Positions 1 to 64,000 of a stretch of 64,000 nt of DNA are shown here, one piece after another (position 1 is the stretch's first letter; each line of letters opens with the position of its first letter). Under the pieces are notes generated by a model. The model was given only the letters and a program-made list of their open reading frames with translations. It did no database searches and was not told the DNA's origin. The DNA lies in IMG/VR virus record IMGVR_UViG_3300030329_006602, positions 12,332 to 76,331 of that record. The stretch is one strand, 5' to 3'. Source of the DNA: a virus. The translations under genes and the position numbers were made by a program.

Positions 1-847
1 TTAACTGATTGGGTTCTTTGGCAAAACCACAACTTAAGGGCCCACCGAAGCTGCCATCACTCGGGTAGTTTTGTTTGGCGGCAAAGTTGCTGCAAGCCTC
101 TTCTTCTGTAAAGTTTTCGAGGTACTCCTGAACCTCCGTAAGATAGTACTCGAACCCCTCCAGCTCTTCTTCCGAAATGGGTTCCATACCCAAGAATCCC
201 TCTCCCTTTTCCCCTAATAGGTCGGGCTCCAGGTCAAACTTTAAAAATAAAAATTCTAGCTCCCGCTTGAGGTACTTGGGGTATAAATGTTTTACTGCTA
301 GAGAGTACATAAGGGCCTGGAGGTTATCCGTGGCCTCTTTACCCTTAAATTTAAACTTGCTGGTTTTGAAGTCTCTGATTATTGCCTTTTTCTTTTTTGA
401 ATATAAGAAGAGCTTGTCTATAAAACCGAGTATGTTGTATTTTTTTCCATCCTCATCCACCCTGATTGTGAATTTCTTTTCTGAAATGGCTGTCGTGGGC
501 TTTCCCTCGTCTTCGCCGAAGAAGTCGTACCGTAGGCCATTCATTATAAAATCATTTATCATGGATAGGTTTTCTTTATCGTCTACGTTTAGGGATTTTG
601 CCTGAATCATTACCATGCGAGCTACTGGACCGCAGTCCCAGATCTCCCCATCCTTAATAATTCTTTTATAGTGTTTTTTATGCCTTGGATTACCTAAGCA
701 TTCAAAAATGTTATGGCAAACGGAGCCGCGAGATGCTCCATCATTGCTTGAGTCTGGTAGTTTTAATTTATACTTAGACCAATAGAGCCAAGTGCATTGT
801 TGGGCAGTCTTGATTCGACTGGCGGAAAGTTTTACTTCAGCACTCAT
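1..847 (-). CDS. PD-(D/E)XK RecB/AddB/Cas4-like exonuclease (partial, runs off window start; not in ORF track)
   Basis: Manual translation from ATG at 847 (overlaps primase stop): MSAEVKLSASRIKTAQQC..RGSVCHNIFE..GFIDKLF..IIRDFKT..QALMY; frame open to position 2. Confidence 0.8.
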   Translation of the reverse strand, partial: MSAEVKLSASRIKTAQQCTWLYWSKYKLKLPDSSNDGASRGSVCHNIFECLGNPRHKKHYKRIIKDGEIWDCGPVARMVMIQAKSLNVDDKENLSMINDFIMNGLRYDFFGEDEGKPTTAISEKKFTIRVDEDGKKYNILGFIDKLFLYSKKKKAIIRDFKTSKFKFKGKEATDNLQALMYSLAVKHLYPKYLKRELEFLFLKFDLEPDLLGEKGEGFLGMEPISEEELEGFEYYLTEVQEYLENFTEEEACSNFAAKQNYPSDGSFGGPLSCGFAKEPNQL

Positions 848-1893
848 ACATTAAGGAGTTTATGATTCTTAAAAAGAGCCTTAGATATCTTGCGATCTTT
901 ATAGAGGGCTTTAGATAGGGTAGCTATTTGGGTAGCTTGATCGCTGGGATTAAGCTCTTTCAATTTGGTTTTCCATTGGGTAAAATCTTGGGGAGACATG
1001 TCTCCGAAATCGTTTTTTACAGGTAAGCATATTCTTAGTTTGTGTGGGTCAAAGTGGTTAAGTAGTTTGAGATAGTTTTTTATGGATGCATCTAATCCTC
1101 GATTGGATTCTTTGCCCATGTCGTTGTTGAATGCTATAATAATTTTCCGAGGGTTGATTTCTACCATTTCGCAAATAAGGGTGGGGGATATATCTAGACC
1201 AAATGACACAATTACATTGTTCAGTCCGTTTTGGTGGCAAGCTAGAAGATCCCCAATGCTTTCTACTAAAATTATCTCTCCCGCTCGTTCGATGACATCT
1301 CTAATTAATTCCTCTCCCGATTGGGGTACATATAGCGGGTATAGCCACGTAGACTTACGCCCTATATGTTTCCACTTAGGGCGATTGTCCTTATTTAACA
1401 TATCCCTTCCTGAGAAGCCATGAATTTGGCTGTTTTTATTAAAAATGGGGAAAACAAAACGTTGGTAAAGTTGTCCTCCCGTTGCCAATCCGCCCGCGAG
1501 AGATTTGAGTATGGGTTTATCTATTCCTTTTTGGAGATAGAAGTCGTAATGAGGGAGGAGTTTATCGAGGGTGGAGTTTTCGTATATTTTTTCCATTTCT
1601 ATTTTATCCCCCTTGTTGTGAGCCATGCCCAGTGTATCGAGGTCGGATTCCTTTAGGTATTGGGCTAGTATTTTTTTATCTTCAGTTCCAAGGGTTTGGG
1701 CTATCAGAACTTCAAATTTTAAGTACGGAGTATTGTTTACATAATCCCTCCACACCCCACTATCTTTATAGATCTGTAGCGCGGTTCTATTGTCACCATT
1801 TCTGAAAAGAGCATTGGTTTGCCAATACGATCCCCTATCATCAAGGCGATAGCCGAGGGATATCAAGGTGTCTTGAATTTTGTCAGGACTCAT
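844..1893 (-). CDS. dnaG: DnaG-type DNA primase (TOPRIM)
   Basis: RFVFPI..IHGFSGR..PKW; TOPRIM ILVESIGDL, IIIAFNND, KNDFGDM; adjacent to DnaB. Confidence 0.85.
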   Translation of the reverse strand: MSPDKIQDTLISLGYRLDDRGSYWQTNALFRNGDNRTALQIYKDSGVWRDYVNNTPYLKFEVLIAQTLGTEDKKILAQYLKESDLDTLGMAHNKGDKIEMEKIYENSTLDKLLPHYDFYLQKGIDKPILKSLAGGLATGGQLYQRFVFPIFNKNSQIHGFSGRDMLNKDNRPKWKHIGRKSTWLYPLYVPQSGEELIRDVIERAGEIILVESIGDLLACHQNGLNNVIVSFGLDISPTLICEMVEINPRKIIIAFNNDMGKESNRGLDASIKNYLKLLNHFDPHKLRICLPVKNDFGDMSPQDFTQWKTKLKELNPSDQATQIATLSKALYKDRKISKALFKNHKLLNV

Positions 1894-3404
1894 AGATCTA
1901 TTGCGATTTGATCTCCATCCTCATCGGGAACGGCATTAAGGCCCATACTGTCCACTTGATCCTGTAGGTCTCCCACTTCTTCAATCGAAAAATTACTGAA
2001 ATCTAAATTAATATGGTTCTTTCTCTTGGACCCGTCCTCCAGCTCCACTAGGTTAAGGGCTCGATGTACATTCTTTCCTAGGTGTCGATGTTTGAAGCAA
2101 CTTAAGACATGAGTACCGAACTGCGCTCCTTCGGCCTGAACCTCTTCATTGGTTTTGGAGCGTAAGTGGAACATGTGTGAACAGAATTGTATAATTCTGT
2201 CGGAGAGGGAGACGATGCTTTCATCGTCAAGAATATTTTCTACCCTACGATTGTTTGTAACCCCGCTGCGATTGCTTTGAACGCTGGTTATCATTGTGAT
2301 GGTGGGACCCTCAGAGGTAACAATTTCTTTTTGAATAAGGTTTTTAAAAGCTGTAACCATATTTCCTACCACTTCCCACTCCCTTTGGTTCTTTTGGATT
2401 GTGGCGTCGGTAGTTTTAATATAATCAAAACTAAAAATCATTTTATTTCCTCTTCCTACCTTTGAGTAGTAGAATCTCCTTAAGACATTAAGCATTGAGG
2501 AGATGTCCATTCCTGCCACGTTATAGTAGTAGAATCTAAACTTCTTTATTTGTGGCCACACGGCGCGTATTTTATCTACGCACTCTTGGTTGTATCTCCA
2601 TTCTCCTGTTTCTATAAGATGGAGGGGTACGCCCGAAAGTGCGGCGCACTGGCGCATGGTGAGCTCTTCTTGACTCATCTCGCCATTATCGAAATGTAGT
2701 ACGGGGATATTGTCATATTGCTGGGAGACCTTGGTTGCAAAATCTAAACAGAACGTCGTTTTTCCTACGCCTGCCCTGGCTACTACGACACTTATGTTGC
2801 CTGGACGCAGGAGAGATCCATAGAGATCATTAAGGCGAGAGTGGGGCCCCATCAGGCCAAATTCGGTAACAGGATTATTTCCTCTATCCTCCACCATTTC
2901 CTCCATAAGGGAAAAGATGTTTTCAGGGACTGTTCTTTCTACCGAGTAGGAATCTATTTGTTCATTGTAGATCTTGTCCGCAGTTTCCACTATCTCATCA
3001 AATGTGTGATCGCTGCCGAGGGATTGCATTTTTTTTGCTACCTTACGTGCGTTTTCAAAAATCTCACGCCTTACGGTGAATTTTTTGAGTTCTTTGGCGG
3101 CTGAGATTAATCCATCTCTAGATATCTTTCTCATACCTAGGGATTGAATGTAATGTGTTAGGTCTACGTTGTCCTCAAAAGATATATTGAATTGCTTGAC
3201 TCTTTGAGCGAGCACAACTTCGTCTAGCTCTTCTCCACTCTCTAGGGCCGCTCGTAGTACTCTGAATATGGTTTGGTGAACCTTGGTTTCTTCGGAGTAG
3301 AAGTCGTCGTCTCCAATACCTATAGATATTTCGGCATAAGCCTCGGGGTGTTGTATTAATCCAGCCAGCACATGCTGCTCAAGTTCTTTCGAATTTATTG
3401 ACAT
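1890..3404 (-). CDS. dnaB: Replicative DnaB-like helicase
   Basis: N-terminal ELEQHVLAGL/HQTIF; Walker A ARAGVGKTT; GEMS; FDYI; VQSNR; KHRH. Confidence 0.92.
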   Translation of the reverse strand: MSINSKELEQHVLAGLIQHPEAYAEISIGIGDDDFYSEETKVHQTIFRVLRAALESGEELDEVVLAQRVKQFNISFEDNVDLTHYIQSLGMRKISRDGLISAAKELKKFTVRREIFENARKVAKKMQSLGSDHTFDEIVETADKIYNEQIDSYSVERTVPENIFSLMEEMVEDRGNNPVTEFGLMGPHSRLNDLYGSLLRPGNISVVVARAGVGKTTFCLDFATKVSQQYDNIPVLHFDNGEMSQEELTMRQCAALSGVPLHLIETGEWRYNQECVDKIRAVWPQIKKFRFYYYNVAGMDISSMLNVLRRFYYSKVGRGNKMIFSFDYIKTTDATIQKNQREWEVVGNMVTAFKNLIQKEIVTSEGPTITMITSVQSNRSGVTNNRRVENILDDESIVSLSDRIIQFCSHMFHLRSKTNEEVQAEGAQFGTHVLSCFKHRHLGKNVHRALNLVELEDGSKRKNHINLDFSNFSIEEVGDLQDQVDSMGLNAVPDEDGDQIAIDL

Positions 3405-3410
3405 GAAGTA

Positions 3411-3439
3411 ATGATATCATTTATTACTTCAAATGTCAA
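3411..3439 (-). promoter_or_regulatory. sigma70-type promoter for dnaB (leaderless)
   Basis: TTGACA-17nt-TATCAT with extended TGn, 6 nt before ATG 3404. Confidence 0.75.
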
Positions 3440-3445
3440 GCATGT

Positions 3446-3733
3446 TTATACTTCAGGTTCGGAATCGTCTCCATCTAGACCTTCAAGGCCAATAGGCTTG
3501 TCAGCTTCTTCAAAATCGAGCACAAATTGTTCCAGCGCTTTTCTTAAGCCGAGTTCGATTATCTGATTGTCTGCTTTAAAGTAAACCATGGGCGCCCCAT
3601 CTTGATTAATGTGAAGAAGTAGGAAGCCTCTCGTACCCTCCGTGTTACCTGAGAATTCGTAAAGTTGCGTTATGAGTTTGGGGGGAAGGCTAAATGCAGG
3701 AAGGGCATCGGGATCGAAGTCCATATCTTTCAT
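3446..3733 (-). CDS. Hypothetical acidic protein
   Basis: Fits gene packing; GTGTA box 11 nt upstream. Confidence 0.7.
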   Translation of the reverse strand: MKDMDFDPDALPAFSLPPKLITQLYEFSGNTEGTRGFLLLHINQDGAPMVYFKADNQIIELGLRKALEQFVLDFEEADKPIGLEGLDGDDSEPEV

Positions 3734-3763
3734 ATATTATATATTACACGTAGATTAAGGTTT

Positions 3764-4171
3764 TTATAAAATCACTTTATTTTTCTTAAAGAACTCTTTG
3801 GTTATTTTGTCTTCGTCGTAAACCTCTATTAGTTGTATGTTGTTGAGCGCGCAGAACTCTAATTTCTGCTGATCTCTCCGCAGTTGGTTCAGGTAGTTCA
3901 TTTTAGTGCCGTGAAAAAAAGGCACATACTGAGTGTGCTGCCTTCCTTGTACTTCTATGGCTACTTTTTTATTGGCATTATAGAAATCAAAAGTCATACG
4001 AGTGCCTACCACAGGGAACTCCTCAAAAACAATATGATCCTTCCAGTAGGGCCGTAGAAAGGTTTTAACCGCCCTTTGTCGTTTGCTGCGACTTTTCCCC
4101 TTCCACTTTATTAAATGCTTTTTAGGGTGCCTCACGCCCTTTACAGAACCCGTGAGAGTTTTAAACTTCAC
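3764..4171 (-). CDS. Vsr/DUF559-like PD-(D/E)XK endonuclease
   Basis: FDFYNANKKVAIEVQGRQH..RDQQK..IQLIEV. Confidence 0.75.
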   Translation of the reverse strand: MKFKTLTGSVKGVRHPKKHLIKWKGKSRSKRQRAVKTFLRPYWKDHIVFEEFPVVGTRMTFDFYNANKKVAIEVQGRQHTQYVPFFHGTKMNYLNQLRRDQQKLEFCALNNIQLIEVYDEDKITKEFFKKNKVIL

Positions 4172-5264
4172 TTAGAAGGCTGTGAAAATAGTTAATTAAA
4201 AATTCTGTCAGCTTGGGGTTTTCTTCTAGTAGGAGGTTGAGCTTGTTTTCTCCTTGGATTTTTTCGGGACAATCAAATTCATTTTCTTTTAATAGTTCGA
4301 CGAACTCCTCGTCAAATGTTATCCATGCCCCCTTTTTCTGCAGGAAGCTCCATAGATAAAGCATGTCTATTATTTCCCTTTCTACCCAGACGGAGTTCCC
4401 CCCTTCCCTGCCATATTTAATAGGATATTCTAGGGTATAATTAGTTTTTTCGTTGGGAGATTTTTTAACTGTAACCTTTACATTATGTCCTAGAATAGGA
4501 TTCTTTTCCTTATCTATGGGTTGCGTGGGGTTGGGTAAAATTAAATCTTTTTTAAATCTGGGTTCAAACTCTAATATATAGTTTGCAAAGTGCAGTAGAG
4601 CGTTGCCCCCTGTAGCTGTCGTTTGGCGAATGGGGGCTTTGCTGTATGGGTCTAGTTTAATGTCTGCTCTAACTTGAGAAATAAAGAGGGCCATATGTCC
4701 TCTTTTGGCTAACGCTATACTCATTTTTTGCATAAACTTAGCTCCCAACAGGGCTCCGCCCGCAACCTTGTGGGCATCCGCAAAGTCTTTTTTTAAATCT
4801 TCTTTCATTATTAATCCATCTAAGGAGTCTAATACAAAGCAATACTTTACTTTGTCCTTGTTGTTTGAAACCAGGGTGCGCATAAGATCCAGAACGGTTT
4901 CATAAATATTGCTTTCTAAGACAAAACAGGTGCCGTTTTCCCATTCGCTTTCGTTAAAAACAAATTGGACTCCCGAGCGCTTTTTCATCTCAGGTGGAAG
5001 GCGCCCTTCGGCAGAAATTAAAAACCCTCTGGAATTGGGAACCTGCTTAAGAAAGTTTTTCATAACCTCTAGGGATTCAGATGTTTTTCCTCCCTCATTC
5101 ATTCCTACAAAACGGTGAAGCCCAGGGCCAAAGCCACCGCCTAGCTCGAAATCCACCTTCATACTGCCACTGGAAACTTTGTAGGTTACCTCCTCTTCAA
5201 AATTGTAGTGGTGTTCTTTGTTTTCTTTTAGAAAATTCTTTAATACTTCTGATGCCTGATCCAT
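4161..5264 (-). CDS. recA: RecA/UvsX recombinase (start reassigned to ATG 5264)
   Basis: SSGS..DFELGGG; Walker A GMNEGGKTS; SAE; VLDSL; FISQVR; TGGNALLHFA. Confidence 0.9.
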   Translation of the reverse strand: MDQASEVLKNFLKENKEHHYNFEEEVTYKVSSGSMKVDFELGGGFGPGLHRFVGMNEGGKTSESLEVMKNFLKQVPNSRGFLISAEGRLPPEMKKRSGVQFVFNESEWENGTCFVLESNIYETVLDLMRTLVSNNKDKVKYCFVLDSLDGLIMKEDLKKDFADAHKVAGGALLGAKFMQKMSIALAKRGHMALFISQVRADIKLDPYSKAPIRQTTATGGNALLHFANYILEFEPRFKKDLILPNPTQPIDKEKNPILGHNVKVTVKKSPNEKTNYTLEYPIKYGREGGNSVWVEREIIDMLYLWSFLQKKGAWITFDEEFVELLKENEFDCPEKIQGENKLNLLLEENPKLTEFLINYFHSLLSEV

Positions 5265-5265
5265 A

Positions 5266-5595
5266 TTATGATAAAAAGTCTTTAATTGTTTTAGGGGGTT
5301 TGCTAAATGATCTGTCTTCCCCCACCTTCTTTCCAAGATTATACTCCTTAGGGGGTGGTATGTCAAAATTAAATTCAAGATATTTCCTTCTCAACTCTCC
5401 CTTCCCGAAGTCCGTTTTGAGGTAGGCTAGACTGGGAAAAATAGTAGGGAATTTTACCTTGGCCCAAAACCGCGGGTTGTCAAATTCTGCCATAAGATCA
5501 TTTAGGAGTTTCATTTCCTTTGCCCAGAACGGGCGCTTGTTCTTTGTTGGTATTTCTACCAGTCTTGATATGATTTCCCTTTTATTTACCTTCAC
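5266..5595 (-). CDS. Hypothetical basic protein (start likely GTG 5595)
   Basis: Abuts recA; the track start at 5610 lies inside the promoter. Confidence 0.65.
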   Translation of the reverse strand: MKVNKREIISRLVEIPTKNKRPFWAKEMKLLNDLMAEFDNPRFWAKVKFPTIFPSLAYLKTDFGKGELRRKYLEFNFDIPPPKEYNLGKKVGEDRSFSKPPKTIKDFLS

Positions 5596-5601
5596 CCGTA
5601 T

Positions 5602-5630
5602 ATTATGCACGATAACGAGTCATTTGTCAA
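5602..5630 (-). promoter_or_regulatory. sigma70-type promoter of the recA operon
   Basis: TTGACA-17nt-CATAAT, 6 nt before GTG 5595. Confidence 0.75.
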
Positions 5631-5631
5631 G

Positions 5632-5665
5632 AAAAAAAGCCCCCTGAACATTACGTCCAGAGGGC
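5632..5665 (-). terminator. Intrinsic terminator after tmRNA
   Basis: GCCCTCTGGAC-loop-GTTCAGGGGGC followed by T7. Confidence 0.8.
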
Positions 5666-5681
5666 TTGAGGGGCGAGGGGA

Positions 5682-6085
<404 letters not shown>

Positions 6086-6091
6086 ATAAAA

Positions 6092-6139
6092 TTTTCAAAG
6101 ATCTAACTATAGTATACAACTATTTTTTATAAATGTCAA
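6092..6139 (-). promoter_or_regulatory. tmRNA promoter plus boxA-like leader
   Basis: TTGACA-17nt-TATACT, then GATCTTTGAAAA before the mature 5' end. Confidence 0.75.
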
Positions 6140-6146
6140 CTTATTT

Positions 6147-6851
6147 TTAAAAGAATTTCTTTTCTAGCTTCTCTATTATGAATTTTAAAATTTCACTTCT
6201 AAGGATGTCGTCCTTGTCGAATTCGAAGTATTCTATTCCTCTTTTTTTGCTTTCTTCATCATGAAAGATGTTTGCTATGTCCCTGAAGCCCGTCTTTCCG
6301 TTAATGTCACTCTGCAGAAAGTCTCCACAAATAAATAGCTTACTACCCTCTCCGATGCGAGTAATTAGGGTTACCAGTTCTTTGGCGGTAAAATTCTGCG
6401 CCTCGTCTGCTACTACTATTTTATTTTTCCAGTTGGCCCCCCTTAGGTAGTTAACGGGTATGGCTAATAACCTGTTGGATTTTCTTAAAGATTCTTGGTC
6501 TGCAGGCTTTAGCATTTCTTCTAGTTTATCGTATAGGGGGCGAAGGTATGGATCAAATTTTTCATCCGCATTGCCTGGGAGGGATCCCATATTTTTCTCA
6601 GCACTTTCGATAATAGTTCTTACATACAGTAAGTCGAGGTCCGTACTGCTAGAGAGCCAGCGGAGTGCCGAATATACTGCCATATAGGTTTTAGTTGAAC
6701 CTGCGGGGCCGCTCAGGAATATAATTTTAGTTTGTGCCGCCAAAGAAATGCGGAGAAAATCTTTTTGTTTTTCCGTGAGGCGGGGGGAATTTATTGATAA
6801 AGTTTGCTTAAGGGTGGGTATACGTTTTTTGTTATTTTTTTGGTTCGTCAC
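6147..6851 (-). CDS. phoH: PhoH-family ATPase
   Basis: GPAGSTKTY; GSLPG; EKFDPY; YLRG; DEAQN; TRIGEGSK; GDFLQSD. Confidence 0.92.
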   Translation of the reverse strand: MTNQKNNKKRIPTLKQTLSINSPRLTEKQKDFLRISLAAQTKIIFLSGPAGSTKTYMAVYSALRWLSSSTDLDLLYVRTIIESAEKNMGSLPGNADEKFDPYLRPLYDKLEEMLKPADQESLRKSNRLLAIPVNYLRGANWKNKIVVADEAQNFTAKELVTLITRIGEGSKLFICGDFLQSDINGKTGFRDIANIFHDEESKKRGIEYFEFDKDDILRSEILKFIIEKLEKKFF

Positions 6852-7176
6852 TTGATTTGCGATGTTTATAAAGTTTCACTGCCTTGTGGGTTAGGGCTGG
6901 AATCATGGGTAGTACGCAAATAAAGGCTATTCCTAAAATTAAGGCTCCAAAAATTTTTAAAGGAGCGGTGGTTGTATCGGGAGCTGTGGCTTGCTTTAGT
7001 TCGGCTTTATCAAGGCTTCCGTCTTTGTTGGTATCGATTTCATCAAAATCCTTGGGGGTAAGGTGATGTACAGCTTTGACAGGGGGCGGCACGGGATTAG
7101 GGGCGCGATTAGAAACGGGTGCCCGAAGCATGCAGCCTTGCAATAGAAGTGTAATCGCTAATAAAAGCTTGTTCAT
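6832..7176 (-). CDS. Lipoprotein with EF-hand and C-terminal TM helix (start ATG 7176)
   Basis: MNKLLLAITLLLQG-C lipobox; DTNKDGSLDKAE loop; hydrophobic IFGALILGIAFICVL. Confidence 0.7.
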   Translation of the reverse strand: MNKLLLAITLLLQGCMLRAPVSNRAPNPVPPPVKAVHHLTPKDFDEIDTNKDGSLDKAELKQATAPDTTTAPLKIFGALILGIAFICVLPMIPALTHKAVKLYKHRKSSDEPKK

Positions 7177-7212
7177 ATATAGTATATACACTACTATGGA
7201 CAAAAGATATAT

Positions 7213-8655
7213 CTAATCGGCTCGATGTCCTGGATTATAAGGCCCTATCGGCCTGGGAGTATCGGAAGGAGGCGGTGGAGTGGGGACTTCTTTTATTACT
7301 TCAATTTCCTTGATCACCTCCACCTCCTTAATGACTTCAACGGGAACCTCCACCTTCTTTTCTACCTCTTTAATCACTTCCACTTCCTTAATGACTTCGA
7401 CGGGAACCTCCACCTTCTTTTCCACTTCCTTAATGACTTCCACTTCCTTAATGACTTCGACGGGAACCTCCACCTTCTTTTCCACTTCCTTAATGACTTC
7501 CACTTCCTTAATGACTTCCACTTCCTTAATGACTTCCACGGGAACCTCCACCTCCTTGATAATTTCAACTTCCTTGATTAGGTCTGCCTTTTTTTTAAAC
7601 ATTTTAGCAAGGCTCACATTGGCAGCTATAACCAGAAGAATGGCGAGAGGATCAAAGACTAGCATGATTATTAATATAATTAATCTAACCGCTTGGTCGG
7701 ATTCTAGTTTGGTGCCACCCATATCCTGCACCGCTTCCGCCACATATTTTAGGGGCCCAATTTCGGCTTCCAGCGCCCGTATTTTTTCTCCATATTTTAG
7801 TTTTTCTTTTTGGAGTTCTTCTATATTGTCCATGGATAGGCGGATTTTATTATTAGCTTCATCTATTTGAGTATGTATCTCCTTGAGGTTCACACTGCTT
7901 TCGCTATGTCCCGCTTCCACGGAGTTTCGTATGGCAGCTATCTGCGTAGAGGTTTCCTTTCGGAATGTTTCTATGTTCGAGTTGTATGCCTTTAGGGTTG
8001 TTGTTATTTCTTGTCGCTCCTCAGCCTGTTGGCCTTTTAACTCCTCTAATTTCTTTTTCTTATTGGAGAACAAACCACCCCCTTGCTCCTCTAAGAGGGC
8101 GACGGCAGCGTCGAGCTCTTTACGTCGGTCGGTAAGTTTATCTATGCGCCCTTGCTCTATTGCAATATTTTTATCTAGACTTTCTAGTAGTTGAGCGACT
8201 CTTTTTTCTCCTCTGTCTGCGTCGATATCGCTCTGGCCAGAGTTGTATTGCAAGCGCTTTTCTGCCCCCGAGATATATTCCTCTTGCCTCTTTATGAGTT
8301 CGTTTTCTTTATTTATTTTTGTTTCAAGGGTGGCAATAAGGGTTTCTTCGTGGATGGCTTGAGATTGGTGTTCAATGTGGGACTTACTTAGGAATCCAAA
8401 GATTCCCATACTGGTTATACCCATAAGCACAATAACCGCAAAGGAGAGGTATGATTTAATTAATAAACTTGCCCGCTTCCAGTTTCTATGTAGCCAGACT
8501 GCTGCAATGATTTTGCCTATTTCAAGCACTATCCCCATTATTACTACGGAAATAAATGACCCAGGGAAAATCGTGGCCAAACCTAATATACTAAAATACG
8601 CCGCAACACATGAAATGCTCAGCGCCGAGACTAAAGTTGTTATTGCAAATACCAT
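7213..8655 (-). CDS. Membrane protein with long coiled coil and VEVIKE repeat tail
   Basis: Three N-terminal TMs, GIFGFLSKSH, coiled coil, EIGPLKY..FDPLAI TM, then repeats. Confidence 0.8.
   Translation of the reverse strand: MVFAITTLVSALSISCVAAYFSILGLATIFPGSFISVVIMGIVLEIGKIIAAVWLHRNWKRASLLIKSYLSFAVIVLMGITSMGIFGFLSKSHIEHQSQAIHEETLIATLETKINKENELIKRQEEYISGAEKRLQYNSGQSDIDADRGEKRVAQLLESLDKNIAIEQGRIDKLTDRRKELDAAVALLEEQGGGLFSNKKKKLEELKGQQAEERQEITTTLKAYNSNIETFRKETSTQIAAIRNSVEAGHSESSVNLKEIHTQIDEANNKIRLSMDNIEELQKEKLKYGEKIRALEAEIGPLKYVAEAVQDMGGTKLESDQAVRLIILIIMLVFDPLAILLVIAANVSLAKMFKKKADLIKEVEIIKEVEVPVEVIKEVEVIKEVEVIKEVEKKVEVPVEVIKEVEVIKEVEKKVEVPVEVIKEVEVIKEVEKKVEVPVEVIKEVEVIKEIEVIKEVPTPPPPSDTPRPIGPYNPGHRAD
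7295..7575 (-). repeat. Coding tandem repeat (18-bp EVIKEV units nested in 60-bp units)
   Basis: Lines starting 7321, 7381 and 7441 are nearly identical. Confidence 0.9.
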
Positions 8656-8673
8656 AACAGGTATTACACTATA

Positions 8674-8979
8674 TTACATTATATAGTAGCCCACTTCAGA
8701 TGCTCCCGCGAGGCTCCAGATTTCTTGTGCCTGAATAGGTGGATCTAATATGACGTCATTGGAAAAACTCACGGAAACCGTGTCTCCATTCGTGTCTTTA
8801 TAATCAAAGGCCGCGGACGCAGCGATCCACGTTATGTAAATATATTGACTTTTCCGTGGGAGCTCCCCCGCCTGCCAGGAACCACTGCCTGGGTAGTTTG
8901 GCGATCCTGCCCCAGTTACCATGCAAATGCGGGCAGTGTCGGGGTTGAGTGTGATTGGTGGTACTTGTGGATATCCCAT
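8674..8979 (-). CDS. Hypothetical, possibly virion protein
   Basis: GTGTA box 12 nt upstream; beta-rich composition. Confidence 0.65.
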   Translation of the reverse strand: MGYPQVPPITLNPDTARICMVTGAGSPNYPGSGSWQAGELPRKSQYIYITWIAASAAFDYKDTNGDTVSVSFSNDVILDPPIQAQEIWSLAGASEVGYYIM

Positions 8980-8995
8980 CTTACTTATTTATACA

Positions 8996-9202
8996 CTATA
9001 TTAATCCTAATGTGTCTCCTTTTCTACAATTACACCACTGCACTGAGCCTTGGGATGTCTTTTTTCTGCGCTTATACTGGCTATAACAAACGGCCGCGCG
9101 CTGTTTCTCGTCGGAATACTCCGATTTCATTATGTCATCACTCATGCAACGACTAACGAATTTGCTTTGTTCTTCTTGTTTATTTGGTTTGGGTATTGGC
9201 AT
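8996..9202 (-). CDS. Small phage protein
   Basis: MPIPKP..E..FVSRCM..EY.D.KQR.AVCY motif typical of phage head-associated proteins. Confidence 0.65.
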   Translation of the reverse strand: MPIPKPNKQEEQSKFVSRCMSDDIMKSEYSDEKQRAAVCYSQYKRRKKTSQGSVQWCNCRKGDTLGLI

Positions 9203-9528
9203 TATTCTATTTGTTTGAGGTATTCTCTCCTGAAGGTTTTGATGTTTTCTAGGAAGAAGGTTAATAAATAAGTTGTAGGAACGGGAGGATTGATTCCTGC
9301 TTCGGACTTCTCTTCGATGGTGGTTTTGCTGGCCACATTGACTGGAAACTCATCCTTTATCACTTGTGGAATGGCGACAGCGTCGGCCAATGCTACGGAA
9401 TTTCCGTTTTCATCCGCATATAAAAATCTCTTTAATGAAGTGGGTGGCTGATTGAGGCTCGCCACAGCAGCTGTTGCTCCAACGGGGGAGGTGGACGCTT
9501 TTTTTTCATTAGATTTTAATAGAGACAT
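9202..9528 (-). CDS. Hypothetical protein
   Basis: Stop/start coupling on both sides. Confidence 0.65.
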   Translation of the reverse strand: MSLLKSNEKKASTSPVGATAAVASLNQPPTSLKRFLYADENGNSVALADAVAIPQVIKDEFPVNVASKTTIEEKSEAGINPPVPTTYLLTFFLENIKTFRREYLKQIE

Positions 9529-9869
9529 TAGTAGTTATGGTTTTCTATTACGGTAAAACGTCCTGCACTTACTCCCGTGAGGTCTACTTTAGCCTGCAGA
9601 AAGTTCCAAGTATCCGCATAAAGCAATCCCTCCGAATTAGTGGTACTATCTATGGTGTAATTGGCAACAGGTAAAAAACGTGCACTATCTCCTTCCTGAT
9701 TTGAGACTAAAACTCTAAAGTGTCCCGAAGCTGGTAAGCCATCGGTTAAAACTTGATAACTATGCCGTGTATAAATAGAGGTTCCTACCGCCGTACCCGT
9801 ATAATTAACACTAACATTATCAATGCTAGTGACAGTGAGATCGGTACCTAGTAAATGGGGGTCGGACAT
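9528..9869 (-). CDS. Hypothetical beta-rich, possibly virion protein
   Basis: Coupled to the next gene; GTGTA box upstream. Confidence 0.65.
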   Translation of the reverse strand: MSDPHLLGTDLTVTSIDNVSVNYTGTAVGTSIYTRHSYQVLTDGLPASGHFRVLVSNQEGDSARFLPVANYTIDSTTNSEGLLYADTWNFLQAKVDLTGVSAGRFTVIENHNY

Positions 9870-9940
9870 AGTCGAATAAATTTAGTGCATACTTCTAAGA
9901 AAGTATACACTTTTCACCCTCAACTATGAAGAACTAAAAT

Positions 9941-11581
9941 TTACAAATCGTATTTACCTCCAAACAGTGGGGTAATATGAGGATCCCCGCAGGCTTGAGT
10001 GGTGTTATTTATTATTTGCCAGTCGCCATCAACGTCGCTACTAAACAGTAAATCTCCCGAGTGACCGCTATTTCCAAAATCTAGTCGCGATCCCGTACCC
10101 CATCCGTCTGGAGTTTCGGCGATATAAGTATTATCGGCGTTTGCTGTGCCACTAATAGTGCCTCCGTGAGGACACATGCACTGTCCCATGGTCCACAAAG
10201 TAGAAGCCACGGGATCTCCATAGCCCCACATGAGTCTAACGGGATTGCTAGCATTGGGATAATCCGCCGCGGTCACATTATCCCTGTTGTTGGTTGCGTC
10301 TTCGCCTAATCGAAAAAATGACACCATGCATTTATTTTCTGAAACGTAAGTGTTTTTCCAGTCTGAGTCTCTGCGGCCTATGCTTCCGCTAAATTGAACC
10401 CAGCCACCCCCTGGGCCATTTAAACCTCCAGTGGTAAAGACGAGGCCTACTTGATCGGATGGGGTTCCTGCTGCGCCCGCATCATCAGCATCAGCGTTTA
10501 CGGTATAAGGGTCAAGGCTTAATACCATTGCTCCTGTTTCTTCTAGGTGAGTCATTTGAGCGCCGTTCTTCCATAGTCCATTCGACGGACCAGCGGAAAA
10601 CCCTGTTTTTGCTGCAATTCCTGCTGCTGTAGTCTCACCAGGCGGTAATCCTGGAGGGCCTAGATATCCCCCTCCATCACGGGGAGATCTCGCAAAAGTC
10701 GTTCCCTTATAACCTCCCCCGTTGCCCATCATTATTGCCAGATTTCCGTAATACATATTGCGACTAGTACCGTTTGATAGCGCAACTGAAGCTCCATAAG
10801 TTCGGACCATTCCCCCTGAGGGGGTAGTGTATCTGAAAGTGAGCCGCCTCCCTGGTTGCCAGGTATTTCCATTACCGACACCGCTAGTGTGATAGGTATC
10901 CACACCCCCAAACTGGTTAGGAATACGCACGTAGGAATCTCCTTTAAGTTTATAAGTAAAACTGTAGTCAGAAAAAGTTGGAGAAGCAACGGGTTCTGTC
11001 CAGGATCCAGCTTGAGCGTCCCAGGGATAATTGCTATCGAGCGCCGTGCGGCCTGCTTTGTTTGAGTAATTACCTAGTTGCGCGGAAAACATCCAATATC
11101 TTCCTCCGAATCCGCCTTCGCCCCCATTCCATAAATATTTATCTAGACTGAAGTGATTGTATCTCCAGTAGGGCCGCCCATTGAATAGACCTTCCTGTAC
11201 ATATGTACCATTCCATGCAGAACCCAATCCCCCAACAGTAACGGTGCGACGAAAGCCTTCTCCTGAGGGTTTAATGCCTGCTGAAAATTTTCCATGGGAG
11301 AAAAGGGGTACGTTGTATTCTTCACTTCGTGGTAAGTCCCACGAGTTGGGGTTGTTCCCTGCGTTGTAGGGAGTTATGCAGGGAAACTCAAGCTGCCAAC
11401 TGGGAGAACCATAACCCGCGCCTGTGGGAACATCGCTGGTCGTGGGTGACTGGGTTACTGAATCAGGGAGTCCTAAGAGGCCACTTATCTGAAAGTAGCT
11501 TATCTCCTGGTCTGGTGGCAAAAGATTGGCAAGCATCCCGCTTGAGGGAGTTGCAATAATGTCTATTTTTGTGGTGGCCAT
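9941..11581 (-). CDS. Gly/Ser/Thr-rich virion-type protein ending in a GDPH tail
   Basis: Composition; C-terminus ..QACGDPHITPLFGGKYDL*; GTGTA box 9 nt upstream. Confidence 0.7.
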   Translation of the reverse strand: MATTKIDIIATPSSGMLANLLPPDQEISYFQISGLLGLPDSVTQSPTTSDVPTGAGYGSPSWQLEFPCITPYNAGNNPNSWDLPRSEEYNVPLFSHGKFSAGIKPSGEGFRRTVTVGGLGSAWNGTYVQEGLFNGRPYWRYNHFSLDKYLWNGGEGGFGGRYWMFSAQLGNYSNKAGRTALDSNYPWDAQAGSWTEPVASPTFSDYSFTYKLKGDSYVRIPNQFGGVDTYHTSGVGNGNTWQPGRRLTFRYTTPSGGMVRTYGASVALSNGTSRNMYYGNLAIMMGNGGGYKGTTFARSPRDGGGYLGPPGLPPGETTAAGIAAKTGFSAGPSNGLWKNGAQMTHLEETGAMVLSLDPYTVNADADDAGAAGTPSDQVGLVFTTGGLNGPGGGWVQFSGSIGRRDSDWKNTYVSENKCMVSFFRLGEDATNNRDNVTAADYPNASNPVRLMWGYGDPVASTLWTMGQCMCPHGGTISGTANADNTYIAETPDGWGTGSRLDFGNSGHSGDLLFSSDVDGDWQIINNTTQACGDPHITPLFGGKYDL

Positions 11582-11618
11582 ATGGTATATTACACCACAC
11601 TTTACCTGCTGTGAAAGC

Positions 11619-12359
11619 TTACCAGGTTAATGGTTTTGGAGCGGCATCTGGTTTTCTAGGCTCCGATCCCCTGGTCTGAGGATCACTGTTTAACCACTTT
11701 TCATGGGCCGCTATGGTGGCCTCCCATTGCCTGGCCAGGATTTTATTAGCGTAATCTATCTCATCCTGACCTTTTTGCAGAGGGAGTATAGTGGAAAGCT
11801 TAGGTATTTCCTTTGCGCATAATTCGGATACAAGAGCACCACGCGAGGTTGCAGGGGTCACGAGTTTGAGGTTGTCATCCAACTGAATGTTCACCCCTCT
11901 GTTTTGGGTGGTTAGTTTTAGTGTCGCTATGTCGGGTATTGTAATTTCTATTCGCCTATTGAGAACGGGGCTATTTGCTGCAGTGGTGTGGTGGTAGAAA
12001 ATGGAAAAACCCTTTATCCTATGATGCCCTTCCCTGAATTTAATATTTCTCAGAGGCCTAATAATAGTTCCATCCTTTAGGTCTATCTTTAGTTTTTTGC
12101 CTTGATGATTTACGAGAACAAATCGTGCGTAGCTAAGGCCTTTTTTTACGTCGGGATTATATTTTACTAGTTTTTTAAGTAGGTGGGGAAATCGAAATTG
12201 TCCACTTCGCCATGGCTGCCATTCCTCCAGTGCGTCATATTCGCAATACGAGTTTATCACTAGCCTATTATCTTTTTGCATATTATCGAACATGCAGAAG
12301 ATCTTGGGCTCCTTGGAGGGGGCTAGTAATAAGAGGATTAGGTCTTTCATTAATTTCAT
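11619..12359 (-). CDS. Hypothetical; candidate remainder of a GDPH/VWD-like domain
   Basis: P..KIFCMFDN..RLVIN..SYARFVLVN..IDL..GALV; own GTGTA box. Confidence 0.6.
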   Translation of the reverse strand: MKLMKDLILLLLAPSKEPKIFCMFDNMQKDNRLVINSYCEYDALEEWQPWRSGQFRFPHLLKKLVKYNPDVKKGLSYARFVLVNHQGKKLKIDLKDGTIIRPLRNIKFREGHHRIKGFSIFYHHTTAANSPVLNRRIEITIPDIATLKLTTQNRGVNIQLDDNLKLVTPATSRGALVSELCAKEIPKLSTILPLQKGQDEIDYANKILARQWEATIAAHEKWLNSDPQTRGSEPRKPDAAPKPLTW

Positions 12360-12375
12360 TGAATATAATTACACT

Positions 12376-12915
12376 TCATGCGAATGTATAGTTATAGGTT
12401 TCTGTATCCTCCTTATATTTCTGCTGCACCCGTTTTTCGAGGGACGGGGTATAGTAATACTGGTAGGGTTCACGAGGACCCGTACACCTATCTCTTACCA
12501 AGGCGTCTATGGGGTAGTTAATTTTTTGTGATATAAGGCTCAGGTCCTCCGTCCGATTTTCAAACCTCCCCACGAAGTCCATGGCTCCATAATTTAAATA
12601 GTCTTTAAACGTTACTCCTTGTTCATGTGGACACGGGGTATAGTGGTCTAAAAAGAATTCTAAAGAATGGCCCGACAGGGCGTTGATCTTTTCATAAATT
12701 GGCTGATGCCATAAAGAAATAACCCTGTCCCACGGATTTCTCACAAAGGTAAACTTAAAATAATTATCCCAGATCTCTTGGCCTACTTTAAGGTAAATGC
12801 TTTTCGCACACAAATGTTTGGTAGGTTCGTCGGCAAAATTGAAGCTTCTTTCTAGAGCTGTTCCTCCTGTCCTAGGTATATGAATAAAAATACACTTGTG
12901 TTCGTGGCTGATCAT
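12376..12915 (-). CDS. Sulfotransferase (Sulfotransfer_2 family)
   Basis: FIHIPRTGGT; FTFVRNPWDRVIS; DFVGRFE. Confidence 0.88.
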   Translation of the reverse strand: MISHEHKCIFIHIPRTGGTALERSFNFADEPTKHLCAKSIYLKVGQEIWDNYFKFTFVRNPWDRVISLWHQPIYEKINALSGHSLEFFLDHYTPCPHEQGVTFKDYLNYGAMDFVGRFENRTEDLSLISQKINYPIDALVRDRCTGPREPYQYYYTPSLEKRVQQKYKEDTETYNYTFA

Positions 12916-12928
12916 TATCTAGTAACAC

Positions 12929-13783
12929 CTAAGAGATATGAGGCTGAGAAAGACCAGCCTTTGAGATTTCTACATGCGCCCGTCTTTTTCCGTAACCATA
13001 TCCGCGATTATTCATACCCATGGAGCATTGGGTTTCTGTAAATCCTGCGTCTTCTAACCATTTATTTAAACAGGGTATAGAAGGAGTGTAACCATGAGCG
13101 TTACCTCTTCGTGCGCACGGAAACCAATCGCCTTTAACGGGACCAGAATCAAAAGCCGTAGTCTCTACAAAAATCTCACCGCCATCTTTTAATGAATTAA
13201 ATAGTCGCCTGAGCCCCACTGTCGGGTCTGAGAGGTGATAAACTACACCTGGACAATAAACTATGTCATACTTTTTATCGCTTTCAAACTCATAAAGACT
13301 TTGACTTTTACAAATGACATTTTTCTGTTGATAAATTTCATTCACTAGTACGTTTGCTGTGGATGCATATTTTTGAACCTCCTCTAGCGCTAAAACGTGA
13401 TCTGCCCCTAGAATTTTAAGCATTAAGGTGGTTCCTCCTGTCCAGCATCCAACATCAAGCACATCTTTGTCTTGAAAGTGAGTATTAGGCAAATTATATT
13501 TAACCATAAACTGTGCCATTGAATTTATATGCCTGTCGGCCATTTGTCCTGTAACCTTGAGGTTATTATTGAATATGTGATTATGTCCCCATACGAATTT
13601 TACCGATTGCTTTCTCTGATTTTCAGAAGTGTTAAACGTTTCATTGGCCACGCTTACTCGCCCAATCTGAGACAACAACTCTCTCGCCAGTTCTAATTGT
13701 TTTTCAGTGGTGATCCTGGAAAGCTCTTCATACATCTTAGATAGCTCCGCCTCTTTAATTGTTACGTGTTCTTTATATTTCAT
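12929..13783 (-). CDS. Class I SAM-dependent methyltransferase (CmoB/DUF1698-like)
   Basis: VLDVGCWTG; YDIV..GVVYHL.DP; LKDGG. Confidence 0.8.
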   Translation of the reverse strand: MKYKEHVTIKEAELSKMYEELSRITTEKQLELARELLSQIGRVSVANETFNTSENQRKQSVKFVWGHNHIFNNNLKVTGQMADRHINSMAQFMVKYNLPNTHFQDKDVLDVGCWTGGTTLMLKILGADHVLALEEVQKYASTANVLVNEIYQQKNVICKSQSLYEFESDKKYDIVYCPGVVYHLSDPTVGLRRLFNSLKDGGEIFVETTAFDSGPVKGDWFPCARRGNAHGYTPSIPCLNKWLEDAGFTETQCSMGMNNRGYGYGKRRAHVEISKAGLSQPHIS

Positions 13784-13796
13784 TGTTTTGTGTTTT

Positions 13797-14594
13797 TTAT
13801 CTAAAATTTCTCCAACCATGAGACTCGTGGAAGTACTTAAAATCCAGTTTCATAATTTTTTCTTTTGGGCAAAACATTCTTAGGGCATTGGCCATTATTA
13901 CATGATCTCCCCACCTGTGCTGTTCAATTCCAGCTAAAGAATAAATATAACTCAAATAAGCTGTTACGTCGGGGCGCCGCCAGAATTTTAAATCCATAAA
14001 GGCAAAGTTAGTATAATAATGGAGGCAGCTGATATCGCTCTCGGGGTCGCAGAGAATAGAGACTTTTCCATCTCTTATGTATTGTTTTATTGCTTGTGGA
14101 AGAGTGGCTAGCGTGGGCTCGTGGGTATCTACCTTGCTTCTAATGTATCCGTAGGTATAGCCGCCTTGAATGAATTTATCTACATTTAAGGGGGAGTGGA
14201 GAGTGGAGTCTGCGTCAAGTCTGATGCAGTAGTCGTAGTTTTTTAAGTAGTGGAACATTTCCATTGCGCTAAATAAAATCATTCCTTTGTATCCCAAAAT
14301 TTTCTGCCTGGGATGCAAGGTCGAAATGTCTATTGTTTTATGCTGGCGTAAATGGTTTTCCAAAAGACGTTGCGCGGGGTTCTCCCAAACGTTAACAAAC
14401 TGAGTATCTGTAATTTTTTTTAGATCGCTTTTTAGTTTATCGGAGAGCGCTATATCTTCAAAGATGATATTATCAACCTCTACGTCGGGAGAATATTTAA
14501 GGTATTTTTTAATCAATTTATTCCTGTCGAGCAAAAGATGTTCGTGACGTTTATGGCACAGGCATGTCACTGCGATTTTTTTAGGGCTATTCAT
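13797..14594 (-). CDS. GT15 (Kre2/Mnt1-like) mannosyltransferase
   Basis: GY..M; YDY.IRLD.DS; YYTNF..DL.FWR; G...RWGD. Confidence 0.7.
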   Translation of the reverse strand: MNSPKKIAVTCLCHKRHEHLLLDRNKLIKKYLKYSPDVEVDNIIFEDIALSDKLKSDLKKITDTQFVNVWENPAQRLLENHLRQHKTIDISTLHPRQKILGYKGMILFSAMEMFHYLKNYDYCIRLDADSTLHSPLNVDKFIQGGYTYGYIRSKVDTHEPTLATLPQAIKQYIRDGKVSILCDPESDISCLHYYTNFAFMDLKFWRRPDVTAYLSYIYSLAGIEQHRWGDHVIMANALRMFCPKEKIMKLDFKYFHESHGWRNFR

Positions 14595-15489
14595 TAATGA
14601 ATTCATTTCTAATGAGTTTAATTTGTTCGGAAAAACCTCCTGTGTCCGCAATTAAATGCTCTGCGTTACATAAATAACAGATTTGATAATCTATCCTATG
14701 ATAACCTTGAAGGCGAGCATGGTCAAGTATTTTTATTTTAAGGGAAGGAAACTCCTCTATGACGGAGGAAAATAGTTGTCTGTAGAGTTTTAAGTTTGCC
14801 TCAAGTTTTTCGTCGCTGTAATTAAACTGGCCCGACCAAGGGTGGTCTCCAAAATGCATTGCCGTTACAAAAGTAATAGAATTAATATTTGCGGGATCGC
14901 CAAGTGACATGGATCCCCTCTTTAAACATTCATTGGCATAATTATTAGGAACTAGAGGATCTGGCGGAACTGGCTTGGGGTATTTGGCTACAGGAGGAGA
15001 GTTTATCTTTTTTCGAATTAAATCTATTAAGGTACCATTTTCCTGATTTTGGGGAAGGAGATGGAGATCGAATTTCCCCTCAAGCGCCGACCGTTCTTCA
15101 GGTCCCAGTACTAGTACGTCTCCCCCTCTTAAATTAATGCATAGCTCTGAGGGGGAGGGGAGGGCATACTGACTACTTTGTTTTTTGACTATAGCTGCAA
15201 GTAGCTTGTAATCTCGCTCCTTAGAGTGATCGATAAATTTCCCCGTGAATTCCTCAAATTGGTTGCAAGTTTTTGTTGAGGCAAGAGGAATCTTTTTAAA
15301 TTCATCTGTCGAAATTTCATTAAGGTAATCTCTGAGTATAGACCCCTTGAATTCTTTGTTATGTAAAATATGGACGCGCGAGTTTTCTGAGCGCTCCAAG
15401 CCGCGCCTGTCAATAATGTCTCCCACTCTATAATGCTGATTGGACTTCAGGATAGGGATTTGTTGTATGAGCTTCTCTAGATTTGGCAT
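14587..15489 (-). CDS. Hypothetical glycan-associated protein (GT-B/fucosyltransferase-like)
   Basis: CINLRGGD and LIADTGGFS resemble GT11/GT23 C-domain motifs. Confidence 0.45.
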   Translation of the reverse strand: MPNLEKLIQQIPILKSNQHYRVGDIIDRRGLERSENSRVHILHNKEFKGSILRDYLNEISTDEFKKIPLASTKTCNQFEEFTGKFIDHSKERDYKLLAAIVKKQSSQYALPSPSELCINLRGGDVLVLGPEERSALEGKFDLHLLPQNQENGTLIDLIRKKINSPPVAKYPKPVPPDPLVPNNYANECLKRGSMSLGDPANINSITFVTAMHFGDHPWSGQFNYSDEKLEANLKLYRQLFSSVIEEFPSLKIKILDHARLQGYHRIDYQICYLCNAEHLIADTGGFSEQIKLIRNEFINE

Positions 15490-16481
15490 ATTTTTTTTAA
15501 TTGTTTTATGTCCAGGTTTATGCTGTAATCGGCACAGCAATCAGTGGCTATCCAATGATAGTCTAATTTCATAGTTTTTCCAATGCCTTCAAAGTTATGA
15601 TCTTCTCGGCTTTTGGGACACGCCTCGTAGACTCTTGGTTTTTTTTCACTAAAAATTAGATTCGCTAATAGGGAGCCGTGTGCTCCGATGATTATAGAGG
15701 CATTTCTAAACTGTCGAACATGTTCCGCCAGCCCTTCTGTGCCATTTAGAATTGTAAATCCCTTATTCTTTAAGAGTGGAATTACCTCGTCTTCGTTTTT
15801 AACTCTGCGTGAAGTGGTGCGTTGGAGATATAATTTTGTTGAAGAAGGGTAGGTTTTGCAGAGCGGGTAATACTTGCTTCGTAAATAATCTAGCCCTACC
15901 AGCGTCCTTTGCGAGGGATATGCCGTGGGCGATGGATAATAAAGCGTTGGGACTCGATAGACGGTATCACAAGCAGTCCTTCCTGGTAAATTTAAGCTAA
16001 GCGTCCTATCTCGGGGGTAACCTAACAATTCTAAATGTAGATTCAGATTGGTGACATGCGCAGAGCGCGGGGGCATGATTAAGATTTTATCAGGAATAGA
16101 GAGTCCTTCTATCTTTTGAAGGTCCTGGAAGACATCAAAGTTATGTCCGTAGACATAAATATTAAAATAGTGATGCGCATAGATATAGTTTTTTTTCTCT
16201 GGCAGTTCTTTAATTGTATAGTCGGCGAGGTTTATATTTTTTTTAATATCTTGCGACTCTAGAGTGTTATTAGGTCGAGCTCCTTCATTGTGAAGGTTGT
16301 CCCAAAAATTATAGGTAAAATTTGCATGGGGGTGTAGCTCTCCGTTTTCATCATATATTGCTCCTCCCCCACCCAGGTAGACGTTTCTTAATTTGAGCAC
16401 GTACTGCGGCCACTGTTTCTTATATAGGTGGGGAGGGAGGCTTGCGAAGGTGGTATTCGTTGGAGTATTTATAGGAATCAT
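15477..16481 (-). CDS. GT61/DUF563 glycosyltransferase
   Basis: YGH; LYLQR..RRVKNEDEV; F.NASIIIGAHGS.LANLIF. Confidence 0.8.
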   Translation of the reverse strand: MIPINTPTNTTFASLPPHLYKKQWPQYVLKLRNVYLGGGGAIYDENGELHPHANFTYNFWDNLHNEGARPNNTLESQDIKKNINLADYTIKELPEKKNYIYAHHYFNIYVYGHNFDVFQDLQKIEGLSIPDKILIMPPRSAHVTNLNLHLELLGYPRDRTLSLNLPGRTACDTVYRVPTLYYPSPTAYPSQRTLVGLDYLRSKYYPLCKTYPSSTKLYLQRTTSRRVKNEDEVIPLLKNKGFTILNGTEGLAEHVRQFRNASIIIGAHGSLLANLIFSEKKPRVYEACPKSREDHNFEGIGKTMKLDYHWIATDCCADYSINLDIKQLKKICQI

Positions 16482-16489
16482 TATAATCC

Positions 16490-17092
16490 TTAGCTAAATT
16501 TATATTCGAAGTACTCTATGTCCTTTTTGTAAATTTCCGCAACCACATTACGCGTACGAGAGTTGTAGTAATTTTTGTAATCTCCATGCTCGCTTTGGTT
16601 GGTATGGGGCACTGGTTCGTGGGGTATCTCAAAAATATTTTGCAAGGAAGCGACATCTTGATCTAGGTTTTCATATTTCCCTAGAAAATCAATGAAGCAT
16701 TTTCCTTGCGAGTGAGTCCAGAGGTGTTGATTGAAAAAATGAAACTTTTTAAAGGGTTGTCTATCGTCGAAGTCATGAAAATTAAGACAAAAGTCTTCAA
16801 AGTTTTTAAATCTTTTAATGTTTGCTGCGGTTTGGTGGTCGTACTTGTATGCGAAATGCGTGCTGGTCATATTGAAGAAATAGAAATATAAAGAAACAAA
16901 TCGATCCCACGGGTTCCTTACGAAGGCAAATTTAAACGTGTCAATATTTCCTTGTTTCTCTAGTATTTCCCACGCTCCCGCTTGGAGAATGGGATGTATT
17001 GTAAGGTGACACTGCTGAATCAAGGCGGTTTGATTTAGGGAGGAGCCAGCCGTTTTGGGCACATGAAGAAAGATTTTCTTTTTTTTAATCAT
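16490..17092 (-). CDS. Sulfotransferase (Sulfotransfer_2 family)
   Basis: FLHVPKTAGSS; FAFVRNPWDRFVSLY; HF..Q; DFLGKYENL. Confidence 0.88.
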   Translation of the reverse strand: MIKKKKIFLHVPKTAGSSLNQTALIQQCHLTIHPILQAGAWEILEKQGNIDTFKFAFVRNPWDRFVSLYFYFFNMTSTHFAYKYDHQTAANIKRFKNFEDFCLNFHDFDDRQPFKKFHFFNQHLWTHSQGKCFIDFLGKYENLDQDVASLQNIFEIPHEPVPHTNQSEHGDYKNYYNSRTRNVVAEIYKKDIEYFEYKFS

Positions 17093-17942
17093 AATATGGA
17101 TTGGGCGGACGCTCGTCAAGCCATTTTTCAAAGTCAACAAGCGAATGGTGCGTTGGCAGGTAACTAGGCCTATCCCCTCTGTACGTACAAATTAGTTCGG
17201 AAAACCCAGAAATGCTGCCGAGAAATACATCAGCATAAATGCAGTTTTGAAATTGGGTTAGCGTTCTAAGGGCGTCTTCCTTGCTTGGGTAATAGTTGAA
17301 TTTTCCATGGTGTTCTTTGAGTAAAATTTTAAGGTCGGTGGGTTTGCCCTCTTCGTTGATGTAGTCACCGTTCTTTCTTGATCCGTCTGAATAGAGGTGT
17401 AGAAAATAGTCTTTGGGTTTATATGTTTTTAAGATTCTTTTAATTGCTCTAACGTAAAACTGATCGGACCTTATGCGTTTTCGGAATTCGTCGCTCATCA
17501 ATTTATTCCCCAAGAGTAGATCTCCCCTGCGAATCGAAATGGCTATATTGAGGACTTGCGGAAACATGCGGTCTGGAAGTGGGAGCCTTGACTGTTTGAA
17601 TGAGTCTCGCAAGAACTCTTTAAAGTCTTGACTAAACGCTTTAAGTGGTATTGCAGGATGTTGGGCGTAAGTATACTTTTCTCGTTTAATACTATCAGGA
17701 AAATGGGTCTCAATGAACAGGCGAGCAGTAGATACATCGGGGAGCCCCAAGAAGTCTTCAATTAATCCTACGTACCCCGTGGGAGGCTGACTTAGGCCAA
17801 ACCCCAACTCTAATTGAGGAGGCATAAACTTTAAATCAAGAGATTGAGCTAACTTTAGTCCATGGGCATAACAACAAAGGGCATGTCCTAGCCCTGACCC
17901 CTTGACTAGGTTATCATAAAAGAGATATCTTTCCTTGCTCAT
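17085..17942 (-). CDS. Fucosyltransferase-like (GT11/NodZ-like) protein
   Basis: SGLGH; IAISIRRGD; LYSDG; ADVFLGS.SGFS. Confidence 0.55.
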   Translation of the reverse strand: MSKERYLFYDNLVKGSGLGHALCCYAHGLKLAQSLDLKFMPPQLELGFGLSQPPTGYVGLIEDFLGLPDVSTARLFIETHFPDSIKREKYTYAQHPAIPLKAFSQDFKEFLRDSFKQSRLPLPDRMFPQVLNIAISIRRGDLLLGNKLMSDEFRKRIRSDQFYVRAIKRILKTYKPKDYFLHLYSDGSRKNGDYINEEGKPTDLKILLKEHHGKFNYYPSKEDALRTLTQFQNCIYADVFLGSISGFSELICTYRGDRPSYLPTHHSLVDFEKWLDERPPNPYYD

Positions 17943-18925
17943 TGAAAATAGGATTTTACTTCCTCAATATGGGGGGTGGTTCCTGTTGTGCCATTACAGT
18001 ACCACTGGAAGTTTTTTTTAAAAATTTGAGAAGCATAAAGGTTCTCGTCCGTATATTCGTCTAGCACTTTTTGGAGTTCTCGTATAAATTTATAGCGATA
18101 ATAGTTGGCGTGGGCTATGTGCGTATCCCGTATTCCTTGCGGGTCCCATTTTCTGGATAAACAGTCTTTAACTGCTTCAGCTACCCCTTCGGGGGTATCG
18201 TCACATATTATAGAATTTCCTTCATTATACCAAACATCCCTGCCTCCTTTAGAGGGTGTAGAAATCACGGGAATTCCGCATAAAAGGTATTCTGACGAGG
18301 AGTAGCAAGCCCCCTCTTCCTGTGAGAGTGATAGTCCGCAGTATGATTCATTTATAATATTGCATATTTCATCCTTGCTCAACCTTATACTTGGGTCGTT
18401 AATTGCAGGAGGTAAGTCAAAGCTTAAATCGTCGTGAGTGTGGCCTCCTGCTGCAAGAGCCAGGCGCGGAATTTGGGAGGCTAAATGGTGACGCTTGAAG
18501 TCTGTGGCTCGGGCGATATATAGTGCATTGTATTTTTTTTCTAGATCCCTGGGTTTTAAAAAGTCGTCGTCAAGCCATGCGTTATGATTTATAATAGTGC
18601 CACGCAGTCCGAAAGCCGCGCCATTTTTCTCTTCTTCGGGGGAGTTGTAGAGTATAAAGAAGTTGTTTTTGTTCAAGCCGAGGTGGTCCAGGATATAGCG
18701 ACTCTGATTTGCGAGATGTGAAGACAGGTGCCATCCGAGGGTAACAAAGAAAAAATCGGTATCTCTAATGTTTTTTGCGCACGACTTTAACCATGTATAG
18801 TTATGAGGAATGTTTTCTATAAGAAAAATTCTGCAATTGGCATCTTCGAATAAGGGGGAGAAGGGGAAGTGGGCGTTGGGCCAGGTGTATATGTTTTCCT
18901 CGTTTATGTTGTGGTATGGGTCCAT
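17939..18925 (-). CDS. GT4-like glycosyltransferase
   Basis: ARA..FKRH; EEGACYSSSEYLLCGIPVIST. Confidence 0.75.
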   Translation of the reverse strand: MDPYHNINEENIYTWPNAHFPFSPLFEDANCRIFLIENIPHNYTWLKSCAKNIRDTDFFFVTLGWHLSSHLANQSRYILDHLGLNKNNFFILYNSPEEEKNGAAFGLRGTIINHNAWLDDDFLKPRDLEKKYNALYIARATDFKRHHLASQIPRLALAAGGHTHDDLSFDLPPAINDPSIRLSKDEICNIINESYCGLSLSQEEGACYSSSEYLLCGIPVISTPSKGGRDVWYNEGNSIICDDTPEGVAEAVKDCLSRKWDPQGIRDTHIAHANYYRYKFIRELQKVLDEYTDENLYASQIFKKNFQWYCNGTTGTTPHIEEVKSYFQ

Positions 18926-19575
18926 GGGTTGAAACTGTTTTTTTTTATGAGCGAGATGCAGGTGTAGTCGACTCGCGTAAACTCGCTTACTTTGTCTCCG
19001 AAAAACTCGTCAACCGCTTTTTTGCACCCCTGCCAGTGTCCGTAGTCATCTATTATTAAGACTCCTCCAGGAGAAACCTTTTCCCATAAAACTTCTAGTT
19101 CCGCTTTGGTTGAGGCATAAAAATCAGTGTCCAGCCTTAGGAGCGAAATGGAGTCGGGTATATTTTTCTCACGGAGAAGCGTTTGGCAAACGTCTCCTTT
19201 TATGAAGTGTGTTTTTTCTTCGGGAAAGCGGGATTGAGATACAACTCCTTTAACTAACTCTAAGGATGCCATGCACTGGACTTCCTTCCAGATATCTCCC
19301 GCAAAGGTTTCGTGTAGATCACAATCAACCGCCTCAGGAGCTGTCATTCCCTCGAAGGTATCATAGAGCCATACATTTTTATTGAAAGACTGGTGGCTCT
19401 CCAGGTACTTCATTATTCCTAGAATATTACCCCCTTGAAAGACTCCGCACTCAACATAATCTCCTTCAATTTTATTTACTCTAACATGCTCCAGGGCATC
19501 ATGCAAAGCTTCGATCCTTTTGGGAGATGTAATGCTATAGGGCTGAACTATCTCCATGAAGCTTTGCTTATCCAC
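18904..19575 (-). CDS. TylF/MycF-family sugar O-methyltransferase
   Basis: GDYVECGVFQG; LYDTFEG; LLRLDTDFY; GG.LIIDDYG.W.GC. Confidence 0.88.
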   Translation of the reverse strand: MDKQSFMEIVQPYSITSPKRIEALHDALEHVRVNKIEGDYVECGVFQGGNILGIMKYLESHQSFNKNVWLYDTFEGMTAPEAVDCDLHETFAGDIWKEVQCMASLELVKGVVSQSRFPEEKTHFIKGDVCQTLLREKNIPDSISLLRLDTDFYASTKAELEVLWEKVSPGGVLIIDDYGHWQGCKKAVDEFFGDKVSEFTRVDYTCISLIKKNSFNPWTHTTT

Positions 19576-20080
19576 TTGCTAGCGCTCCTTCCTTTTTTAG
19601 GATCCAACTGGAATCTGAAAAAATCTCAGGTTTAATGCCTATAACGGTATCAATGGACCGCTGAACCTCCGTATAATAATCGTGCCCACTTAAGTAACCT
19701 CCGTCTTTAATTAAAGGAAGGGATAACTTAATGTCTTCCCTTACAGCCTCGTAATCATGCATTCCATCAATGTAAATTAGATCAAAGGATTGTGGCTGAA
19801 ACTGTTGTGTTATTTCATTGAATCTACCCTGGTGGTGCACTATGTTGAGTAGTCCTTTTAGTCGCGGTGGCGCCGCCTGCACGTCGATTGTGTGAACTAC
19901 TGCGGCGTACTGCGCAAACAGTTCAGCACTTACTCCTTGATGGCATCCCAACTCTAGTATTACGCTCTGGGGGCTCACATATTTAAGGCATAAATCGTTG
20001 AGGCCGTGGAGTAGGTTGTACCCCTGATCAGCTCCTCCACCCTCCATTCTTTCTTGGTCTAAGTTAAGTGATAGTGGCAT
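19568..20080 (-). CDS. SAM methyltransferase (Methyltransf_24)
   Basis: LELGC.QG.S; DLIYIDGMHDY; GG.LSGHDY. Confidence 0.85.
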   Translation of the reverse strand: MPLSLNLDQERMEGGGADQGYNLLHGLNDLCLKYVSPQSVILELGCHQGVSAELFAQYAAVVHTIDVQAAPPRLKGLLNIVHHQGRFNEITQQFQPQSFDLIYIDGMHDYEAVREDIKLSLPLIKDGGYLSGHDYYTEVQRSIDTVIGIKPEIFSDSSWILKKEGALASG

Positions 20081-21044
20081 CGTAATACTCCCTTATATTT
20101 CTTATAAAGTTTTTCCCTGTGCAAAGCTTGTATGCTTCTAGTCCTTTTTGTCTCATTGTTTCTTCTTGTTGTGGTGTAATGCGGGCGAGAATTTGCCGTA
20201 ATTGATAGTAATCTTTTTCGGGTATTTTTACAGTGCATTCATCCCAGTTGACCCCTCTTATTGTAGGGAACATCATGGTGTCTGCTAGGATTACGGGTAT
20301 AGCCCCGCTCCCTAAGCTCTCTAGAAAGCGAATGGAGGTAGGTCCCGTACCCGAGGGACACAAGGAAAATCGTGAGCGCGTTAATATCTTTTCATAAAAT
20401 TTGGACTTTTCTTCATTGATGTATTTTTGCACCGCAGACGTCGGAGCGCCGAGGATTTGGTCGCCGTATACATCGCTGTCAAACTGCCATCCTTTGCGTT
20501 CTATTATTACCGCATTTGTTTCGTGATCATCTTTAAATATTTTGTCTCTTATTTTGGATATGTGTTTGGGGCCGTAGGAGCCAATGAAGGAATAGAATAC
20601 GTCTTTGGTGTGGGTTGGTGTTCCTATGAATACGGGGGCTAGGAAAATTGTGTCTATGGTAATTCCATCGATAGTAGGGGCAGTTCCATCGGAGTGATAG
20701 TAAAACTCTTTTGTCGTGTAGCCCGACTTCGCTACCATATGGGAAGCAAAGAGAGTTTTTATTCCCATCGTTTTTAGAATGGGGAGGATAGTGTGAAAAC
20801 GGTCATGCTGGCAGACCGTAAAGCCGTTTTTGACTTGTAGCTCTTGTAGCTCTTGGATATAGCGACCAGCTTTTTCCTTATCGGCCCGTGTGCCGAAATC
20901 TAATTTGTCTATTAAGGTGGACCACGCAACCGCCACATACGTTACATCCGCCCGAAGGGGAACCTTCTTAAGGAGATCGTAAGTATTTTTTTCGGTTAGT
21001 ACGGGTTTTTGCCATTCATAGATATCCTGATGGACAATTTCCAT
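20064..21044 (-). CDS. GT47 exostosin-family glycosyltransferase
   Basis: SFIG..IR; SRFSLCPSG.G..S.R..ES...GAIPVILAD. Confidence 0.82.
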   Translation of the reverse strand: MEIVHQDIYEWQKPVLTEKNTYDLLKKVPLRADVTYVAVAWSTLIDKLDFGTRADKEKAGRYIQELQELQVKNGFTVCQHDRFHTILPILKTMGIKTLFASHMVAKSGYTTKEFYYHSDGTAPTIDGITIDTIFLAPVFIGTPTHTKDVFYSFIGSYGPKHISKIRDKIFKDDHETNAVIIERKGWQFDSDVYGDQILGAPTSAVQKYINEEKSKFYEKILTRSRFSLCPSGTGPTSIRFLESLGSGAIPVILADTMMFPTIRGVNWDECTVKIPEKDYYQLRQILARITPQQEETMRQKGLEAYKLCTGKNFIRNIREYYDATIT

Positions 21045-21520
21045 TATTCGAGACAAATCTCGGAAACATAAAAAGCAGCTCCTTTATAGCCAATAAATTT
21101 AAGAAGTTTTGCAGACTTGAGATCGCACTTAGAGGGCTCCATTGTGAGAGCATCTAAGGCTACCGTGACGGTATGTTCTTCTCCTGACCCTGCGTCAAGC
21201 ATATCTAATTCAAAATCTCCCGACTCTTCTCCACTCTCATCCTCTAGTCTAATAAGGCCCCCACATTCCTCATCCGTGTAGACTGTAAATTTTAACACGT
21301 TAAACTCCGTAACATCCAAGGGGTCCCAGGAGCTCTGGAGGGGAATTGCACACGCAAACCAATCTTGTTTAGAGGTTGAATCGTGTACGAGCTTAAGTCG
21401 AGGGACTCCCTGGGCAACTTCAATGGGTACTTTTTCAGGATCAAGGGTGGTGGCTAAATTAGTTGACCAACTATTCTTTAATTCTTTTGCTAAACACAGT
21501 GCTGGGTTAAAAATATCCAT
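21044..21520 (-). CDS. Putative carbohydrate-binding (galactose-binding-like) domain protein
   Basis: W..LDV.EF..LKF.V..IRL.D beta-sandwich pattern. Confidence 0.45.
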   Translation of the reverse strand: MDIFNPALCLAKELKNSWSTNLATTLDPEKVPIEVAQGVPRLKLVHDSTSKQDWFACAIPLQSSWDPLDVTEFNVLKFTVYTDEECGGLIRLEDESGEESGDFELDMLDAGSGEEHTVTVALDALTMEPSKCDLKSAKLLKFIGYKGAAFYVSEICLE

Positions 21521-22925
21521 AAGTTTCTATTAGTTCTAATAATCCGTCATCATTAATGAATGAGACTCTGTCGATATTACTGAATTTTTGATTATTTTCT
21601 ATATAAAAATTAAAGGGAGAGGCGTTAATATTGTCTGTCTTGAGTGCTACATAGTCTGGTCTTATTATTTTGTCGTGGGTTCTGAGTTGTTCTTTTATAT
21701 GGTTTATTTGTTTAATTGTAATGGGTGCTGCCGTATCTGACAAGACAATTAGGTACTCGTGATCGCTGAAATAATGCCGTAGGAGGTTGAGGATTGCGTT
21801 TTTTTGATCTAATTTTTCTACGTTGCGGTTGGTGGGGCGGATAGGTAGGTATCCTATGTGGTTTATATATCTTTTGAGCTGGGTTTCTCCACGGAGATAT
21901 TCACAGAAAACGGCTTCTATTTTACCCTGTAAAAACGAGAGATTTCTGAGATTTTTAGTTAGAGAACGGGTGGCAGGGGAGCTTATTTTGTCTTTAAGTA
22001 AAACCACTGCGCAGTTTTTTTGCAACGATATGAGTTCATCCTCCATTAGACCGTACTCTATGGCCTGATAGTATAGCCTTTTATTGTGTTTCCCTGCTGG
22101 CGAAAGGTTATCCTCGTCCCATTGTTGGGGGTGCATTAAATGGTATAAATCTTCTGTGTTTTGATTAACTGGGTGGGCTTGTTTGAGTATGCCTGAAACC
22201 GCCGTGTCCCAATGAGGTTCTCCTATTATAAAGTCGGGAAGTAAATCTAAAGTTTGGGTTAGCATTTCTTTGGTGAGTGCTATGCCGTCTACCCCAATTT
22301 CATAGTGGCTAAATGGTTGGGAAAATATGTCTTCATAATTATCTACGGGGGGGATATCGCGCCTCATGAATTCTGTGATGGGGTCTCTTGTTTTAATTAA
22401 TTTTTTATAGATAGATGGGTGAACAGGGCAGTCCAAATTGGAGTATAGGATGACATCTCCTTTGTTGGCTAATGAAGAGGCTGCTTGAAGCATGTCCTTG
22501 AGGTAGGCTGTGTCAATGGGGTTGTTTAGTTCACTCCGCGCCGTACGGGTTAAGCGTCTAGTTTGCCAACCCTTTCGGGCAATATTTTCTGAAACACACC
22601 CTAATAGTATAACATCTTTTGTTTTTGCTCGCTCTATTGATTCAAGGGCTAGCTCTATTCTATTGGCTAAATTAGGATTACGAGCTTGGCGGGGTAAGAT
22701 TAAGTTTACTACGTGAATAACCTTACGTTTTTTGCGGGGAATAAAAACTTGGACAGGGGGAGAATTAACTATGAAGTCGAAAGTCTTTTTTGGGGGCTTA
22801 AAGCAAAACTTCCACAACCATCTGTGCCACTTTTTCTCGGAGCGTTTAAGAAATTGATGTTCTCTGTCTAGTTTATTTAGTTTTTTATCTAGCCAGTTTT
22901 CTAGTTTTTGCAGGAAGGTAGACAT
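21507..22925 (-). CDS. Hypothetical glycosyltransferase-like protein
   Basis: YSNLD; GVDG; PDF.IGEP.WD; YHLMH. Confidence 0.5.
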   Translation of the reverse strand: MSTFLQKLENWLDKKLNKLDREHQFLKRSEKKWHRWLWKFCFKPPKKTFDFIVNSPPVQVFIPRKKRKVIHVVNLILPRQARNPNLANRIELALESIERAKTKDVILLGCVSENIARKGWQTRRLTRTARSELNNPIDTAYLKDMLQAASSLANKGDVILYSNLDCPVHPSIYKKLIKTRDPITEFMRRDIPPVDNYEDIFSQPFSHYEIGVDGIALTKEMLTQTLDLLPDFIIGEPHWDTAVSGILKQAHPVNQNTEDLYHLMHPQQWDEDNLSPAGKHNKRLYYQAIEYGLMEDELISLQKNCAVVLLKDKISSPATRSLTKNLRNLSFLQGKIEAVFCEYLRGETQLKRYINHIGYLPIRPTNRNVEKLDQKNAILNLLRHYFSDHEYLIVLSDTAAPITIKQINHIKEQLRTHDKIIRPDYVALKTDNINASPFNFYIENNQKFSNIDRVSFINDDGLLELIETYGYF

Positions 22926-23011
22926 CGCTTATTATAGTAAGCCCGAGCGCTAGAGCTTCTACCGAAAATCCTAGGATCCCGTTATGAAGAGATTGTTTGG
23001 GTGCGCAGGAG

Positions 23012-23098
23012 TTAAGCGTGAGTGGGTGCCCTCACTAGTAAGGCGGCGCTTTGCTTAATGACTAAAGCTCCTAATTTTTTGATAATTATTGCCGCCAT
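23012..23098 (-). CDS. Possible 28-aa peptide MAAIIIKKLGALVIKQSAALLVRAPTHA
   Basis: ATG 6 nt after the holin-like stop; fills intergenic gap. Confidence 0.35.
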   Translation of the reverse strand: MAAIIIKKLGALVIKQSAALLVRAPTHA

Positions 23099-23104
23099 AA
23101 TTCA

Positions 23105-23539
23105 CTACCTTCTTTTACTGGGAATGGCGTAGAATCCAACCACCATAAAGCATAAATCCATGAATGACATCAATAGTAACCCTCCTGTCATCCTAACCAT
23201 TTCCCAGTCATTGCCTCCAAAGAGCCAACTAAATATTCCCCATTTAGCATTGGAGCCCCTTGGTACGAGTACATCATAGGTAATATGAGGATTCATTGCG
23301 TAATAAATCATTAGGAAGCACATTGTCATGGTAATACTAAGAAAGAGTACTCGTCTCGTAGCCTTTACGAAAGGGTCTTTCGCTTGTTGGGCTTGGTTGT
23401 CTAGGAGAGCTGTAACTATTTTGTCATCTCGCGCGGCGAGAAGTAGTTGGTCTTGTCTTTTTTGTTCCAACCAGCTGTTTATGAGGTTTGCGGCGAGCTT
23501 GATTCCTGCACCTATAATAGTATTTAGTATTGGTCCCAT
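23105..23539 (-). CDS. Holin-like membrane protein
   Basis: Amphipathic N-terminus, two TMs, basic C-terminus (..GFY..KRR). Confidence 0.5.
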   Translation of the reverse strand: MGPILNTIIGAGIKLAANLINSWLEQKRQDQLLLAARDDKIVTALLDNQAQQAKDPFVKATRRVLFLSITMTMCFLMIYYAMNPHITYDVLVPRGSNAKWGIFSWLFGGNDWEMVRMTGGLLLMSFMDLCFMVVGFYAIPSKRR

Positions 23540-23542
23540 ATT

Positions 23543-24190
23543 TTATCCTGCACTCACATGTAATGCCGTTCCTTGTCGGAAAAGCTGTCCCCTATTATTG
23601 GGGTCACTACTCGGCAGGGTATAGTAATTAATAAAGACTCCAGTTCCACTCGCCATAAAGAGATAGTCTCCCGTATCCCAGGCTCCTGTTCCTACTTGAA
23701 CTCCGAAATTAGACTGCATAACCCCACTTTCAGTGTCCGTGGGGCCTGCCCCGCTCACATGTAAATGATGATCGGGGGTAAAGGTGCCTCCTACAGCAAC
23801 GCGATCATTGGCATAATCATAGGTTAGTCCCGAGGCTCCCTGTAGTGTGTTGCCTGAATTAAATTGAAATTGAGGTTCACTCCCGCCAATTGGATTAGGG
23901 TTTCCCGTATAACCTACAGCAACCCGAGAAGTGCTGGAATCAACTATGGTATAAACATCTCCTGAGCCGCTTATAGATAAGAGGTTATTAAACCCATTTA
24001 ATTCCCAAACTCCCTCGTTGCCTGTCACCCCACTAAGGGCCGTAGGGGCCCCATCTTCTAAAATGGCACCGCTTATATCTCCTATGGCGAATCGACGCTC
24101 GCCATCTGCTGCGGCAGTATTGTACCCAACTACAAATTGACCAGTTTGTGGGTTGCCTTCCTGTGTAAACTCTCCGAAATTCTTTGGCAT
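23543..24190 (-). CDS. Virion/tail-fibre-like protein
   Basis: QFQFNSG..GASGLTYD; C-terminal LPSSDP..GQLF..LHVSAG; GTGTA box. Confidence 0.65.
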   Translation of the reverse strand: MPKNFGEFTQEGNPQTGQFVVGYNTAAADGERRFAIGDISGAILEDGAPTALSGVTGNEGVWELNGFNNLLSISGSGDVYTIVDSSTSRVAVGYTGNPNPIGGSEPQFQFNSGNTLQGASGLTYDYANDRVAVGGTFTPDHHLHVSGAGPTDTESGVMQSNFGVQVGTGAWDTGDYLFMASGTGVFINYYTLPSSDPNNRGQLFRQGTALHVSAG

Positions 24191-24292
24191 CTCACTTTTA
24201 TATACACTAATCGCGCGAGGGCCAGAATTTAAAATGCTATTTTTATGCTATCCTGTGTATTTTCAGTCTATATCGTCCACTGCTGCTGGGTT

Positions 24293-25252
24293 TTATTTTT
24301 TATTTTTTTTATTTTTCTTAAACCATTCGTAAGTGAGGTTTAAGCCTTGTTTTAGGCTAGTTTTTTGAGAAATACCTAGCTGAGAGGCCCTTGAGACGTC
24401 CATTAGCTTGCGCATAGTGCCATCAGGCTTGCTCGAATCGAAGGAAATATCCCCTTTGAAGCCTGTAACTTCTTTAATCTTTAGGGCCAGCTCTTTAATG
24501 GTAATATCGGTGCCTGATCCTATGTTTAATTGGGAGATTCCTAAATTATATATGTCTGAAGCCTCAATTTTCTCCAGGCATGTAACTATGGCAGTAGCCA
24601 GGTCATCCACCAGCAGAAATTCTCTGCGTGGGGCGCCGCTTCCCCAAATTTCCACACTGCCCATCCCTTTTTCCTTGGCCTCATGGAACTTGCGCAATAA
24701 AGCGGGGAGTACATGGGAGGTTTGTAGGTCAAAGTGGTCATTGATGCCATAAAGGTTGCATGGCATTAAGGAATAGAAGTTACAGTCATGTTGGTGGTAA
24801 AAGCTTTCGCATAATTTAATTCCTGCGATTTTAGCTACGGCGTAAGGTTCGTTAGTGGGTTCCAGGGGTCCTGTAAGTAGGGATTCCTCGGTAATGGGTT
24901 GAGGGGCCTGCGTGGGGTAGATACAAGAGGATCCTAGAAAGATCAGTTTCTTCGTTGCCGTTTCTTTTGCTGCCTGAATTACATTTGTCTCTATCTGTAG
25001 ATTATTGTATAAAAAATCCCCTCTAAAGGTGTTATTGGCGAGTATGCCGCCCACGGTCGCTGCAGCTATAACGACATAGCGAGGCTTGTACGCCTGAAAA
25101 AAGGCCCCTACTGACTTTTGATTTCTTAAATCGAGATTAGTGCTTGAGACATAAAGAATATTCGTATAACCCCGATCCTCTAACTCACGGACCACCGCTG
25201 AACCCACCATTCCGTTGTGGCCCGCCACGTATATAGCTGCATTTTTATCCAT
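24293..25252 (-). CDS. fcl: GDP-L-fucose synthase
   Basis: AGHNGMVGSA; AAA.VGGI.AN; GSSCIYP; LEPTNEPYAVAK; SHVLPAL. Confidence 0.95.
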   Translation of the reverse strand: MDKNAAIYVAGHNGMVGSAVVRELEDRGYTNILYVSSTNLDLRNQKSVGAFFQAYKPRYVVIAAATVGGILANNTFRGDFLYNNLQIETNVIQAAKETATKKLIFLGSSCIYPTQAPQPITEESLLTGPLEPTNEPYAVAKIAGIKLCESFYHQHDCNFYSLMPCNLYGINDHFDLQTSHVLPALLRKFHEAKEKGMGSVEIWGSGAPRREFLLVDDLATAIVTCLEKIEASDIYNLGISQLNIGSGTDITIKELALKIKEVTGFKGDISFDSSKPDGTMRKLMDVSRASQLGISQKTSLKQGLNLTYEWFKKNKKNKK

Positions 25253-26285
25253 TGGAAAGGAGTTCGTGGTCTCTTCTGTACATTTTACTTACTAACTCCT
25301 TGAAGTTTGTTTTTCTCTTCCATCCCAGTTCATTTTCTGCCCTAGATGGGTCCCCGCAAAGTTCGTGCACTTCAGCTGGCCTGTAAAACTTTGGGTCCAC
25401 TTCAAATATTAGCTCCTGAGTGTGTGAGTCGAAGAGTTTTTCCTGCTCTCCGTGTCCCGTGGAATAAAAGGTTATTTTTGCGGCGTCGAGAGATAATTCC
25501 AGAAACTCTCTCACTGTGTGCATTTCTCCACTAGCCAGTACATAATTCTCTGGATCTTTTTTCTGATTAAGCATTAGCCAGACGCCCTCCATAAAATCTT
25601 CCGCGTCACTCCAATCTCTCTGGGCCTCAAGGTTCCCGAGGGTAAGTACTGGAATCTTCGTCTCGCGTTCTAGCGCTAGTTTTATTTTAGCTACACCGTT
25701 AGTGATTTTTCGGGTAACAAAATCAAGCCCTCTTCTTACGCCTTCGTGGTTAAAGAGCCATCCTTGAACTGCATACAATCCATATGATTCTTTATAGACT
25801 CTTACAATGTGGCGAGCGGCGCACTTTGCGGCACCATATGGAGATTGGGGTCTAAGAGGGTGATCCTCGTCCTGGGGCGAGCTAATAACATCCCCGAACT
25901 CTTCGGAAGATCCCGCGTTGTAAAACCTACAGTTGGGAGCAAAGCGCCTAATGGACTCCAGTATATGTAGTACGGCATCAGAGTCGGTCACCCAGGTTTG
26001 AATAGGATAATCCCAACTCCCCGCCACAAACGATTGGGCCGCAAAATTAATAAAGTAATCTGGCTGGTGTTCGATTATAACATCCCTGATACTATGTGCA
26101 TCGTTGAGGTCCATGTTTAGGAGTTTAAAGCGGGGTTCTCCTTCGAGGTGGAGAATGTTTTCGTGGTTTTTTACGCTGAGTCGTCGAACTGTGCCAAATA
26201 TTTGGTGGTCGGTATGGGCTAATAGATAGTCAACCATGTGACTACCGTCTTGTCCTGTTACTCCTGTTACTATAATTTTTTTCAC
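25245..26285 (-). CDS. gmd: GDP-mannose 4,6-dehydratase (start GTG 26285)
   Basis: TGVTGQDGS; AAQSFV; SPYGAAK; LFNHE; FVTRKIT; RPAEV. Confidence 0.95.
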   Translation of the reverse strand: MKKIIVTGVTGQDGSHMVDYLLAHTDHQIFGTVRRLSVKNHENILHLEGEPRFKLLNMDLNDAHSIRDVIIEHQPDYFINFAAQSFVAGSWDYPIQTWVTDSDAVLHILESIRRFAPNCRFYNAGSSEEFGDVISSPQDEDHPLRPQSPYGAAKCAARHIVRVYKESYGLYAVQGWLFNHEGVRRGLDFVTRKITNGVAKIKLALERETKIPVLTLGNLEAQRDWSDAEDFMEGVWLMLNQKKDPENYVLASGEMHTVREFLELSLDAAKITFYSTGHGEQEKLFDSHTQELIFEVDPKFYRPAEVHELCGDPSRAENELGWKRKTNFKELVSKMYRRDHELLSNG

Positions 26286-27220
26286 TTTTCTAGAATTAAT
26301 TGTTTGAGGCCTGTGGAGAACTGTATACGTGGAGACCAACCCAACTGGGCCTTGATCTTTGTGTTGTCTATGGCGTACCTCCAGTCATGTCCTAATCTGT
26401 CCTTTACAAATTGTATTTGATTTTCGCCTTTTTTCAATAAAGAAAGTATGTTTTTTACAATGTCCACATTTCTTACTTCATTGTCTCCTCCTATGTTATA
26501 GACTTCTCCAGCTTCTCCCCTGTGTAGTACCTCATCTATTGCAGAGCAATGATCTAGAACATGTATCCAGTCTCTGATATTACGGCCATCCCCGTAAACT
26601 GGAAGCTTATTCCCAGCCTTTGCATTCTTAATCATTAAGGGGATTAGCTTTTCCTCGTGTTGGTTTGGTCCATAATTATTTGAGCATCGAGTGAGTAGAA
26701 TTGGATACTTAAAGGTTTCATAAAAGCTTCGACATAGTAGGTCTGCCGCAGCCTTGCTGGCGGAATAGGGGCTGTTGGGTTGGAGGGGCGTGTTTTCGGT
26801 AAAAGGTGAATCTCCCTCTTTTAAGCTTCCGTAGACTTCATCTGTCGATACCTGTAAGTATCTTTTTATGGTTGAACAGTCGTGTAACAGGTTTAATAGG
26901 GAATGTGTGCCGTTTATGTTTGTCTTTATGAACGGCCCTGAGTCCTTGATGCTGTTGTCAACATGGCTTTCTGCAGCAAAATGAACAATAAGGTTTATGT
27001 TGTTGTCTTTTACGAGCTTTTTGATAACTTCGTGGTCGTTAATGTCGCATTTAACGAAATTGTATCTTTTGCTTTTTTTAATTTCCTCGCTTAGTCGGTC
27101 GAGGCTGGCTGCGTAGGTGAGGGAGTCTATGTTCCAAATATTATAATTATACTTTTGGAATATATGGGTGATGAAATTACTCCCAATGAAGCCGTAGCCG
27201 CCTGTAACTAATAGATTCAT
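26282..27220 (-). CDS. rmlB: dTDP-glucose 4,6-dehydratase
   Basis: TGG.GFIGSN; AAESHVD; STDEVYG; PNSPYSASKA; RCSNNYGP. Confidence 0.95.
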   Translation of the reverse strand: MNLLVTGGYGFIGSNFITHIFQKYNYNIWNIDSLTYAASLDRLSEEIKKSKRYNFVKCDINDHEVIKKLVKDNNINLIVHFAAESHVDNSIKDSGPFIKTNINGTHSLLNLLHDCSTIKRYLQVSTDEVYGSLKEGDSPFTENTPLQPNSPYSASKAAADLLCRSFYETFKYPILLTRCSNNYGPNQHEEKLIPLMIKNAKAGNKLPVYGDGRNIRDWIHVLDHCSAIDEVLHRGEAGEVYNIGGDNEVRNVDIVKNILSLLKKGENQIQFVKDRLGHDWRYAIDNTKIKAQLGWSPRIQFSTGLKQLILEK

Positions 27221-27654
27221 TTATTCTGGGATATCTCGGGGTTTTGTTTTAGGGTCTGGATAGTAATAAGATCTTTTAGGCGCGTTGTAGACCATTCGTG
27301 AGATCGAGTGGTGTAGATTACCTTTGGGGGTAAATCATCCCCAGTGAAACTCCTTCCTATGTAGTCTTCTCCTAAGATTCTTATGTCGGGCTTCCAGAAT
27401 TTAATGAGATTAATTAATTCCTCTTCTGTTTGGTACATATATACGTCGTCAATGTATCTGATCGCCATTAGAGTCTTGTATCGTTCGTAATAGGGAATTA
27501 CGGGCTTGTATTTAGTATATCTTGTTTCCGACGGGTCTCGTTGTAAAAATACAAAGAATTTGTCGCAGTGGCGCTTGGCCTCTTCAAAGGTATAAATGTA
27601 GCCTGGGTGAAGTAAGTCAAAGTTTCCAGCCGTGAAGCCAATTGTTTCTTTCAT
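27217..27654 (-). CDS. Cytidylyltransferase-like (TagD/RfaE domain)
   Basis: GNFDLLHPGY; ER; GEDY; R.H.WSTT. Confidence 0.85.
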   Translation of the reverse strand: MKETIGFTAGNFDLLHPGYIYTFEEAKRHCDKFFVFLQRDPSETRYTKYKPVIPYYERYKTLMAIRYIDDVYMYQTEEELINLIKFWKPDIRILGEDYIGRSFTGDDLPPKVIYTTRSHEWSTTRLKDLITIQTLKQNPEISQNK

Positions 27655-30236
27655 AAATTATTAATTGTGAAGTCCTCATATTGTAAGTCTTTGATGTTAA
27701 TAAACTCAATACCGCTATCAATTAAGTCTTTATTGTGTTTTTTAATTTCGTCAGCAAAGTTCCATGCTAATATAATCACCTTCATATTGGTTCCATTAAT
27801 TTCAGTTTTAGGTTTAATTGGGATATTTGTTCCTGGCACAATTTTATTATGTTTTAATTTATTGTCCTCAACAATAAAGTCAATATCATTGACTGTTATA
27901 CCGTAATAATTTAAAGCTGTTGTTGCCTTAGCTGGTGAAGCATAACCAATTAATGTGTTACCTTCGTCTTTAAGTCGTTTGATATTTTTAATTACATTGG
28001 CTTTACAATCTTGAACTCTTTTACCAAAGTCTTTATATGTCTGATACTCTGTTAACCCAAATTCTTCTTCATTTATTAGGAAAGTGTTAACATTTTCTGT
28101 GGACACCACTCTATGATGATTGCCAACATAAACACGAATTGAACCTCCATGAGTATCAATATGTTCGACATCATATACCTTAACACCTAAACTATCAAGG
28201 AATCGAACTATCGATGTTACTGACCAATAGTTAACGTGTTCATGATAAATGTTATCAAACGTCAAATCCTTAATAGTGTCTAATAAATATTGAACCTCAA
28301 TCACAAATGTTCCTGTGTCTTTTAATAGTTTAAACACATTTTTTGTGATACCTTTTAAGTCATCTGCGTGTGCAAATACATTAGAAGCAGTTACTAAATC
28401 GGCAGTACCATCTAGCCCTTTAAATGTATTTTCATCAAAGTAGCTGTTAATTGTTGGGATTCCATTATCAGTAGCTATTTCTGATACATTAGTGGCGGGT
28501 TCTACTCCGATTACCTTAATGCCTTTATCCTGCAATGGCTTTAAAGCAATTCCATCATTTGAACCTATATCTACAACTAATGATTTTTCATCTAGTTTGA
28601 ATTTGTCTATATACTTGGTGGCGGCATCTTCAAAATGTTTTCTAAATGATGACGAAGTAGATGAGACATATAGATAGTTGTCAAACATTTTACCTGGAGG
28701 AACTACATAGCTTAGTTGAGAGTTATGACACTCGGAACAATAATCCATTTCTAGTGGGAACTTCTCAAAAGAATCGTCTTTGAAGTCTAATAAGTTGTTG
28801 GCCATTGGTGACTTACCTAATGATATAACTTTCTTCATATGAATGTTACCACAACACCTGCATTCCGTTTTGTATCCATCAATAAGTTGTTTCCTGAAAT
28901 CCTCATCAACAAGTATATCCCTAATTGTGTGTGTGATTCCATAATTCTCATGTTCTCTTTCGCCCCTAACAAGGTTTAAGAAAATAGAATCTTCTAAGAA
29001 TACCATTGCATGTGAAACATTAGGCCTTATAACTGCAATGTCACCCTCTTTTATCAATCTGGTTTCGATAACCGAATTTGGGTCAGCTAAATCTTTAACA
29101 ACGCTAATATATTTACCTTTAATCAGTAGACATTTTTGCTCTTGTATGGGATGGTAATGATTCGCTCTAACTGTACCCTCTTTGGACTCAATATAACCAA
29201 TTAAATTAATCGGTTCAGTTAATTCAAAATTAGATATTTTACCCCTCTCATCAATATATTCTTTGCCTCCTCTAATTATGTATTCCAAATCTTCTGGTTC
29301 TTCTTTGCGGGACCAATTAGTAATCATTTCTTCAATGCACCCTTTAAGGTCGTACCTAAATTCAAAACCAGTGTCTAGTAATTTTTTATTTGATATTGTA
29401 TAGCCTAAGTTTGGTATTTCATCATCCGTTTCCTTAATTTTTAATTTTGGATTTATTTTCTTACAGATATCTGCAACTTCTTTAACGGTCGTATTCTCTT
29501 TTGACAAATGAAAAATTTCATTATTTATGCCGCTTTCGGCCATAAATTTAAAGCATCTTGCAACGTCAACGAGGGGCACTAAACTTTTCAGTTGTATCCC
29601 CCCAGAAAATAATTTTATTGTGCCGTCTTGGGAGGCTATTTTTGAAAAAAGATTTGGCATGATCCCTGTGCGCATGGTGTCGGTTGAGTAGCCGTAAACA
29701 GATGCCAGCCTTAGTATAACGTAATTATTGCCAGAATTTTGCAAATCTTTTTCAGATTGTACTTTTCCAGATGAATAAGTTAGGACAGGGCACGGGGGCA
29801 CGTCTTCTGCTAGGTTGGTTTTGGTCTCCTTAAATCCTTCATAGACCACATGGGTGGACGGGAAGAGGATTTTTGAATTTTTATTAGCGTACTTAATAAT
29901 ATTTTTAGTGCCCTGAACTCCAGTACGTGTTATGGCTTGATCCTTTTCGGTATCCGCATCTGTTGCGGTATATGCGACGTCAGTTATGCCAGCTAAATGT
30001 ATGATGATATCAGCTTGGGCGAGTTCTTGTTTTAGGATGTCTTCTTCTAATATTGAAGATTCTATAAATCTAATGCCCCAGTCTCTTAATTGCTTAACTC
30101 TTTCAGAAATAAATCTAGAATCTATTACAACAATATCTTTATATCTAGCTTCGCCCGAGTACAATTTACACAACTCCGTTCCAACGTAACCCAGGCCACC
30201 AGTGATGACAATTTTTTGTATTGTATTGTTTTTCAT
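27651..30236 (-). CDS. Trifunctional NDP-sugar enzyme: SDR epimerase/reductase + cupin isomerase + C-methyltransferase
   Basis: TGGLGYVG/YSSGK; RANHYH..HAM; CRCCG..CSECH; DIGSNDG; YHEH; HGGSIR; LAWNFA. Confidence 0.85.
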   Translation of the reverse strand: MKNNTIQKIVITGGLGYVGTELCKLYSGEARYKDIVVIDSRFISERVKQLRDWGIRFIESSILEEDILKQELAQADIIIHLAGITDVAYTATDADTEKDQAITRTGVQGTKNIIKYANKNSKILFPSTHVVYEGFKETKTNLAEDVPPCPVLTYSSGKVQSEKDLQNSGNNYVILRLASVYGYSTDTMRTGIMPNLFSKIASQDGTIKLFSGGIQLKSLVPLVDVARCFKFMAESGINNEIFHLSKENTTVKEVADICKKINPKLKIKETDDEIPNLGYTISNKKLLDTGFEFRYDLKGCIEEMITNWSRKEEPEDLEYIIRGGKEYIDERGKISNFELTEPINLIGYIESKEGTVRANHYHPIQEQKCLLIKGKYISVVKDLADPNSVIETRLIKEGDIAVIRPNVSHAMVFLEDSIFLNLVRGEREHENYGITHTIRDILVDEDFRKQLIDGYKTECRCCGNIHMKKVISLGKSPMANNLLDFKDDSFEKFPLEMDYCSECHNSQLSYVVPPGKMFDNYLYVSSTSSSFRKHFEDAATKYIDKFKLDEKSLVVDIGSNDGIALKPLQDKGIKVIGVEPATNVSEIATDNGIPTINSYFDENTFKGLDGTADLVTASNVFAHADDLKGITKNVFKLLKDTGTFVIEVQYLLDTIKDLTFDNIYHEHVNYWSVTSIVRFLDSLGVKVYDVEHIDTHGGSIRVYVGNHHRVVSTENVNTFLINEEEFGLTEYQTYKDFGKRVQDCKANVIKNIKRLKDEGNTLIGYASPAKATTALNYYGITVNDIDFIVEDNKLKHNKIVPGTNIPIKPKTEINGTNMKVIILAWNFADEIKKHNKDLIDSGIEFINIKDLQYEDFTINNL

Positions 30237-30237
30237 T

Positions 30238-30339
30238 TTAATTTTGACGCCTCCATGGGATGCGGTTATAGGTCTTCATATAGTCCAACTGATTATATTC
30301 AAGATTTTGCATTTTTCTATACCATTCTTCGCGAACTAG
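30238..30339 (-). pseudogene. Possible relic 3' end of a displaced gene
   Basis: Open frame LVREEWYRKMQNLEYNQLDYMKTYNRIPWRRQN* stops 1 nt before ATG 30236. Confidence 0.35.
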
Positions 30340-31259
30340 CTTTTGATTAGATATGGAAATTTAGATTCAATCAAATGTATTGTGCTTTTTGGGTAATTGC
30401 ATGATTCCAGGGTCATAGGCTTCATTCCTGAAAAAAAGTATTCTTGAAGCGGGTCTGAGTAGGTCGAGTTAGTTCTGTTAAATAAATCTGTATTAGATTC
30501 AATTTTATTTTTTATATCTGATAGGACGGCTTCATTGTTAAGTTCTTGGTGAGAATAGGCTTGAATTTTTTCTTTTATTCTCTCTGGACCACCAATGAAA
30601 CTTAAATGCCAACCGCCATCAAGTATTTGTGTGAAAGTATCATTTTTGCACGCGGTCCTAAAATGCGTTAGGGATATGTTGCTTAAGTCAGAATACTTGA
30701 AAGACGTTGTGCCGTACCAATTGGTGTGGCATAAATTGTTTATATAAAAATTATGACAATCCATCATGACAACATGGTTTGCAAGTTTTTGTTCTTTTAT
30801 TTGTGATACAATATCTGGGTGTGGTATTTCATCTAAATCCGAAACAAGAATAATATCATTTGGTTCGCAGTTAGTTAAGCCTAGCTTCACGAATTCTCTT
30901 TGAATATAATCTCGAGCGAAGGTTGGGTGGCTTTTTAAGCCATTCTCGTCTTCTCTATTGAATAGATCAACAATTTTATTGAATCTTAAATTATAATCAG
31001 AGGACTCTTCTTTTTTATTTATGTTGAATATGTCATCTGGCATTGCCTCTGTAATATAAATAATTTTATCTAAATATTTTGAAAATTTCGATTTATTGGC
31101 TTGAAAATTAAGAGGTTTGTTATTATTGGAATGGGTTTTAGTGCTCTCGCTAATCACAAAATAATCCACCTGGTCGTATAGCAATTCTAGCCTTATTTCT
31201 AATAGGTCTAGTTCGTTGAAGAATTGAAAACAGTCGTAGATTTTCATTTGTAGATTCAT
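30336..31259 (-). CDS. GT17-family glycosyltransferase
   Basis: IYDCF.FFNELDLLEIRL; QR; SDLDEIP; GGWHLSF; K..AYSH.E. Confidence 0.85.
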   Translation of the reverse strand: MNLQMKIYDCFQFFNELDLLEIRLELLYDQVDYFVISESTKTHSNNNKPLNFQANKSKFSKYLDKIIYITEAMPDDIFNINKKEESSDYNLRFNKIVDLFNREDENGLKSHPTFARDYIQREFVKLGLTNCEPNDIILVSDLDEIPHPDIVSQIKEQKLANHVVMMDCHNFYINNLCHTNWYGTTSFKYSDLSNISLTHFRTACKNDTFTQILDGGWHLSFIGGPERIKEKIQAYSHQELNNEAVLSDIKNKIESNTDLFNRTNSTYSDPLQEYFFSGMKPMTLESCNYPKSTIHLIESKFPYLIKS

Positions 31260-31275
31260 ATGTAAATTTTAGTCA

Positions 31276-32217
31276 TTATTCAATTTTTATATTATTTTTA
31301 TATGTATTTAGATTGTGCATCCTATAGTAGTCTTCAGCTTCTTTTTTGCAAGTATTATAATCTGAAATGGCCCCTTCTCTATCTATGTACTCAAAGGATG
31401 TTGTATAACTGTCGGCGTGAGACCAATATCCATCGCTTAAATTGTGTGATATGAAATATTTGGGCCCAATAGTTTTGTGACAATATTGATTCAGCCATGC
31501 GCCCCACCAGGAGAAGGAAGAATTTGAGATTATAAGCCATTTGGCCTGGTTGACGACGTAAAAATCAAAGCCTATATCCACGTGAATGGCCTGTATGTCA
31601 AAGGGCATAAAACTTTTAGCGCAATTTATGTCATCAGTTATAATTAAAAATTTCATATCTTTATTTGCTTGTAGCATATGGCTTATGGAGTCCCGCCAGT
31701 ACTCTTTTCTTGGAATTACGTTGTGAAGATTTTTATATTCTCCACCCCTAAAATTAATAATGCAGAGGTTGTCGTCTAGGCTGATCCCCAGGTCTTTTAA
31801 TTTTTTTTTGTAGCCATCTTTGTATTCTTTTTTTATTTTAAACCATTTTAAGATAGAGGGTTTGTTGTCAATAATGTAATCTTCGCATTGGTAAATTCCG
31901 CCGAGAGCGCCGTTATCACCCAGGAGTATAGTATTATCCTCAATATCATATATTCGATCATCTAACCTATTGAACCAAACCTTTTCCTGTTTAGCTTTAT
32001 GAAATTGCCACTTTTCATGAAAATGGTGAGTTATGCCCGCAACGGATTTACCAAAATCCGCATCCATAAATGTCATTTGGCTCTTACCTTGGTGATAGTC
32101 GTGAGAAGGTGTTGGGCTTATCCCCCAATCGTAACCTAGTTTTTCTGCAATAGTTCTACACACAGAATATTGCCACATGTGATTACCTAAATTACCTGTT
32201 AAATTTATTGTTATCAT
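31276..32217 (-). CDS. GT11 alpha-1,2-fucosyltransferase-like
   Basis: GNLGNHMWQY; INFRGGEY; IITDD; ISNSSFSWWGAWL. Confidence 0.82.
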   Translation of the reverse strand: MITINLTGNLGNHMWQYSVCRTIAEKLGYDWGISPTPSHDYHQGKSQMTFMDADFGKSVAGITHHFHEKWQFHKAKQEKVWFNRLDDRIYDIEDNTILLGDNGALGGIYQCEDYIIDNKPSILKWFKIKKEYKDGYKKKLKDLGISLDDNLCIINFRGGEYKNLHNVIPRKEYWRDSISHMLQANKDMKFLIITDDINCAKSFMPFDIQAIHVDIGFDFYVVNQAKWLIISNSSFSWWGAWLNQYCHKTIGPKYFISHNLSDGYWSHADSYTTSFEYIDREGAISDYNTCKKEAEDYYRMHNLNTYKNNIKIE

Positions 32218-32888
32218 TTTATATTATTGTTGTTAATTAATTCCCTATATTTATTATTTGCACCACCAAAATTATGGAACGCAAAAGGTTTAATGTCACC
32301 AAACTCTGTAAAATATTCTTCATGTGAAAAGTATTTCGCAATTTCAAAATCCCCATAACGCATACCTTCAGCTAAAAACATATCCCTATTTGCTACGCAA
32401 ATTTGTGTATCTTCATTAAAATTATTATCAAAACGTTCCCATTTCATATTCATTCTTGTTGGCAACTCCATTAGTCGTTTACTTCTTAATGAAACACTAT
32501 TCCCGACTCTAATTATCTTACCTTTACTGTCGGATAAATGTTTATGACCCCAGGGCGCACCAATATAATCATAATCTAAAAATTCTAGCCTCCATGACAT
32601 AGGGTTAACGATAAAGCCATCATCATGAATTAAGATTGCAAATTCCGTGTCAACGTACTTATGTAAATCATAAACCATGGCTCGATTCCATTCATCGATA
32701 TTAGACATTTTATTACAATACTCATGTGTGATTAATAATGGTATATCCTTTGGTTTGGTGTCAGACACTAATTTAACGGAGCCGAAGTCGATATCTTTAG
32801 AACTATGCATTAACGCATTAATTGTTGCACTTAAATGTATTGAAGTCAAAGCAATGAGTGATACATTTTCTAACTTTAACCTTTTCAT
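32214..32888 (-). CDS. DUF5672-like GT-A protein
   Basis: DDGF; DYDYIGAPW; VGNSVSLRS; NED; F.FH. Confidence 0.75.
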   Translation of the reverse strand: MKRLKLENVSLIALTSIHLSATINALMHSSKDIDFGSVKLVSDTKPKDIPLLITHEYCNKMSNIDEWNRAMVYDLHKYVDTEFAILIHDDGFIVNPMSWRLEFLDYDYIGAPWGHKHLSDSKGKIIRVGNSVSLRSKRLMELPTRMNMKWERFDNNFNEDTQICVANRDMFLAEGMRYGDFEIAKYFSHEEYFTEFGDIKPFAFHNFGGANNKYRELINNNNIK

Positions 32889-33643
32889 TAGATAAATCTA
32901 AATCTATTTGTTTGAATGTGTTGTGGGGAGGATCCCCTGTGTGGATTATTGTAATTTAGCCAGTGACTGGGTGCAATTATTGCCTCTTTGTCGGATAGCC
33001 AGGCCCCCCACCAGGAAAAGGTTGAATTAGATATGATACAATATTTTGAGAGGTGGAGTAACTTGAAGTCTACCATCATGTGGTTACTTATGATATCTAA
33101 TTCTGGTAATATGTTGTAGGCTGATTTTATATCATCTGTTATAACCACAAACCTTATATCTTTATTTATTTTTTTAACTTCATCAATCGCTTCTAAATAA
33201 TACTTCCGCGGTAGAAACCAATTGTGGGAATTTATATAATCTGTCCCACGTACATGTATAAAGCAGTATTCATTTATAGGGTATTTACGTGCTAATGTTT
33301 TGGTGGCATCATCGATTTTAATATCAAACCATTTTCTTATCTTATCATGTTCATCATCATAATAATTCCCGCATTGAAAAAATCCTCTAATTTTTGTAAA
33401 GTCTGTTAAGTTTAATATGCGTGGGTTGTATTCGTTGTTATCATGGTAAGTATTTTTAATATTGCCGTCACTAGCGCCTAGGTTGATATTGGGGAAGAAT
33501 TGAGATAAATGCTGTCCTTCGCATGACTCTTTTCCGTTGGTGGGGATATGAAAATTATAACCATTTTTATCTGCAATTAGCCTGCACATGCTATATTGAA
33601 ACATTTGGTTGCCCATCCTGCCCATTAAATCAGTTGATATCAT
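32888..33643 (-). CDS. GT11 alpha-1,2-fucosyltransferase-like
   Basis: GRMGNQMFQY; GFFQ; HVRGTDY; SNSTFSWWGAWL. Confidence 0.85.
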   Translation of the reverse strand: MISTDLMGRMGNQMFQYSMCRLIADKNGYNFHIPTNGKESCEGQHLSQFFPNINLGASDGNIKNTYHDNNEYNPRILNLTDFTKIRGFFQCGNYYDDEHDKIRKWFDIKIDDATKTLARKYPINEYCFIHVRGTDYINSHNWFLPRKYYLEAIDEVKKINKDIRFVVITDDIKSAYNILPELDIISNHMMVDFKLLHLSKYCIISNSTFSWWGAWLSDKEAIIAPSHWLNYNNPHRGSSPQHIQTNRFRFI

Positions 33644-34631
33644 TGTCTATTTTTTTTAATATATTCTCGTAGATATTCTTAAAATCTAAAATAGTAAGAT
33701 CAAAATTTTTCATTTCTTCGAATAGGTGATCGTTGTTAATTAGTAACTCTTCGGTCACCTCGGAGAACTCATTAACGAATAAAACTGGTATATTTTTAAA
33801 TATGCGTTCTAAATATGGTGAACTTTTAACTACGGGTACTCTTCTCATATAAATCACCTCCCAGTCCCTAGAGCACTCACACCCAATGGCGTTGCCGCTT
33901 GGGCAAATCATAAATTTATGCTTTTTAATTGTGTGGAGATATTCCCGATACCCCGCGTGGGTATTATTGGTTTTGTTTACTGTTGACCATTTATTATGGA
34001 ATAAGTCATTTAGCCCAGCCCTTTCTTTAGGGTTTGTACCCTCCGAGTGATTAACATATAATAATTTTGTTGGTTCTGATTTGTGGTTATTCACTACGTC
34101 AGATAGCACTTCATGTCTGTCATCTTCGTGGCTTAATTTTCTCTGTACACCATATGGCATGGGGTGAACTTTGCCACCAAACGTTATTGAGTTGGATGCA
34201 TATATCCCTATAACATTTTCTGGTATTTTACCCCATATAAATTCATCAATGCAATTATCCTCGAAACCAGTAAAAATAACAAATTTAATATGAGGTAGTG
34301 ATCCACAGAGTTTGAGTAGGTCATTTCTTGACCACAAGTCCGCTAAAACATTATTTTTATGTGATTTGGCAGATGATACATATTCTTCCATTGCAGTATC
34401 CTTAATACCACCCCTCTCATATAATCGTATATTATCAATAAATAATGTCATATATTTCTTGGCAGGTTCTATTTCTTTTACCTTATTTAAGAATTCCATA
34501 TTACCCATATTGGCATCTTTCATATAACCACCCAGTATTCCACGACCAGATTGATCCCCAAATGAATAATCAACGTTATCTCTTATGTATGTTGGATCTA
34601 CATACATTTTTTTATAAGTCTCTAGTAACAA
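33630..34631 (-). CDS. GT47/exostosin-like protein
   Basis: HKFMICPSGN..C.R.WE..Y..VPVV. Confidence 0.65.
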   Translation of the reverse strand: MLLETYKKMYVDPTYIRDNVDYSFGDQSGRGILGGYMKDANMGNMEFLNKVKEIEPAKKYMTLFIDNIRLYERGGIKDTAMEEYVSSAKSHKNNVLADLWSRNDLLKLCGSLPHIKFVIFTGFEDNCIDEFIWGKIPENVIGIYASNSITFGGKVHPMPYGVQRKLSHEDDRHEVLSDVVNNHKSEPTKLLYVNHSEGTNPKERAGLNDLFHNKWSTVNKTNNTHAGYREYLHTIKKHKFMICPSGNAIGCECSRDWEVIYMRRVPVVKSSPYLERIFKNIPVLFVNEFSEVTEELLINNDHLFEEMKNFDLTILDFKNIYENILKKIDNDIN

Positions 34632-35226
34632 CTATTAAATAATTATCACCTGAATACAAGCCGCCACCTCTTAAATCTCTAGCTGATACAGAGTATCCTG
34701 GCGGTGTGATCGAACTAAGGTGCTGCAACCATTGTTCTGGCGCCTGGGCATCTTCCACAACTAAAACTCCGCCCTTATTTAATTGTGGTACATATGTATT
34801 CCACACGGCAAGTACATCAGGGAAGTAATGGCTCCCATCGTCTATAATTATATCGAATTTAATATCTTTAAGTTGTTCTGTAACTGAAGGATCTTTTATG
34901 TCTTTAAAGATATAAGTAACATCATCCATTCTATATTCAGGAAGAATAACATCAATTATATCGACACCATAAATATTAGCCTTTGGAAAGAAATCTCTCC
35001 ACGCCTTTAAGCTGCCACCCCTCTGCACCCCAATTTCCATTAAGTTTATTTCAGAGTTTTTTTCATAATTATTAAAAATTTCTTGATATGAATCACCGTA
35101 AGTGTGACCTATCGGTGATTCAGGGTTATCTATGATTATTCTATCATCTAAATTATTAAAAATGTTTTTAATGGTGCCGTGATTTTTATCGGTGATATAT
35201 TTTAGTAGTAATTCTCCTATTTTCAT
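34612..35226 (-). CDS. SAM-dependent (sugar O-)methyltransferase
   Basis: H.Y..Y; EIGVQRGGSL..W; DIIIDDGSH; GG..VVED. Confidence 0.82.
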   Translation of the reverse strand: MKIGELLLKYITDKNHGTIKNIFNNLDDRIIIDNPESPIGHTYGDSYQEIFNNYEKNSEINLMEIGVQRGGSLKAWRDFFPKANIYGVDIIDVILPEYRMDDVTYIFKDIKDPSVTEQLKDIKFDIIIDDGSHYFPDVLAVWNTYVPQLNKGGVLVVEDAQAPEQWLQHLSSITPPGYSVSARDLRGGGLYSGDNYLIVVTRDL

Positions 35227-35231
35227 AATTT

Positions 35232-35999
35232 TTAATGTTTGCTGTGTTGGTAATAGCGGTTGTTTTCTACTTCAGGGGTGCATGGTTTGACTGTAGGAAG
35301 TTTCTTATGGAACCCAAAGGGTAATATTCCTGAATTTTCAGGCACGGGGTTTTCGTAAGAAAAATATCTTGCAACTTCTATGGGGGCAAATTTACACCCC
35401 GCTTTTTCGAATAAGTGTTTATTGTGCACACAAATGTTTCCATCCTCATTTGTGTTAGTCTGCCCAAACATTTGATAAAAGTCTCTGCGCTCACTTACGT
35501 GAAAGGGGATAGGGGTATAATTTGGGACCGTTAGGAGCTTCTGACTTCTTAATGAAAAACCTCCGTTTCCTACGCGGGCGCGTTCATTAAAAGGAGTAAT
35601 GTAGGTAGTCTCCGATAGTGGCCACGGGGCTCCAATGTAATCGTAATCTAGGAATTCTTCCCTCCATGCCTGGGGATTGATAATGAAGGCGTGGTCTTGA
35701 ACAATGAGGACGTGGTTGGTTTCTATATGGTTGTGCAGATTATATAATATGTAGAAGTTGTATTCGTCTATATTTGTAAGTGGTGCCACCTGCTCTTCTG
35801 CCACAATTTCATGGTGTGAGAGTGCGTCTTTATATTTTGAGCATAGGGCTTTTGTTGTGACGAGCTTTACTTCGCTAAATTTCGCAACATTTTTACAATG
35901 GATTAAGGACTTGATGGTGTTTTCAATTCTATGGGTGTTGTCTATCGCAAGGCAAGTTGTATTGTGTAGGACGGGTGGGCGGTTTATTTTTTTATTCAT
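35232..35999 (-). CDS. DUF5672-like GT-A protein
   Basis: VQD; DYDYIGAPW; VGNGGFSLRS; NED; FGFH. Confidence 0.78.
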   Translation of the reverse strand: MNKKINRPPVLHNTTCLAIDNTHRIENTIKSLIHCKNVAKFSEVKLVTTKALCSKYKDALSHHEIVAEEQVAPLTNIDEYNFYILYNLHNHIETNHVLIVQDHAFIINPQAWREEFLDYDYIGAPWPLSETTYITPFNERARVGNGGFSLRSQKLLTVPNYTPIPFHVSERRDFYQMFGQTNTNEDGNICVHNKHLFEKAGCKFAPIEVARYFSYENPVPENSGILPFGFHKKLPTVKPCTPEVENNRYYQHSKH

Positions 36000-36666
36000 T
36001 GAGCTCCTTTTGTAGCTTAGACAGGTTCATGCTTAAATCTCCTGGTACGTGGGCTGGCTTAAGAGATTTGCCGACTGGCCTCGTTTGTTTTGCTAATTGA
36101 TAGGTTGTTTTTACTTCAGTGCCTACATTGAATACGCCAGTGGAATTTTTTTTTATTAATCTTATGATCAAATTTGAAATTACATCTACATAATCCATGT
36201 TGCTCGCCCTGTCTATCCAGGCCTCCTTGTATGGAAATGGCTTAGGTATTTGCGAGCATCGACAGAGTAAGAAATTGTTGGACCGCAACTGAACCAATCC
36301 GTCACTAAGGAGTTTTGTGTAGGCGTACCAGTTGTTGCAATGCACGGGAACGCTTTCTTCGTCTATATTTGGGGGCGATCCAGCATAAATATAGTCGGTC
36401 GATATGTGGACCAACTTGAGGGGTTTTTCATTGCAGTAATTTACCAACCTATCTACAAAGGAATAGTTTGTTTGCCAATGGGAGCTTTTGTCTGCAGAGT
36501 AGGTATTAGTGTTCGCTATGCAGTTTACTATGGTGTCGTAGCCACTAGGAAGTGTGCCCACATCGCGGATATTGAATCCATCTTTCTTTCTGGAAATGTA
36601 GTCCCAGTCTGTTTGCTTGATGATCTCTGACCCTAGCAGGCCGTCTCCTAGAATTAGGGCTTTCAT
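35992..36666 (-). CDS. Short RmlD-like SDR sugar reductase
   Basis: GDGLLG; HISTDYIY; YAYTK. Confidence 0.75.
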   Translation of the reverse strand: MKALILGDGLLGSEIIKQTDWDYISRKKDGFNIRDVGTLPSGYDTIVNCIANTNTYSADKSSHWQTNYSFVDRLVNYCNEKPLKLVHISTDYIYAGSPPNIDEESVPVHCNNWYAYTKLLSDGLVQLRSNNFLLCRCSQIPKPFPYKEAWIDRASNMDYVDVISNLIIRLIKKNSTGVFNVGTEVKTTYQLAKQTRPVGKSLKPAHVPGDLSMNLSKLQKELNE

Positions 36667-36667
36667 A

Positions 36668-37213
36668 TTAAAATGGGCTTTGGAAGTCCTCTAGTGACGG
36701 ATGCATGGTATCTTTATGGGATATAATTGGAGCCTCGCACGTTCCCCAATGGATATTTATGGTGGGGTCATTCCACCTGATTCCTCCTTCGGATTCCTTG
36801 TTGTAGAGTGCAGAGCACTTGTATTGTACTATAGTGTTGTTTTCCAGCGTTAGAAAACCATGAGCAAATCCATCGGGAATGTAGAGCATTTTTTTATTTT
36901 GGGCCGACAAAATATGGCTGGAGTATTCTCCATAAGTCTTTGAATCTTTTCTAATGTCCACCGCCACATCTAATATTGACCCATGGATCGCTCTAACTAA
37001 TTTAGCTTGAGAATAAGGAGGGGATTGGAAATGAAGCCCTCTTAATACCCCTTTTTGGGAGAGGGATTGATTGTCTTGAAGGAAGTCGGCCGTAATTCCT
37101 AGGTCGTGGAATTTTTGCTTATTAAAGGATTCAAAAAAATATCCTCGAGAGTCCTCCAGGACATTGGGCTCAATTAGGGCTAGGTCTTCTATGTGAGTTT
37201 TAATTTTTTTCAT
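36668..37213 (-). CDS. rmlC: dTDP-4-dehydrorhamnose 3,5-epimerase
   Basis: DSRGYFFESF; QDNQS; GVLRGLHFQ; GFAHGF; WNDP. Confidence 0.95.
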   Translation of the reverse strand: MKKIKTHIEDLALIEPNVLEDSRGYFFESFNKQKFHDLGITADFLQDNQSLSQKGVLRGLHFQSPPYSQAKLVRAIHGSILDVAVDIRKDSKTYGEYSSHILSAQNKKMLYIPDGFAHGFLTLENNTIVQYKCSALYNKESEGGIRWNDPTINIHWGTCEAPIISHKDTMHPSLEDFQSPF

Positions 37214-38507
37214 GATTAGTAAAGAACTCTTGTATTTGTTTAATGATGTAGTCTATCATCTTTTTTGTCAAGGTGGGTGAGCACCCGAGGAAGAATACTT
37301 TGTCTAGTACGCGGTTGGAGTGGGGGTATTTAGTGTAATCGTCTAAATGTTTATAGGCGGGGTGAATGAGAATGTTTCCCGCGAAGTAATTTCGTGTTTG
37401 GATTTTACATTTTTCGAGGTGCGATACTAGTGCGTCTTTTATTTTTTTATTTTTACAAACTATGGGAACCCCAAACCAACTGGTGTGCGCGGCAGGCAAT
37501 TCATCAACGGTATTGACGTCAGCGAGAGGTTTAAGCGCCTTATCTATCGCTTGCTTGTTGGCCCTGCGCTTTTTATGAATTTCGCTAAATTTTTCCAGTT
37601 GAACGCAACCTAGTGCTCCCTGTAGGTCCAGGGGCTTTAGGTTGTATCCCATATTAGTGAAGATATATTTGTGGTCCACTATCCCTGAGTACTCCTCTAG
37701 CCACTTGTCAAACCTATTTCCGCATGTACCGCACGCAGATAAATTGGCCATTCCAACGCAATAACAATCCCTACCCCACCACGCCAAGCTTCTTGCGGTT
37801 TTAACTATGTGTGGGTTATTAGAGGAAACCATTCCTCCTTCTGCCGTGCATATATGATGTGCAGGATAAAAAGAGCATGAGGAAGCAATAACGTATTCAT
37901 TTAGATATTTTCCTTCCCATTGAGATCCAAGTGAATCACAGTTATCAAGAATTAATTCTAGGTTGTATTTGTTTTTTAGATCTAAAAGCTTATTGAAGTC
38001 AGGGGGGTTTGCTAAGACAGGGGAGATGAATATAGCTTTGGTTTTTGGTGTTATTTTCTTTTCCACCTCCTCTAGATCAAAGTTTAAGGTTTTAAATTCA
38101 ATATCCGCAAAGACAGGCTGTAGATTGTGTTGGTAAATCGGGGCGATGGTAGTAGGAAACCCCACTGGGGAAACTATAATCTCGTCCCCATCCCTCCAGT
38201 TCAGTACTTTTTTAATCGCCCCCACCATAACTAGATTGGCGGAACTGCCAGAGTTTACCATTACGGACTGCGCTTGCTTAAATTTTTTGGAGAATTGAAT
38301 CTCAAATCTATGAACAGCCTCCCCAGAAGATAGCCACTTACCTGCGAGCACCGAATTTAAGATGGTCTCAACCTCACTTTCGTCCCAGTAGGGACCTGAG
38401 TAGTAAATGGGAGACCGTCCTGGAGTAAATTCCTTTTTATTGTGAAGGTAGGGGGGTGTTATCTCCGAGGTGAGTTGAGAAATAATTTTACTTAGCTGTT
38501 CTGACAT
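37200..38507 (-). CDS. rfbH: RfbH/DdhC-type PMP/[2Fe-2S] 3-dehydrase (DegT family)
   Basis: VNSGSSANL; SFYPAHH (His in place of catalytic Lys); WGRDCYC..CGTCG; DHKY. Confidence 0.85.
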   Translation of the reverse strand: MSEQLSKIISQLTSEITPPYLHNKKEFTPGRSPIYYSGPYWDESEVETILNSVLAGKWLSSGEAVHRFEIQFSKKFKQAQSVMVNSGSSANLVMVGAIKKVLNWRDGDEIIVSPVGFPTTIAPIYQHNLQPVFADIEFKTLNFDLEEVEKKITPKTKAIFISPVLANPPDFNKLLDLKNKYNLELILDNCDSLGSQWEGKYLNEYVIASSCSFYPAHHICTAEGGMVSSNNPHIVKTARSLAWWGRDCYCVGMANLSACGTCGNRFDKWLEEYSGIVDHKYIFTNMGYNLKPLDLQGALGCVQLEKFSEIHKKRRANKQAIDKALKPLADVNTVDELPAAHTSWFGVPIVCKNKKIKDALVSHLEKCKIQTRNYFAGNILIHPAYKHLDDYTKYPHSNRVLDKVFFLGCSPTLTKKMIDYIIKQIQEFFTNHEKN

Positions 38508-38517
38508 AGGTCTCCTT

Positions 38518-39237
38518 TTAGAGGTCTCTTGTTAGGTGTTGGAGCGTTTGCCATTCGTAAAGGTAATGCCACTCGGGTGTAGGTGAGGTTAGTAACTCCT
38601 TAGTCTGCGACGCGCTGTGGATTCGGTTGACCGTAAGGATATCGGGTATTATGGCTGGGGCTCCAAAGGCGTGAAACATTCGGCAATAAAATTCGCAATC
38701 TAAGTAAAATTTTAGGGTGGGATTAAAGAGGTATGGCCCGTGTTTATTATTTAATGTTAAGGAGGAGGGACAACTCAGGGTGTTTTTTCCCGCTTTCATT
38801 CCTTGGTGATCGTACTTGGGTGAATATGGCCTGATGAATGATTTTCCTCCATTTTCAGTATGGGTGCAGGCGTTAATTATCCAGGATTTATCACTAGTAA
38901 GATGGGGAGCTAAGAGCTCTAAGCTTTGGGGGCTATAAAAGAAATCATCCTGCAACAGGATTTTCGTGAATTTTCCATTGGATAACTCTAGCACGTTGTT
39001 GAGGTTGGGCCCAATGGAGCCGTAGCTGGCTGTAAAAGCGGAGTACCGTAAGTCTATCTTTTTTTCCCATTTGGAACAAAGGTTCTGGATGGATGTGTCT
39101 TTACTGTTGTCCGAAACAATTACATTGTAATCCGTGAAAGACTGTGCTTCTATTTTTTTAAGGCTAAATTCCAGAAACTCGCTACCCATTCCGTTGAATT
39201 CATAAGTAGGGATCGCTATAGATATAAGAGGGTTCAT
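38518..39237 (-). CDS. GT2 glycosyltransferase
   Basis: ISIAIPTY; VSDNS; LLQDD; D.E.Y. Confidence 0.8.
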   Translation of the reverse strand: MNPLISIAIPTYEFNGMGSEFLEFSLKKIEAQSFTDYNVIVSDNSKDTSIQNLCSKWEKKIDLRYSAFTASYGSIGPNLNNVLELSNGKFTKILLQDDFFYSPQSLELLAPHLTSDKSWIINACTHTENGGKSFIRPYSPKYDHQGMKAGKNTLSCPSSLTLNNKHGPYLFNPTLKFYLDCEFYCRMFHAFGAPAIIPDILTVNRIHSASQTKELLTSPTPEWHYLYEWQTLQHLTRDL

Positions 39238-39238
39238 C

Positions 39239-39973
39239 TTATAGTCTCCAACTAGAGTCTGGAGTGGGGGGTTGGGGGGTTGGTTGGTAGATGCTCTGAA
39301 TCAGGTAGTGACCCTGGTCTTTATTTATGCCGTAGGCAGTGGTTAAAGTGGGCTCTTTATTTACTTCTACATGGGGATAAGAAGAAAGGGGTTCGTCGGT
39401 TCCTAGGGAACTAGATTGGTAGAAGGGGGGCTTGTCGAAAGCATAAATGTTAAAATAGCGATGGATTTCTGCATAACCTATATCGAGGTGATTTGCTATT
39501 TTCATCCAGTGTTCGGCTACTCGGGCGCACATGTCTACATAGTCTTGGCTAATGAAGAGCATTGCGTGGGTGCTGAGCATATTAAATATCCTTAATAAAT
39601 TTTCGTTGATTTTTTGTAGGTGAACGAAGGGTCCCGATCTTCCATCTAGTCTGCCCCACGAGGAGTTTCCTAGGTAGACCGCATCTGCGTCGTCGGGGAA
39701 TTCGATAATTGGTCGAAAGTTTTTTTCCGTAGCGTCGTCTTCTAAAATAATGAAGGGGGGAGTATTGTTTTCCATTAGGTGGAGGTGCGATGCTGCACAC
39801 CCTTCTGCCGCCGCGGAATCGTGGGCAGTCATATTCGTTCCTTTTATCCCTTCGAAGCGTGAGTAGTTGGTGAAATTGAGTCGCGCCAGCATTTCCTCCA
39901 TATTTTTGCGCTTGTCCGAGGCTGTCGCCATATTAATGTAATGGACAGGTATGTCTCTAAGATCTAATTTCAT
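39239..39973 (-). CDS. GT25-like glycosyltransferase
   Basis: YINM..KR; GCAASH; IILEDD; LG; STHA. Confidence 0.75.
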   Translation of the reverse strand: MKLDLRDIPVHYINMATASDKRKNMEEMLARLNFTNYSRFEGIKGTNMTAHDSAAAEGCAASHLHLMENNTPPFIILEDDATEKNFRPIIEFPDDADAVYLGNSSWGRLDGRSGPFVHLQKINENLLRIFNMLSTHAMLFISQDYVDMCARVAEHWMKIANHLDIGYAEIHRYFNIYAFDKPPFYQSSSLGTDEPLSSYPHVEVNKEPTLTTAYGINKDQGHYLIQSIYQPTPQPPTPDSSWRL

Positions 39974-40652
39974 GATGGTCTTTGTTTAATGCTAACAGTC
40001 GGCATTTGAAGGGGAGGGGGTGTCCCTCTCCAAAGCAGTATCCTGGATCGAGGGCTAGGGTGGGGGGATTATCGATAAAATAGCGATTCATATGGCTCTC
40101 ATCATGCCATAGAGCGATAATGTCGTTTTTAAAATCCGTGTCAATGTTGTCTGCGAGAACGCGGGCCATTTTTAAATACTCACTCGCTGTACCTCCATTA
40201 AATCCTCCCGCCATGTAGTACGAGTAGGGAAAATCTTCATTCTCATGAATGCAGGCCAAGGATTCGGGTCGCGTTTCGGGGTCTCCTCTAGGTTTATATA
40301 AATAACAACCTGGATGAGCCGTACCCACTAAAGTGGAGAGAATTTCATCCCCTACTTTATCCTTAAAAAGCATGTCTGCATCACTATAGTAAAGGTAATC
40401 CATTTTGGATAGCTCCTCTTGGTAAGTGGTGAAAATCCTATATCTTCCCAGCGTCATCCAGGGCCATTCTTTGTGTTCTACTTTGAGTTTGACTACCTTT
40501 CTCTCGCTTTGGATTTCATCTTCTCTATCGGTAAAGAGGAAGTAAGTGACATCTTGGTCTTGGAGGAAATGCTCGTCGGCGCTGCTGATTAGGTCTTGAG
40601 CAAACCTAATATATTTATTTGATGCAATAATTAAGAGTCCTACCTTATTCAT
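39957..40652 (-). CDS. GT6 alpha-1,3-Gal/GalNAc transferase
   Basis: IA..KY; YFLFTD; WP..TL.R; DAD; HPG; YY.AGGF.GG; WHDESH.NRY. Confidence 0.9.
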   Translation of the reverse strand: MNKVGLLIIASNKYIRFAQDLISSADEHFLQDQDVTYFLFTDREDEIQSERKVVKLKVEHKEWPWMTLGRYRIFTTYQEELSKMDYLYYSDADMLFKDKVGDEILSTLVGTAHPGCYLYKPRGDPETRPESLACIHENEDFPYSYYMAGGFNGGTASEYLKMARVLADNIDTDFKNDIIALWHDESHMNRYFIDNPPTLALDPGYCFGEGHPLPFKCRLLALNKDHHEIRS

Positions 40653-41617
40653 GCAATTTCCCACCCTTCAGGAATTAAATCATTTAGATAGTTTTGGGGA
40701 TTTAGCGTCGACTTCTGCGCGTAACCTTCGCTAAACCAAAGCTTGGGGGCAATTACTCTTTTATTTTTATTGGGGTTTAGCCATGCTCCCCACCAGCTAA
40801 ACGACGAATTAGAAATCACGTGATCTTGACACCGAGACATTAAGATCATTTCCGTGAAATCGCTTTCTAGGTTAAGGTGCGCCCTTTTCTCGAAGTCTGG
40901 ATGGGTTTGGTCCTTCTCTTCTTCGGTGTGCCCCCTTTCTGAAATGAAAGTGGCGTTGTCTAGAACGAGATTATTTTTACACCAGTCTAGATCGTCTGAA
41001 AAAACTAAAACATGATCGGGCTTGAGGCGATCCAATGCACTTTGGTAGTAGTCTAGGGATTGTGTGGGGTGGGGATTATCAGGGTGTGATTCTTCTAACT
41101 TGACGTAATCCCCTCTTCTCACGTGCAAGGAGGCGTAGCGTTGGGCTTGGTCCAGTCTGTATTTGCTGTCTATGTAATCTGTGATGGTTTTTTTTGGTTG
41201 AAACAACTTGCGGATTACGGCTGTTGACCGCTGGAAATATTTTTCACTTTGAAAGTAGCCGTCAAGATTTATTAGTTGAGTCGGGTCTATTAAGGTATCT
41301 CGATCCAGGTGCTGTGGATAAATATTGGGCAGATGACCCCCTTTGGACTCCGCTAAGTTTAGTAGTTTTTGATTGTTAGGTAAATAGGTTTCTCCCGTTT
41401 CGGGGTTTATACCCTTCCATAAGGCGGAAATTATTTCATCATTCAAGGTTCTCCAGTTCTCTCCGTTGTGAAATAGTCTTGAAGGTGCGGTCCACACGCG
41501 AGGAAAAAGAACGTCGGTATTCAAGGAGTGGGATAGTCCTATGGCGGCAGCCGCTTGAAAAAGCTGATTTCCCAGGCGTCCGTTCCTTCCTATGTTGAGA
41601 TTTGTTAGTACTGCCAT
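40649..41617 (-). CDS. GT11 alpha-1,2-fucosyltransferase
   Basis: GRLGNQLFQ; GYFQSEKYF; HVRRGDY; FSDD; SNSSFSWWGAWL. Confidence 0.9.
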   Translation of the reverse strand: MAVLTNLNIGRNGRLGNQLFQAAAAIGLSHSLNTDVLFPRVWTAPSRLFHNGENWRTLNDEIISALWKGINPETGETYLPNNQKLLNLAESKGGHLPNIYPQHLDRDTLIDPTQLINLDGYFQSEKYFQRSTAVIRKLFQPKKTITDYIDSKYRLDQAQRYASLHVRRGDYVKLEESHPDNPHPTQSLDYYQSALDRLKPDHVLVFSDDLDWCKNNLVLDNATFISERGHTEEEKDQTHPDFEKRAHLNLESDFTEMILMSRCQDHVISNSSFSWWGAWLNPNKNKRVIAPKLWFSEGYAQKSTLNPQNYLNDLIPEGWEIA

Positions 41618-41618
41618 A

Positions 41619-42542
41619 TTATTTATTATATTTGTGCAGATAGGGCTGTTGAGCGTAGTAGGTTCTTATGTGGTCCTGCCTCATTTTCATAAAATTAAGA
41701 TAGAGTATTGTGTTGTTGATATATTCTATGTTCTCTATGGCTGAATCCGCCAGTCTTTCATGCTCTAGGTGATATACCGCCCCCTGGTCTAGGTGGGCCA
41801 CTTTTGCCCCAAGAGCCTTAAATCTGAAGTAGCGTTCCTTGTCTTCGGGGCCCCACGAGATGAAGTTTTCGTTTTCCATTCCGAAGGCGCGGTATGCGTT
41901 GGTATTGATGAACTGACAATGCCCTGCGAAAGATTCATCGTTGGTTACTATGTCTATTAGTGTGGTGATATCGGCCCCTGTTTCTAATTTCTTTTTAAGG
42001 AGTTTTCTTATATCTTGGGTTATTTTCTTCTGTGAAAAGCCCAGCTCAAAGGGGTAGACCATGTCTAGGTTTTCTTCTCGTAATTTGGCGGCGGCCGTTA
42101 TGTATGACTGTAGTGGAAGGAGGATGTCCGCGTCGTAATTTACTGTAATAGGCGTCTCTACCTTGGCTAGCATTTCATTGAGCATTCGCGTGCGGTGAAA
42201 TGGTTTTGTCGAAAGATTTAATTTCTCCAACTCGGAGGCTTTATTGAACTGCCGCCATTGTTCTTGGTAGTTCATGTATTCCTCACTACCTTCTTTTACG
42301 TAGCCGCTTTCAAAGTAATAATTGACGCGCGGGTGATTTTGTATAGAATCGGGGACAAGGGGAACTTCTTCTAGCGGTGAGGTGGCGGTTTCTTTACTAA
42401 GCTGTCCCATTTCATGTATAATGAATTTGCAGTCAAAATTATTGGAGAGGTATCCGAAGCTTATTTCTAGATTATCTAGACGGTCCGCGCTTTCTATCTT
42501 AATCGGGATTATGAATGTAACGTCTTGAAGCTGATCGATCAT
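41619..42542 (-). CDS. GT2/GT7C-like (galactosyltransferase-like) protein
   Basis: FIIPI; F.R...N; DAD; ENENF.SWG.ED; YHLEH. Confidence 0.75.
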   Translation of the reverse strand: MIDQLQDVTFIIPIKIESADRLDNLEISFGYLSNNFDCKFIIHEMGQLSKETATSPLEEVPLVPDSIQNHPRVNYYFESGYVKEGSEEYMNYQEQWRQFNKASELEKLNLSTKPFHRTRMLNEMLAKVETPITVNYDADILLPLQSYITAAAKLREENLDMVYPFELGFSQKKITQDIRKLLKKKLETGADITTLIDIVTNDESFAGHCQFINTNAYRAFGMENENFISWGPEDKERYFRFKALGAKVAHLDQGAVYHLEHERLADSAIENIEYINNTILYLNFMKMRQDHIRTYYAQQPYLHKYNK

Positions 42543-43255
42543 GCTAGTTTATAGTCTCTCGATAGGATATTAAACTCTTGGGAAAGTTTTTGCAATTTTA
42601 ATTTATTCTGTTCCTCTGTAAGCGCAGGGGATTCGGGGATCCCCCAGTTTGACCCCCTTATAAAGTGAAACATTTTAGTATCTAATATCTCGTGGAATCT
42701 ATCGGTTCCTTGATGTCGGTGTTCTTGCTTTATTCCCCTTACTTCCCTTTGCCCTAGGCGCTCTATATGGTGGTGTAATTGTCCCCCCGTGTCCGTCGAC
42801 TCTCCCTTGATATGGGTGGGGAGAAAATCCATCTGGGGTATTTTGTTTAAATCTATATTTATATATGCAGGGCACATGTAGGAGATTTTTCCTCTGTGTT
42901 GTAGTAGTCCTTCTAGTGCATAATTACTTTCTATGTGAAATTTTTTAAAGGGAATAACGTCGTGGTCTAGTATGAGGAGTCTATTGAATCCTCTTTTCTT
43001 TATCTCCCTAAAACCCTCGTTCAGGGCTGGAGCGTGGCTAAAGCTTCCGCAAGCATGTTGATAGTTTGTTTTGGCAAAGGTGGCTTGGTACTCCTGGGTA
43101 GTATGAAGGATTTCGTTACTAATGCTTGATTTCTCTGGAGGAGTGTTATCTATAATTAGAATTTCTACAGGATCGACACAGAGATTTTGTATGCGATTCA
43201 GTTGGTGTTCAATAAAGAAAGAGGTACTGTGGGTGACTATGACTACCGCATTCAT
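42539..43255 (-). CDS. GT-A-like protein
   Basis: IIDN; H..ALN; LDHD; DTGG; H..GSNW. Confidence 0.6.
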   Translation of the reverse strand: MNAVVIVTHSTSFFIEHQLNRIQNLCVDPVEILIIDNTPPEKSSISNEILHTTQEYQATFAKTNYQHACGSFSHAPALNEGFREIKKRGFNRLLILDHDVIPFKKFHIESNYALEGLLQHRGKISYMCPAYINIDLNKIPQMDFLPTHIKGESTDTGGQLHHHIERLGQREVRGIKQEHRHQGTDRFHEILDTKMFHFIRGSNWGIPESPALTEEQNKLKLQKLSQEFNILSRDYKLA

Positions 43256-44145
43256 GTGGGTTTGTTTTCTTTTATCCAATCTAGAATATCTATCTGTGGA
43301 CTCCACTTTAGGATCTTTTTTGCTTTGGAGATATCTGCCAAGGTAAATTTAGGCTCAATGCGGGGCTCTATATATTTTCGTTTTTTGGAAACGAGATCGC
43401 AGAGGTCATTGAGAGAGTTATTGGTCCCCGACCCAATGTTGAAAAAGCTGTGTCCACTCGTGGAAACTGTAGCGGCCTGGAGGTTGGCTCGCGCCACATC
43501 TCTTACGTTTATAAAATCTCTGCTGTTGTTTCCGTCTCCCGTGAGAGTAGGTAATTCTCCAGCTACCAACTGGCGAAACCAAATCCCCACCACGGGAACA
43601 TATGCCCCCTGTAGAGGTTGACGCTCGCCATAAACATTAAAGTATCTCAATGATACGCTATTTAGTCCATATAGTGTATGAAATAGGTCTAGATATTGCT
43701 CGCCAAACAATTTTTGTAACCCATATGGACTCAGGGGGTGGGGAGTCGCTCTTTCTGATATCTTTCTTGGGGGGACATCTCCGTAGATAGAGGAGGAGGA
43801 GCTGAAAATTACTTTCTTAACTTTCGCCTCTTTTGCCGCAAAGAATACATTGAGTGACCCCTTCGTGTTGATTTCATCTGAAGGGAGGGGGTTCTGGATG
43901 GAGGGTTCTACTCGCGGTAGTGCGGCTAAATGGAAAACATAGTCTACTCCCTTGAAGATATGCTCGACGCGCTTAAAGTTACGGATGTCCTCTATATAAT
44001 ATGTTGCGTCTCGATTCGCGTTCTCCTTGGATCCAGTAGAGAGGTCGTCTATTACTGAAACCTCATGACCTTCTTCGACTAGGAGGTCAACTACGTTGCT
44101 TCCAATGAAACCGAGGCCTCCTGTTACTAGTGATTTTATTTTCAT
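43252..44145 (-). CDS. NAD-dependent NDP-sugar epimerase (GalE/WbpP-like)
   Basis: TGGLGFIGS; HLAA; SPYGLQK; LRYFNVYG; RDF. Confidence 0.9.
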   Translation of the reverse strand: MKIKSLVTGGLGFIGSNVVDLLVEEGHEVSVIDDLSTGSKENANRDATYYIEDIRNFKRVEHIFKGVDYVFHLAALPRVEPSIQNPLPSDEINTKGSLNVFFAAKEAKVKKVIFSSSSSIYGDVPPRKISERATPHPLSPYGLQKLFGEQYLDLFHTLYGLNSVSLRYFNVYGERQPLQGAYVPVVGIWFRQLVAGELPTLTGDGNNSRDFINVRDVARANLQAATVSTSGHSFFNIGSGTNNSLNDLCDLVSKKRKYIEPRIEPKFTLADISKAKKILKWSPQIDILDWIKENKPT

Positions 44146-44801
44146 TGGGACTTTTTAGGGATGCAGATTAATAATTTATCTTTTCTGGTTAAATTACTGA
44201 ATAATTCATCTCCCCACGGCCACGAGGCGCGACCCTCCTCGGTTGCTTCCTCAGTTAAATGAAGATGATAGGATGATAGGGCGTTATGCTGTTTAAAAAT
44301 TTTTAAGAGTCGTGTTTCCGCGAAATCCTGATTTACGTCATCGACTATTATGGGATGATTAGGAACGGTATGTGTGAGAATGGTGTGTAGTTCGTTTTCG
44401 ATGATTTCCTCGAGGCTATACTCCTCCCCACCACTTCCTTCCCCACTGTGATGCGCGTCAAGAAAAAATACTGTGGGAGTAGTGATATTTTGAAGAATTT
44501 CAGGCAAAACTTCCTGGGATGGTCCGATGTGTAAGTCGATATCAGGCTCTTCCCATTCGGGGGCCTGTTCTTTAGCAGCGGTAATCTGGCTCGGTAGATA
44601 CTGTGAGTTGTATGCTTGGCGGTCTTCCTGTAACTCTATAGAGTGGATTTTTTTAAAGTGGGTATGAAGGGAAAGAAGGAAGATAATGGTCCTAGCCTTA
44701 TCGGTCCCTGTTTCCACAAAGATATCTGGGCTCAGCCCCTCTAAGAACTCATGGAGGTCTCCCTCTTTTTTGAATCCAAAATTTTTATAGGGTATGGTCA
44801 T
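44142..44801 (-). CDS. SAM methyltransferase-like protein
   Basis: FVETGT; SIEL; FFLDAH.SG; IIVDD. Confidence 0.7.
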   Translation of the reverse strand: MTIPYKNFGFKKEGDLHEFLEGLSPDIFVETGTDKARTIIFLLSLHTHFKKIHSIELQEDRQAYNSQYLPSQITAAKEQAPEWEEPDIDLHIGPSQEVLPEILQNITTPTVFFLDAHHSGEGSGGEEYSLEEIIENELHTILTHTVPNHPIIVDDVNQDFAETRLLKIFKQHNALSSYHLHLTEEATEEGRASWPWGDELFSNLTRKDKLLICIPKKSQ

Positions 44802-45502
44802 AGTGATTTCTTTATTTTTTCCTTGAGTGCGGTTGTGGATCTATCGTGGTTTCTTCCGTGGAAGTATACCTCCATCCCTAAATTTTCCCCCGTGAATTTT
44901 TGGCCGCGATAGTCGGATCCCAGGATGCGGAGGTGTGCACCTGAGTTCTTTAATAAATCATAAAGATCTTGTTCGCGATCATAGGTTTGAATTTCATCAA
45001 TGTATTTGATTGATTCGAGAATAAGTTTTCTATCCTCCAAGCTTTGGACGGGACTGGTCTTGTATGGCCTCTCCACACTCGAGTCTTCTTGCAGCGCGAC
45101 GATTAAGTGGTCGCAAACCCGTTTGGCATCTTGAAACATGTAGATGTATCCCGCATGTATAAGATCAAAGGAGCCTGCTAGGATACCTATTTTTTTATTT
45201 AGCTTTCTTCTGAAGTCATCTATATGCATTGCCTTGTCGTCGATGTAGATGTCGGCCCCTAGTTTTTTGCCAACGCATAACTGGTGGTATTTGATTCCCC
45301 ATTTCTCCATTTGTTCATGGGTAAATTCTCTCCAGTCTATCCCCGAGCTATATCCCCGAGCGGTAGCTAAACGGATAGTGTGTCCCTCTGCGTGGAGCTT
45401 ATTGATTTCATCCACGACATCGGGAAAGGGTTCCGCTATTGTGTAATCGTGCTCAGCATTCGTACTGCAAATGGTTCCATCTATATCAAAACAATAAATC
45501 AT
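44798..45502 (-). CDS. HAD phosphatase + cytidylyltransferase fusion
   Basis: FDIDGT..TARG..IYIDDK; GSFDLIHAGY..GSDY..STT. Confidence 0.85.
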   Translation of the reverse strand: MIYCFDIDGTICSTNAEHDYTIAEPFPDVVDEINKLHAEGHTIRLATARGYSSGIDWREFTHEQMEKWGIKYHQLCVGKKLGADIYIDDKAMHIDDFRRKLNKKIGILAGSFDLIHAGYIYMFQDAKRVCDHLIVALQEDSSVERPYKTSPVQSLEDRKLILESIKYIDEIQTYDREQDLYDLLKNSGAHLRILGSDYRGQKFTGENLGMEVYFHGRNHDRSTTALKEKIKKSL

Positions 45503-45993
45503 AGTACTGAATGTAAAAAGGTTTCGTGTGCGATTTCAACCACCCCATAGTCTTCTGAGTCTACCCAGTATTCCATTTTTGCAAGAGGGGCAAACTTCCT
45601 TAAGAGGTTATTTTGTTTAAAGCCTGTTAGGATTAACATATCCAGGTTGTTGTTTTTACAGTGCGACGCACAGTTTACTATGTTGAGGGATTCTCCTGAT
45701 GAGGAGATGAGAATATGAAGGGTTTGGCTGGTGGAGAAGTCTTTAATAAACTCCACGTAGGCCTGCTCTCCGTAATCATTGAAGTAGCACGTTAGGCGGG
45801 GCCCATCCCCAAAGGCGAGAGCTCGTTTCTTTAGGACTTTTGAGTAATCCTCCGCAATGTGAAGGCAGGTAGCATTACTTCCGCCGTTCCCTAAGAGGAT
45901 AACATCTTTATATCCCTGTAGCAGCCTGTTAAGTCTATCGCTATACATACAGTTTATTTTCTGAACCTCGGTGGATAGCTCGAATAAATTCAT
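45499..45993 (-). CDS. SIS-domain phosphosugar isomerase (GmhA-like)
   Basis: GNGGSNA..H; ND; ISSSG.S.N; E..H. Confidence 0.8.
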   Translation of the reverse strand: MNLFELSTEVQKINCMYSDRLNRLLQGYKDVILLGNGGSNATCLHIAEDYSKVLKKRALAFGDGPRLTCYFNDYGEQAYVEFIKDFSTSQTLHILISSSGESLNIVNCASHCKNNNLDMLILTGFKQNNLLRKFAPLAKMEYWVDSEDYGVVEIAHETFLHSVL

Positions 45994-46943
45994 AGTTTTT
46001 TTACGTGGGCGCCTTTGTGGGAGATATTAATTTTTACGCAGTGATTTTCTAGGTTATTTTGGCTTGGGATCCAAGAGGGTTTTGTAAAAATTAAAAAGAA
46101 TCCTCCGTTGCCCGCCCCACATAGTCTATGCCCTAAGATATTTGGGGACTCGGAGAGGGTGGCGTTTAATTCTTGTACCCGAGGGTGTTTTATTATTTCA
46201 GGGCACGATTCTACTTTTTTTACCCATCCCTCGTTGATAATTTCAATAAGAGCGCTTAGGTTGTTCTCTTGTAGGGCTTTTTCGGCCTCATCGACAAGAG
46301 ACAATAGCCTCCTGCATTTTTCGATATCTACCTTTTTCAAGAGTTTAGTAGAGGAGCGATACACGCCCGTATGACAGAGAAACATATTAGCCTCGTTGAG
46401 GGTGGCTGGATTGAGCTGAGTTATGGAAACCGTAGAGGGTTTTTTGATAGTAATTTTTTTTAACCCTTTTATTCCACAGCCATAAGGATCCTGGTATCCT
46501 GTAAGTGGATTAAATTTCCTTTCGAGCATAAGGGCTAATTGGCAAATTTTTTCGTTTGCCAGAGTTGTTCTGTTTTTGTGAATACAGGCCTTAATAAAGG
46601 CGATGAGGTAAGACGAGGAGGAGGCGAGCCCTGAGCCGCTAGAAAAGATATCAGCCGTAAGAGAACTGGTATTGGGATTAATATTAAAGTGGGAGAAGCA
46701 CTCTCTTACTATGTCATTTTTTATTTCTTGTATGGTGTCGCACTCTTCTCTGGTGGAGTAATTGATGATATACTTGTTGTCTACCGAGCTTAATCCAAAG
46801 AGATCCTCGTTGATGGTGGCGTAAGTGTAAATGTCTGCTGCAAAATTGATTACCCTACCCTCTCCATATTTATCTATAAATTCTTGAAGATCGGTGGCGC
46901 CTCCCACTAGGGAAATTCGCAATGGACATTTAGACACAATCAT
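45990..46943 (-). CDS. GHMP sugar kinase (HddA-like)
   Basis: PLRISLVGG.TD; GSGLASSS; G.QD; GAGNGGF. Confidence 0.85.
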   Translation of the reverse strand: MIVSKCPLRISLVGGATDLQEFIDKYGEGRVINFAADIYTYATINEDLFGLSSVDNKYIINYSTREECDTIQEIKNDIVRECFSHFNINPNTSSLTADIFSSGSGLASSSSYLIAFIKACIHKNRTTLANEKICQLALMLERKFNPLTGYQDPYGCGIKGLKKITIKKPSTVSITQLNPATLNEANMFLCHTGVYRSSTKLLKKVDIEKCRRLLSLVDEAEKALQENNLSALIEIINEGWVKKVESCPEIIKHPRVQELNATLSESPNILGHRLCGAGNGGFFLIFTKPSWIPSQNNLENHCVKINISHKGAHVKKL

Positions 46944-47887
46944 TTTAGTGAACTGATGAGTTTATGGTAGTCGGGGACGCCTTTAGGATTATATGTGACA
47001 TCTGTTAGGGTTCCCCCATTTAGGGTTTCTACTTGATAAATCCACTCCTTTAGTTCGGGGTTTTGGAAGTTGAGGGATAGCGCATGCCTACTGAGGTCGA
47101 AGGCTTCGGCGTGTAGGCCAGAATTAAAAAGCGACGAAGCGATTTGGGTTAGGACGTGAGGGGGAAAATTAAGGTCCCAGCTCAGGACCCAATTTCCTTT
47201 ACGGCTATTTTGTCGACGCCTACACATTTTTCCCACTGTCGTATAGGTGTCATCGTTATGCCAGACAACTAAATCATGATTATGACTTATGGTAAACCCT
47301 TCCTCTCTGCATTTTTGCGCAAAATCGGTATCTTCATTGTGTTTTCCATTTATATAGTCTTTGAGGTTACTCATCGAATTTGACCCTCCCGCCATGTTGA
47401 ACTCTTCCCCCCAGCGAACCTTCTGGAAAACTGACTTTTTCATTATCCATGATTGGCCTCCCGACATATAGAGGTGGGAGTCTGTTTCATGCCCCTCTAG
47501 TATAGTGTGTCCTTTGGTAGGGCTCTGATAGCAGACGTGGTCCCAGTATCTTCCTCCATCAGGGAGGCGTACTTTACTAGTAAGGATTTCGAAGGTAGGG
47601 GTCTGTAGGAGAGTTTTATACCATCCCTCTGAAAATAGCATATCATCATCTGATATAACTAAATTCTCGTGCGTTGCGTGGTCACACGCTAGATTTCTCA
47701 GAGCCCCCAAGAGTTTCTTCGTTGTGAGTTCTTTGGCGGGAATATAAGAGTAACCCTCTCCTTCTCTCCAGTCTCCAACGATAATAATCTCATAGTTGGG
47801 AATTTGCTGAGAGTGGATGCTTGCTAGTTGCAAGTTTAATTCTTGAGGCTTGCCTCCGTTTGTTACGATTATAAAGCTCAGGTTCAT
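46940..47887 (-). CDS. GT2-like glycosyltransferase
   Basis: EIIIVG; RN; DDD; GG; ED.DF. Confidence 0.7.
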   Translation of the reverse strand: MNLSFIIVTNGGKPQELNLQLASIHSQQIPNYEIIIVGDWREGEGYSYIPAKELTTKKLLGALRNLACDHATHENLVISDDDMLFSEGWYKTLLQTPTFEILTSKVRLPDGGRYWDHVCYQSPTKGHTILEGHETDSHLYMSGGQSWIMKKSVFQKVRWGEEFNMAGGSNSMSNLKDYINGKHNEDTDFAQKCREEGFTISHNHDLVVWHNDDTYTTVGKMCRRRQNSRKGNWVLSWDLNFPPHVLTQIASSLFNSGLHAEAFDLSRHALSLNFQNPELKEWIYQVETLNGGTLTDVTYNPKGVPDYHKLISSLK

Positions 47888-48225
47888 CTAACTTGAATTT
47901 CCTTTCCCCTGATAGAGTAGCGGCATTTATTTTCTATATATGTTTTTAGCTCTATTCGATTGTTGCCATTGGTTTTCCGAGTGGAGATATGTCCCGCCCT
48001 TCTTAGTCTAGAGATACCCTTGGTCACCTTGCTGTGAGATATGGGTTTGCCATTCACCTTAAGGGTTTTTGCCAGAATCCTCTCAGGGGTAAAGGTAAAG
48101 CGTTTTTGGCCACATACCTTAATGAGGTGCCTCATTAAGCGATGGTCTGACTCGATTAGGCGGCCCGTTGCTATATCGTCGTCCAGTACATCGAGCGTCA
48201 TCAAGAATGTTAATTTTGGATCCAT
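47884..48225 (-). CDS. Winged helix-turn-helix DNA-binding protein (start ATG 48225)
   Basis: ERILAKTL..SHSKV.KGISRL.RAGHI. Confidence 0.65.
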   Translation of the reverse strand: MDPKLTFLMTLDVLDDDIATGRLIESDHRLMRHLIKVCGQKRFTFTPERILAKTLKVNGKPISHSKVTKGISRLRRAGHISTRKTNGNNRIELKTYIENKCRYSIRGKEIQVR

Positions 48226-48231
48226 TTTTCT

Positions 48232-48260
48232 ATGATAGCCTAAAAATGAAATAAAGTCAA
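48232..48260 (-). promoter_or_regulatory. sigma70-type promoter heading the glycan island
   Basis: TTGACT-17nt-TATCAT, 6 nt before ATG 48225. Confidence 0.7.
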
Positions 48261-48382
48261 GGTAAATGGGTTTTGACATTAATTGAGTTAAGTTTTAGTA
48301 AATTTTTACTCGTTGGGTTAATGTTATATTATATATAATTCAAACAAATACAAGGTATTTGTTTATTTAGTAGTATTTTTTC

Positions 48383-48411
48383 TTGACTTGTGCTCTGTAT
48401 AATGTTATAAT
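48383..48411 (+). promoter_or_regulatory. sigma70-type promoter (divergent)
   Basis: TTGACT-17nt-TATAAT with extended TGn, 6 nt before ATG 48418. Confidence 0.8.
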
Positions 48412-48417
48412 TAGCTC

Positions 48418-48735
48418 ATGTTTACCAGAAAAGTAGATTCAGATTCAAAAGATCTCTTCTTCATTTCCTCTGCAGACTGGGAGGTTGTTGCAGAAGGTAA
48501 TGATGCAACTGAAGCCGCAACCATTGCGGTGGAAAGGCATCTGGGCGAGAATCCTACATCTACAAACATTTCAACGGTCATTCTAGCACTAAATATAAGT
48601 AAGTGCACGGAATCAATAGACGCCTCAGAATCTATTGAAATCTTATATGCTCCCAAGATCCTAGCCAACGCAGGCTACCACTCGGAGTCCAAAAAATTAC
48701 AATATATAATCGACGAAATAAAAGCAATATCATGA
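48418..48735 (+). CDS. Hypothetical protein
   Basis: Follows promoter; ATGA-coupled to the next gene. Confidence 0.65.
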   Translation: MFTRKVDSDSKDLFFISSADWEVVAEGNDATEAATIAVERHLGENPTSTNISTVILALNISKCTESIDASESIEILYAPKILANAGYHSESKKLQYIIDEIKAIS

Positions 48736-49322
48736 GTTCAGAAGAAATAACACGCGGAAAAGTGATAGGTGTGGCTGGTGCCGCTCGAAGTGGTAAAGAT
48801 ACAGTTGGCCATTTTACACAAGAATTATTATACGAGCGCAATGAGGAAATCTCCAAACAGTGTGGATTTGCCGATCTCCTTAAAAACGATCTAGAGAAAT
48901 TTTGTAGAGAAAAGTTTGGCTTCTCGGCATTCACAAAGGATGACAGACAGAAAGAGATGATTCGCCCACTCCTAGTGGCCTACGGCACGCACGTCATGCG
49001 CAAACAAAATGAAAACCATTGGGTTGAGAAGATGAAACCCACCGTAGACTTCTTTACTAGTGCAGGGCGCAATGTAATAATAACTGACGTCCGATATGAA
49101 AACGAAATCGATTGGATCCAAAAGGAACTAAGTGGTGCGTGCATTTACGTTACCAGGGAAGGTATCTCCCCAGCAAACAAAGAAGAGGAGCAGAATTGCC
49201 CCCTCCTTAAAGAGAAATCGGATACGCTCATCGAATGGGAAACCTTCGGCCCCAAAGAAATAGCCCTCGCGAAGGCCCCTGTAGAGGCCGCCCTCTCAAA
49301 ACTGTCTTTAATTCATGATTGA
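48732..49322 (+). CDS. Deoxynucleoside monophosphate kinase
   Basis: GAARSGKDT; FAD.LK; R.LL..G; ITDVRYENE. Confidence 0.85.
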   Translation: MSSEEITRGKVIGVAGAARSGKDTVGHFTQELLYERNEEISKQCGFADLLKNDLEKFCREKFGFSAFTKDDRQKEMIRPLLVAYGTHVMRKQNENHWVEKMKPTVDFFTSAGRNVIITDVRYENEIDWIQKELSGACIYVTREGISPANKEEEQNCPLLKEKSDTLIEWETFGPKEIALAKAPVEAALSKLSLIHD

Positions 49323-49905
49323 TAGCAAAACAGACTTTGAATTAATTCAGGCTGTTCAAGAGGGAGTTGATGCCGACGCGTGCCTGCGGGAGATCGTCAA
49401 TAGGCATAGCGGAATCTATATCGAGATGGTCAATTACTTCATGCCCAACAGCATGCCGTTCGTAAACCGAACAGATTTAATCGACGATAAAGAATACAAT
49501 ATATATAGAGCGGTCATGAAATACGACCCCACAAAGGGAACTAAATTCAGTACCCACCTTGGTAATGAGACAAAATGGATGTGTCTTAACTTATATAATA
49601 AAAACAAAAAGTATTCCCAAGTAGAATTTGACGAGAATTTTTTATCATCTTTACATGATGAGCAAAAGCCCTACCAAGACGAAATCAAGAGAGAACTCTT
49701 CAATAAAGTTATTGAAATCACAAAATCGCACCCCGACACTCGCGTCGGCACCATCTTCGAGATGAGGTATGTAGTCGGCAATAAAAACAGGGTAATGCCG
49801 TGGAAGAGAATTGGTGAGCACTTAAATATGAGCGTTCAGGGCTGTATTAATATCCACAATAACACTTTGGAAAAAATAAAAACTAAACTACAACAAGAAA
49901 AATGA
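49315..49905 (+). CDS. Phage sigma70-like transcription factor
   Basis: Region 2 A..KYDPTKGTKFST; region 4 HTH W..IG..LNMS. Confidence 0.75.
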   Translation: MIDSKTDFELIQAVQEGVDADACLREIVNRHSGIYIEMVNYFMPNSMPFVNRTDLIDDKEYNIYRAVMKYDPTKGTKFSTHLGNETKWMCLNLYNKNKKYSQVEFDENFLSSLHDEQKPYQDEIKRELFNKVIEITKSHPDTRVGTIFEMRYVVGNKNRVMPWKRIGEHLNMSVQGCINIHNNTLEKIKTKLQQEK

Positions 49906-50240
49906 GCACAGTAAAAGGAAATATCAAAGTCATCAACGATGCACAAACTTTCGGATCCTTCACGAAAAGGGAATTCGTTCTTACGACAGAGGAAAAGTAC
50001 CCCCAAGACATTAAATTCGAACTCTATCAGGATGCCTGCGCAGACCTAGATGCCCACACAGTAGGAGAGACAATTAGCGTAGAGTACAATCTTAAAGGAA
50101 ATGAGTATAAAGGCAAGTACTACGTTAACCTTCAGGCGTGGAAGCTTAGCGCCGAAGGCCCATGTCAAGCTCCTCCCCCCAATACATCAGGGGAAGACTT
50201 AACCGAAGGTGACGAGGATCTAGAAGACGTACCCTTCTGA
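49902..50240 (+). CDS. DUF3127 OB-fold/SSB-like protein
   Basis: FTKREFV..EKYPQDIKFE..NL.G.E..YY.NL.AWK; acidic tail ending DVPF. Confidence 0.8.
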   Translation: MSTVKGNIKVINDAQTFGSFTKREFVLTTEEKYPQDIKFELYQDACADLDAHTVGETISVEYNLKGNEYKGKYYVNLQAWKLSAEGPCQAPPPNTSGEDLTEGDEDLEDVPF

Positions 50241-50244
50241 TATT

Positions 50245-51324
50245 ATGGATAAATTAGTTTTTAAAGCTCCCCTCAATAGCCTGAGTTTCGGGAATGTTTC
50301 CTACAACATTCTAAAAGAGCTCTACAATAGAAACGTAGCGGTATCTTTTTTTCCCATTGGAGACCAAATTAGTCTAGAGGCGTATGATAAGATTGACCCA
50401 GACTTTAAAAACTGGATTGAGCAAACCATCAACAACAGACTCCTCTCCGTCGCCCCCGATACTCCCACCCTACAATTATGGCACCTTAATGGATCTGAGC
50501 ATCGGGTGACCAGAGAGAGCACTCTCTTAACTTTCTATGAGCTCGATTCTCCAACCCCTCAGGAGATCAATTTAGCTAAATTACAAAACAAAACCCTCTT
50601 CAGTAGCCTCCATGCTAAGAATCTTTTCCAGCGCCTTGGAATAAGTAACTGCGAAGCAATCCCTATGGGGTTTGACCCCGACTTTCATAAAACAGAAAAA
50701 GAGTACCTTAAGGGAAAAATCCATTTTGGCATCATGGGAAAGCTAGAAAAAAGAAAACATACTGGAAAAATAATTAAAGCGTGGGCCCAAAAATACGGCA
50801 ATAACTACGACTACCAATTGTCCTGTTGCATAACAAACCCCTTCTTTCAGCCAGATCAAATGAATCAGGCGATTGGCCAAATTCTAGAAGGCCAGCGTTA
50901 TGGAAATATCAATTTCCTACCTTATCTTAAAACAAACTCAGAAGTAAATGATTTTCTCAATGCAATAGATATAGACCTCAGCGGATTAAGCGGTGGTGAA
51001 GGATGGAATCTCCCCGCCTTCAATGCTACGGCCCTCGGAAAGTGGAGTATCGTACTAAATGCCACATCCCATAAGGATTGGGCAACGGAAACCAACTCTA
51101 TTTTGCTTGAGCCAAACGGAAAGGAAGAGGCTGAGGACGGAATTTTCTTCAAAAAGGGTCAGCCGTTTAACCAGGGCCAAATCTATACATTCGACGAAGA
51201 AGAGATGTTGGTAAAAATGAACGAGGCAGTAAAGAAGGCTAAGACCCCCAATACCGAAGGAGAAAAGCTTCAGCAAAATTTCACCTACTCACGTACGGTA
51301 GACTCTCTCCTTTCACATCTTTAA
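50245..51324 (+). CDS. GT4-like glycosyltransferase
   Basis: GK.EKRK; SGGEGWNLPAF. Confidence 0.75.
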   Translation: MDKLVFKAPLNSLSFGNVSYNILKELYNRNVAVSFFPIGDQISLEAYDKIDPDFKNWIEQTINNRLLSVAPDTPTLQLWHLNGSEHRVTRESTLLTFYELDSPTPQEINLAKLQNKTLFSSLHAKNLFQRLGISNCEAIPMGFDPDFHKTEKEYLKGKIHFGIMGKLEKRKHTGKIIKAWAQKYGNNYDYQLSCCITNPFFQPDQMNQAIGQILEGQRYGNINFLPYLKTNSEVNDFLNAIDIDLSGLSGGEGWNLPAFNATALGKWSIVLNATSHKDWATETNSILLEPNGKEEAEDGIFFKKGQPFNQGQIYTFDEEEMLVKMNEAVKKAKTPNTEGEKLQQNFTYSRTVDSLLSHL

Positions 51325-51327
51325 CCG

Positions 51328-51504
51328 ATGAGACGCCCACGTTTAATCGCCCCCAAGTGGAAGGCTATTAAAAATATCCACACTGGAGACCTTGAGATTA
51401 TTAGATGGAATCATGACCCTATAACCCCAACGCTTTTAAAAATAAAAACCCTACAAAAAACGTGGAAGCCGCCCTTTCCCCAACCTAAAATAATTAAAAA
51501 ATGA
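51328..51504 (+). CDS. Small basic hypothetical protein (58 aa, below track cutoff)
   Basis: ATG 3 nt after previous stop; TGA overlaps next ATG. Confidence 0.5.
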   Translation: MRRPRLIAPKWKAIKNIHTGDLEIIRWNHDPITPTLLKIKTLQKTWKPPFPQPKIIKK

Positions 51505-52061
51505 AAAAGTATGTGACCCTTCTCTTTGGAGTTATTCTATCAGGGTGTCAATCTATGACCTCCTCCCAATCCCTCGACCTCATTGAATCACGAATACAAG
51601 AACTAAAAAACCTAGAGGCAACGGAGAGTGAATCTGATTTTTTTGGACGCCCCCCTGAAAAATGCCCCAAATGTCGAGGCCAATGGGCCAGCCTAGAGGA
51701 CTTCATCAGTGAGATACAGGAGAGGGAAATTAAATTAATTGAGCGCGAAAAATTACTAGCAGACGCGCTTAGTCCCCCCAATTCCTCACAAGAAGCTATA
51801 AAACAACGCTTTAATTTAGCAAAAGAGGCGCGACTACAGCGCAATGTAGATGACATGTTATTCGTGCGAAAAATTATTCAAGAAGAGCGAAGCCACTGGC
51901 ACGATGAGCAATTCATCGATGAACTAAACACCCTCAAAGCCAGATATGCGGAGGCTTCGGTGGCGGCTTATGCCCGAACTGCCGCAAAATACCATCAGAA
52001 TTTTAATAAGAAGGGTAGGGATTTTGCAGACAGTCATCTTTTAAGGCATATAGTTAAATAA
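51501..52061 (+). CDS. Putative lipoprotein
   Basis: MKK..LSG-C lipobox; internal CPKC. Confidence 0.6.
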   Translation: MKKYVTLLFGVILSGCQSMTSSQSLDLIESRIQELKNLEATESESDFFGRPPEKCPKCRGQWASLEDFISEIQEREIKLIEREKLLADALSPPNSSQEAIKQRFNLAKEARLQRNVDDMLFVRKIIQEERSHWHDEQFIDELNTLKARYAEASVAAYARTAAKYHQNFNKKGRDFADSHLLRHIVK

Positions 52062-52108
52062 AAGGTGTAATAACACTTGAAATCCCATAACAAAATATAT
52101 TATATAAC

Positions 52109-52294
52109 ATGAAAATCACAAAAGCAAATCAAGAAGTTCTCCTTTGTTGTGGTGGGAAAGGCTGTCCAGCCGTAAAAAAAACAAAGCCCCAAACTATCGA
52201 AATTACCGACGATTTCGGCGGCAAGGTTACGCTTACCGTTGAAGAGGCCTCTCAACTTCCCGCCGCCCTCAAGGAACTTAAAGTATCTTCCTAA
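52109..52294 (+). CDS. Small Cys-containing protein
   Basis: LCC..GCP.V..ITDDFGGKV motif; coupled to next gene. Confidence 0.6.
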   Translation: MKITKANQEVLLCCGGKGCPAVKKTKPQTIEITDDFGGKVTLTVEEASQLPAALKELKVSS

Positions 52295-52632
52295 TGTTTT
52301 ATGTACTATTGGCCTGCATAGGCTTAATGTGCATCCTTAAGTACGGGTCCATCTTGAGTTGGCCTCGCAATTTCCTAACTTCTCGTAGTGAATTCCTTGA
52401 GGACCTTTTTGGCTGTAGTCTTTGCCTGGGTTTTTGGTGTGGGGCCATCATCTCCACCCTTATGTACTTCATTGAGTGGAACCCCCTTTACTGCCTACTA
52501 CCGTTTGTTTCCGCAGCCACCTGCTGGTTTTTCGATTCGGTACTTATGGTAATTCAAACAATTGAAATTAACCTGGACCTTTATCGCCGTGCCAATCTAC
52601 CAGTTCCAAAACCCCGAAACAAAAGAAATTAA
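52294..52632 (+). CDS. DUF1360-like membrane protein
   Basis: R..L..LF.CSLCLGFW; TM helices. Confidence 0.6.
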   Translation: MFYVLLACIGLMCILKYGSILSWPRNFLTSRSEFLEDLFGCSLCLGFWCGAIISTLMYFIEWNPLYCLLPFVSAATCWFFDSVLMVIQTIEINLDLYRRANLPVPKPRNKRN

Positions 52633-52918
52633 AGAAGTCTCCCTCGGAATGAATGACGCCAAGGTCTTCACCGATAAAAGGGGCATGAAGTGGAAAAGAC
52701 TTTTTAACTACGTTCAATTAAAATCAAACCAACACAAATCTCTTCGTGAGAGCGACATCCTTCAAGGAGATAAAAGCAAAAAACTCGTCCACATCACCGA
52801 CGAAATGGCCCACGCTAAGGGCTTAAAAAATGCAGACGAATATATTGAAGTAAATAATGAAATAATAAAAGAGCATGAGAAGAAAATCCCTAAAACAAAA
52901 AAGAAAATTATAGAATAA
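52589..52918 (+). CDS. FmdB-like protein (start GTG 52589)
   Basis: MPIYQF.NPET.E..EV..M. Confidence 0.55.
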   Translation: MPIYQFQNPETKEIKEVSLGMNDAKVFTDKRGMKWKRLFNYVQLKSNQHKSLRESDILQGDKSKKLVHITDEMAHAKGLKNADEYIEVNNEIIKEHEKKIPKTKKKIIE

Positions 52919-53298
52919 TGCCAATTTACGTATACAGTCACCCCGAAACGGGAGAAGAAATAGAATTAGTACAGGGTATGAACGACGACCATGAGTATAC
53001 CGACGAAGAAGGTACTCAATGGAACCGCATCTTCTTCTCCCCAAACATGAACATGGACACGGAGGTTGACCCGTTTAGCCAAAAAGATTTCGTAAGAACA
53101 ACTGGCTCAAAAAAGGGAACAATGGGAGAAATGATGGACTTAAGTAAAGAATTAAGCGCGAAGAGAGCGGCAAAGAATGGTGGCGTAGATCCCGTTAAAG
53201 AAAAAACCTTTAAAGATTACAAAGAGCGAACGGGCAAAGCCCATCCAAAATCCAAACCCAAGGTATACGAAAGTAAAAATGTACGGGTAGAATACTAG
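52918..53298 (+). CDS. FmdB-like protein
   Basis: MPIYVY.HPETGE..E..QGM..W.R.F..P. Confidence 0.6.
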   Translation: MPIYVYSHPETGEEIELVQGMNDDHEYTDEEGTQWNRIFFSPNMNMDTEVDPFSQKDFVRTTGSKKGTMGEMMDLSKELSAKRAAKNGGVDPVKEKTFKDYKERTGKAHPKSKPKVYESKNVRVEY

Positions 53299-54326
53299 GC
53301 AGCGCCAGAACTAATCATTAAGAATCCTTCCCCACTAATCCAAATTTCCCCCTTATGCTGAGGATCACCCGTGGCCATTGCATTATAATCAGCCAGGATC
53401 CTAGCTCCTGAAATTTGAAAACGTGGCTCAAATCCCGAAGCTGCAACAATCCCCGTTTTTGTTTTTACAATAAAGCTGGTTGTGCCCACGCCGTCTTCTC
53501 TCTTTGCTTCTAGTTGAACCCTCCCGAAATTCCCTGCGCCCGCGCTAGCATCAGCAAGTAAACTAATAGCTGAAGCAGAGGATGAGGTTGCCGCCGAATT
53601 AACAAACTCGGCGCCTGTAGTGGTTACTCCTGCGGAACTCGTCCAAGAGGATAGGTTGTAGTTAGAAAAATCTGACGCCCCCGCGCCAATTCCGACCGAA
53701 CTTGTAAATTTAGTCTGAGAACTTCCAGTAATATTAAGGTATCCAAAGCTTCCTGTCCCTCTAACCTCTAGCGGATACAAAGGGGAGGAGGTGCCTATAC
53801 CCACTCGAGGGGTGGTAGGGTTATAATAAATTTCAGAACTGGCGGTGGTCCATGGCGAGTTTGACGTAATCTGTAAAGGGCTTCCGTCACTTCCCGTTAT
53901 AAACAATTTTCCCGACACTCCCAGCTGGGGACTGATTTCTCCAGCGCTTCCCCACGGAAGAATACTGACGTTTCCCGCCTTGAAGATGGTATTCTGCTGT
54001 CCCCCATGAGATTGGAAAGTTTTTACCCCCGTAATATTCTGATCACTTACCGTAGTAACAAACAAGGTACCTGTATCAGCCTGGGTCAATACCTTATTCG
54101 TGTTGACCCACAACCCCCCAATAAAGTTTCCACTACTGAGGCCTGTTACAGCATCATTAAAGCGTACGGAATCATTAAAATACTTTATTCCCGAAAATGT
54201 AGTGTTCCCTGTATTAATTGCCCAAATACTACTACCCAACTCCCCACTAAGCTGAGTCAGAGAAGCGTCGTTTGCTGAAAGCCTAGCATCCAGCCCTTGA
54301 ACCTGTTTGAATTGAATTAAGTTCAT
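53295..54326 (-). CDS. Virion/tail-fibre-like protein
   Basis: FSG.KYF and DQNITGVKTF repeats; VGIGTSSP; C-terminal GDP..GEIW..LMISSG; GTGTA box. Confidence 0.7.
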   Translation of the reverse strand: MNLIQFKQVQGLDARLSANDASLTQLSGELGSSIWAINTGNTTFSGIKYFNDSVRFNDAVTGLSSGNFIGGLWVNTNKVLTQADTGTLFVTTVSDQNITGVKTFQSHGGQQNTIFKAGNVSILPWGSAGEISPQLGVSGKLFITGSDGSPLQITSNSPWTTASSEIYYNPTTPRVGIGTSSPLYPLEVRGTGSFGYLNITGSSQTKFTSSVGIGAGASDFSNYNLSSWTSSAGVTTTGAEFVNSAATSSSASAISLLADASAGAGNFGRVQLEAKREDGVGTTSFIVKTKTGIVAASGFEPRFQISGARILADYNAMATGDPQHKGEIWISGEGFLMISSGAA

Positions 54327-54382
54327 CCTTCTATTATATACACTTTGAATAGAAAATTAAGAGTTTCTTTTTAATATCGCGT

Positions 54383-54961
54383 ATGAGTTTATCACTATAT
54401 AAGCCAAACAGCAAGAACACTGGATGCGGCTTTAGTTTTCAGGCTGGACTCGACGCTAAAACACGCGAGCCCGCCTTTTATATTAAGGCAATCAAACAAC
54501 ACACGTGGGACGCTCAAAAAAAGAGGGGCTACTTCCAGGGAAACGTAGGGCAGTCCGATAAAAATATTATCGTTAAGTTTAATGAATACGAATTAGGAAG
54601 CTTTATACATGCCTTTAAAACCCGAACCGAATACAATACATTCCACACCTTCAATGATGACAAGACCGTCATTAAATTAGCCCCGTGGGACAAAAAGGCA
54701 AAAAAGTCAGTCAAAAACGAGAAGACTGGTGAGTGGGAAGATCAGTGGTCCACCGTCCCTGCATTTTCTCTTTCCTTAACCCGTAACGGCAACCAGCATT
54801 TTGGTATTGGTGTGGAGCCTGGAGAGGCGGAAGTGATCTCTCAGTTGATGAAATTCTCCTTGCATAATTTATTCAATGTTAGGCTCAACAAACAAATTGA
54901 GGCAGTAAGAGAAGACCTTAAATCAAGCGACGAAAGCGACGACGTTAAAGTCCCCTTTTAA
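54383..54961 (+). CDS. Hypothetical, possibly ssDNA-binding protein
   Basis: Aromatic beta pattern; acidic tail ending VPF like SSBs. Confidence 0.5.
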   Translation: MSLSLYKPNSKNTGCGFSFQAGLDAKTREPAFYIKAIKQHTWDAQKKRGYFQGNVGQSDKNIIVKFNEYELGSFIHAFKTRTEYNTFHTFNDDKTVIKLAPWDKKAKKSVKNEKTGEWEDQWSTVPAFSLSLTRNGNQHFGIGVEPGEAEVISQLMKFSLHNLFNVRLNKQIEAVREDLKSSDESDDVKVPF

Positions 54962-56874
54962 TGAAGAAAAAAAAAGTTTTAATTCACAGTAATTACTACA
55001 GGGCATTTACTGGGTTTGGCAAGCATACTAAAAATTTATTGCAATACCTATACAAAACTGGAAAATACGACATAGTTCACCTAGCTAACGGCAAAAGCTG
55101 GTCCGATAAAGAGTTCGAGAACAGTCCATGGAAAACCATTGGGTCTCTACCCGATGATCCCGCACATTTAGCTCAACTAAATAGAGACCCCAACCTGGCG
55201 CGTTCCGCAGGATACGGTAGCGAGATGATAGATGAGGCAATAAAAACAGAAAAGCCAGATGTCTATATAGGTATCGAGGACATTTGGGGATTTAATGGGT
55301 ACTGGGATAAAAAATGGTGGAATAAACTTAACTGCATGATCTGGACAACACTAGATAGCCTACCCGTTCTACCAGACGCAGTAACCAATGCTCCCAAAAT
55401 AAAAAACTACTACGTGTGGGCCCCCTTTGCAATGAAGGCTCTACATAAGCTTGGACATCCCCACGTCCAAACCCTAAGAGGGAGCCTGGAGACCTCGCAT
55501 TTTTTCCGCCTAGAAGACCAACACCGCTTCTCTTTACGCCAAAGGCATCAAATAGACCCGTCACTTTTTTTAATAGGCTTTGTCTTTCGGAATCAACTAC
55601 GCAAGAGCGTCCCAAATCTACTAGATGGGTTCAAGGCCTTCACCCAAAGAAATCCAACGGCAAAATCAAAACTGCTTCTTCACACTCACTGGAGCGAGGG
55701 ATGGGACATTCCACGCCTACTTCAAGAAAAAGAGATAGATCCCTCCACTGTACTCACTACCTATTTTTGCAAAAATTGTAAACAGTACGAAATTAAACCA
55801 TTTTCGGGACAAGGACAAAACTGTCGCTTTTGCGGAGCAAAAGGAACGCAGGAGACCACAAATGTTGCACATGGCGTAAGCGAAAGCCAATTAAATGAAA
55901 TTTACAACCTAATGGATGTATACTGCCACCCCTTTACGAGCGGTGGGCAAGAAATCCCCATTCAGGAAGCCAAACTCACAGAGCTTATAACCCTCGCTAC
56001 CAACTATTCCTGCGGAGAAGATAGTGTCTCCCCAGAGAGCGGTGGGCTCCCGCTTGAATGGGCCGAATACCGCGAGCCAGGCACCCAATTCATCAAGGCT
56101 AGCACTTCGGCCAACAGCATTGCAAAGCAACTCGCAAAAGTACATAAACTCAAGCCAGATAGAAAAAGAGAACAGGAAAAAAAATCAAGACAGTATGTAT
56201 TAGACAATTATTCTATAGAAATTATCGGTAATGAGGTAGAGGAATTATTGGACTCGATGCCCTTTTGCGACTGGGACTTCGATTTTACAGAATCCCTACA
56301 ACATCCCGAATACATGCCCGCTGATATCTCGGATAACTCCAAGTGGATCACAGATCTCTACACTAATATTTTAGACCGTCCCGATGTAGGCGAAACTGAC
56401 GATGGCCACAAGCACTGGATGGAGAAACTCAAGGCTGGCATGCCTCGGGAACAAGTTCTTGCCTATTTCCGTCAAGTAGCGGCCCAACATAATGCAAAAA
56501 TACAAAACACTACCGCCTTCAAAGATCTTTTAGATAAAGATGACGAGGGAAGAAGAATTCTTGTTGTAATGGAGAAAAACGAAACAGATGTCGTCTTATC
56601 TACAGCCATTCTAAAGTCGCTAAAAAAACTTTACCCCGATTATAATCTATATTTTGCTACGCAACCTGAATTTTTTGAGCTATTAGACGAAAACCCCTAT
56701 ATTCATAAAGTTATTCAATATACCCCTCAAATGGATAATTTATTATACCTTGAAGGAGCAGGAGACAGGAAGGGATACTTCGAAATAGCCTTTCTTCCCG
56801 CCATTGGCTCTCAGAAAATTTTAAATTACCCACATAACACCAAAGATAAGATCGCCTACGAACTATGCATGTAG
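54961..56874 (+). CDS. Multidomain glycosyltransferase (GT4 + Zn ribbon + GT9-like N-domain)
   Basis: TGFG; RNQLRK; CKNC..CRFC; GGQEIPIQEA; RILVV..DVVL.TAIL.SLK..YP. Confidence 0.75.
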   Translation: MKKKKVLIHSNYYRAFTGFGKHTKNLLQYLYKTGKYDIVHLANGKSWSDKEFENSPWKTIGSLPDDPAHLAQLNRDPNLARSAGYGSEMIDEAIKTEKPDVYIGIEDIWGFNGYWDKKWWNKLNCMIWTTLDSLPVLPDAVTNAPKIKNYYVWAPFAMKALHKLGHPHVQTLRGSLETSHFFRLEDQHRFSLRQRHQIDPSLFLIGFVFRNQLRKSVPNLLDGFKAFTQRNPTAKSKLLLHTHWSEGWDIPRLLQEKEIDPSTVLTTYFCKNCKQYEIKPFSGQGQNCRFCGAKGTQETTNVAHGVSESQLNEIYNLMDVYCHPFTSGGQEIPIQEAKLTELITLATNYSCGEDSVSPESGGLPLEWAEYREPGTQFIKASTSANSIAKQLAKVHKLKPDRKREQEKKSRQYVLDNYSIEIIGNEVEELLDSMPFCDWDFDFTESLQHPEYMPADISDNSKWITDLYTNILDRPDVGETDDGHKHWMEKLKAGMPREQVLAYFRQVAAQHNAKIQNTTAFKDLLDKDDEGRRILVVMEKNETDVVLSTAILKSLKKLYPDYNLYFATQPEFFELLDENPYIHKVIQYTPQMDNLLYLEGAGDRKGYFEIAFLPAIGSQKILNYPHNTKDKIAYELCM

Positions 56875-58022
56875 TAGAACAGTATGCCCTAGCCTGCGGC
56901 GCCCAGATCTCACCGCCGATTGCGCCCATCTCCTATCTCCCCATTCCCTTTAATAGATATATAGCCGTATCTTCCTCCGCAGAAGTAAATAGCAAGAAGT
57001 ACGACCACTACCCAGAAGTAATGGACCTCATACATCCCTTTTTAAAGGAACAAGGCATCGAAATCGTCCAAATTGGACATAAGGATGACCCCCCTTTAAA
57101 AAATGCCCACCAGTTTCTTGGAACCACTAAAAAGCATATAAATTATATCGTTAAAGGAACGGAATTAGTGCTTTCCAACGATTTTTACACTAGCCATATA
57201 GCTTCAATCTTTGATAAAAAACTAGTAACCCTCTTTAGCCCCCTTTATAAAGAGACCTCTAAGCCCTTCTGGGGCGCGCCAGAGAATCAATTCCTTATCG
57301 AAAGTCATCGCAACGGGGAAAAACCCTCTTTTGTGGGGGACGAGAAAGATTACAAAAGAATAAACCTAATCCACCCCGAAGTTATCGCAAAAGGGCTGCT
57401 AAATTTATTAAATATCCCCCATGATCTCGATAGCATAGAGACCCTACATATGGGACAGTACTTCTCTACCCCAATTATTGAAGTCGTCCCAGATTGCGAC
57501 CCCGATCCAAACCTATACAACGCGGCAGCAATCAATATTCGCTTAGATTTAAACTTTGACCCCGAATTAATGACGAGATGGGCTTTTAACCGAAAGCTAA
57601 ACATCATAACCGATCAAAAAATAGACAGAAAATATCTAGATATCATCCGCCCTCACGTGGCACAGGTAATGTTTAAAGTTTCTAAGGATATTTCCTCAGA
57701 TGACATTAGAGAGCTCCAAGAAGGGGGTTATCAAACGTATCTTTGCAGTAAAGAGCGGGCCAATATTACCGACATAAGGCTCAACCTAATAGATTGGGAT
57801 ATTAACCTAGAAAAAGAAAAAGAAAAAAAAGATCTTGACAATGCTTCCAAAATATGCGATAATACATACTTCAAAAGCTCGAAAACCATGACTTCCAAAA
57901 ATAAACACTACTCCTCTCTTGCCTCATATAAGGCTGGAGTAGAAAAGCATGAAAATGAAAAAATTATTGATAGTCCCGAATTCTGGAGCGAGCTAGACTA
58001 CCTTAGAATCTACAATAAATAA
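56865..58022 (+). CDS. GT9-like C-terminal domain protein
   Basis: H.VE.Y; K.Y; IVQIG; ND...HIA..F.K..V.LF. Confidence 0.6.
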   Translation: MHVVEQYALACGAQISPPIAPISYLPIPFNRYIAVSSSAEVNSKKYDHYPEVMDLIHPFLKEQGIEIVQIGHKDDPPLKNAHQFLGTTKKHINYIVKGTELVLSNDFYTSHIASIFDKKLVTLFSPLYKETSKPFWGAPENQFLIESHRNGEKPSFVGDEKDYKRINLIHPEVIAKGLLNLLNIPHDLDSIETLHMGQYFSTPIIEVVPDCDPDPNLYNAAAINIRLDLNFDPELMTRWAFNRKLNIITDQKIDRKYLDIIRPHVAQVMFKVSKDISSDDIRELQEGGYQTYLCSKERANITDIRLNLIDWDINLEKEKEKKDLDNASKICDNTYFKSSKTMTSKNKHYSSLASYKAGVEKHENEKIIDSPEFWSELDYLRIYNK

Positions 58023-58756
58023 TGGGAAGACCGCCAAAAGCCAAGGGTCCAAGTCTCTACGTAAGAGATGAGCACGGACTCCTTAACCAAAAAGTCGTAA
58101 GTTATGAATTTAACGACGATGGCTCCGTGAATTGGCGCGCCATGATCAAGGAAGAGCATTTATTCCCCAATAGAAGCTGGTTTGAGGCACGAGGAAAGGA
58201 CATTCCCACCTCAATTGAAGGACTCGGGGACCATCAACTTCTTATTAAATTAAGCGGAATCAAGGAACTGGCGCGCCTTCGGGGATTTAAGTCAGTTTAC
58301 TATAACGTAGAGAAATGCGAACAGGATCATGTTGCGGTAACTTGTGAAATTTCCTGGACTCCCAATTATGAAACAGGAGGTGAGGCAGTGTCCTTTTGCG
58401 ATATGGCCAATGCCACCTTGGATAACACTAGCAGTTTTGCGACTAAATTTTTAGAAACAATAGCGTGCAACCGCGCCTTTGTTAGATGTGTCAGAAACTT
58501 TCTGAATGTACATATCGTGGGAGATGATGAGATCGATAAGTCGGGAAAACCCGCCAAGGCCTCCACCTCTTCCCCGCTTTCTCCTCATGGAATGCTAGAA
58601 AAGCAATTCGAATCTTTCGAGGATTTTAAGTCCAAGCTTCGTGTTTTCTGGAAAGATGACACTTATCGCAATGAAGATGCCGCCGCATGGCAATCGTTCA
58701 AAGATATACCCCCAAAAGAAGCGCGTATCCTACTAAAGCTAGTTAAGTCAATTTAA
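58022..58756 (+). CDS. Rad52/Sak-like single-strand annealing protein
   Basis: G..ELA; A.AT..N; ETIA.NRA.VR.VR..L..G.DE. Confidence 0.55.
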   Translation: MGRPPKAKGPSLYVRDEHGLLNQKVVSYEFNDDGSVNWRAMIKEEHLFPNRSWFEARGKDIPTSIEGLGDHQLLIKLSGIKELARLRGFKSVYYNVEKCEQDHVAVTCEISWTPNYETGGEAVSFCDMANATLDNTSSFATKFLETIACNRAFVRCVRNFLNVHIVGDDEIDKSGKPAKASTSSPLSPHGMLEKQFESFEDFKSKLRVFWKDDTYRNEDAAAWQSFKDIPPKEARILLKLVKSI

Positions 58757-58811
58757 TTTTTTAAATAGACCCCCTTTCCGTGTATTATAGTACAGGGTAT
58801 ACGGAAAGAAA

Positions 58812-61800
58812 ATGGCAGTAGGAAAAACTATAAATTTAAATTTCCAACATGCATGTTATTGTAATGTTGCGTCTAACTATGGTTTTGTTCAGGTGGGCTC
58901 AGAGCCTGCTGGAGGTAGGGAGCCCGAATGGTCTATAGGACTGGGCGCTCTGGCGCTATCTCCCTACTATTCCATAGGAAGCCCTTATGATGGACCTAAC
59001 TTTGCTGCCCCTACCCTCAAACTACTAACCTTACGAACGTCAACCTTGGCGGGTTATGAGGTCGGCGAAATTGCCGACAAAATGGCAGAGGATGAAAATG
59101 TCTTAGCTGAAAATTGCGGCTTAAGCAACAACGCCCGAAGACACGGGAAATATGCCCCATTTTTAGTTCCCCTAGAACGAGGAGGGGAGGGAAAGTGGCT
59201 AACGGACTCTGACGGAGAGGGAACTAATTGGTCTATAACTAACGTGGGGGGGATGATGGTAGACTTCAATACCGCCGACCTTTACACCCAACCCCAGGGA
59301 TCTTATTTTGCGGGTTACGAAATTTTTGGAAGAGTAGAGCATGACCTAGGGCCATCCCCGTGTTCATCTTGCGGTCCACTTGATGGAATACAATTACTAG
59401 AGGGTCCATGGAACGCTAACCTCCAAACTCCCCCCCGTATTCTCGGAAAAGGGTGGGCTGACATAGCTCAAGATAACCCAAAGGTTTATGGACAATCCGA
59501 AATATATTGGAACTGGCCGAATTTAACCAGTCCCAAGGGGAACACTGCAGGCACAGTGACGATAGGAACCCTGGAAAGTGAAGAGGAGAGTTACTCATGG
59601 ACAGAAAACCTCATACGCCCCCTTCCTGGAGCGCCCATAAAATTTCAAACCATTCCGTTCTGTTACGAAAGCTGTGAGCGCGCCTACTCACCCGAACCAT
59701 CATCCTATCTTTCGGCAAAAGAAATTCCCAATAAGCCCCTTTATAAAAACGGCTACTTTCATTCCTTAGTAAGCGACCCTGTTTTTTATAGGTATAGAGA
59801 GGGGTCGGCTGGGGCCAGCTATGACGACAGCAACAAAGATTCCCAACAGGAATGGCTACCCCATCACAACACCAATATAGTGTTAAGGGCTGAAGATCCC
59901 AGAAAAAACGATAGTTGCGTGGCACCTTATCCAGGCTTAGCCGTAGGGTCAAAAAAGCTGGTTTGTTCGGGGGCGGGCGGGGATTACGTAGGAGATTGGC
60001 GCGCCAATTTAGCAAACGAGAGCGGGGTGGCAGAATATAGAGTTACATATGGCTTTGATGATGAGGGAAATTTTGGACCTTTATGTAGTGAAAAGGGGGG
60101 TGGAGTCGGTTGCGTCGTTCCAGACCCTTGTCCTGACTGCAATAAGTTTATGCCGCGAGTGGGGTACGGGGCTTCCTATACAGACGTAGTTAGCTATCAA
60201 AACTGCTGTTGGGAAACCACTGACTGGGCCCAAGTTAACGGGGGAACCGTGGGAGCATGGAACAAGGAGGGAAAGTGGGTACCTGTAGACTGCGATACTC
60301 TCCCCTGCGCATCTACAGCCACAAAGATAGGCGATATTCAACATTTACCCCCAGGAGAAGCGTTTTATTGTGACGCCGCCGTGTACGAAGGCAGCCCCTG
60401 TCCAAGCACGGACAATTTAAAACCCCTGTGGAAATTAATTCCCAATTGCACATACATTCCAGATAAAACTCAGTACGACATCGGCCAAGTCACTTTCGGT
60501 GAAGGCCTCACTGTTTCAGTAGGCGAGCCTATGAGAGGAAAAAGTTATCTCGGCGATTGGGACAAGAAGACAGAGTATAGCGCGGGGAATATAGTTACCT
60601 ATAAGCCATCTGACCGAAGCGACGACGAAGATCCTTTATACTATAAGTCACGAAAAAATGGCAACAAGGACAATGAGCCAAAACCGAGAGACGAATATTA
60701 TACTTATCATACAGAAGAAACCTTAGCGGATAGTGATGGCTCGGAGCTAGAAACTCAACTAGTCAAACAGGACTACGACGAATGGTGGGAGTTGGCCTGC
60801 GAGAAAATCTATACCACCATGGAAGTTTCCGCTCCCTGTACTTCCACAACCTCCACCATCTCAGTGTCAGGAGGATACTTTGGCTGTGACCCAAATATTA
60901 CCGAACTCGAAGAAGAAGAAAGTCTTAAGTCGGGAGACGTCAGGAAATGGAAAGGGCAAGTCTATAAAGCTCTATCCAGTTTCAGTGCGTATCCCTCCTA
61001 CCTCCCTGGTGTGGGAGGAGATTGGGAGGCCTATACTCCTAATTTCTGCGCCACCTCCAAGATTAATCTTGGTTCGGGATTATATTTTGACTACGGAACA
61101 ACCCCTGGAAGTTGCAATTACCCAAATAATCCCTGCGACGAAGGCCCATCAGATGATAGCTGTTGTTATGGTGACTGCTCAGAGACCAGCACGATAACTC
61201 TCCGCTCCCACCAAATGGGCATTAAAGGGTACGATTGCGAGGGTAATAGCGTAGCCTGCCATGTCCCTGATTGCATAGAATTCAAAATAAGCGACTTTGC
61301 CGTTAGAGAAATTCCCGTTACTGGTGCCGAATGCAAGACAACCATGATTTGTTCGGCTGGAGGCTTCTCTCTTTCTGGAACTACTGGAAAATGCCAAGAT
61401 GCTTCGGGAGCGGTGGGAGTAAGTTTTAGTCAAGTTAGCGATCTGCGACTGGGAGAGGGTCTTTATATCGAAGGATATGATTCGGACCAGTATCCCGCAT
61501 GGACCCCTGAATTAGGCACCTCTGATAGCCTTCGCGTAGGCTCTAGAGTGAGGTATGATGGAAAATGCTGGGAAGCAATTGCGTCAAGCGTAGATGACGA
61601 GGATTACTTCAATACAGGGCAATATGGCGGCTCAGGATGGTCCTCTATAGCTTGCCCCGATTGCTGCTCGGGCGGCGGCTACTTAACTATTGGCGCCGAA
61701 GTAATGGGTATTTCAGTTAGCGGTTATCATGTCAGCGGATCGGGCTGTGGTACCTCTGGAGCGACCCCAACTAATTATGTCAATATCAGAAATTTTCGCT

Positions 61801-64000
61801 TGGGTGGCGGCCTTTTCATTGATAATACTGCTTCCCTGAGCGGGTCTGATCCTTGCGATCCCACAGGTTACGTTACCCTCACGGCCGCAGGGACTTCCAG
61901 CTATGCTTCAGGAGTAGATTGTAGATATCCTGAAAGCCTTTCTTCGGTGGAGGGAAAAACGACTGGAACGATATATAATACAGGCGATTTTGGCATATTC
62001 TTTGACGACAATTGCCTCACCCACGTTAAGACTAAAGGAATTACCATAACAGGGAGCCTTACTCCTGATTGTAGTGGAAGCAGCGCTTATGGGCGCACCA
62101 TCTCCAGTATTAAGGAACTACGCCTAGGGAATGGACTTTATATTGAAAGCACCTCTAAAAGCGTGCCCGAAGAAGCTGGGGGTTGGTGTATGGATGATTA
62201 TGTTCAAATCGCCACGTCGCCATCCCGCGTAACCATCTCGGGAACGGACTGCATTGGGGAGGCCCAAAATACAGAGGCAACGGGAATTAACTTTAATACT
62301 TCTGATTTCTGTATTAGTGCCGATGATGACTGCGAGGCCACTATTAGCGCCAAACCCCAATTTATTAGTGTTGTAGGACCCACTGGGGACTGCTGCGATA
62401 CCAACTCCGTCTATCCGACTTGTGTACCTGGGTCAACTTACGATATAGGGGACAAAGTGACCGCTTCTGACGGTAAGTGCTATGAGGCAAACACGTGGAC
62501 AGAAGCCTGTCCTGATGAATACGCTCCCGATTGGACTGAAATTTCCTGTCCAGACAACCCCACCCAGTCCCTTGACGGCATTAAGCAATTAATATTAGGT
62601 AGGGGGCTAAAATTAGGAAACTATAATAGCGCTAGTACCGAATGTTGCACGGGAACGGGGGGATACGCCACCCTGGAGAGTTGTGTGCCTCTAATTTCTG
62701 GAGTAAATTGTCTAGGAAGCAGTATAGACTGTACCCCCTTCGAGTGCCTTTCCTTTAAAGAAGGGGACTTCTGTATTGAAACGGGGACTGATTGCCAGTT
62801 TTCAGTAGGAGTAAAAGGTTTTACTTTAAGCGGGGCCACAGGCACAGGTTGTTGCGAAAGTAACATTAACGGGGTAAGCATTCCAGGAGTAAAGGACTGG
62901 AGACTTGGCAACGGACTGTATCTCTCCAACTATACTACAGGTGCCTGCTGTTCAGGTAACTATGCAACCATCAATGCGCGGCAGCAAATTAATATATCAG
63001 GTGCCGACTGCGGTGGCACGGAACAGGATTCCTGTATCACTGGGCTAAATTTCAACACTGGAGATTTTTGCGTCGATATAAACGATGAATGCGACGGGAC
63101 TATTCGTACCAAAGGCTGGGCTATTAGCGGACCAACAGGAATCCCATGCACAGGGACATCTAGCGAGGGAAGTGTAGAGATCGAAGGGGTCAAGGACTTA
63201 CGTCTGGGCGACGGCCTTTATATTAGCGAATATAGCTCTTCCCCGTGCTGTGAGGGAAATTATGCTACGATAAATTCTTCCGCCTCCAAGATAACAGGAA
63301 TGAACTGCTCGGGGATTGGAGTCAGCGCCACAGGCGCTACTCTTAAGTTCGACCCCTCTTCCTTTATTACCTCTCTAGATGCCGATTGCGTCGCCACCAT
63401 AACCAATAAGGGAGCCTTGGACATTTCAGGTAATTCGGGCGACTCCCCCCTCAGTGCCTCTAATATTAAGGAAATTCGCTTTGGCTCAGGAATAGATATT
63501 GCAGACACAGGACTTTTGAGTGATGGCTGCAGCTCCTATGTAACCATTACTTCCTCTGGTTCAACGGGAGCGGGTGGTACTGGATGCTCGAAGTCCGTAT
63601 CGGAATATTGGGCTGGTGGCCAATATTGGAGCCCTTCAGATTGCGACGGTACCCTCCACATATCAGGCTGTAGCGGAATATCTACCTCTATTGATACCAA
63701 TGGAGTTCTTTCCGTTTGCTATACAGGTTCAGGAAATAGTGGTTGTACGGGAGCAATTACCACTATCAGAGGGGGAGACTCCACCTTATGGAGTGCTTCT
63801 GGATGTAATGCAACCCTCAGCGTTACGGGCTGTAGCGGTATATCTACGACCATAGACGAGAGTGGAGTTCTTTCTATTTGCTATACAGGAACGGGAGCGG
63901 GTGGTACTGGATGCTCGAAGTCCGTATCGGAATATTGGGCTGGTGGCCAATATTGGAGCCCTTCAGATTGCGATGGTACCCTCCACATATCAGGCTGTAG
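58812..64000 (+). CDS. Giant Cys-rich repetitive virion/adhesin-like protein, >1,729 aa (partial; absent from ORF track)
   Basis: Open from ATG 58812 in every segment translated and in the same frame at window end; CBM5/12-like modules; LRLG.GLYI repeats. Confidence 0.8.
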   Translation, partial: MAVGKTINLNFQHACYCNVASNYGFVQVGSEPAGGREPEWSIGLGALALSPYYSIGSPYDGPNFAAPTLKLLTLRTSTLAGYEVGEIADKMAEDENVLAENCGLSNNARRHGKYAPFLVPLERGGEGKWLTDSDGEGTNWSITNVGGMMVDFNTADLYTQPQGSYFAGYEIFGRVEHDLGPSPCSSCGPLDGIQLLEGPWNANLQTPPRILGKGWADIAQDNPKVYGQSEIYWNWPNLTSPKGNTAGTVTIGTLESEEESYSWTENLIRPLPGAPIKFQTIPFCYESCERAYSPEPSSYLSAKEIPNKPLYKNGYFHSLVSDPVFYRYREGSAGASYDDSNKDSQQEWLPHHNTNIVLRAEDPRKNDSCVAPYPGLAVGSKKLVCSGAGGDYVGDWRANLANESGVAEYRVTYGFDDEGNFGPLCSEKGGGVGCVVPDPCPDCNKFMPRVGYGASYTDVVSYQNCCWETTDWAQVNGGTVGAWNKEGKWVPVDCDTLPCASTATKIGDIQHLPPGEAFYCDAAVYEGSPCPSTDNLKPLWKLIPNCTYIPDKTQYDIGQVTFGEGLTVSVGEPMRGKSYLGDWDKKTEYSAGNIVTYKPSDRSDDEDPLYYKSRKNGNKDNEPKPRDEYYTYHTEETLADSDGSELETQLVKQDYDEWWELACEKIYTTMEVSAPCTSTTSTISVSGGYFGCDPNITELEEEESLKSGDVRKWKGQVYKALSSFSAYPSYLPGVGGDWEAYTPNFCATSKINLGSGLYFDYGTTPGSCNYPNNPCDEGPSDDSCCYGDCSETSTITLRSHQMGIKGYDCEGNSVACHVPDCIEFKISDFAVREIPVTGAECKTTMICSAGGFSLSGTTGKCQDASGAVGVSFSQVSDLRLGEGLYIEGYDSDQYPAWTPELGTSDSLRVGSRVRYDGKCWEAIASSVDDEDYFNTGQYGGSGWSSIACPDCCSGGGYLTIGAEVMGISVSGYHVSGSGCGTSGATPTNYVNIRNFRLGGGLFIDNTASLSGSDPCDPTGYVTLTAAGTSSYASGVDCRYPESLSSVEGKTTGTIYNTGDFGIFFDDNCLTHVKTKGITITGSLTPDCSGSSAYGRTISSIKELRLGNGLYIESTSKSVPEEAGGWCMDDYVQIATSPSRVTISGTDCIGEAQNTEATGINFNTSDFCISADDDCEATISAKPQFISVVGPTGDCCDTNSVYPTCVPGSTYDIGDKVTASDGKCYEANTWTEACPDEYAPDWTEISCPDNPTQSLDGIKQLILGRGLKLGNYNSASTECCTGTGGYATLESCVPLISGVNCLGSSIDCTPFECLSFKEGDFCIETGTDCQFSVGVKGFTLSGATGTGCCESNINGVSIPGVKDWRLGNGLYLSNYTTGACCSGNYATINARQQINISGADCGGTEQDSCITGLNFNTGDFCVDINDECDGTIRTKGWAISGPTGIPCTGTSSEGSVEIEGVKDLRLGDGLYISEYSSSPCCEGNYATINSSASKITGMNCSGIGVSATGATLKFDPSSFITSLDADCVATITNKGALDISGNSGDSPLSASNIKEIRFGSGIDIADTGLLSDGCSSYVTITSSGSTGAGGTGCSKSVSEYWAGGQYWSPSDCDGTLHISGCSGISTSIDTNGVLSVCYTGSGNSGCTGAITTIRGGDSTLWSASGCNATLSVTGCSGISTTIDESGVLSICYTGTGAGGTGCSKSVSEYWAGGQYWSPSDCDGTLHISGC
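63563..64000 (+). repeat. Near-identical in-frame direct repeat (63563-63673 vs 63890-64000), 327-bp offset
   Basis: 111 nt with a single synonymous difference (GAC/GAT). Confidence 0.9.

Follow-up and report, generated by a model that had tools for sequence, protein, structure and literature searches.

As far as we could find, Asp-Pro cleavage at a GDPH motif has so far been described only in cis, within a complete VWD or MIIA domain. In VWD domains (PF00094; FCGBP, MUC2, MUC5AC, RGM, SUSD2 and the giant-virus examples L008-L010), a single chain forms a sandwich of ~150 residues with the motif between its strands 1 and 2, and cleavage of FCGBP D10 is abolished by D-to-A, D-to-N and H-to-N mutations (PMC10880436). 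MIIA (DUF1521, PF07481; the type III effectors NopE1/NopE2 and Vibrio coralliilyticus VIC_001052) is a GDPH Asp-Pro self-cleavage module that stays disordered until it is triggered by Ca2+ (PMC6506597); it is a single domain of ~170 residues with GDPH inside it. In the ITIH proteins, cleavage at DPH yields a C-terminal Asp through which the heavy chains are esterified to a sulfated glycan, chondroitin sulfate (PMC4661386), and in ITIH3/5/6 the GDPH motif is again found in a VWD-like sandwich (PMC10880436).

The phage locus described here encodes a protein with the same motif at its very C-terminal end. The locus lies in a 64,000-nucleotide stretch of viral DNA, which we refer to as the window, and involves two neighbouring genes:

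9941..11581, minus strand: gene A, an ORF of 546 aa encoding a Gly-rich orphan with homologues P0010 and P0011
9941..9991, minus strand: the C-terminal tag CGDPHITPLFGGKYDL and stop codon, with an invariant core, likeness to the start of VWD and a putative scissile Asp-Pro bond, D533-P534
11619..12359, minus strand: gene B, an ORF of 246 aa encoding an orphan from a small phage-only family

The gene A protein terminates in ...TTQACGDPHITPLFGGKYDL, immediately before the stop codon, and as an earlier note on this DNA had stated, it ends 15 residues past the start of GDPH (GDPH to stop, 9941-9988). It has no match in Pfam, PHROG or NCBIfam. Its tag shares with the VWD domains a Cys, the GDPH motif and the pattern hydrophobic-x-T/P-hydrophobic-x-G-x-x-aromatic, and the Asp and His that are required for cleavage are invariant in it; unlike the VWD proteins, however, gene A and both homologues stop 11-12 residues after the His, with no sandwich following in the same chain. 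The gene A protein resembles MIIA, a GDPH module of the prokaryote world, in being cysteine-poor and cytoplasmically made, but it has the tail only and no PF07481 match. The sulfated-glycan link of ITIH is echoed by the sulfotransferase and glycosyltransferase genes that adjoin the tagged gene; in ITIH, however, the site is followed by a complete C-terminal propeptide domain, and there is no homology between the two proteins outside the motif.

To find homologues of gene A we used residues 330-546 as the query; a query with the whole protein was swamped by low-complexity words. Overall identity to the gene A protein is 40% for P0010 (561 aa) and 36% for P0011 (439 aa), and a further homologue is represented by its start only, at 2426-2629 of L002. 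In the alignment of the three proteins, CGDPHITPLFG is unchanged, and G532, D533, P534 and H535 are invariant in all three, which counts in favour of a module made of A and B. No other 15-column window of this alignment is as conserved as the tail, in which 12 of 15 columns are invariant versus 104 of 621 overall. Between the window and L003, synonymous differences occur in 4 of the 11 codons of the invariant tail peptide; selection therefore acts at the peptide level. Past the motif, the residues follow the pattern xxY[DE]L, with an extra E in P0011, and are less constrained than GDPH. The tail is thus a real, selected C-terminal tag, invariant in homologues that carry synonymous changes, and neither a frameshift nor a truncation, which bears out the earlier view that no simple frameshift is involved. 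The other contigs recovered from sequencing runs are near-identical strains without informative variants, except for one loose contig end from a marine run (a single low-depth contig) that carries the tag variant LCGDPHIFPL with most codons changed. No RNA run was among those listed as containing the sequence.

A further explanation is that the motif arose by chance, its neighbourhood is incidental and the two genes have no functional link. In its favour, many motifs were scanned over the 64 kb for the earlier note, which brings a look-elsewhere effect, and the families are small. We regard this explanation as very improbable, and it was already disfavoured: the tail is invariant among homologues of 36-40% identity with synonymous changes, the adjacency of the two genes survives a change of orientation, and the synonymous differences also argue against recent recombinants sharing the tail DNA. 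Two other occurrences of similar motifs were set aside as chance. The start MSDPH of a 113-aa downstream ORF, considered as a second DPH, is absent from the L003 homologue, and CGDPHIT elsewhere in IMG/VR gave 3 matches, all in non-coding frames. In IMG/VR, L003 was the sole match to a DNA pattern encoding DPHITPLFG, and 185,579 prokaryote genomes contained none. Neither tblastn of A and B nor blastn of the region gave a match among 50,697 GenBank phages, and we found no literature report of phage GDPH or Asp-Pro tags. The A-B pair is genuine and undescribed.

A scan for further C-terminal GDPH tags, along the lines proposed in the earlier note, turned up no others: there is one such tag per genome fragment, one in 76 kb and one in 27.5 kb. 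This bears on the comparison with the PEP-CTERM/exosortase and LPXTG/sortase systems, in which a short signal conserved at the C-terminus is likewise paired with a gene of a polysaccharide locus, one that encodes a dedicated processing protein, an arrangement reportedly set out in Haft's exosortase work. The signals of sortases and exosortases consist of a motif followed by a transmembrane helix and a basic tail, they occur on several substrates per genome, and they are read by a membrane transpeptidase. In contrast, the tail of A ends 11 residues past the motif without a hydrophobic span, transmembrane helix or basic tail, a single protein per genome fragment is tagged, and gene B encodes neither a membrane protein nor a recognisable transpeptidase.

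To place the tail among GDPH domains, we used three Pfam-confirmed viral (giant-virus) VWD domains, L008-L010, as a reference. Aligned on its own against these true viral VWD domains with hhalign, the tail gives an E of 0.002 over 10 columns; the upstream Cys and the downstream hydrophobic/G/aromatic spacing agree between CGDPHITPLFGGKYDL and the C..TGDPHYTTFDGAYWHVY of viral VWD. These comparisons support the prediction that the tail corresponds to the opening ~15 positions of a GDPH domain of VWD type, Cys included. The consensus that the earlier note gives for intact viral GDP[HY] domains is absent from all three true viral VWD domains and is not borne out by them. At E<=10, PF00094 has no match in A, its last 60 aa, B or the B homologues, nor does it have one in a six-frame search of the whole record; PF07481 likewise has none for A or B, or in six frames of the whole phage record, at E<=10. 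With hhalign, there is no circularly permuted VWD upstream of the tail in A.

Gene B has no Pfam or NCBIfam match, and its family comprises about 13 proteins of 133-261 aa, all of them stand-alone. Searches with its profiles and motifs recovered only L003 from IMG/VR and prokaryote genomes, and a metagenome scan recovered only L002. P0019 is carried on a 107.9-kb NCBI/Logan contig. The 246-aa protein begins MKLMKDLILLLLAPSKEPKIFCMFDNMQKDNRLVINSYCEYD and contains SYARF at residues 76-80 and RGALV at 173-177, as had been quoted. According to the secondary structure of a low-confidence model, a beta-rich N-terminal region of ~185 residues precedes a long helix at ~198-223; the protein also has a Pro/Lys-rich linker and a conserved terminal Trp (..V.W at the extreme C-terminus). 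Its invariant blocks, CM[FY]DNM..[NR]RL, RGAL and LPL.K..EI, could form a pocket for an invariant peptide. The family shows no conserved nucleophile set that would mark an enzyme, which counts against the module. Among PDB sequences, the sole match to the B profile is a clathrin light-chain helix (E 2.2).

Could gene B encode the remainder of a split VWD-type domain? In its strict form, as put forward in the earlier note, B would be the sandwich minus its first strands, the tail of A would complement it, and the completed fold would autocleave at GD|PH and might pass the activated Asp to a nucleophile. Several features are consistent with this: the tail matches the first ~15 VWD positions, including the Cys; the beta-rich N-terminal ~180 residues of B (from a low-confidence model) are about the right size for the remainder; B has a hydrophobic strand near its start followed by C-x16-C, compared with C-x15-C at a matching distance from GDPH in viral VWD; and the adjacency of A and B is kept. 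However, hhalign of the B family against viral VWD gives a probability of 0.1%, a weak negative given that the alignments are shallow (Neff 2.4 and 1.7), and a concatenate of tail and B scores 21.2 against viral VWD, compared with a mean of 21.4 over 120 shuffles of the B columns, these alignments also being shallow. Gene B adds nothing to the tail's VWD score. Pfam VWD and DUF1521 are silent, the segment of B ahead of CMFDN shows little conservation of sequence or length, in contrast to the invariant tail, and the gene order is not that of a split gene.

Fused forms were also sought. An HMMER profile of B run against 1.84 billion representatives, the check for single-chain homologues that had been suggested, found only stand-alone proteins, of 133-251 aa, and no fused homologue; among A-family proteins, sought over 300-956 aa, there was no longer form either. 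Three giant repeat proteins, P0014, P0015 and P0017, were considered as fused relatives of B and rejected; they score 2-9 bits per repeat, summed, and no GDPH precedes any of the repeats. Split inteins and the donor-strand complementation of chaperone-usher pili provide an analogy, in that separate, jointly conserved genes are involved and a short segment is proposed to complete the fold of another protein. Split inteins have clear contiguous homologues, whereas no such form joins the A tail to B, and complementation between A and B is a proposal. The idea that the neighbouring gene carries the rest of the domain is therefore neither supported nor refuted by the profile, concatenate and fusion searches; we consider the strict split-domain explanation unlikely, and it is similarly improbable that the structure of B supplies what A lacks of a VWD-like fold.

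Structure prediction was of unusably low confidence, with AlphaFold2 giving a pLDDT of 46.5 for B and 27.4 for A. Foldseek on the pLDDT-46.5 model of B, meaningless at that confidence, returned nothing below E 0.2, and the ESM Atlas gave no usable look-alike for either protein. Predictions of a complex between B and the last 60 residues of A scored 0.59, 0.00 and 0.02, with a median below the mark, and speak neither for binding nor against it.

The genomic context ties the pair to a set of sugar-modifying genes, of which gene B is the end:

12376..16481, minus strand: proximal end of the glycan operon, from Pfam matches and the ORF map
12376-12915, minus strand: sulfotransferase, glycan operon
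12929-13819, minus strand: methyltransferase, glycan operon
13797-14651, minus strand: GT15-like, glycan operon
14587-15540, minus strand: unknown ORF, glycan operon
15477-16481, minus strand: GT61, glycan operon
11589..11595, minus strand: GTGTAAT box of gene A, 14 nt upstream of its ATG
12368..12374, minus strand: GTGTAAT box of gene B, 15 nt upstream of its ATG and inside the 16-nt gap after the sulfotransferase gene

The run of same-strand ORFs from the glycan operon reaches about 47887. Genes A and B are adjacent in all three loci with visible context (the window, L002 and L003/L004), in tandem in the window and L002 and convergently with a 3-nt gap in L003/L004; the simple A-then-B order of a split gene occurs in none of them. 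In the same three loci, gene B is the last same-strand gene after the sugar-modifying genes. P0007, of the B family, and P0010, of the A family, are both carried by one ENA contig, which is 198,567 bp long. The adjacency, the end position of gene B and this contig all count in favour of the module. The proposal that a glycan island adjoins the pair is upheld by Pfam matches in 3 of 3 loci, where the genes beside A and B include sulfotransferases, a methyltransferase and glycosyltransferases (GT90, GT61, GT15-like and NodZ-like among them). Against the module counts the size of the sample, only 3-4 genomes of one lineage, and because of this the adjacency may partly reflect shared descent. The boxes give a mixed picture. 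Each gene in the window has its own GTGTA box, as had been noted, with GTGTAAT at -14 for A and -15 for B; the same box is found 14-18 nt upstream of three more minus-strand genes, and in L002 and L003 the gene A homologues are preceded by GGTGTAT. Gene B has no GTGTA box of its own in L002 and L003, which counts against the module.

This context raises the question of whether the tag is a glycan-attachment signal, read by the glycan machinery with or without B, such that A would carry a sulfated, methylated glycan through ordinary glycosylation near the tail or through ITIH-like esterification of the Asp. The neighbouring sulfotransferases and GT families of protein glycosylation favour such a role, as do the precedents of the esterified ITIH heavy chains and their VWD-like sandwich; however, this evidence is a matter of context, the reaction in ITIH depends on a complete domain downstream of the site, and the target of the island may be the host envelope instead. 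We consider this explanation quite unlikely.

A stronger competitor is that the tail is a docking beta-hairpin that is never cleaved and anchors A to a phage or host component, for virion attachment or as part of an assembly chaperone system, with GDPH kept for structure only and B acting as a chaperone or adaptor, or being an unrelated last gene of the operon. Phage structural proteins commonly have conserved termini that serve for attachment. The conserved extreme C-terminus of B is typical of a docking adaptor, B has no enzyme signature, and known GDPH cleavage needs a surrounding fold (PMC10880436) that is absent from A. On the other hand, an exact and invariant VWD cleavage motif of four residues plus the Cys is unexpected for plain docking, and the post-motif residues are less constrained than GDPH itself. 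We take this possibility seriously, while doubting it.

The reading that we prefer is that A and B constitute a two-gene module, specific to one lineage of uncultured marine phages, in which the tail is read in trans by B; we give it a probability of roughly 0.4. The last 16 residues of A are a strongly selected copy of the N-terminal segment of VWD/MIIA, with its Cys, GDPH and strand-turn-strand, and A lacks the beta-sandwich of ~140 residues that normally comes next in the same chain and drives cleavage. Because that sandwich does not follow, the tail is most likely a tag read in trans. All three A-family proteins stop within 5-6 residues of the invariant block, and therefore cis chemistry of the known type is impossible for the family. 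B is the prime candidate reader because it is always beside A and always the terminal gene of the glycan operon. Binding of B to the tail hairpin would permit or promote cleavage at D533|P534, and this cleavage would set free the 13-mer PHITPLFGGKYDL, with Asp as the new C-terminal residue of A. We infer the binding, cleavage and downstream chemistry from the motif and its context: A and B are probably functionally coupled and Asp-Pro processing in trans is plausible, although actual breakage of the Asp-Pro bond of A is a possibility that we would bet against. The most elaborate version is a long shot. In it, the tail would be a trans-activated Asp-Pro 'warhead': B would dock the tail and complete a VWD/MIIA-like catalytic environment, D533|P534 would break via an anhydride, and the new Asp of A would be esterified to the sulfated, methylated glycan of the operon.

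These features have implications for how GDPH motifs are used. A keeps the motif and the first strands invariant while the rest of the domain is absent; the alternatives are completion of the reaction by a second protein and a second use of the motif. If a second protein does complete it, the result would be a self-cleaving module that is split in nature, and protein engineering could find it as interesting as split inteins and SpyTag-type tools. If the warhead model were true, it would be the first naturally split GDPH autoprocessing domain, and its product would be a coat component in which protein and glycan are covalently joined, the viral counterpart, with two components, of the protein-glycosaminoglycan cross-link of ITIH and bikunin. 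The large, sulfotransferase-bearing glycan island that always accompanies the pair makes A a possible carrier or target of phage-made glycan, and such a role would be relevant to the decoration of marine phage particles or of the hosts of these phages.

The earlier note proposed the 546-aa protein (A) and its 246-aa neighbour (B) as a candidate trans-acting, split-intein-like pair: a virion-type protein tagged with GDPH and a stand-alone domain supplying the rest of a VWD-type fold. The two genes are:

9941-11581, minus strand: gene A, ORF of 546 aa, Gly-rich, C-terminal end ...TTQACGDPHITPLFGGKYDL*
11619-12359, minus strand: gene B, ORF of 246 aa, N-terminus MKLMKDLILLLLAPSKEPKIFCMFDNMQKDNRLVIN...

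A homologue search limited to residues 330-546 of A returned two proteins, P0010 (561 aa) and P0011 (439 aa), which share 40% and 36% overall identity with A, respectively. CGDPHITPLFG is unchanged in all three, and each has its stop codon 5-6 residues past this block (..xxY[DE]L, with one more E in P0011). No other 15-column window of the alignment is as conserved as the tail, where 12 of the 15 columns are invariant versus 104 of 621 overall. Because 4 of the 11 invariant tail codons differ synonymously between the window and L003, a related phage locus, constraint acts on the tail peptide and not on the DNA. A single low-depth contig of another marine run carries LCGDPHIFPL with most codons changed, and its divergence from the window begins exactly within the tail. 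An 11-residue block invariant at 36-40% identity, the common stop and the synonymous codons show the tail to be real rather than a truncation, and we firmly conclude that the VWD-type tag at the C-terminus of A is genuine and under strong selection. The scan for further C-terminal GDPH tags that the note had suggested yielded only this one in the 76-kb record, and there is one in the 27.5-kb relative.

For comparison with true viral VWD domains, a DNA pattern for GDPHYxTFDG retrieved three ORFs of giant or large viruses:

L008 3135-7970, minus strand: VWD-bearing viral ORF, Pfam VWD, intact GDPH
L009 5257-9729, plus strand: VWD-bearing viral ORF, Pfam VWD, intact GDPH
L010 1859-7633, plus strand: VWD-bearing viral ORF, Pfam VWD, intact GDPH

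All three are VWD domains by Pfam (E 1e-13 to 1e-15), the model beginning at the Cys that precedes GDPH. These ORFs are 1491-1925 aa long, with GDPH ~150-180 residues from the N-terminus, and come from two GVMAG giant-virus bins and one 260-kb contig. Their C..TGDPHYTTFDGAYWHVY and the phage tail CGDPHITPLFGGKYDL have in common the Cys and GDPH, a Gly six residues past the His and, three positions after that Gly, an aromatic residue. The tail alone matches the viral VWD domains with E 0.002 over 10 columns (hhalign), and so its sequence is similar to the first part of a VWD-type domain. To our knowledge, the catalytic fold lies C-terminal to GDPH in the same chain in all known cases; A differs in having just 11 residues beyond the His, so that this fold cannot follow the motif within A, and no circularly permuted VWD was found upstream of the tail in A.

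In the VWD sandwich GDPH lies between the first two strands, and cleavage of FCGBP D10 is abolished by D-to-A, D-to-N and H-to-N substitutions (PMC10880436); in the bacterial MIIA/DUF1521 domain, Ca2+ binding leads to cleavage at the same motif (PMC6506597). Judged from sequence, cleavage of the invariant Asp-Pro bond in A is a tentative proposal, made plausible because purifying selection keeps exactly the residues that the chemistry needs, and it would require a fold supplied in trans. The main rival, which takes the same conserved tail to be an uncleaved docking hairpin, is likewise possible at well under even odds.

B does contain SYARF and RGALV, as the earlier note gave them. Its family is small (~13 clusters among 5.8 billion proteins) and all members stand alone (133-261 aa), the most distant being 29-30% identical to B. 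A variable Pro/Lys-rich linker, 25-45 residues long, leads in every full-length member to a C-terminal ..(K/P)(V/L)x-W (B-family alignment A1; window 11619-11690), and thus B, too, carries a conserved tag at its end.

The searches gave no support to B as the remaining half of a VWD domain. At a threshold of E<=10, Pfam VWD and DUF1521 had no match in B, in its homologues or in a six-frame search of the record; the sole match of a B profile among all PDB sequences was a helix like clathrin light chain (E 2.2); and the B family aligned with the viral VWD alignment at a probability of 0.1% (hhalign). A constructed tail-plus-B alignment scored 21.2 against VWD, reaching 40 residues into B and pairing its C22 and C39 with two VWD cysteines; because the tail alone scored 18.4 and shuffled B columns 21.4 +/- 1.0 (n=120 shuffles), B adds nothing measurable. 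Fused homologues, another check raised by the note, did not appear: no longer protein with a B-like domain was found among 1.84 billion representatives (HMMER profile search), and the DNA pattern for DPHITPLFG occurred only in L003 in IMG/VR and nowhere in 185,579 prokaryote genomes. Three giant repeat proteins were rejected as fused relatives, their scores being sums over 10-12 repeats of 2-9 bits each with no preceding GDPH. Predicted-structure confidence was too low to judge the fold of either protein (pLDDT 46.5 for B and 27.4 for A). Together the negative searches remove the sequence-pattern argument that the note had made for B, which is an improbable candidate for the fold supplied in trans. 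As negatives on likeness to VWD they are weak, because neither alignment is deep and GDPH domains of bacteria are known to differ greatly from those of animal VWD.

Gene context is visible in three loci. On one strand the window has sulfotransferase, B and A, and L002, a TARA scaffold, has GT15-like, sulfotransferase, B and the start of an A homologue. L003/L004 (IMG/VR, 27.5 kb) carries sulfotransferase, GT90, methyltransferase, NodZ-like, epimerase and B on one strand, with the A homologue convergent to B and the ends 3 nt apart. B is the glycan operon's final gene in all three and adjoins A despite the switch from tandem (window, L002) to convergent (L003/L004) orientation. P0007, a B-family protein, and P0010 each lie on a 198,567-bp ENA contig, almost certainly one and the same. 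A, B and the glycan operon are therefore firmly placed as a conserved neighbourhood of a rare marine phage lineage.

The window's glycan genes occupy ~35 kb of the minus strand (12376-47887). Families more characteristic of protein glycosylation in eukaryotes, GT61 and GT15-like in the window and GT90 and NodZ-like in L004, are accompanied by sulfotransferases and methyltransferases; in the relative G001 the island is shorter and of other composition, with the same B gene at its end. Directly downstream of A, a 113-aa orphan (9528-9869, minus strand) begins MSDPH, a chance likeness to the tag, as its homologue (L003 4477-4842, plus strand) has no DPH; the gene itself is kept in the A/B neighbourhood. 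So is a 480-aa protein without family match (7213-8655, minus strand; L003 4994-6217, plus strand), with N-terminal transmembrane helices, a long coiled coil, another membrane span, EVIKEVEV(P/K) tandem repeats, missing from the L003 homologue, and a Pro-rich end.

In the window GTGTAAT lies 14 nt (A) and 15 nt (B) upstream of the ATG, within a range of 14-18 nt that holds for five minus-strand genes (A, B, ORFs of 95 aa and 266 aa, and the 480-aa membrane protein):

11589-11595, 12368-12374, 8663-8669 and 3743-3749, minus strand: GTGTAAT near start codons
9994 bases before the window start, same record: further copy of GTGTAAT

The box resembles a promoter or leader element of the phage; at a site so near the start codon, it would leave transcripts with almost no leader. 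In L002 and L003 the A homologues are preceded by GGTGTAT, and B has no box there; the note's statement that each gene has its own GTGTA box holds for A and B in the window.

The 76-kb IMG/VR viral record, 64 kb of it in the window, is estimated to be ~53% complete (CheckV). PhoH, a UvsX-like recombinase, a DnaB-like helicase and a primase are encoded in the window, whose DNA occurs in marine metagenomes; GenBank phages match neither the A/B region nor the two proteins, which also have no match in Pfam, PHROG or NCBIfam. A is flanked by replication and nucleotide-metabolism genes on one side versus the glycan island on the other, and the 64 kb contain no recognisable gene for capsid or tail. 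The largest gene is an open-ended ORF of >1729 aa (58812-63998, plus strand) without PHROG match.

We put the probability that A and B act together, as a putative pair, at roughly two in three. In ITIH heavy chains an Asp is esterified to a glycan (PMC4661386); by analogy, a freed Asp of A might be joined to the island's glycan through an ester bond, which we regard as a long shot. Our literature searches turned up neither a GDPH or Asp-Pro tag in a phage nor a GDPH domain that is split, and what is new here is a GDPH motif that serves as an end tag and has a neighbour gene dedicated to it.
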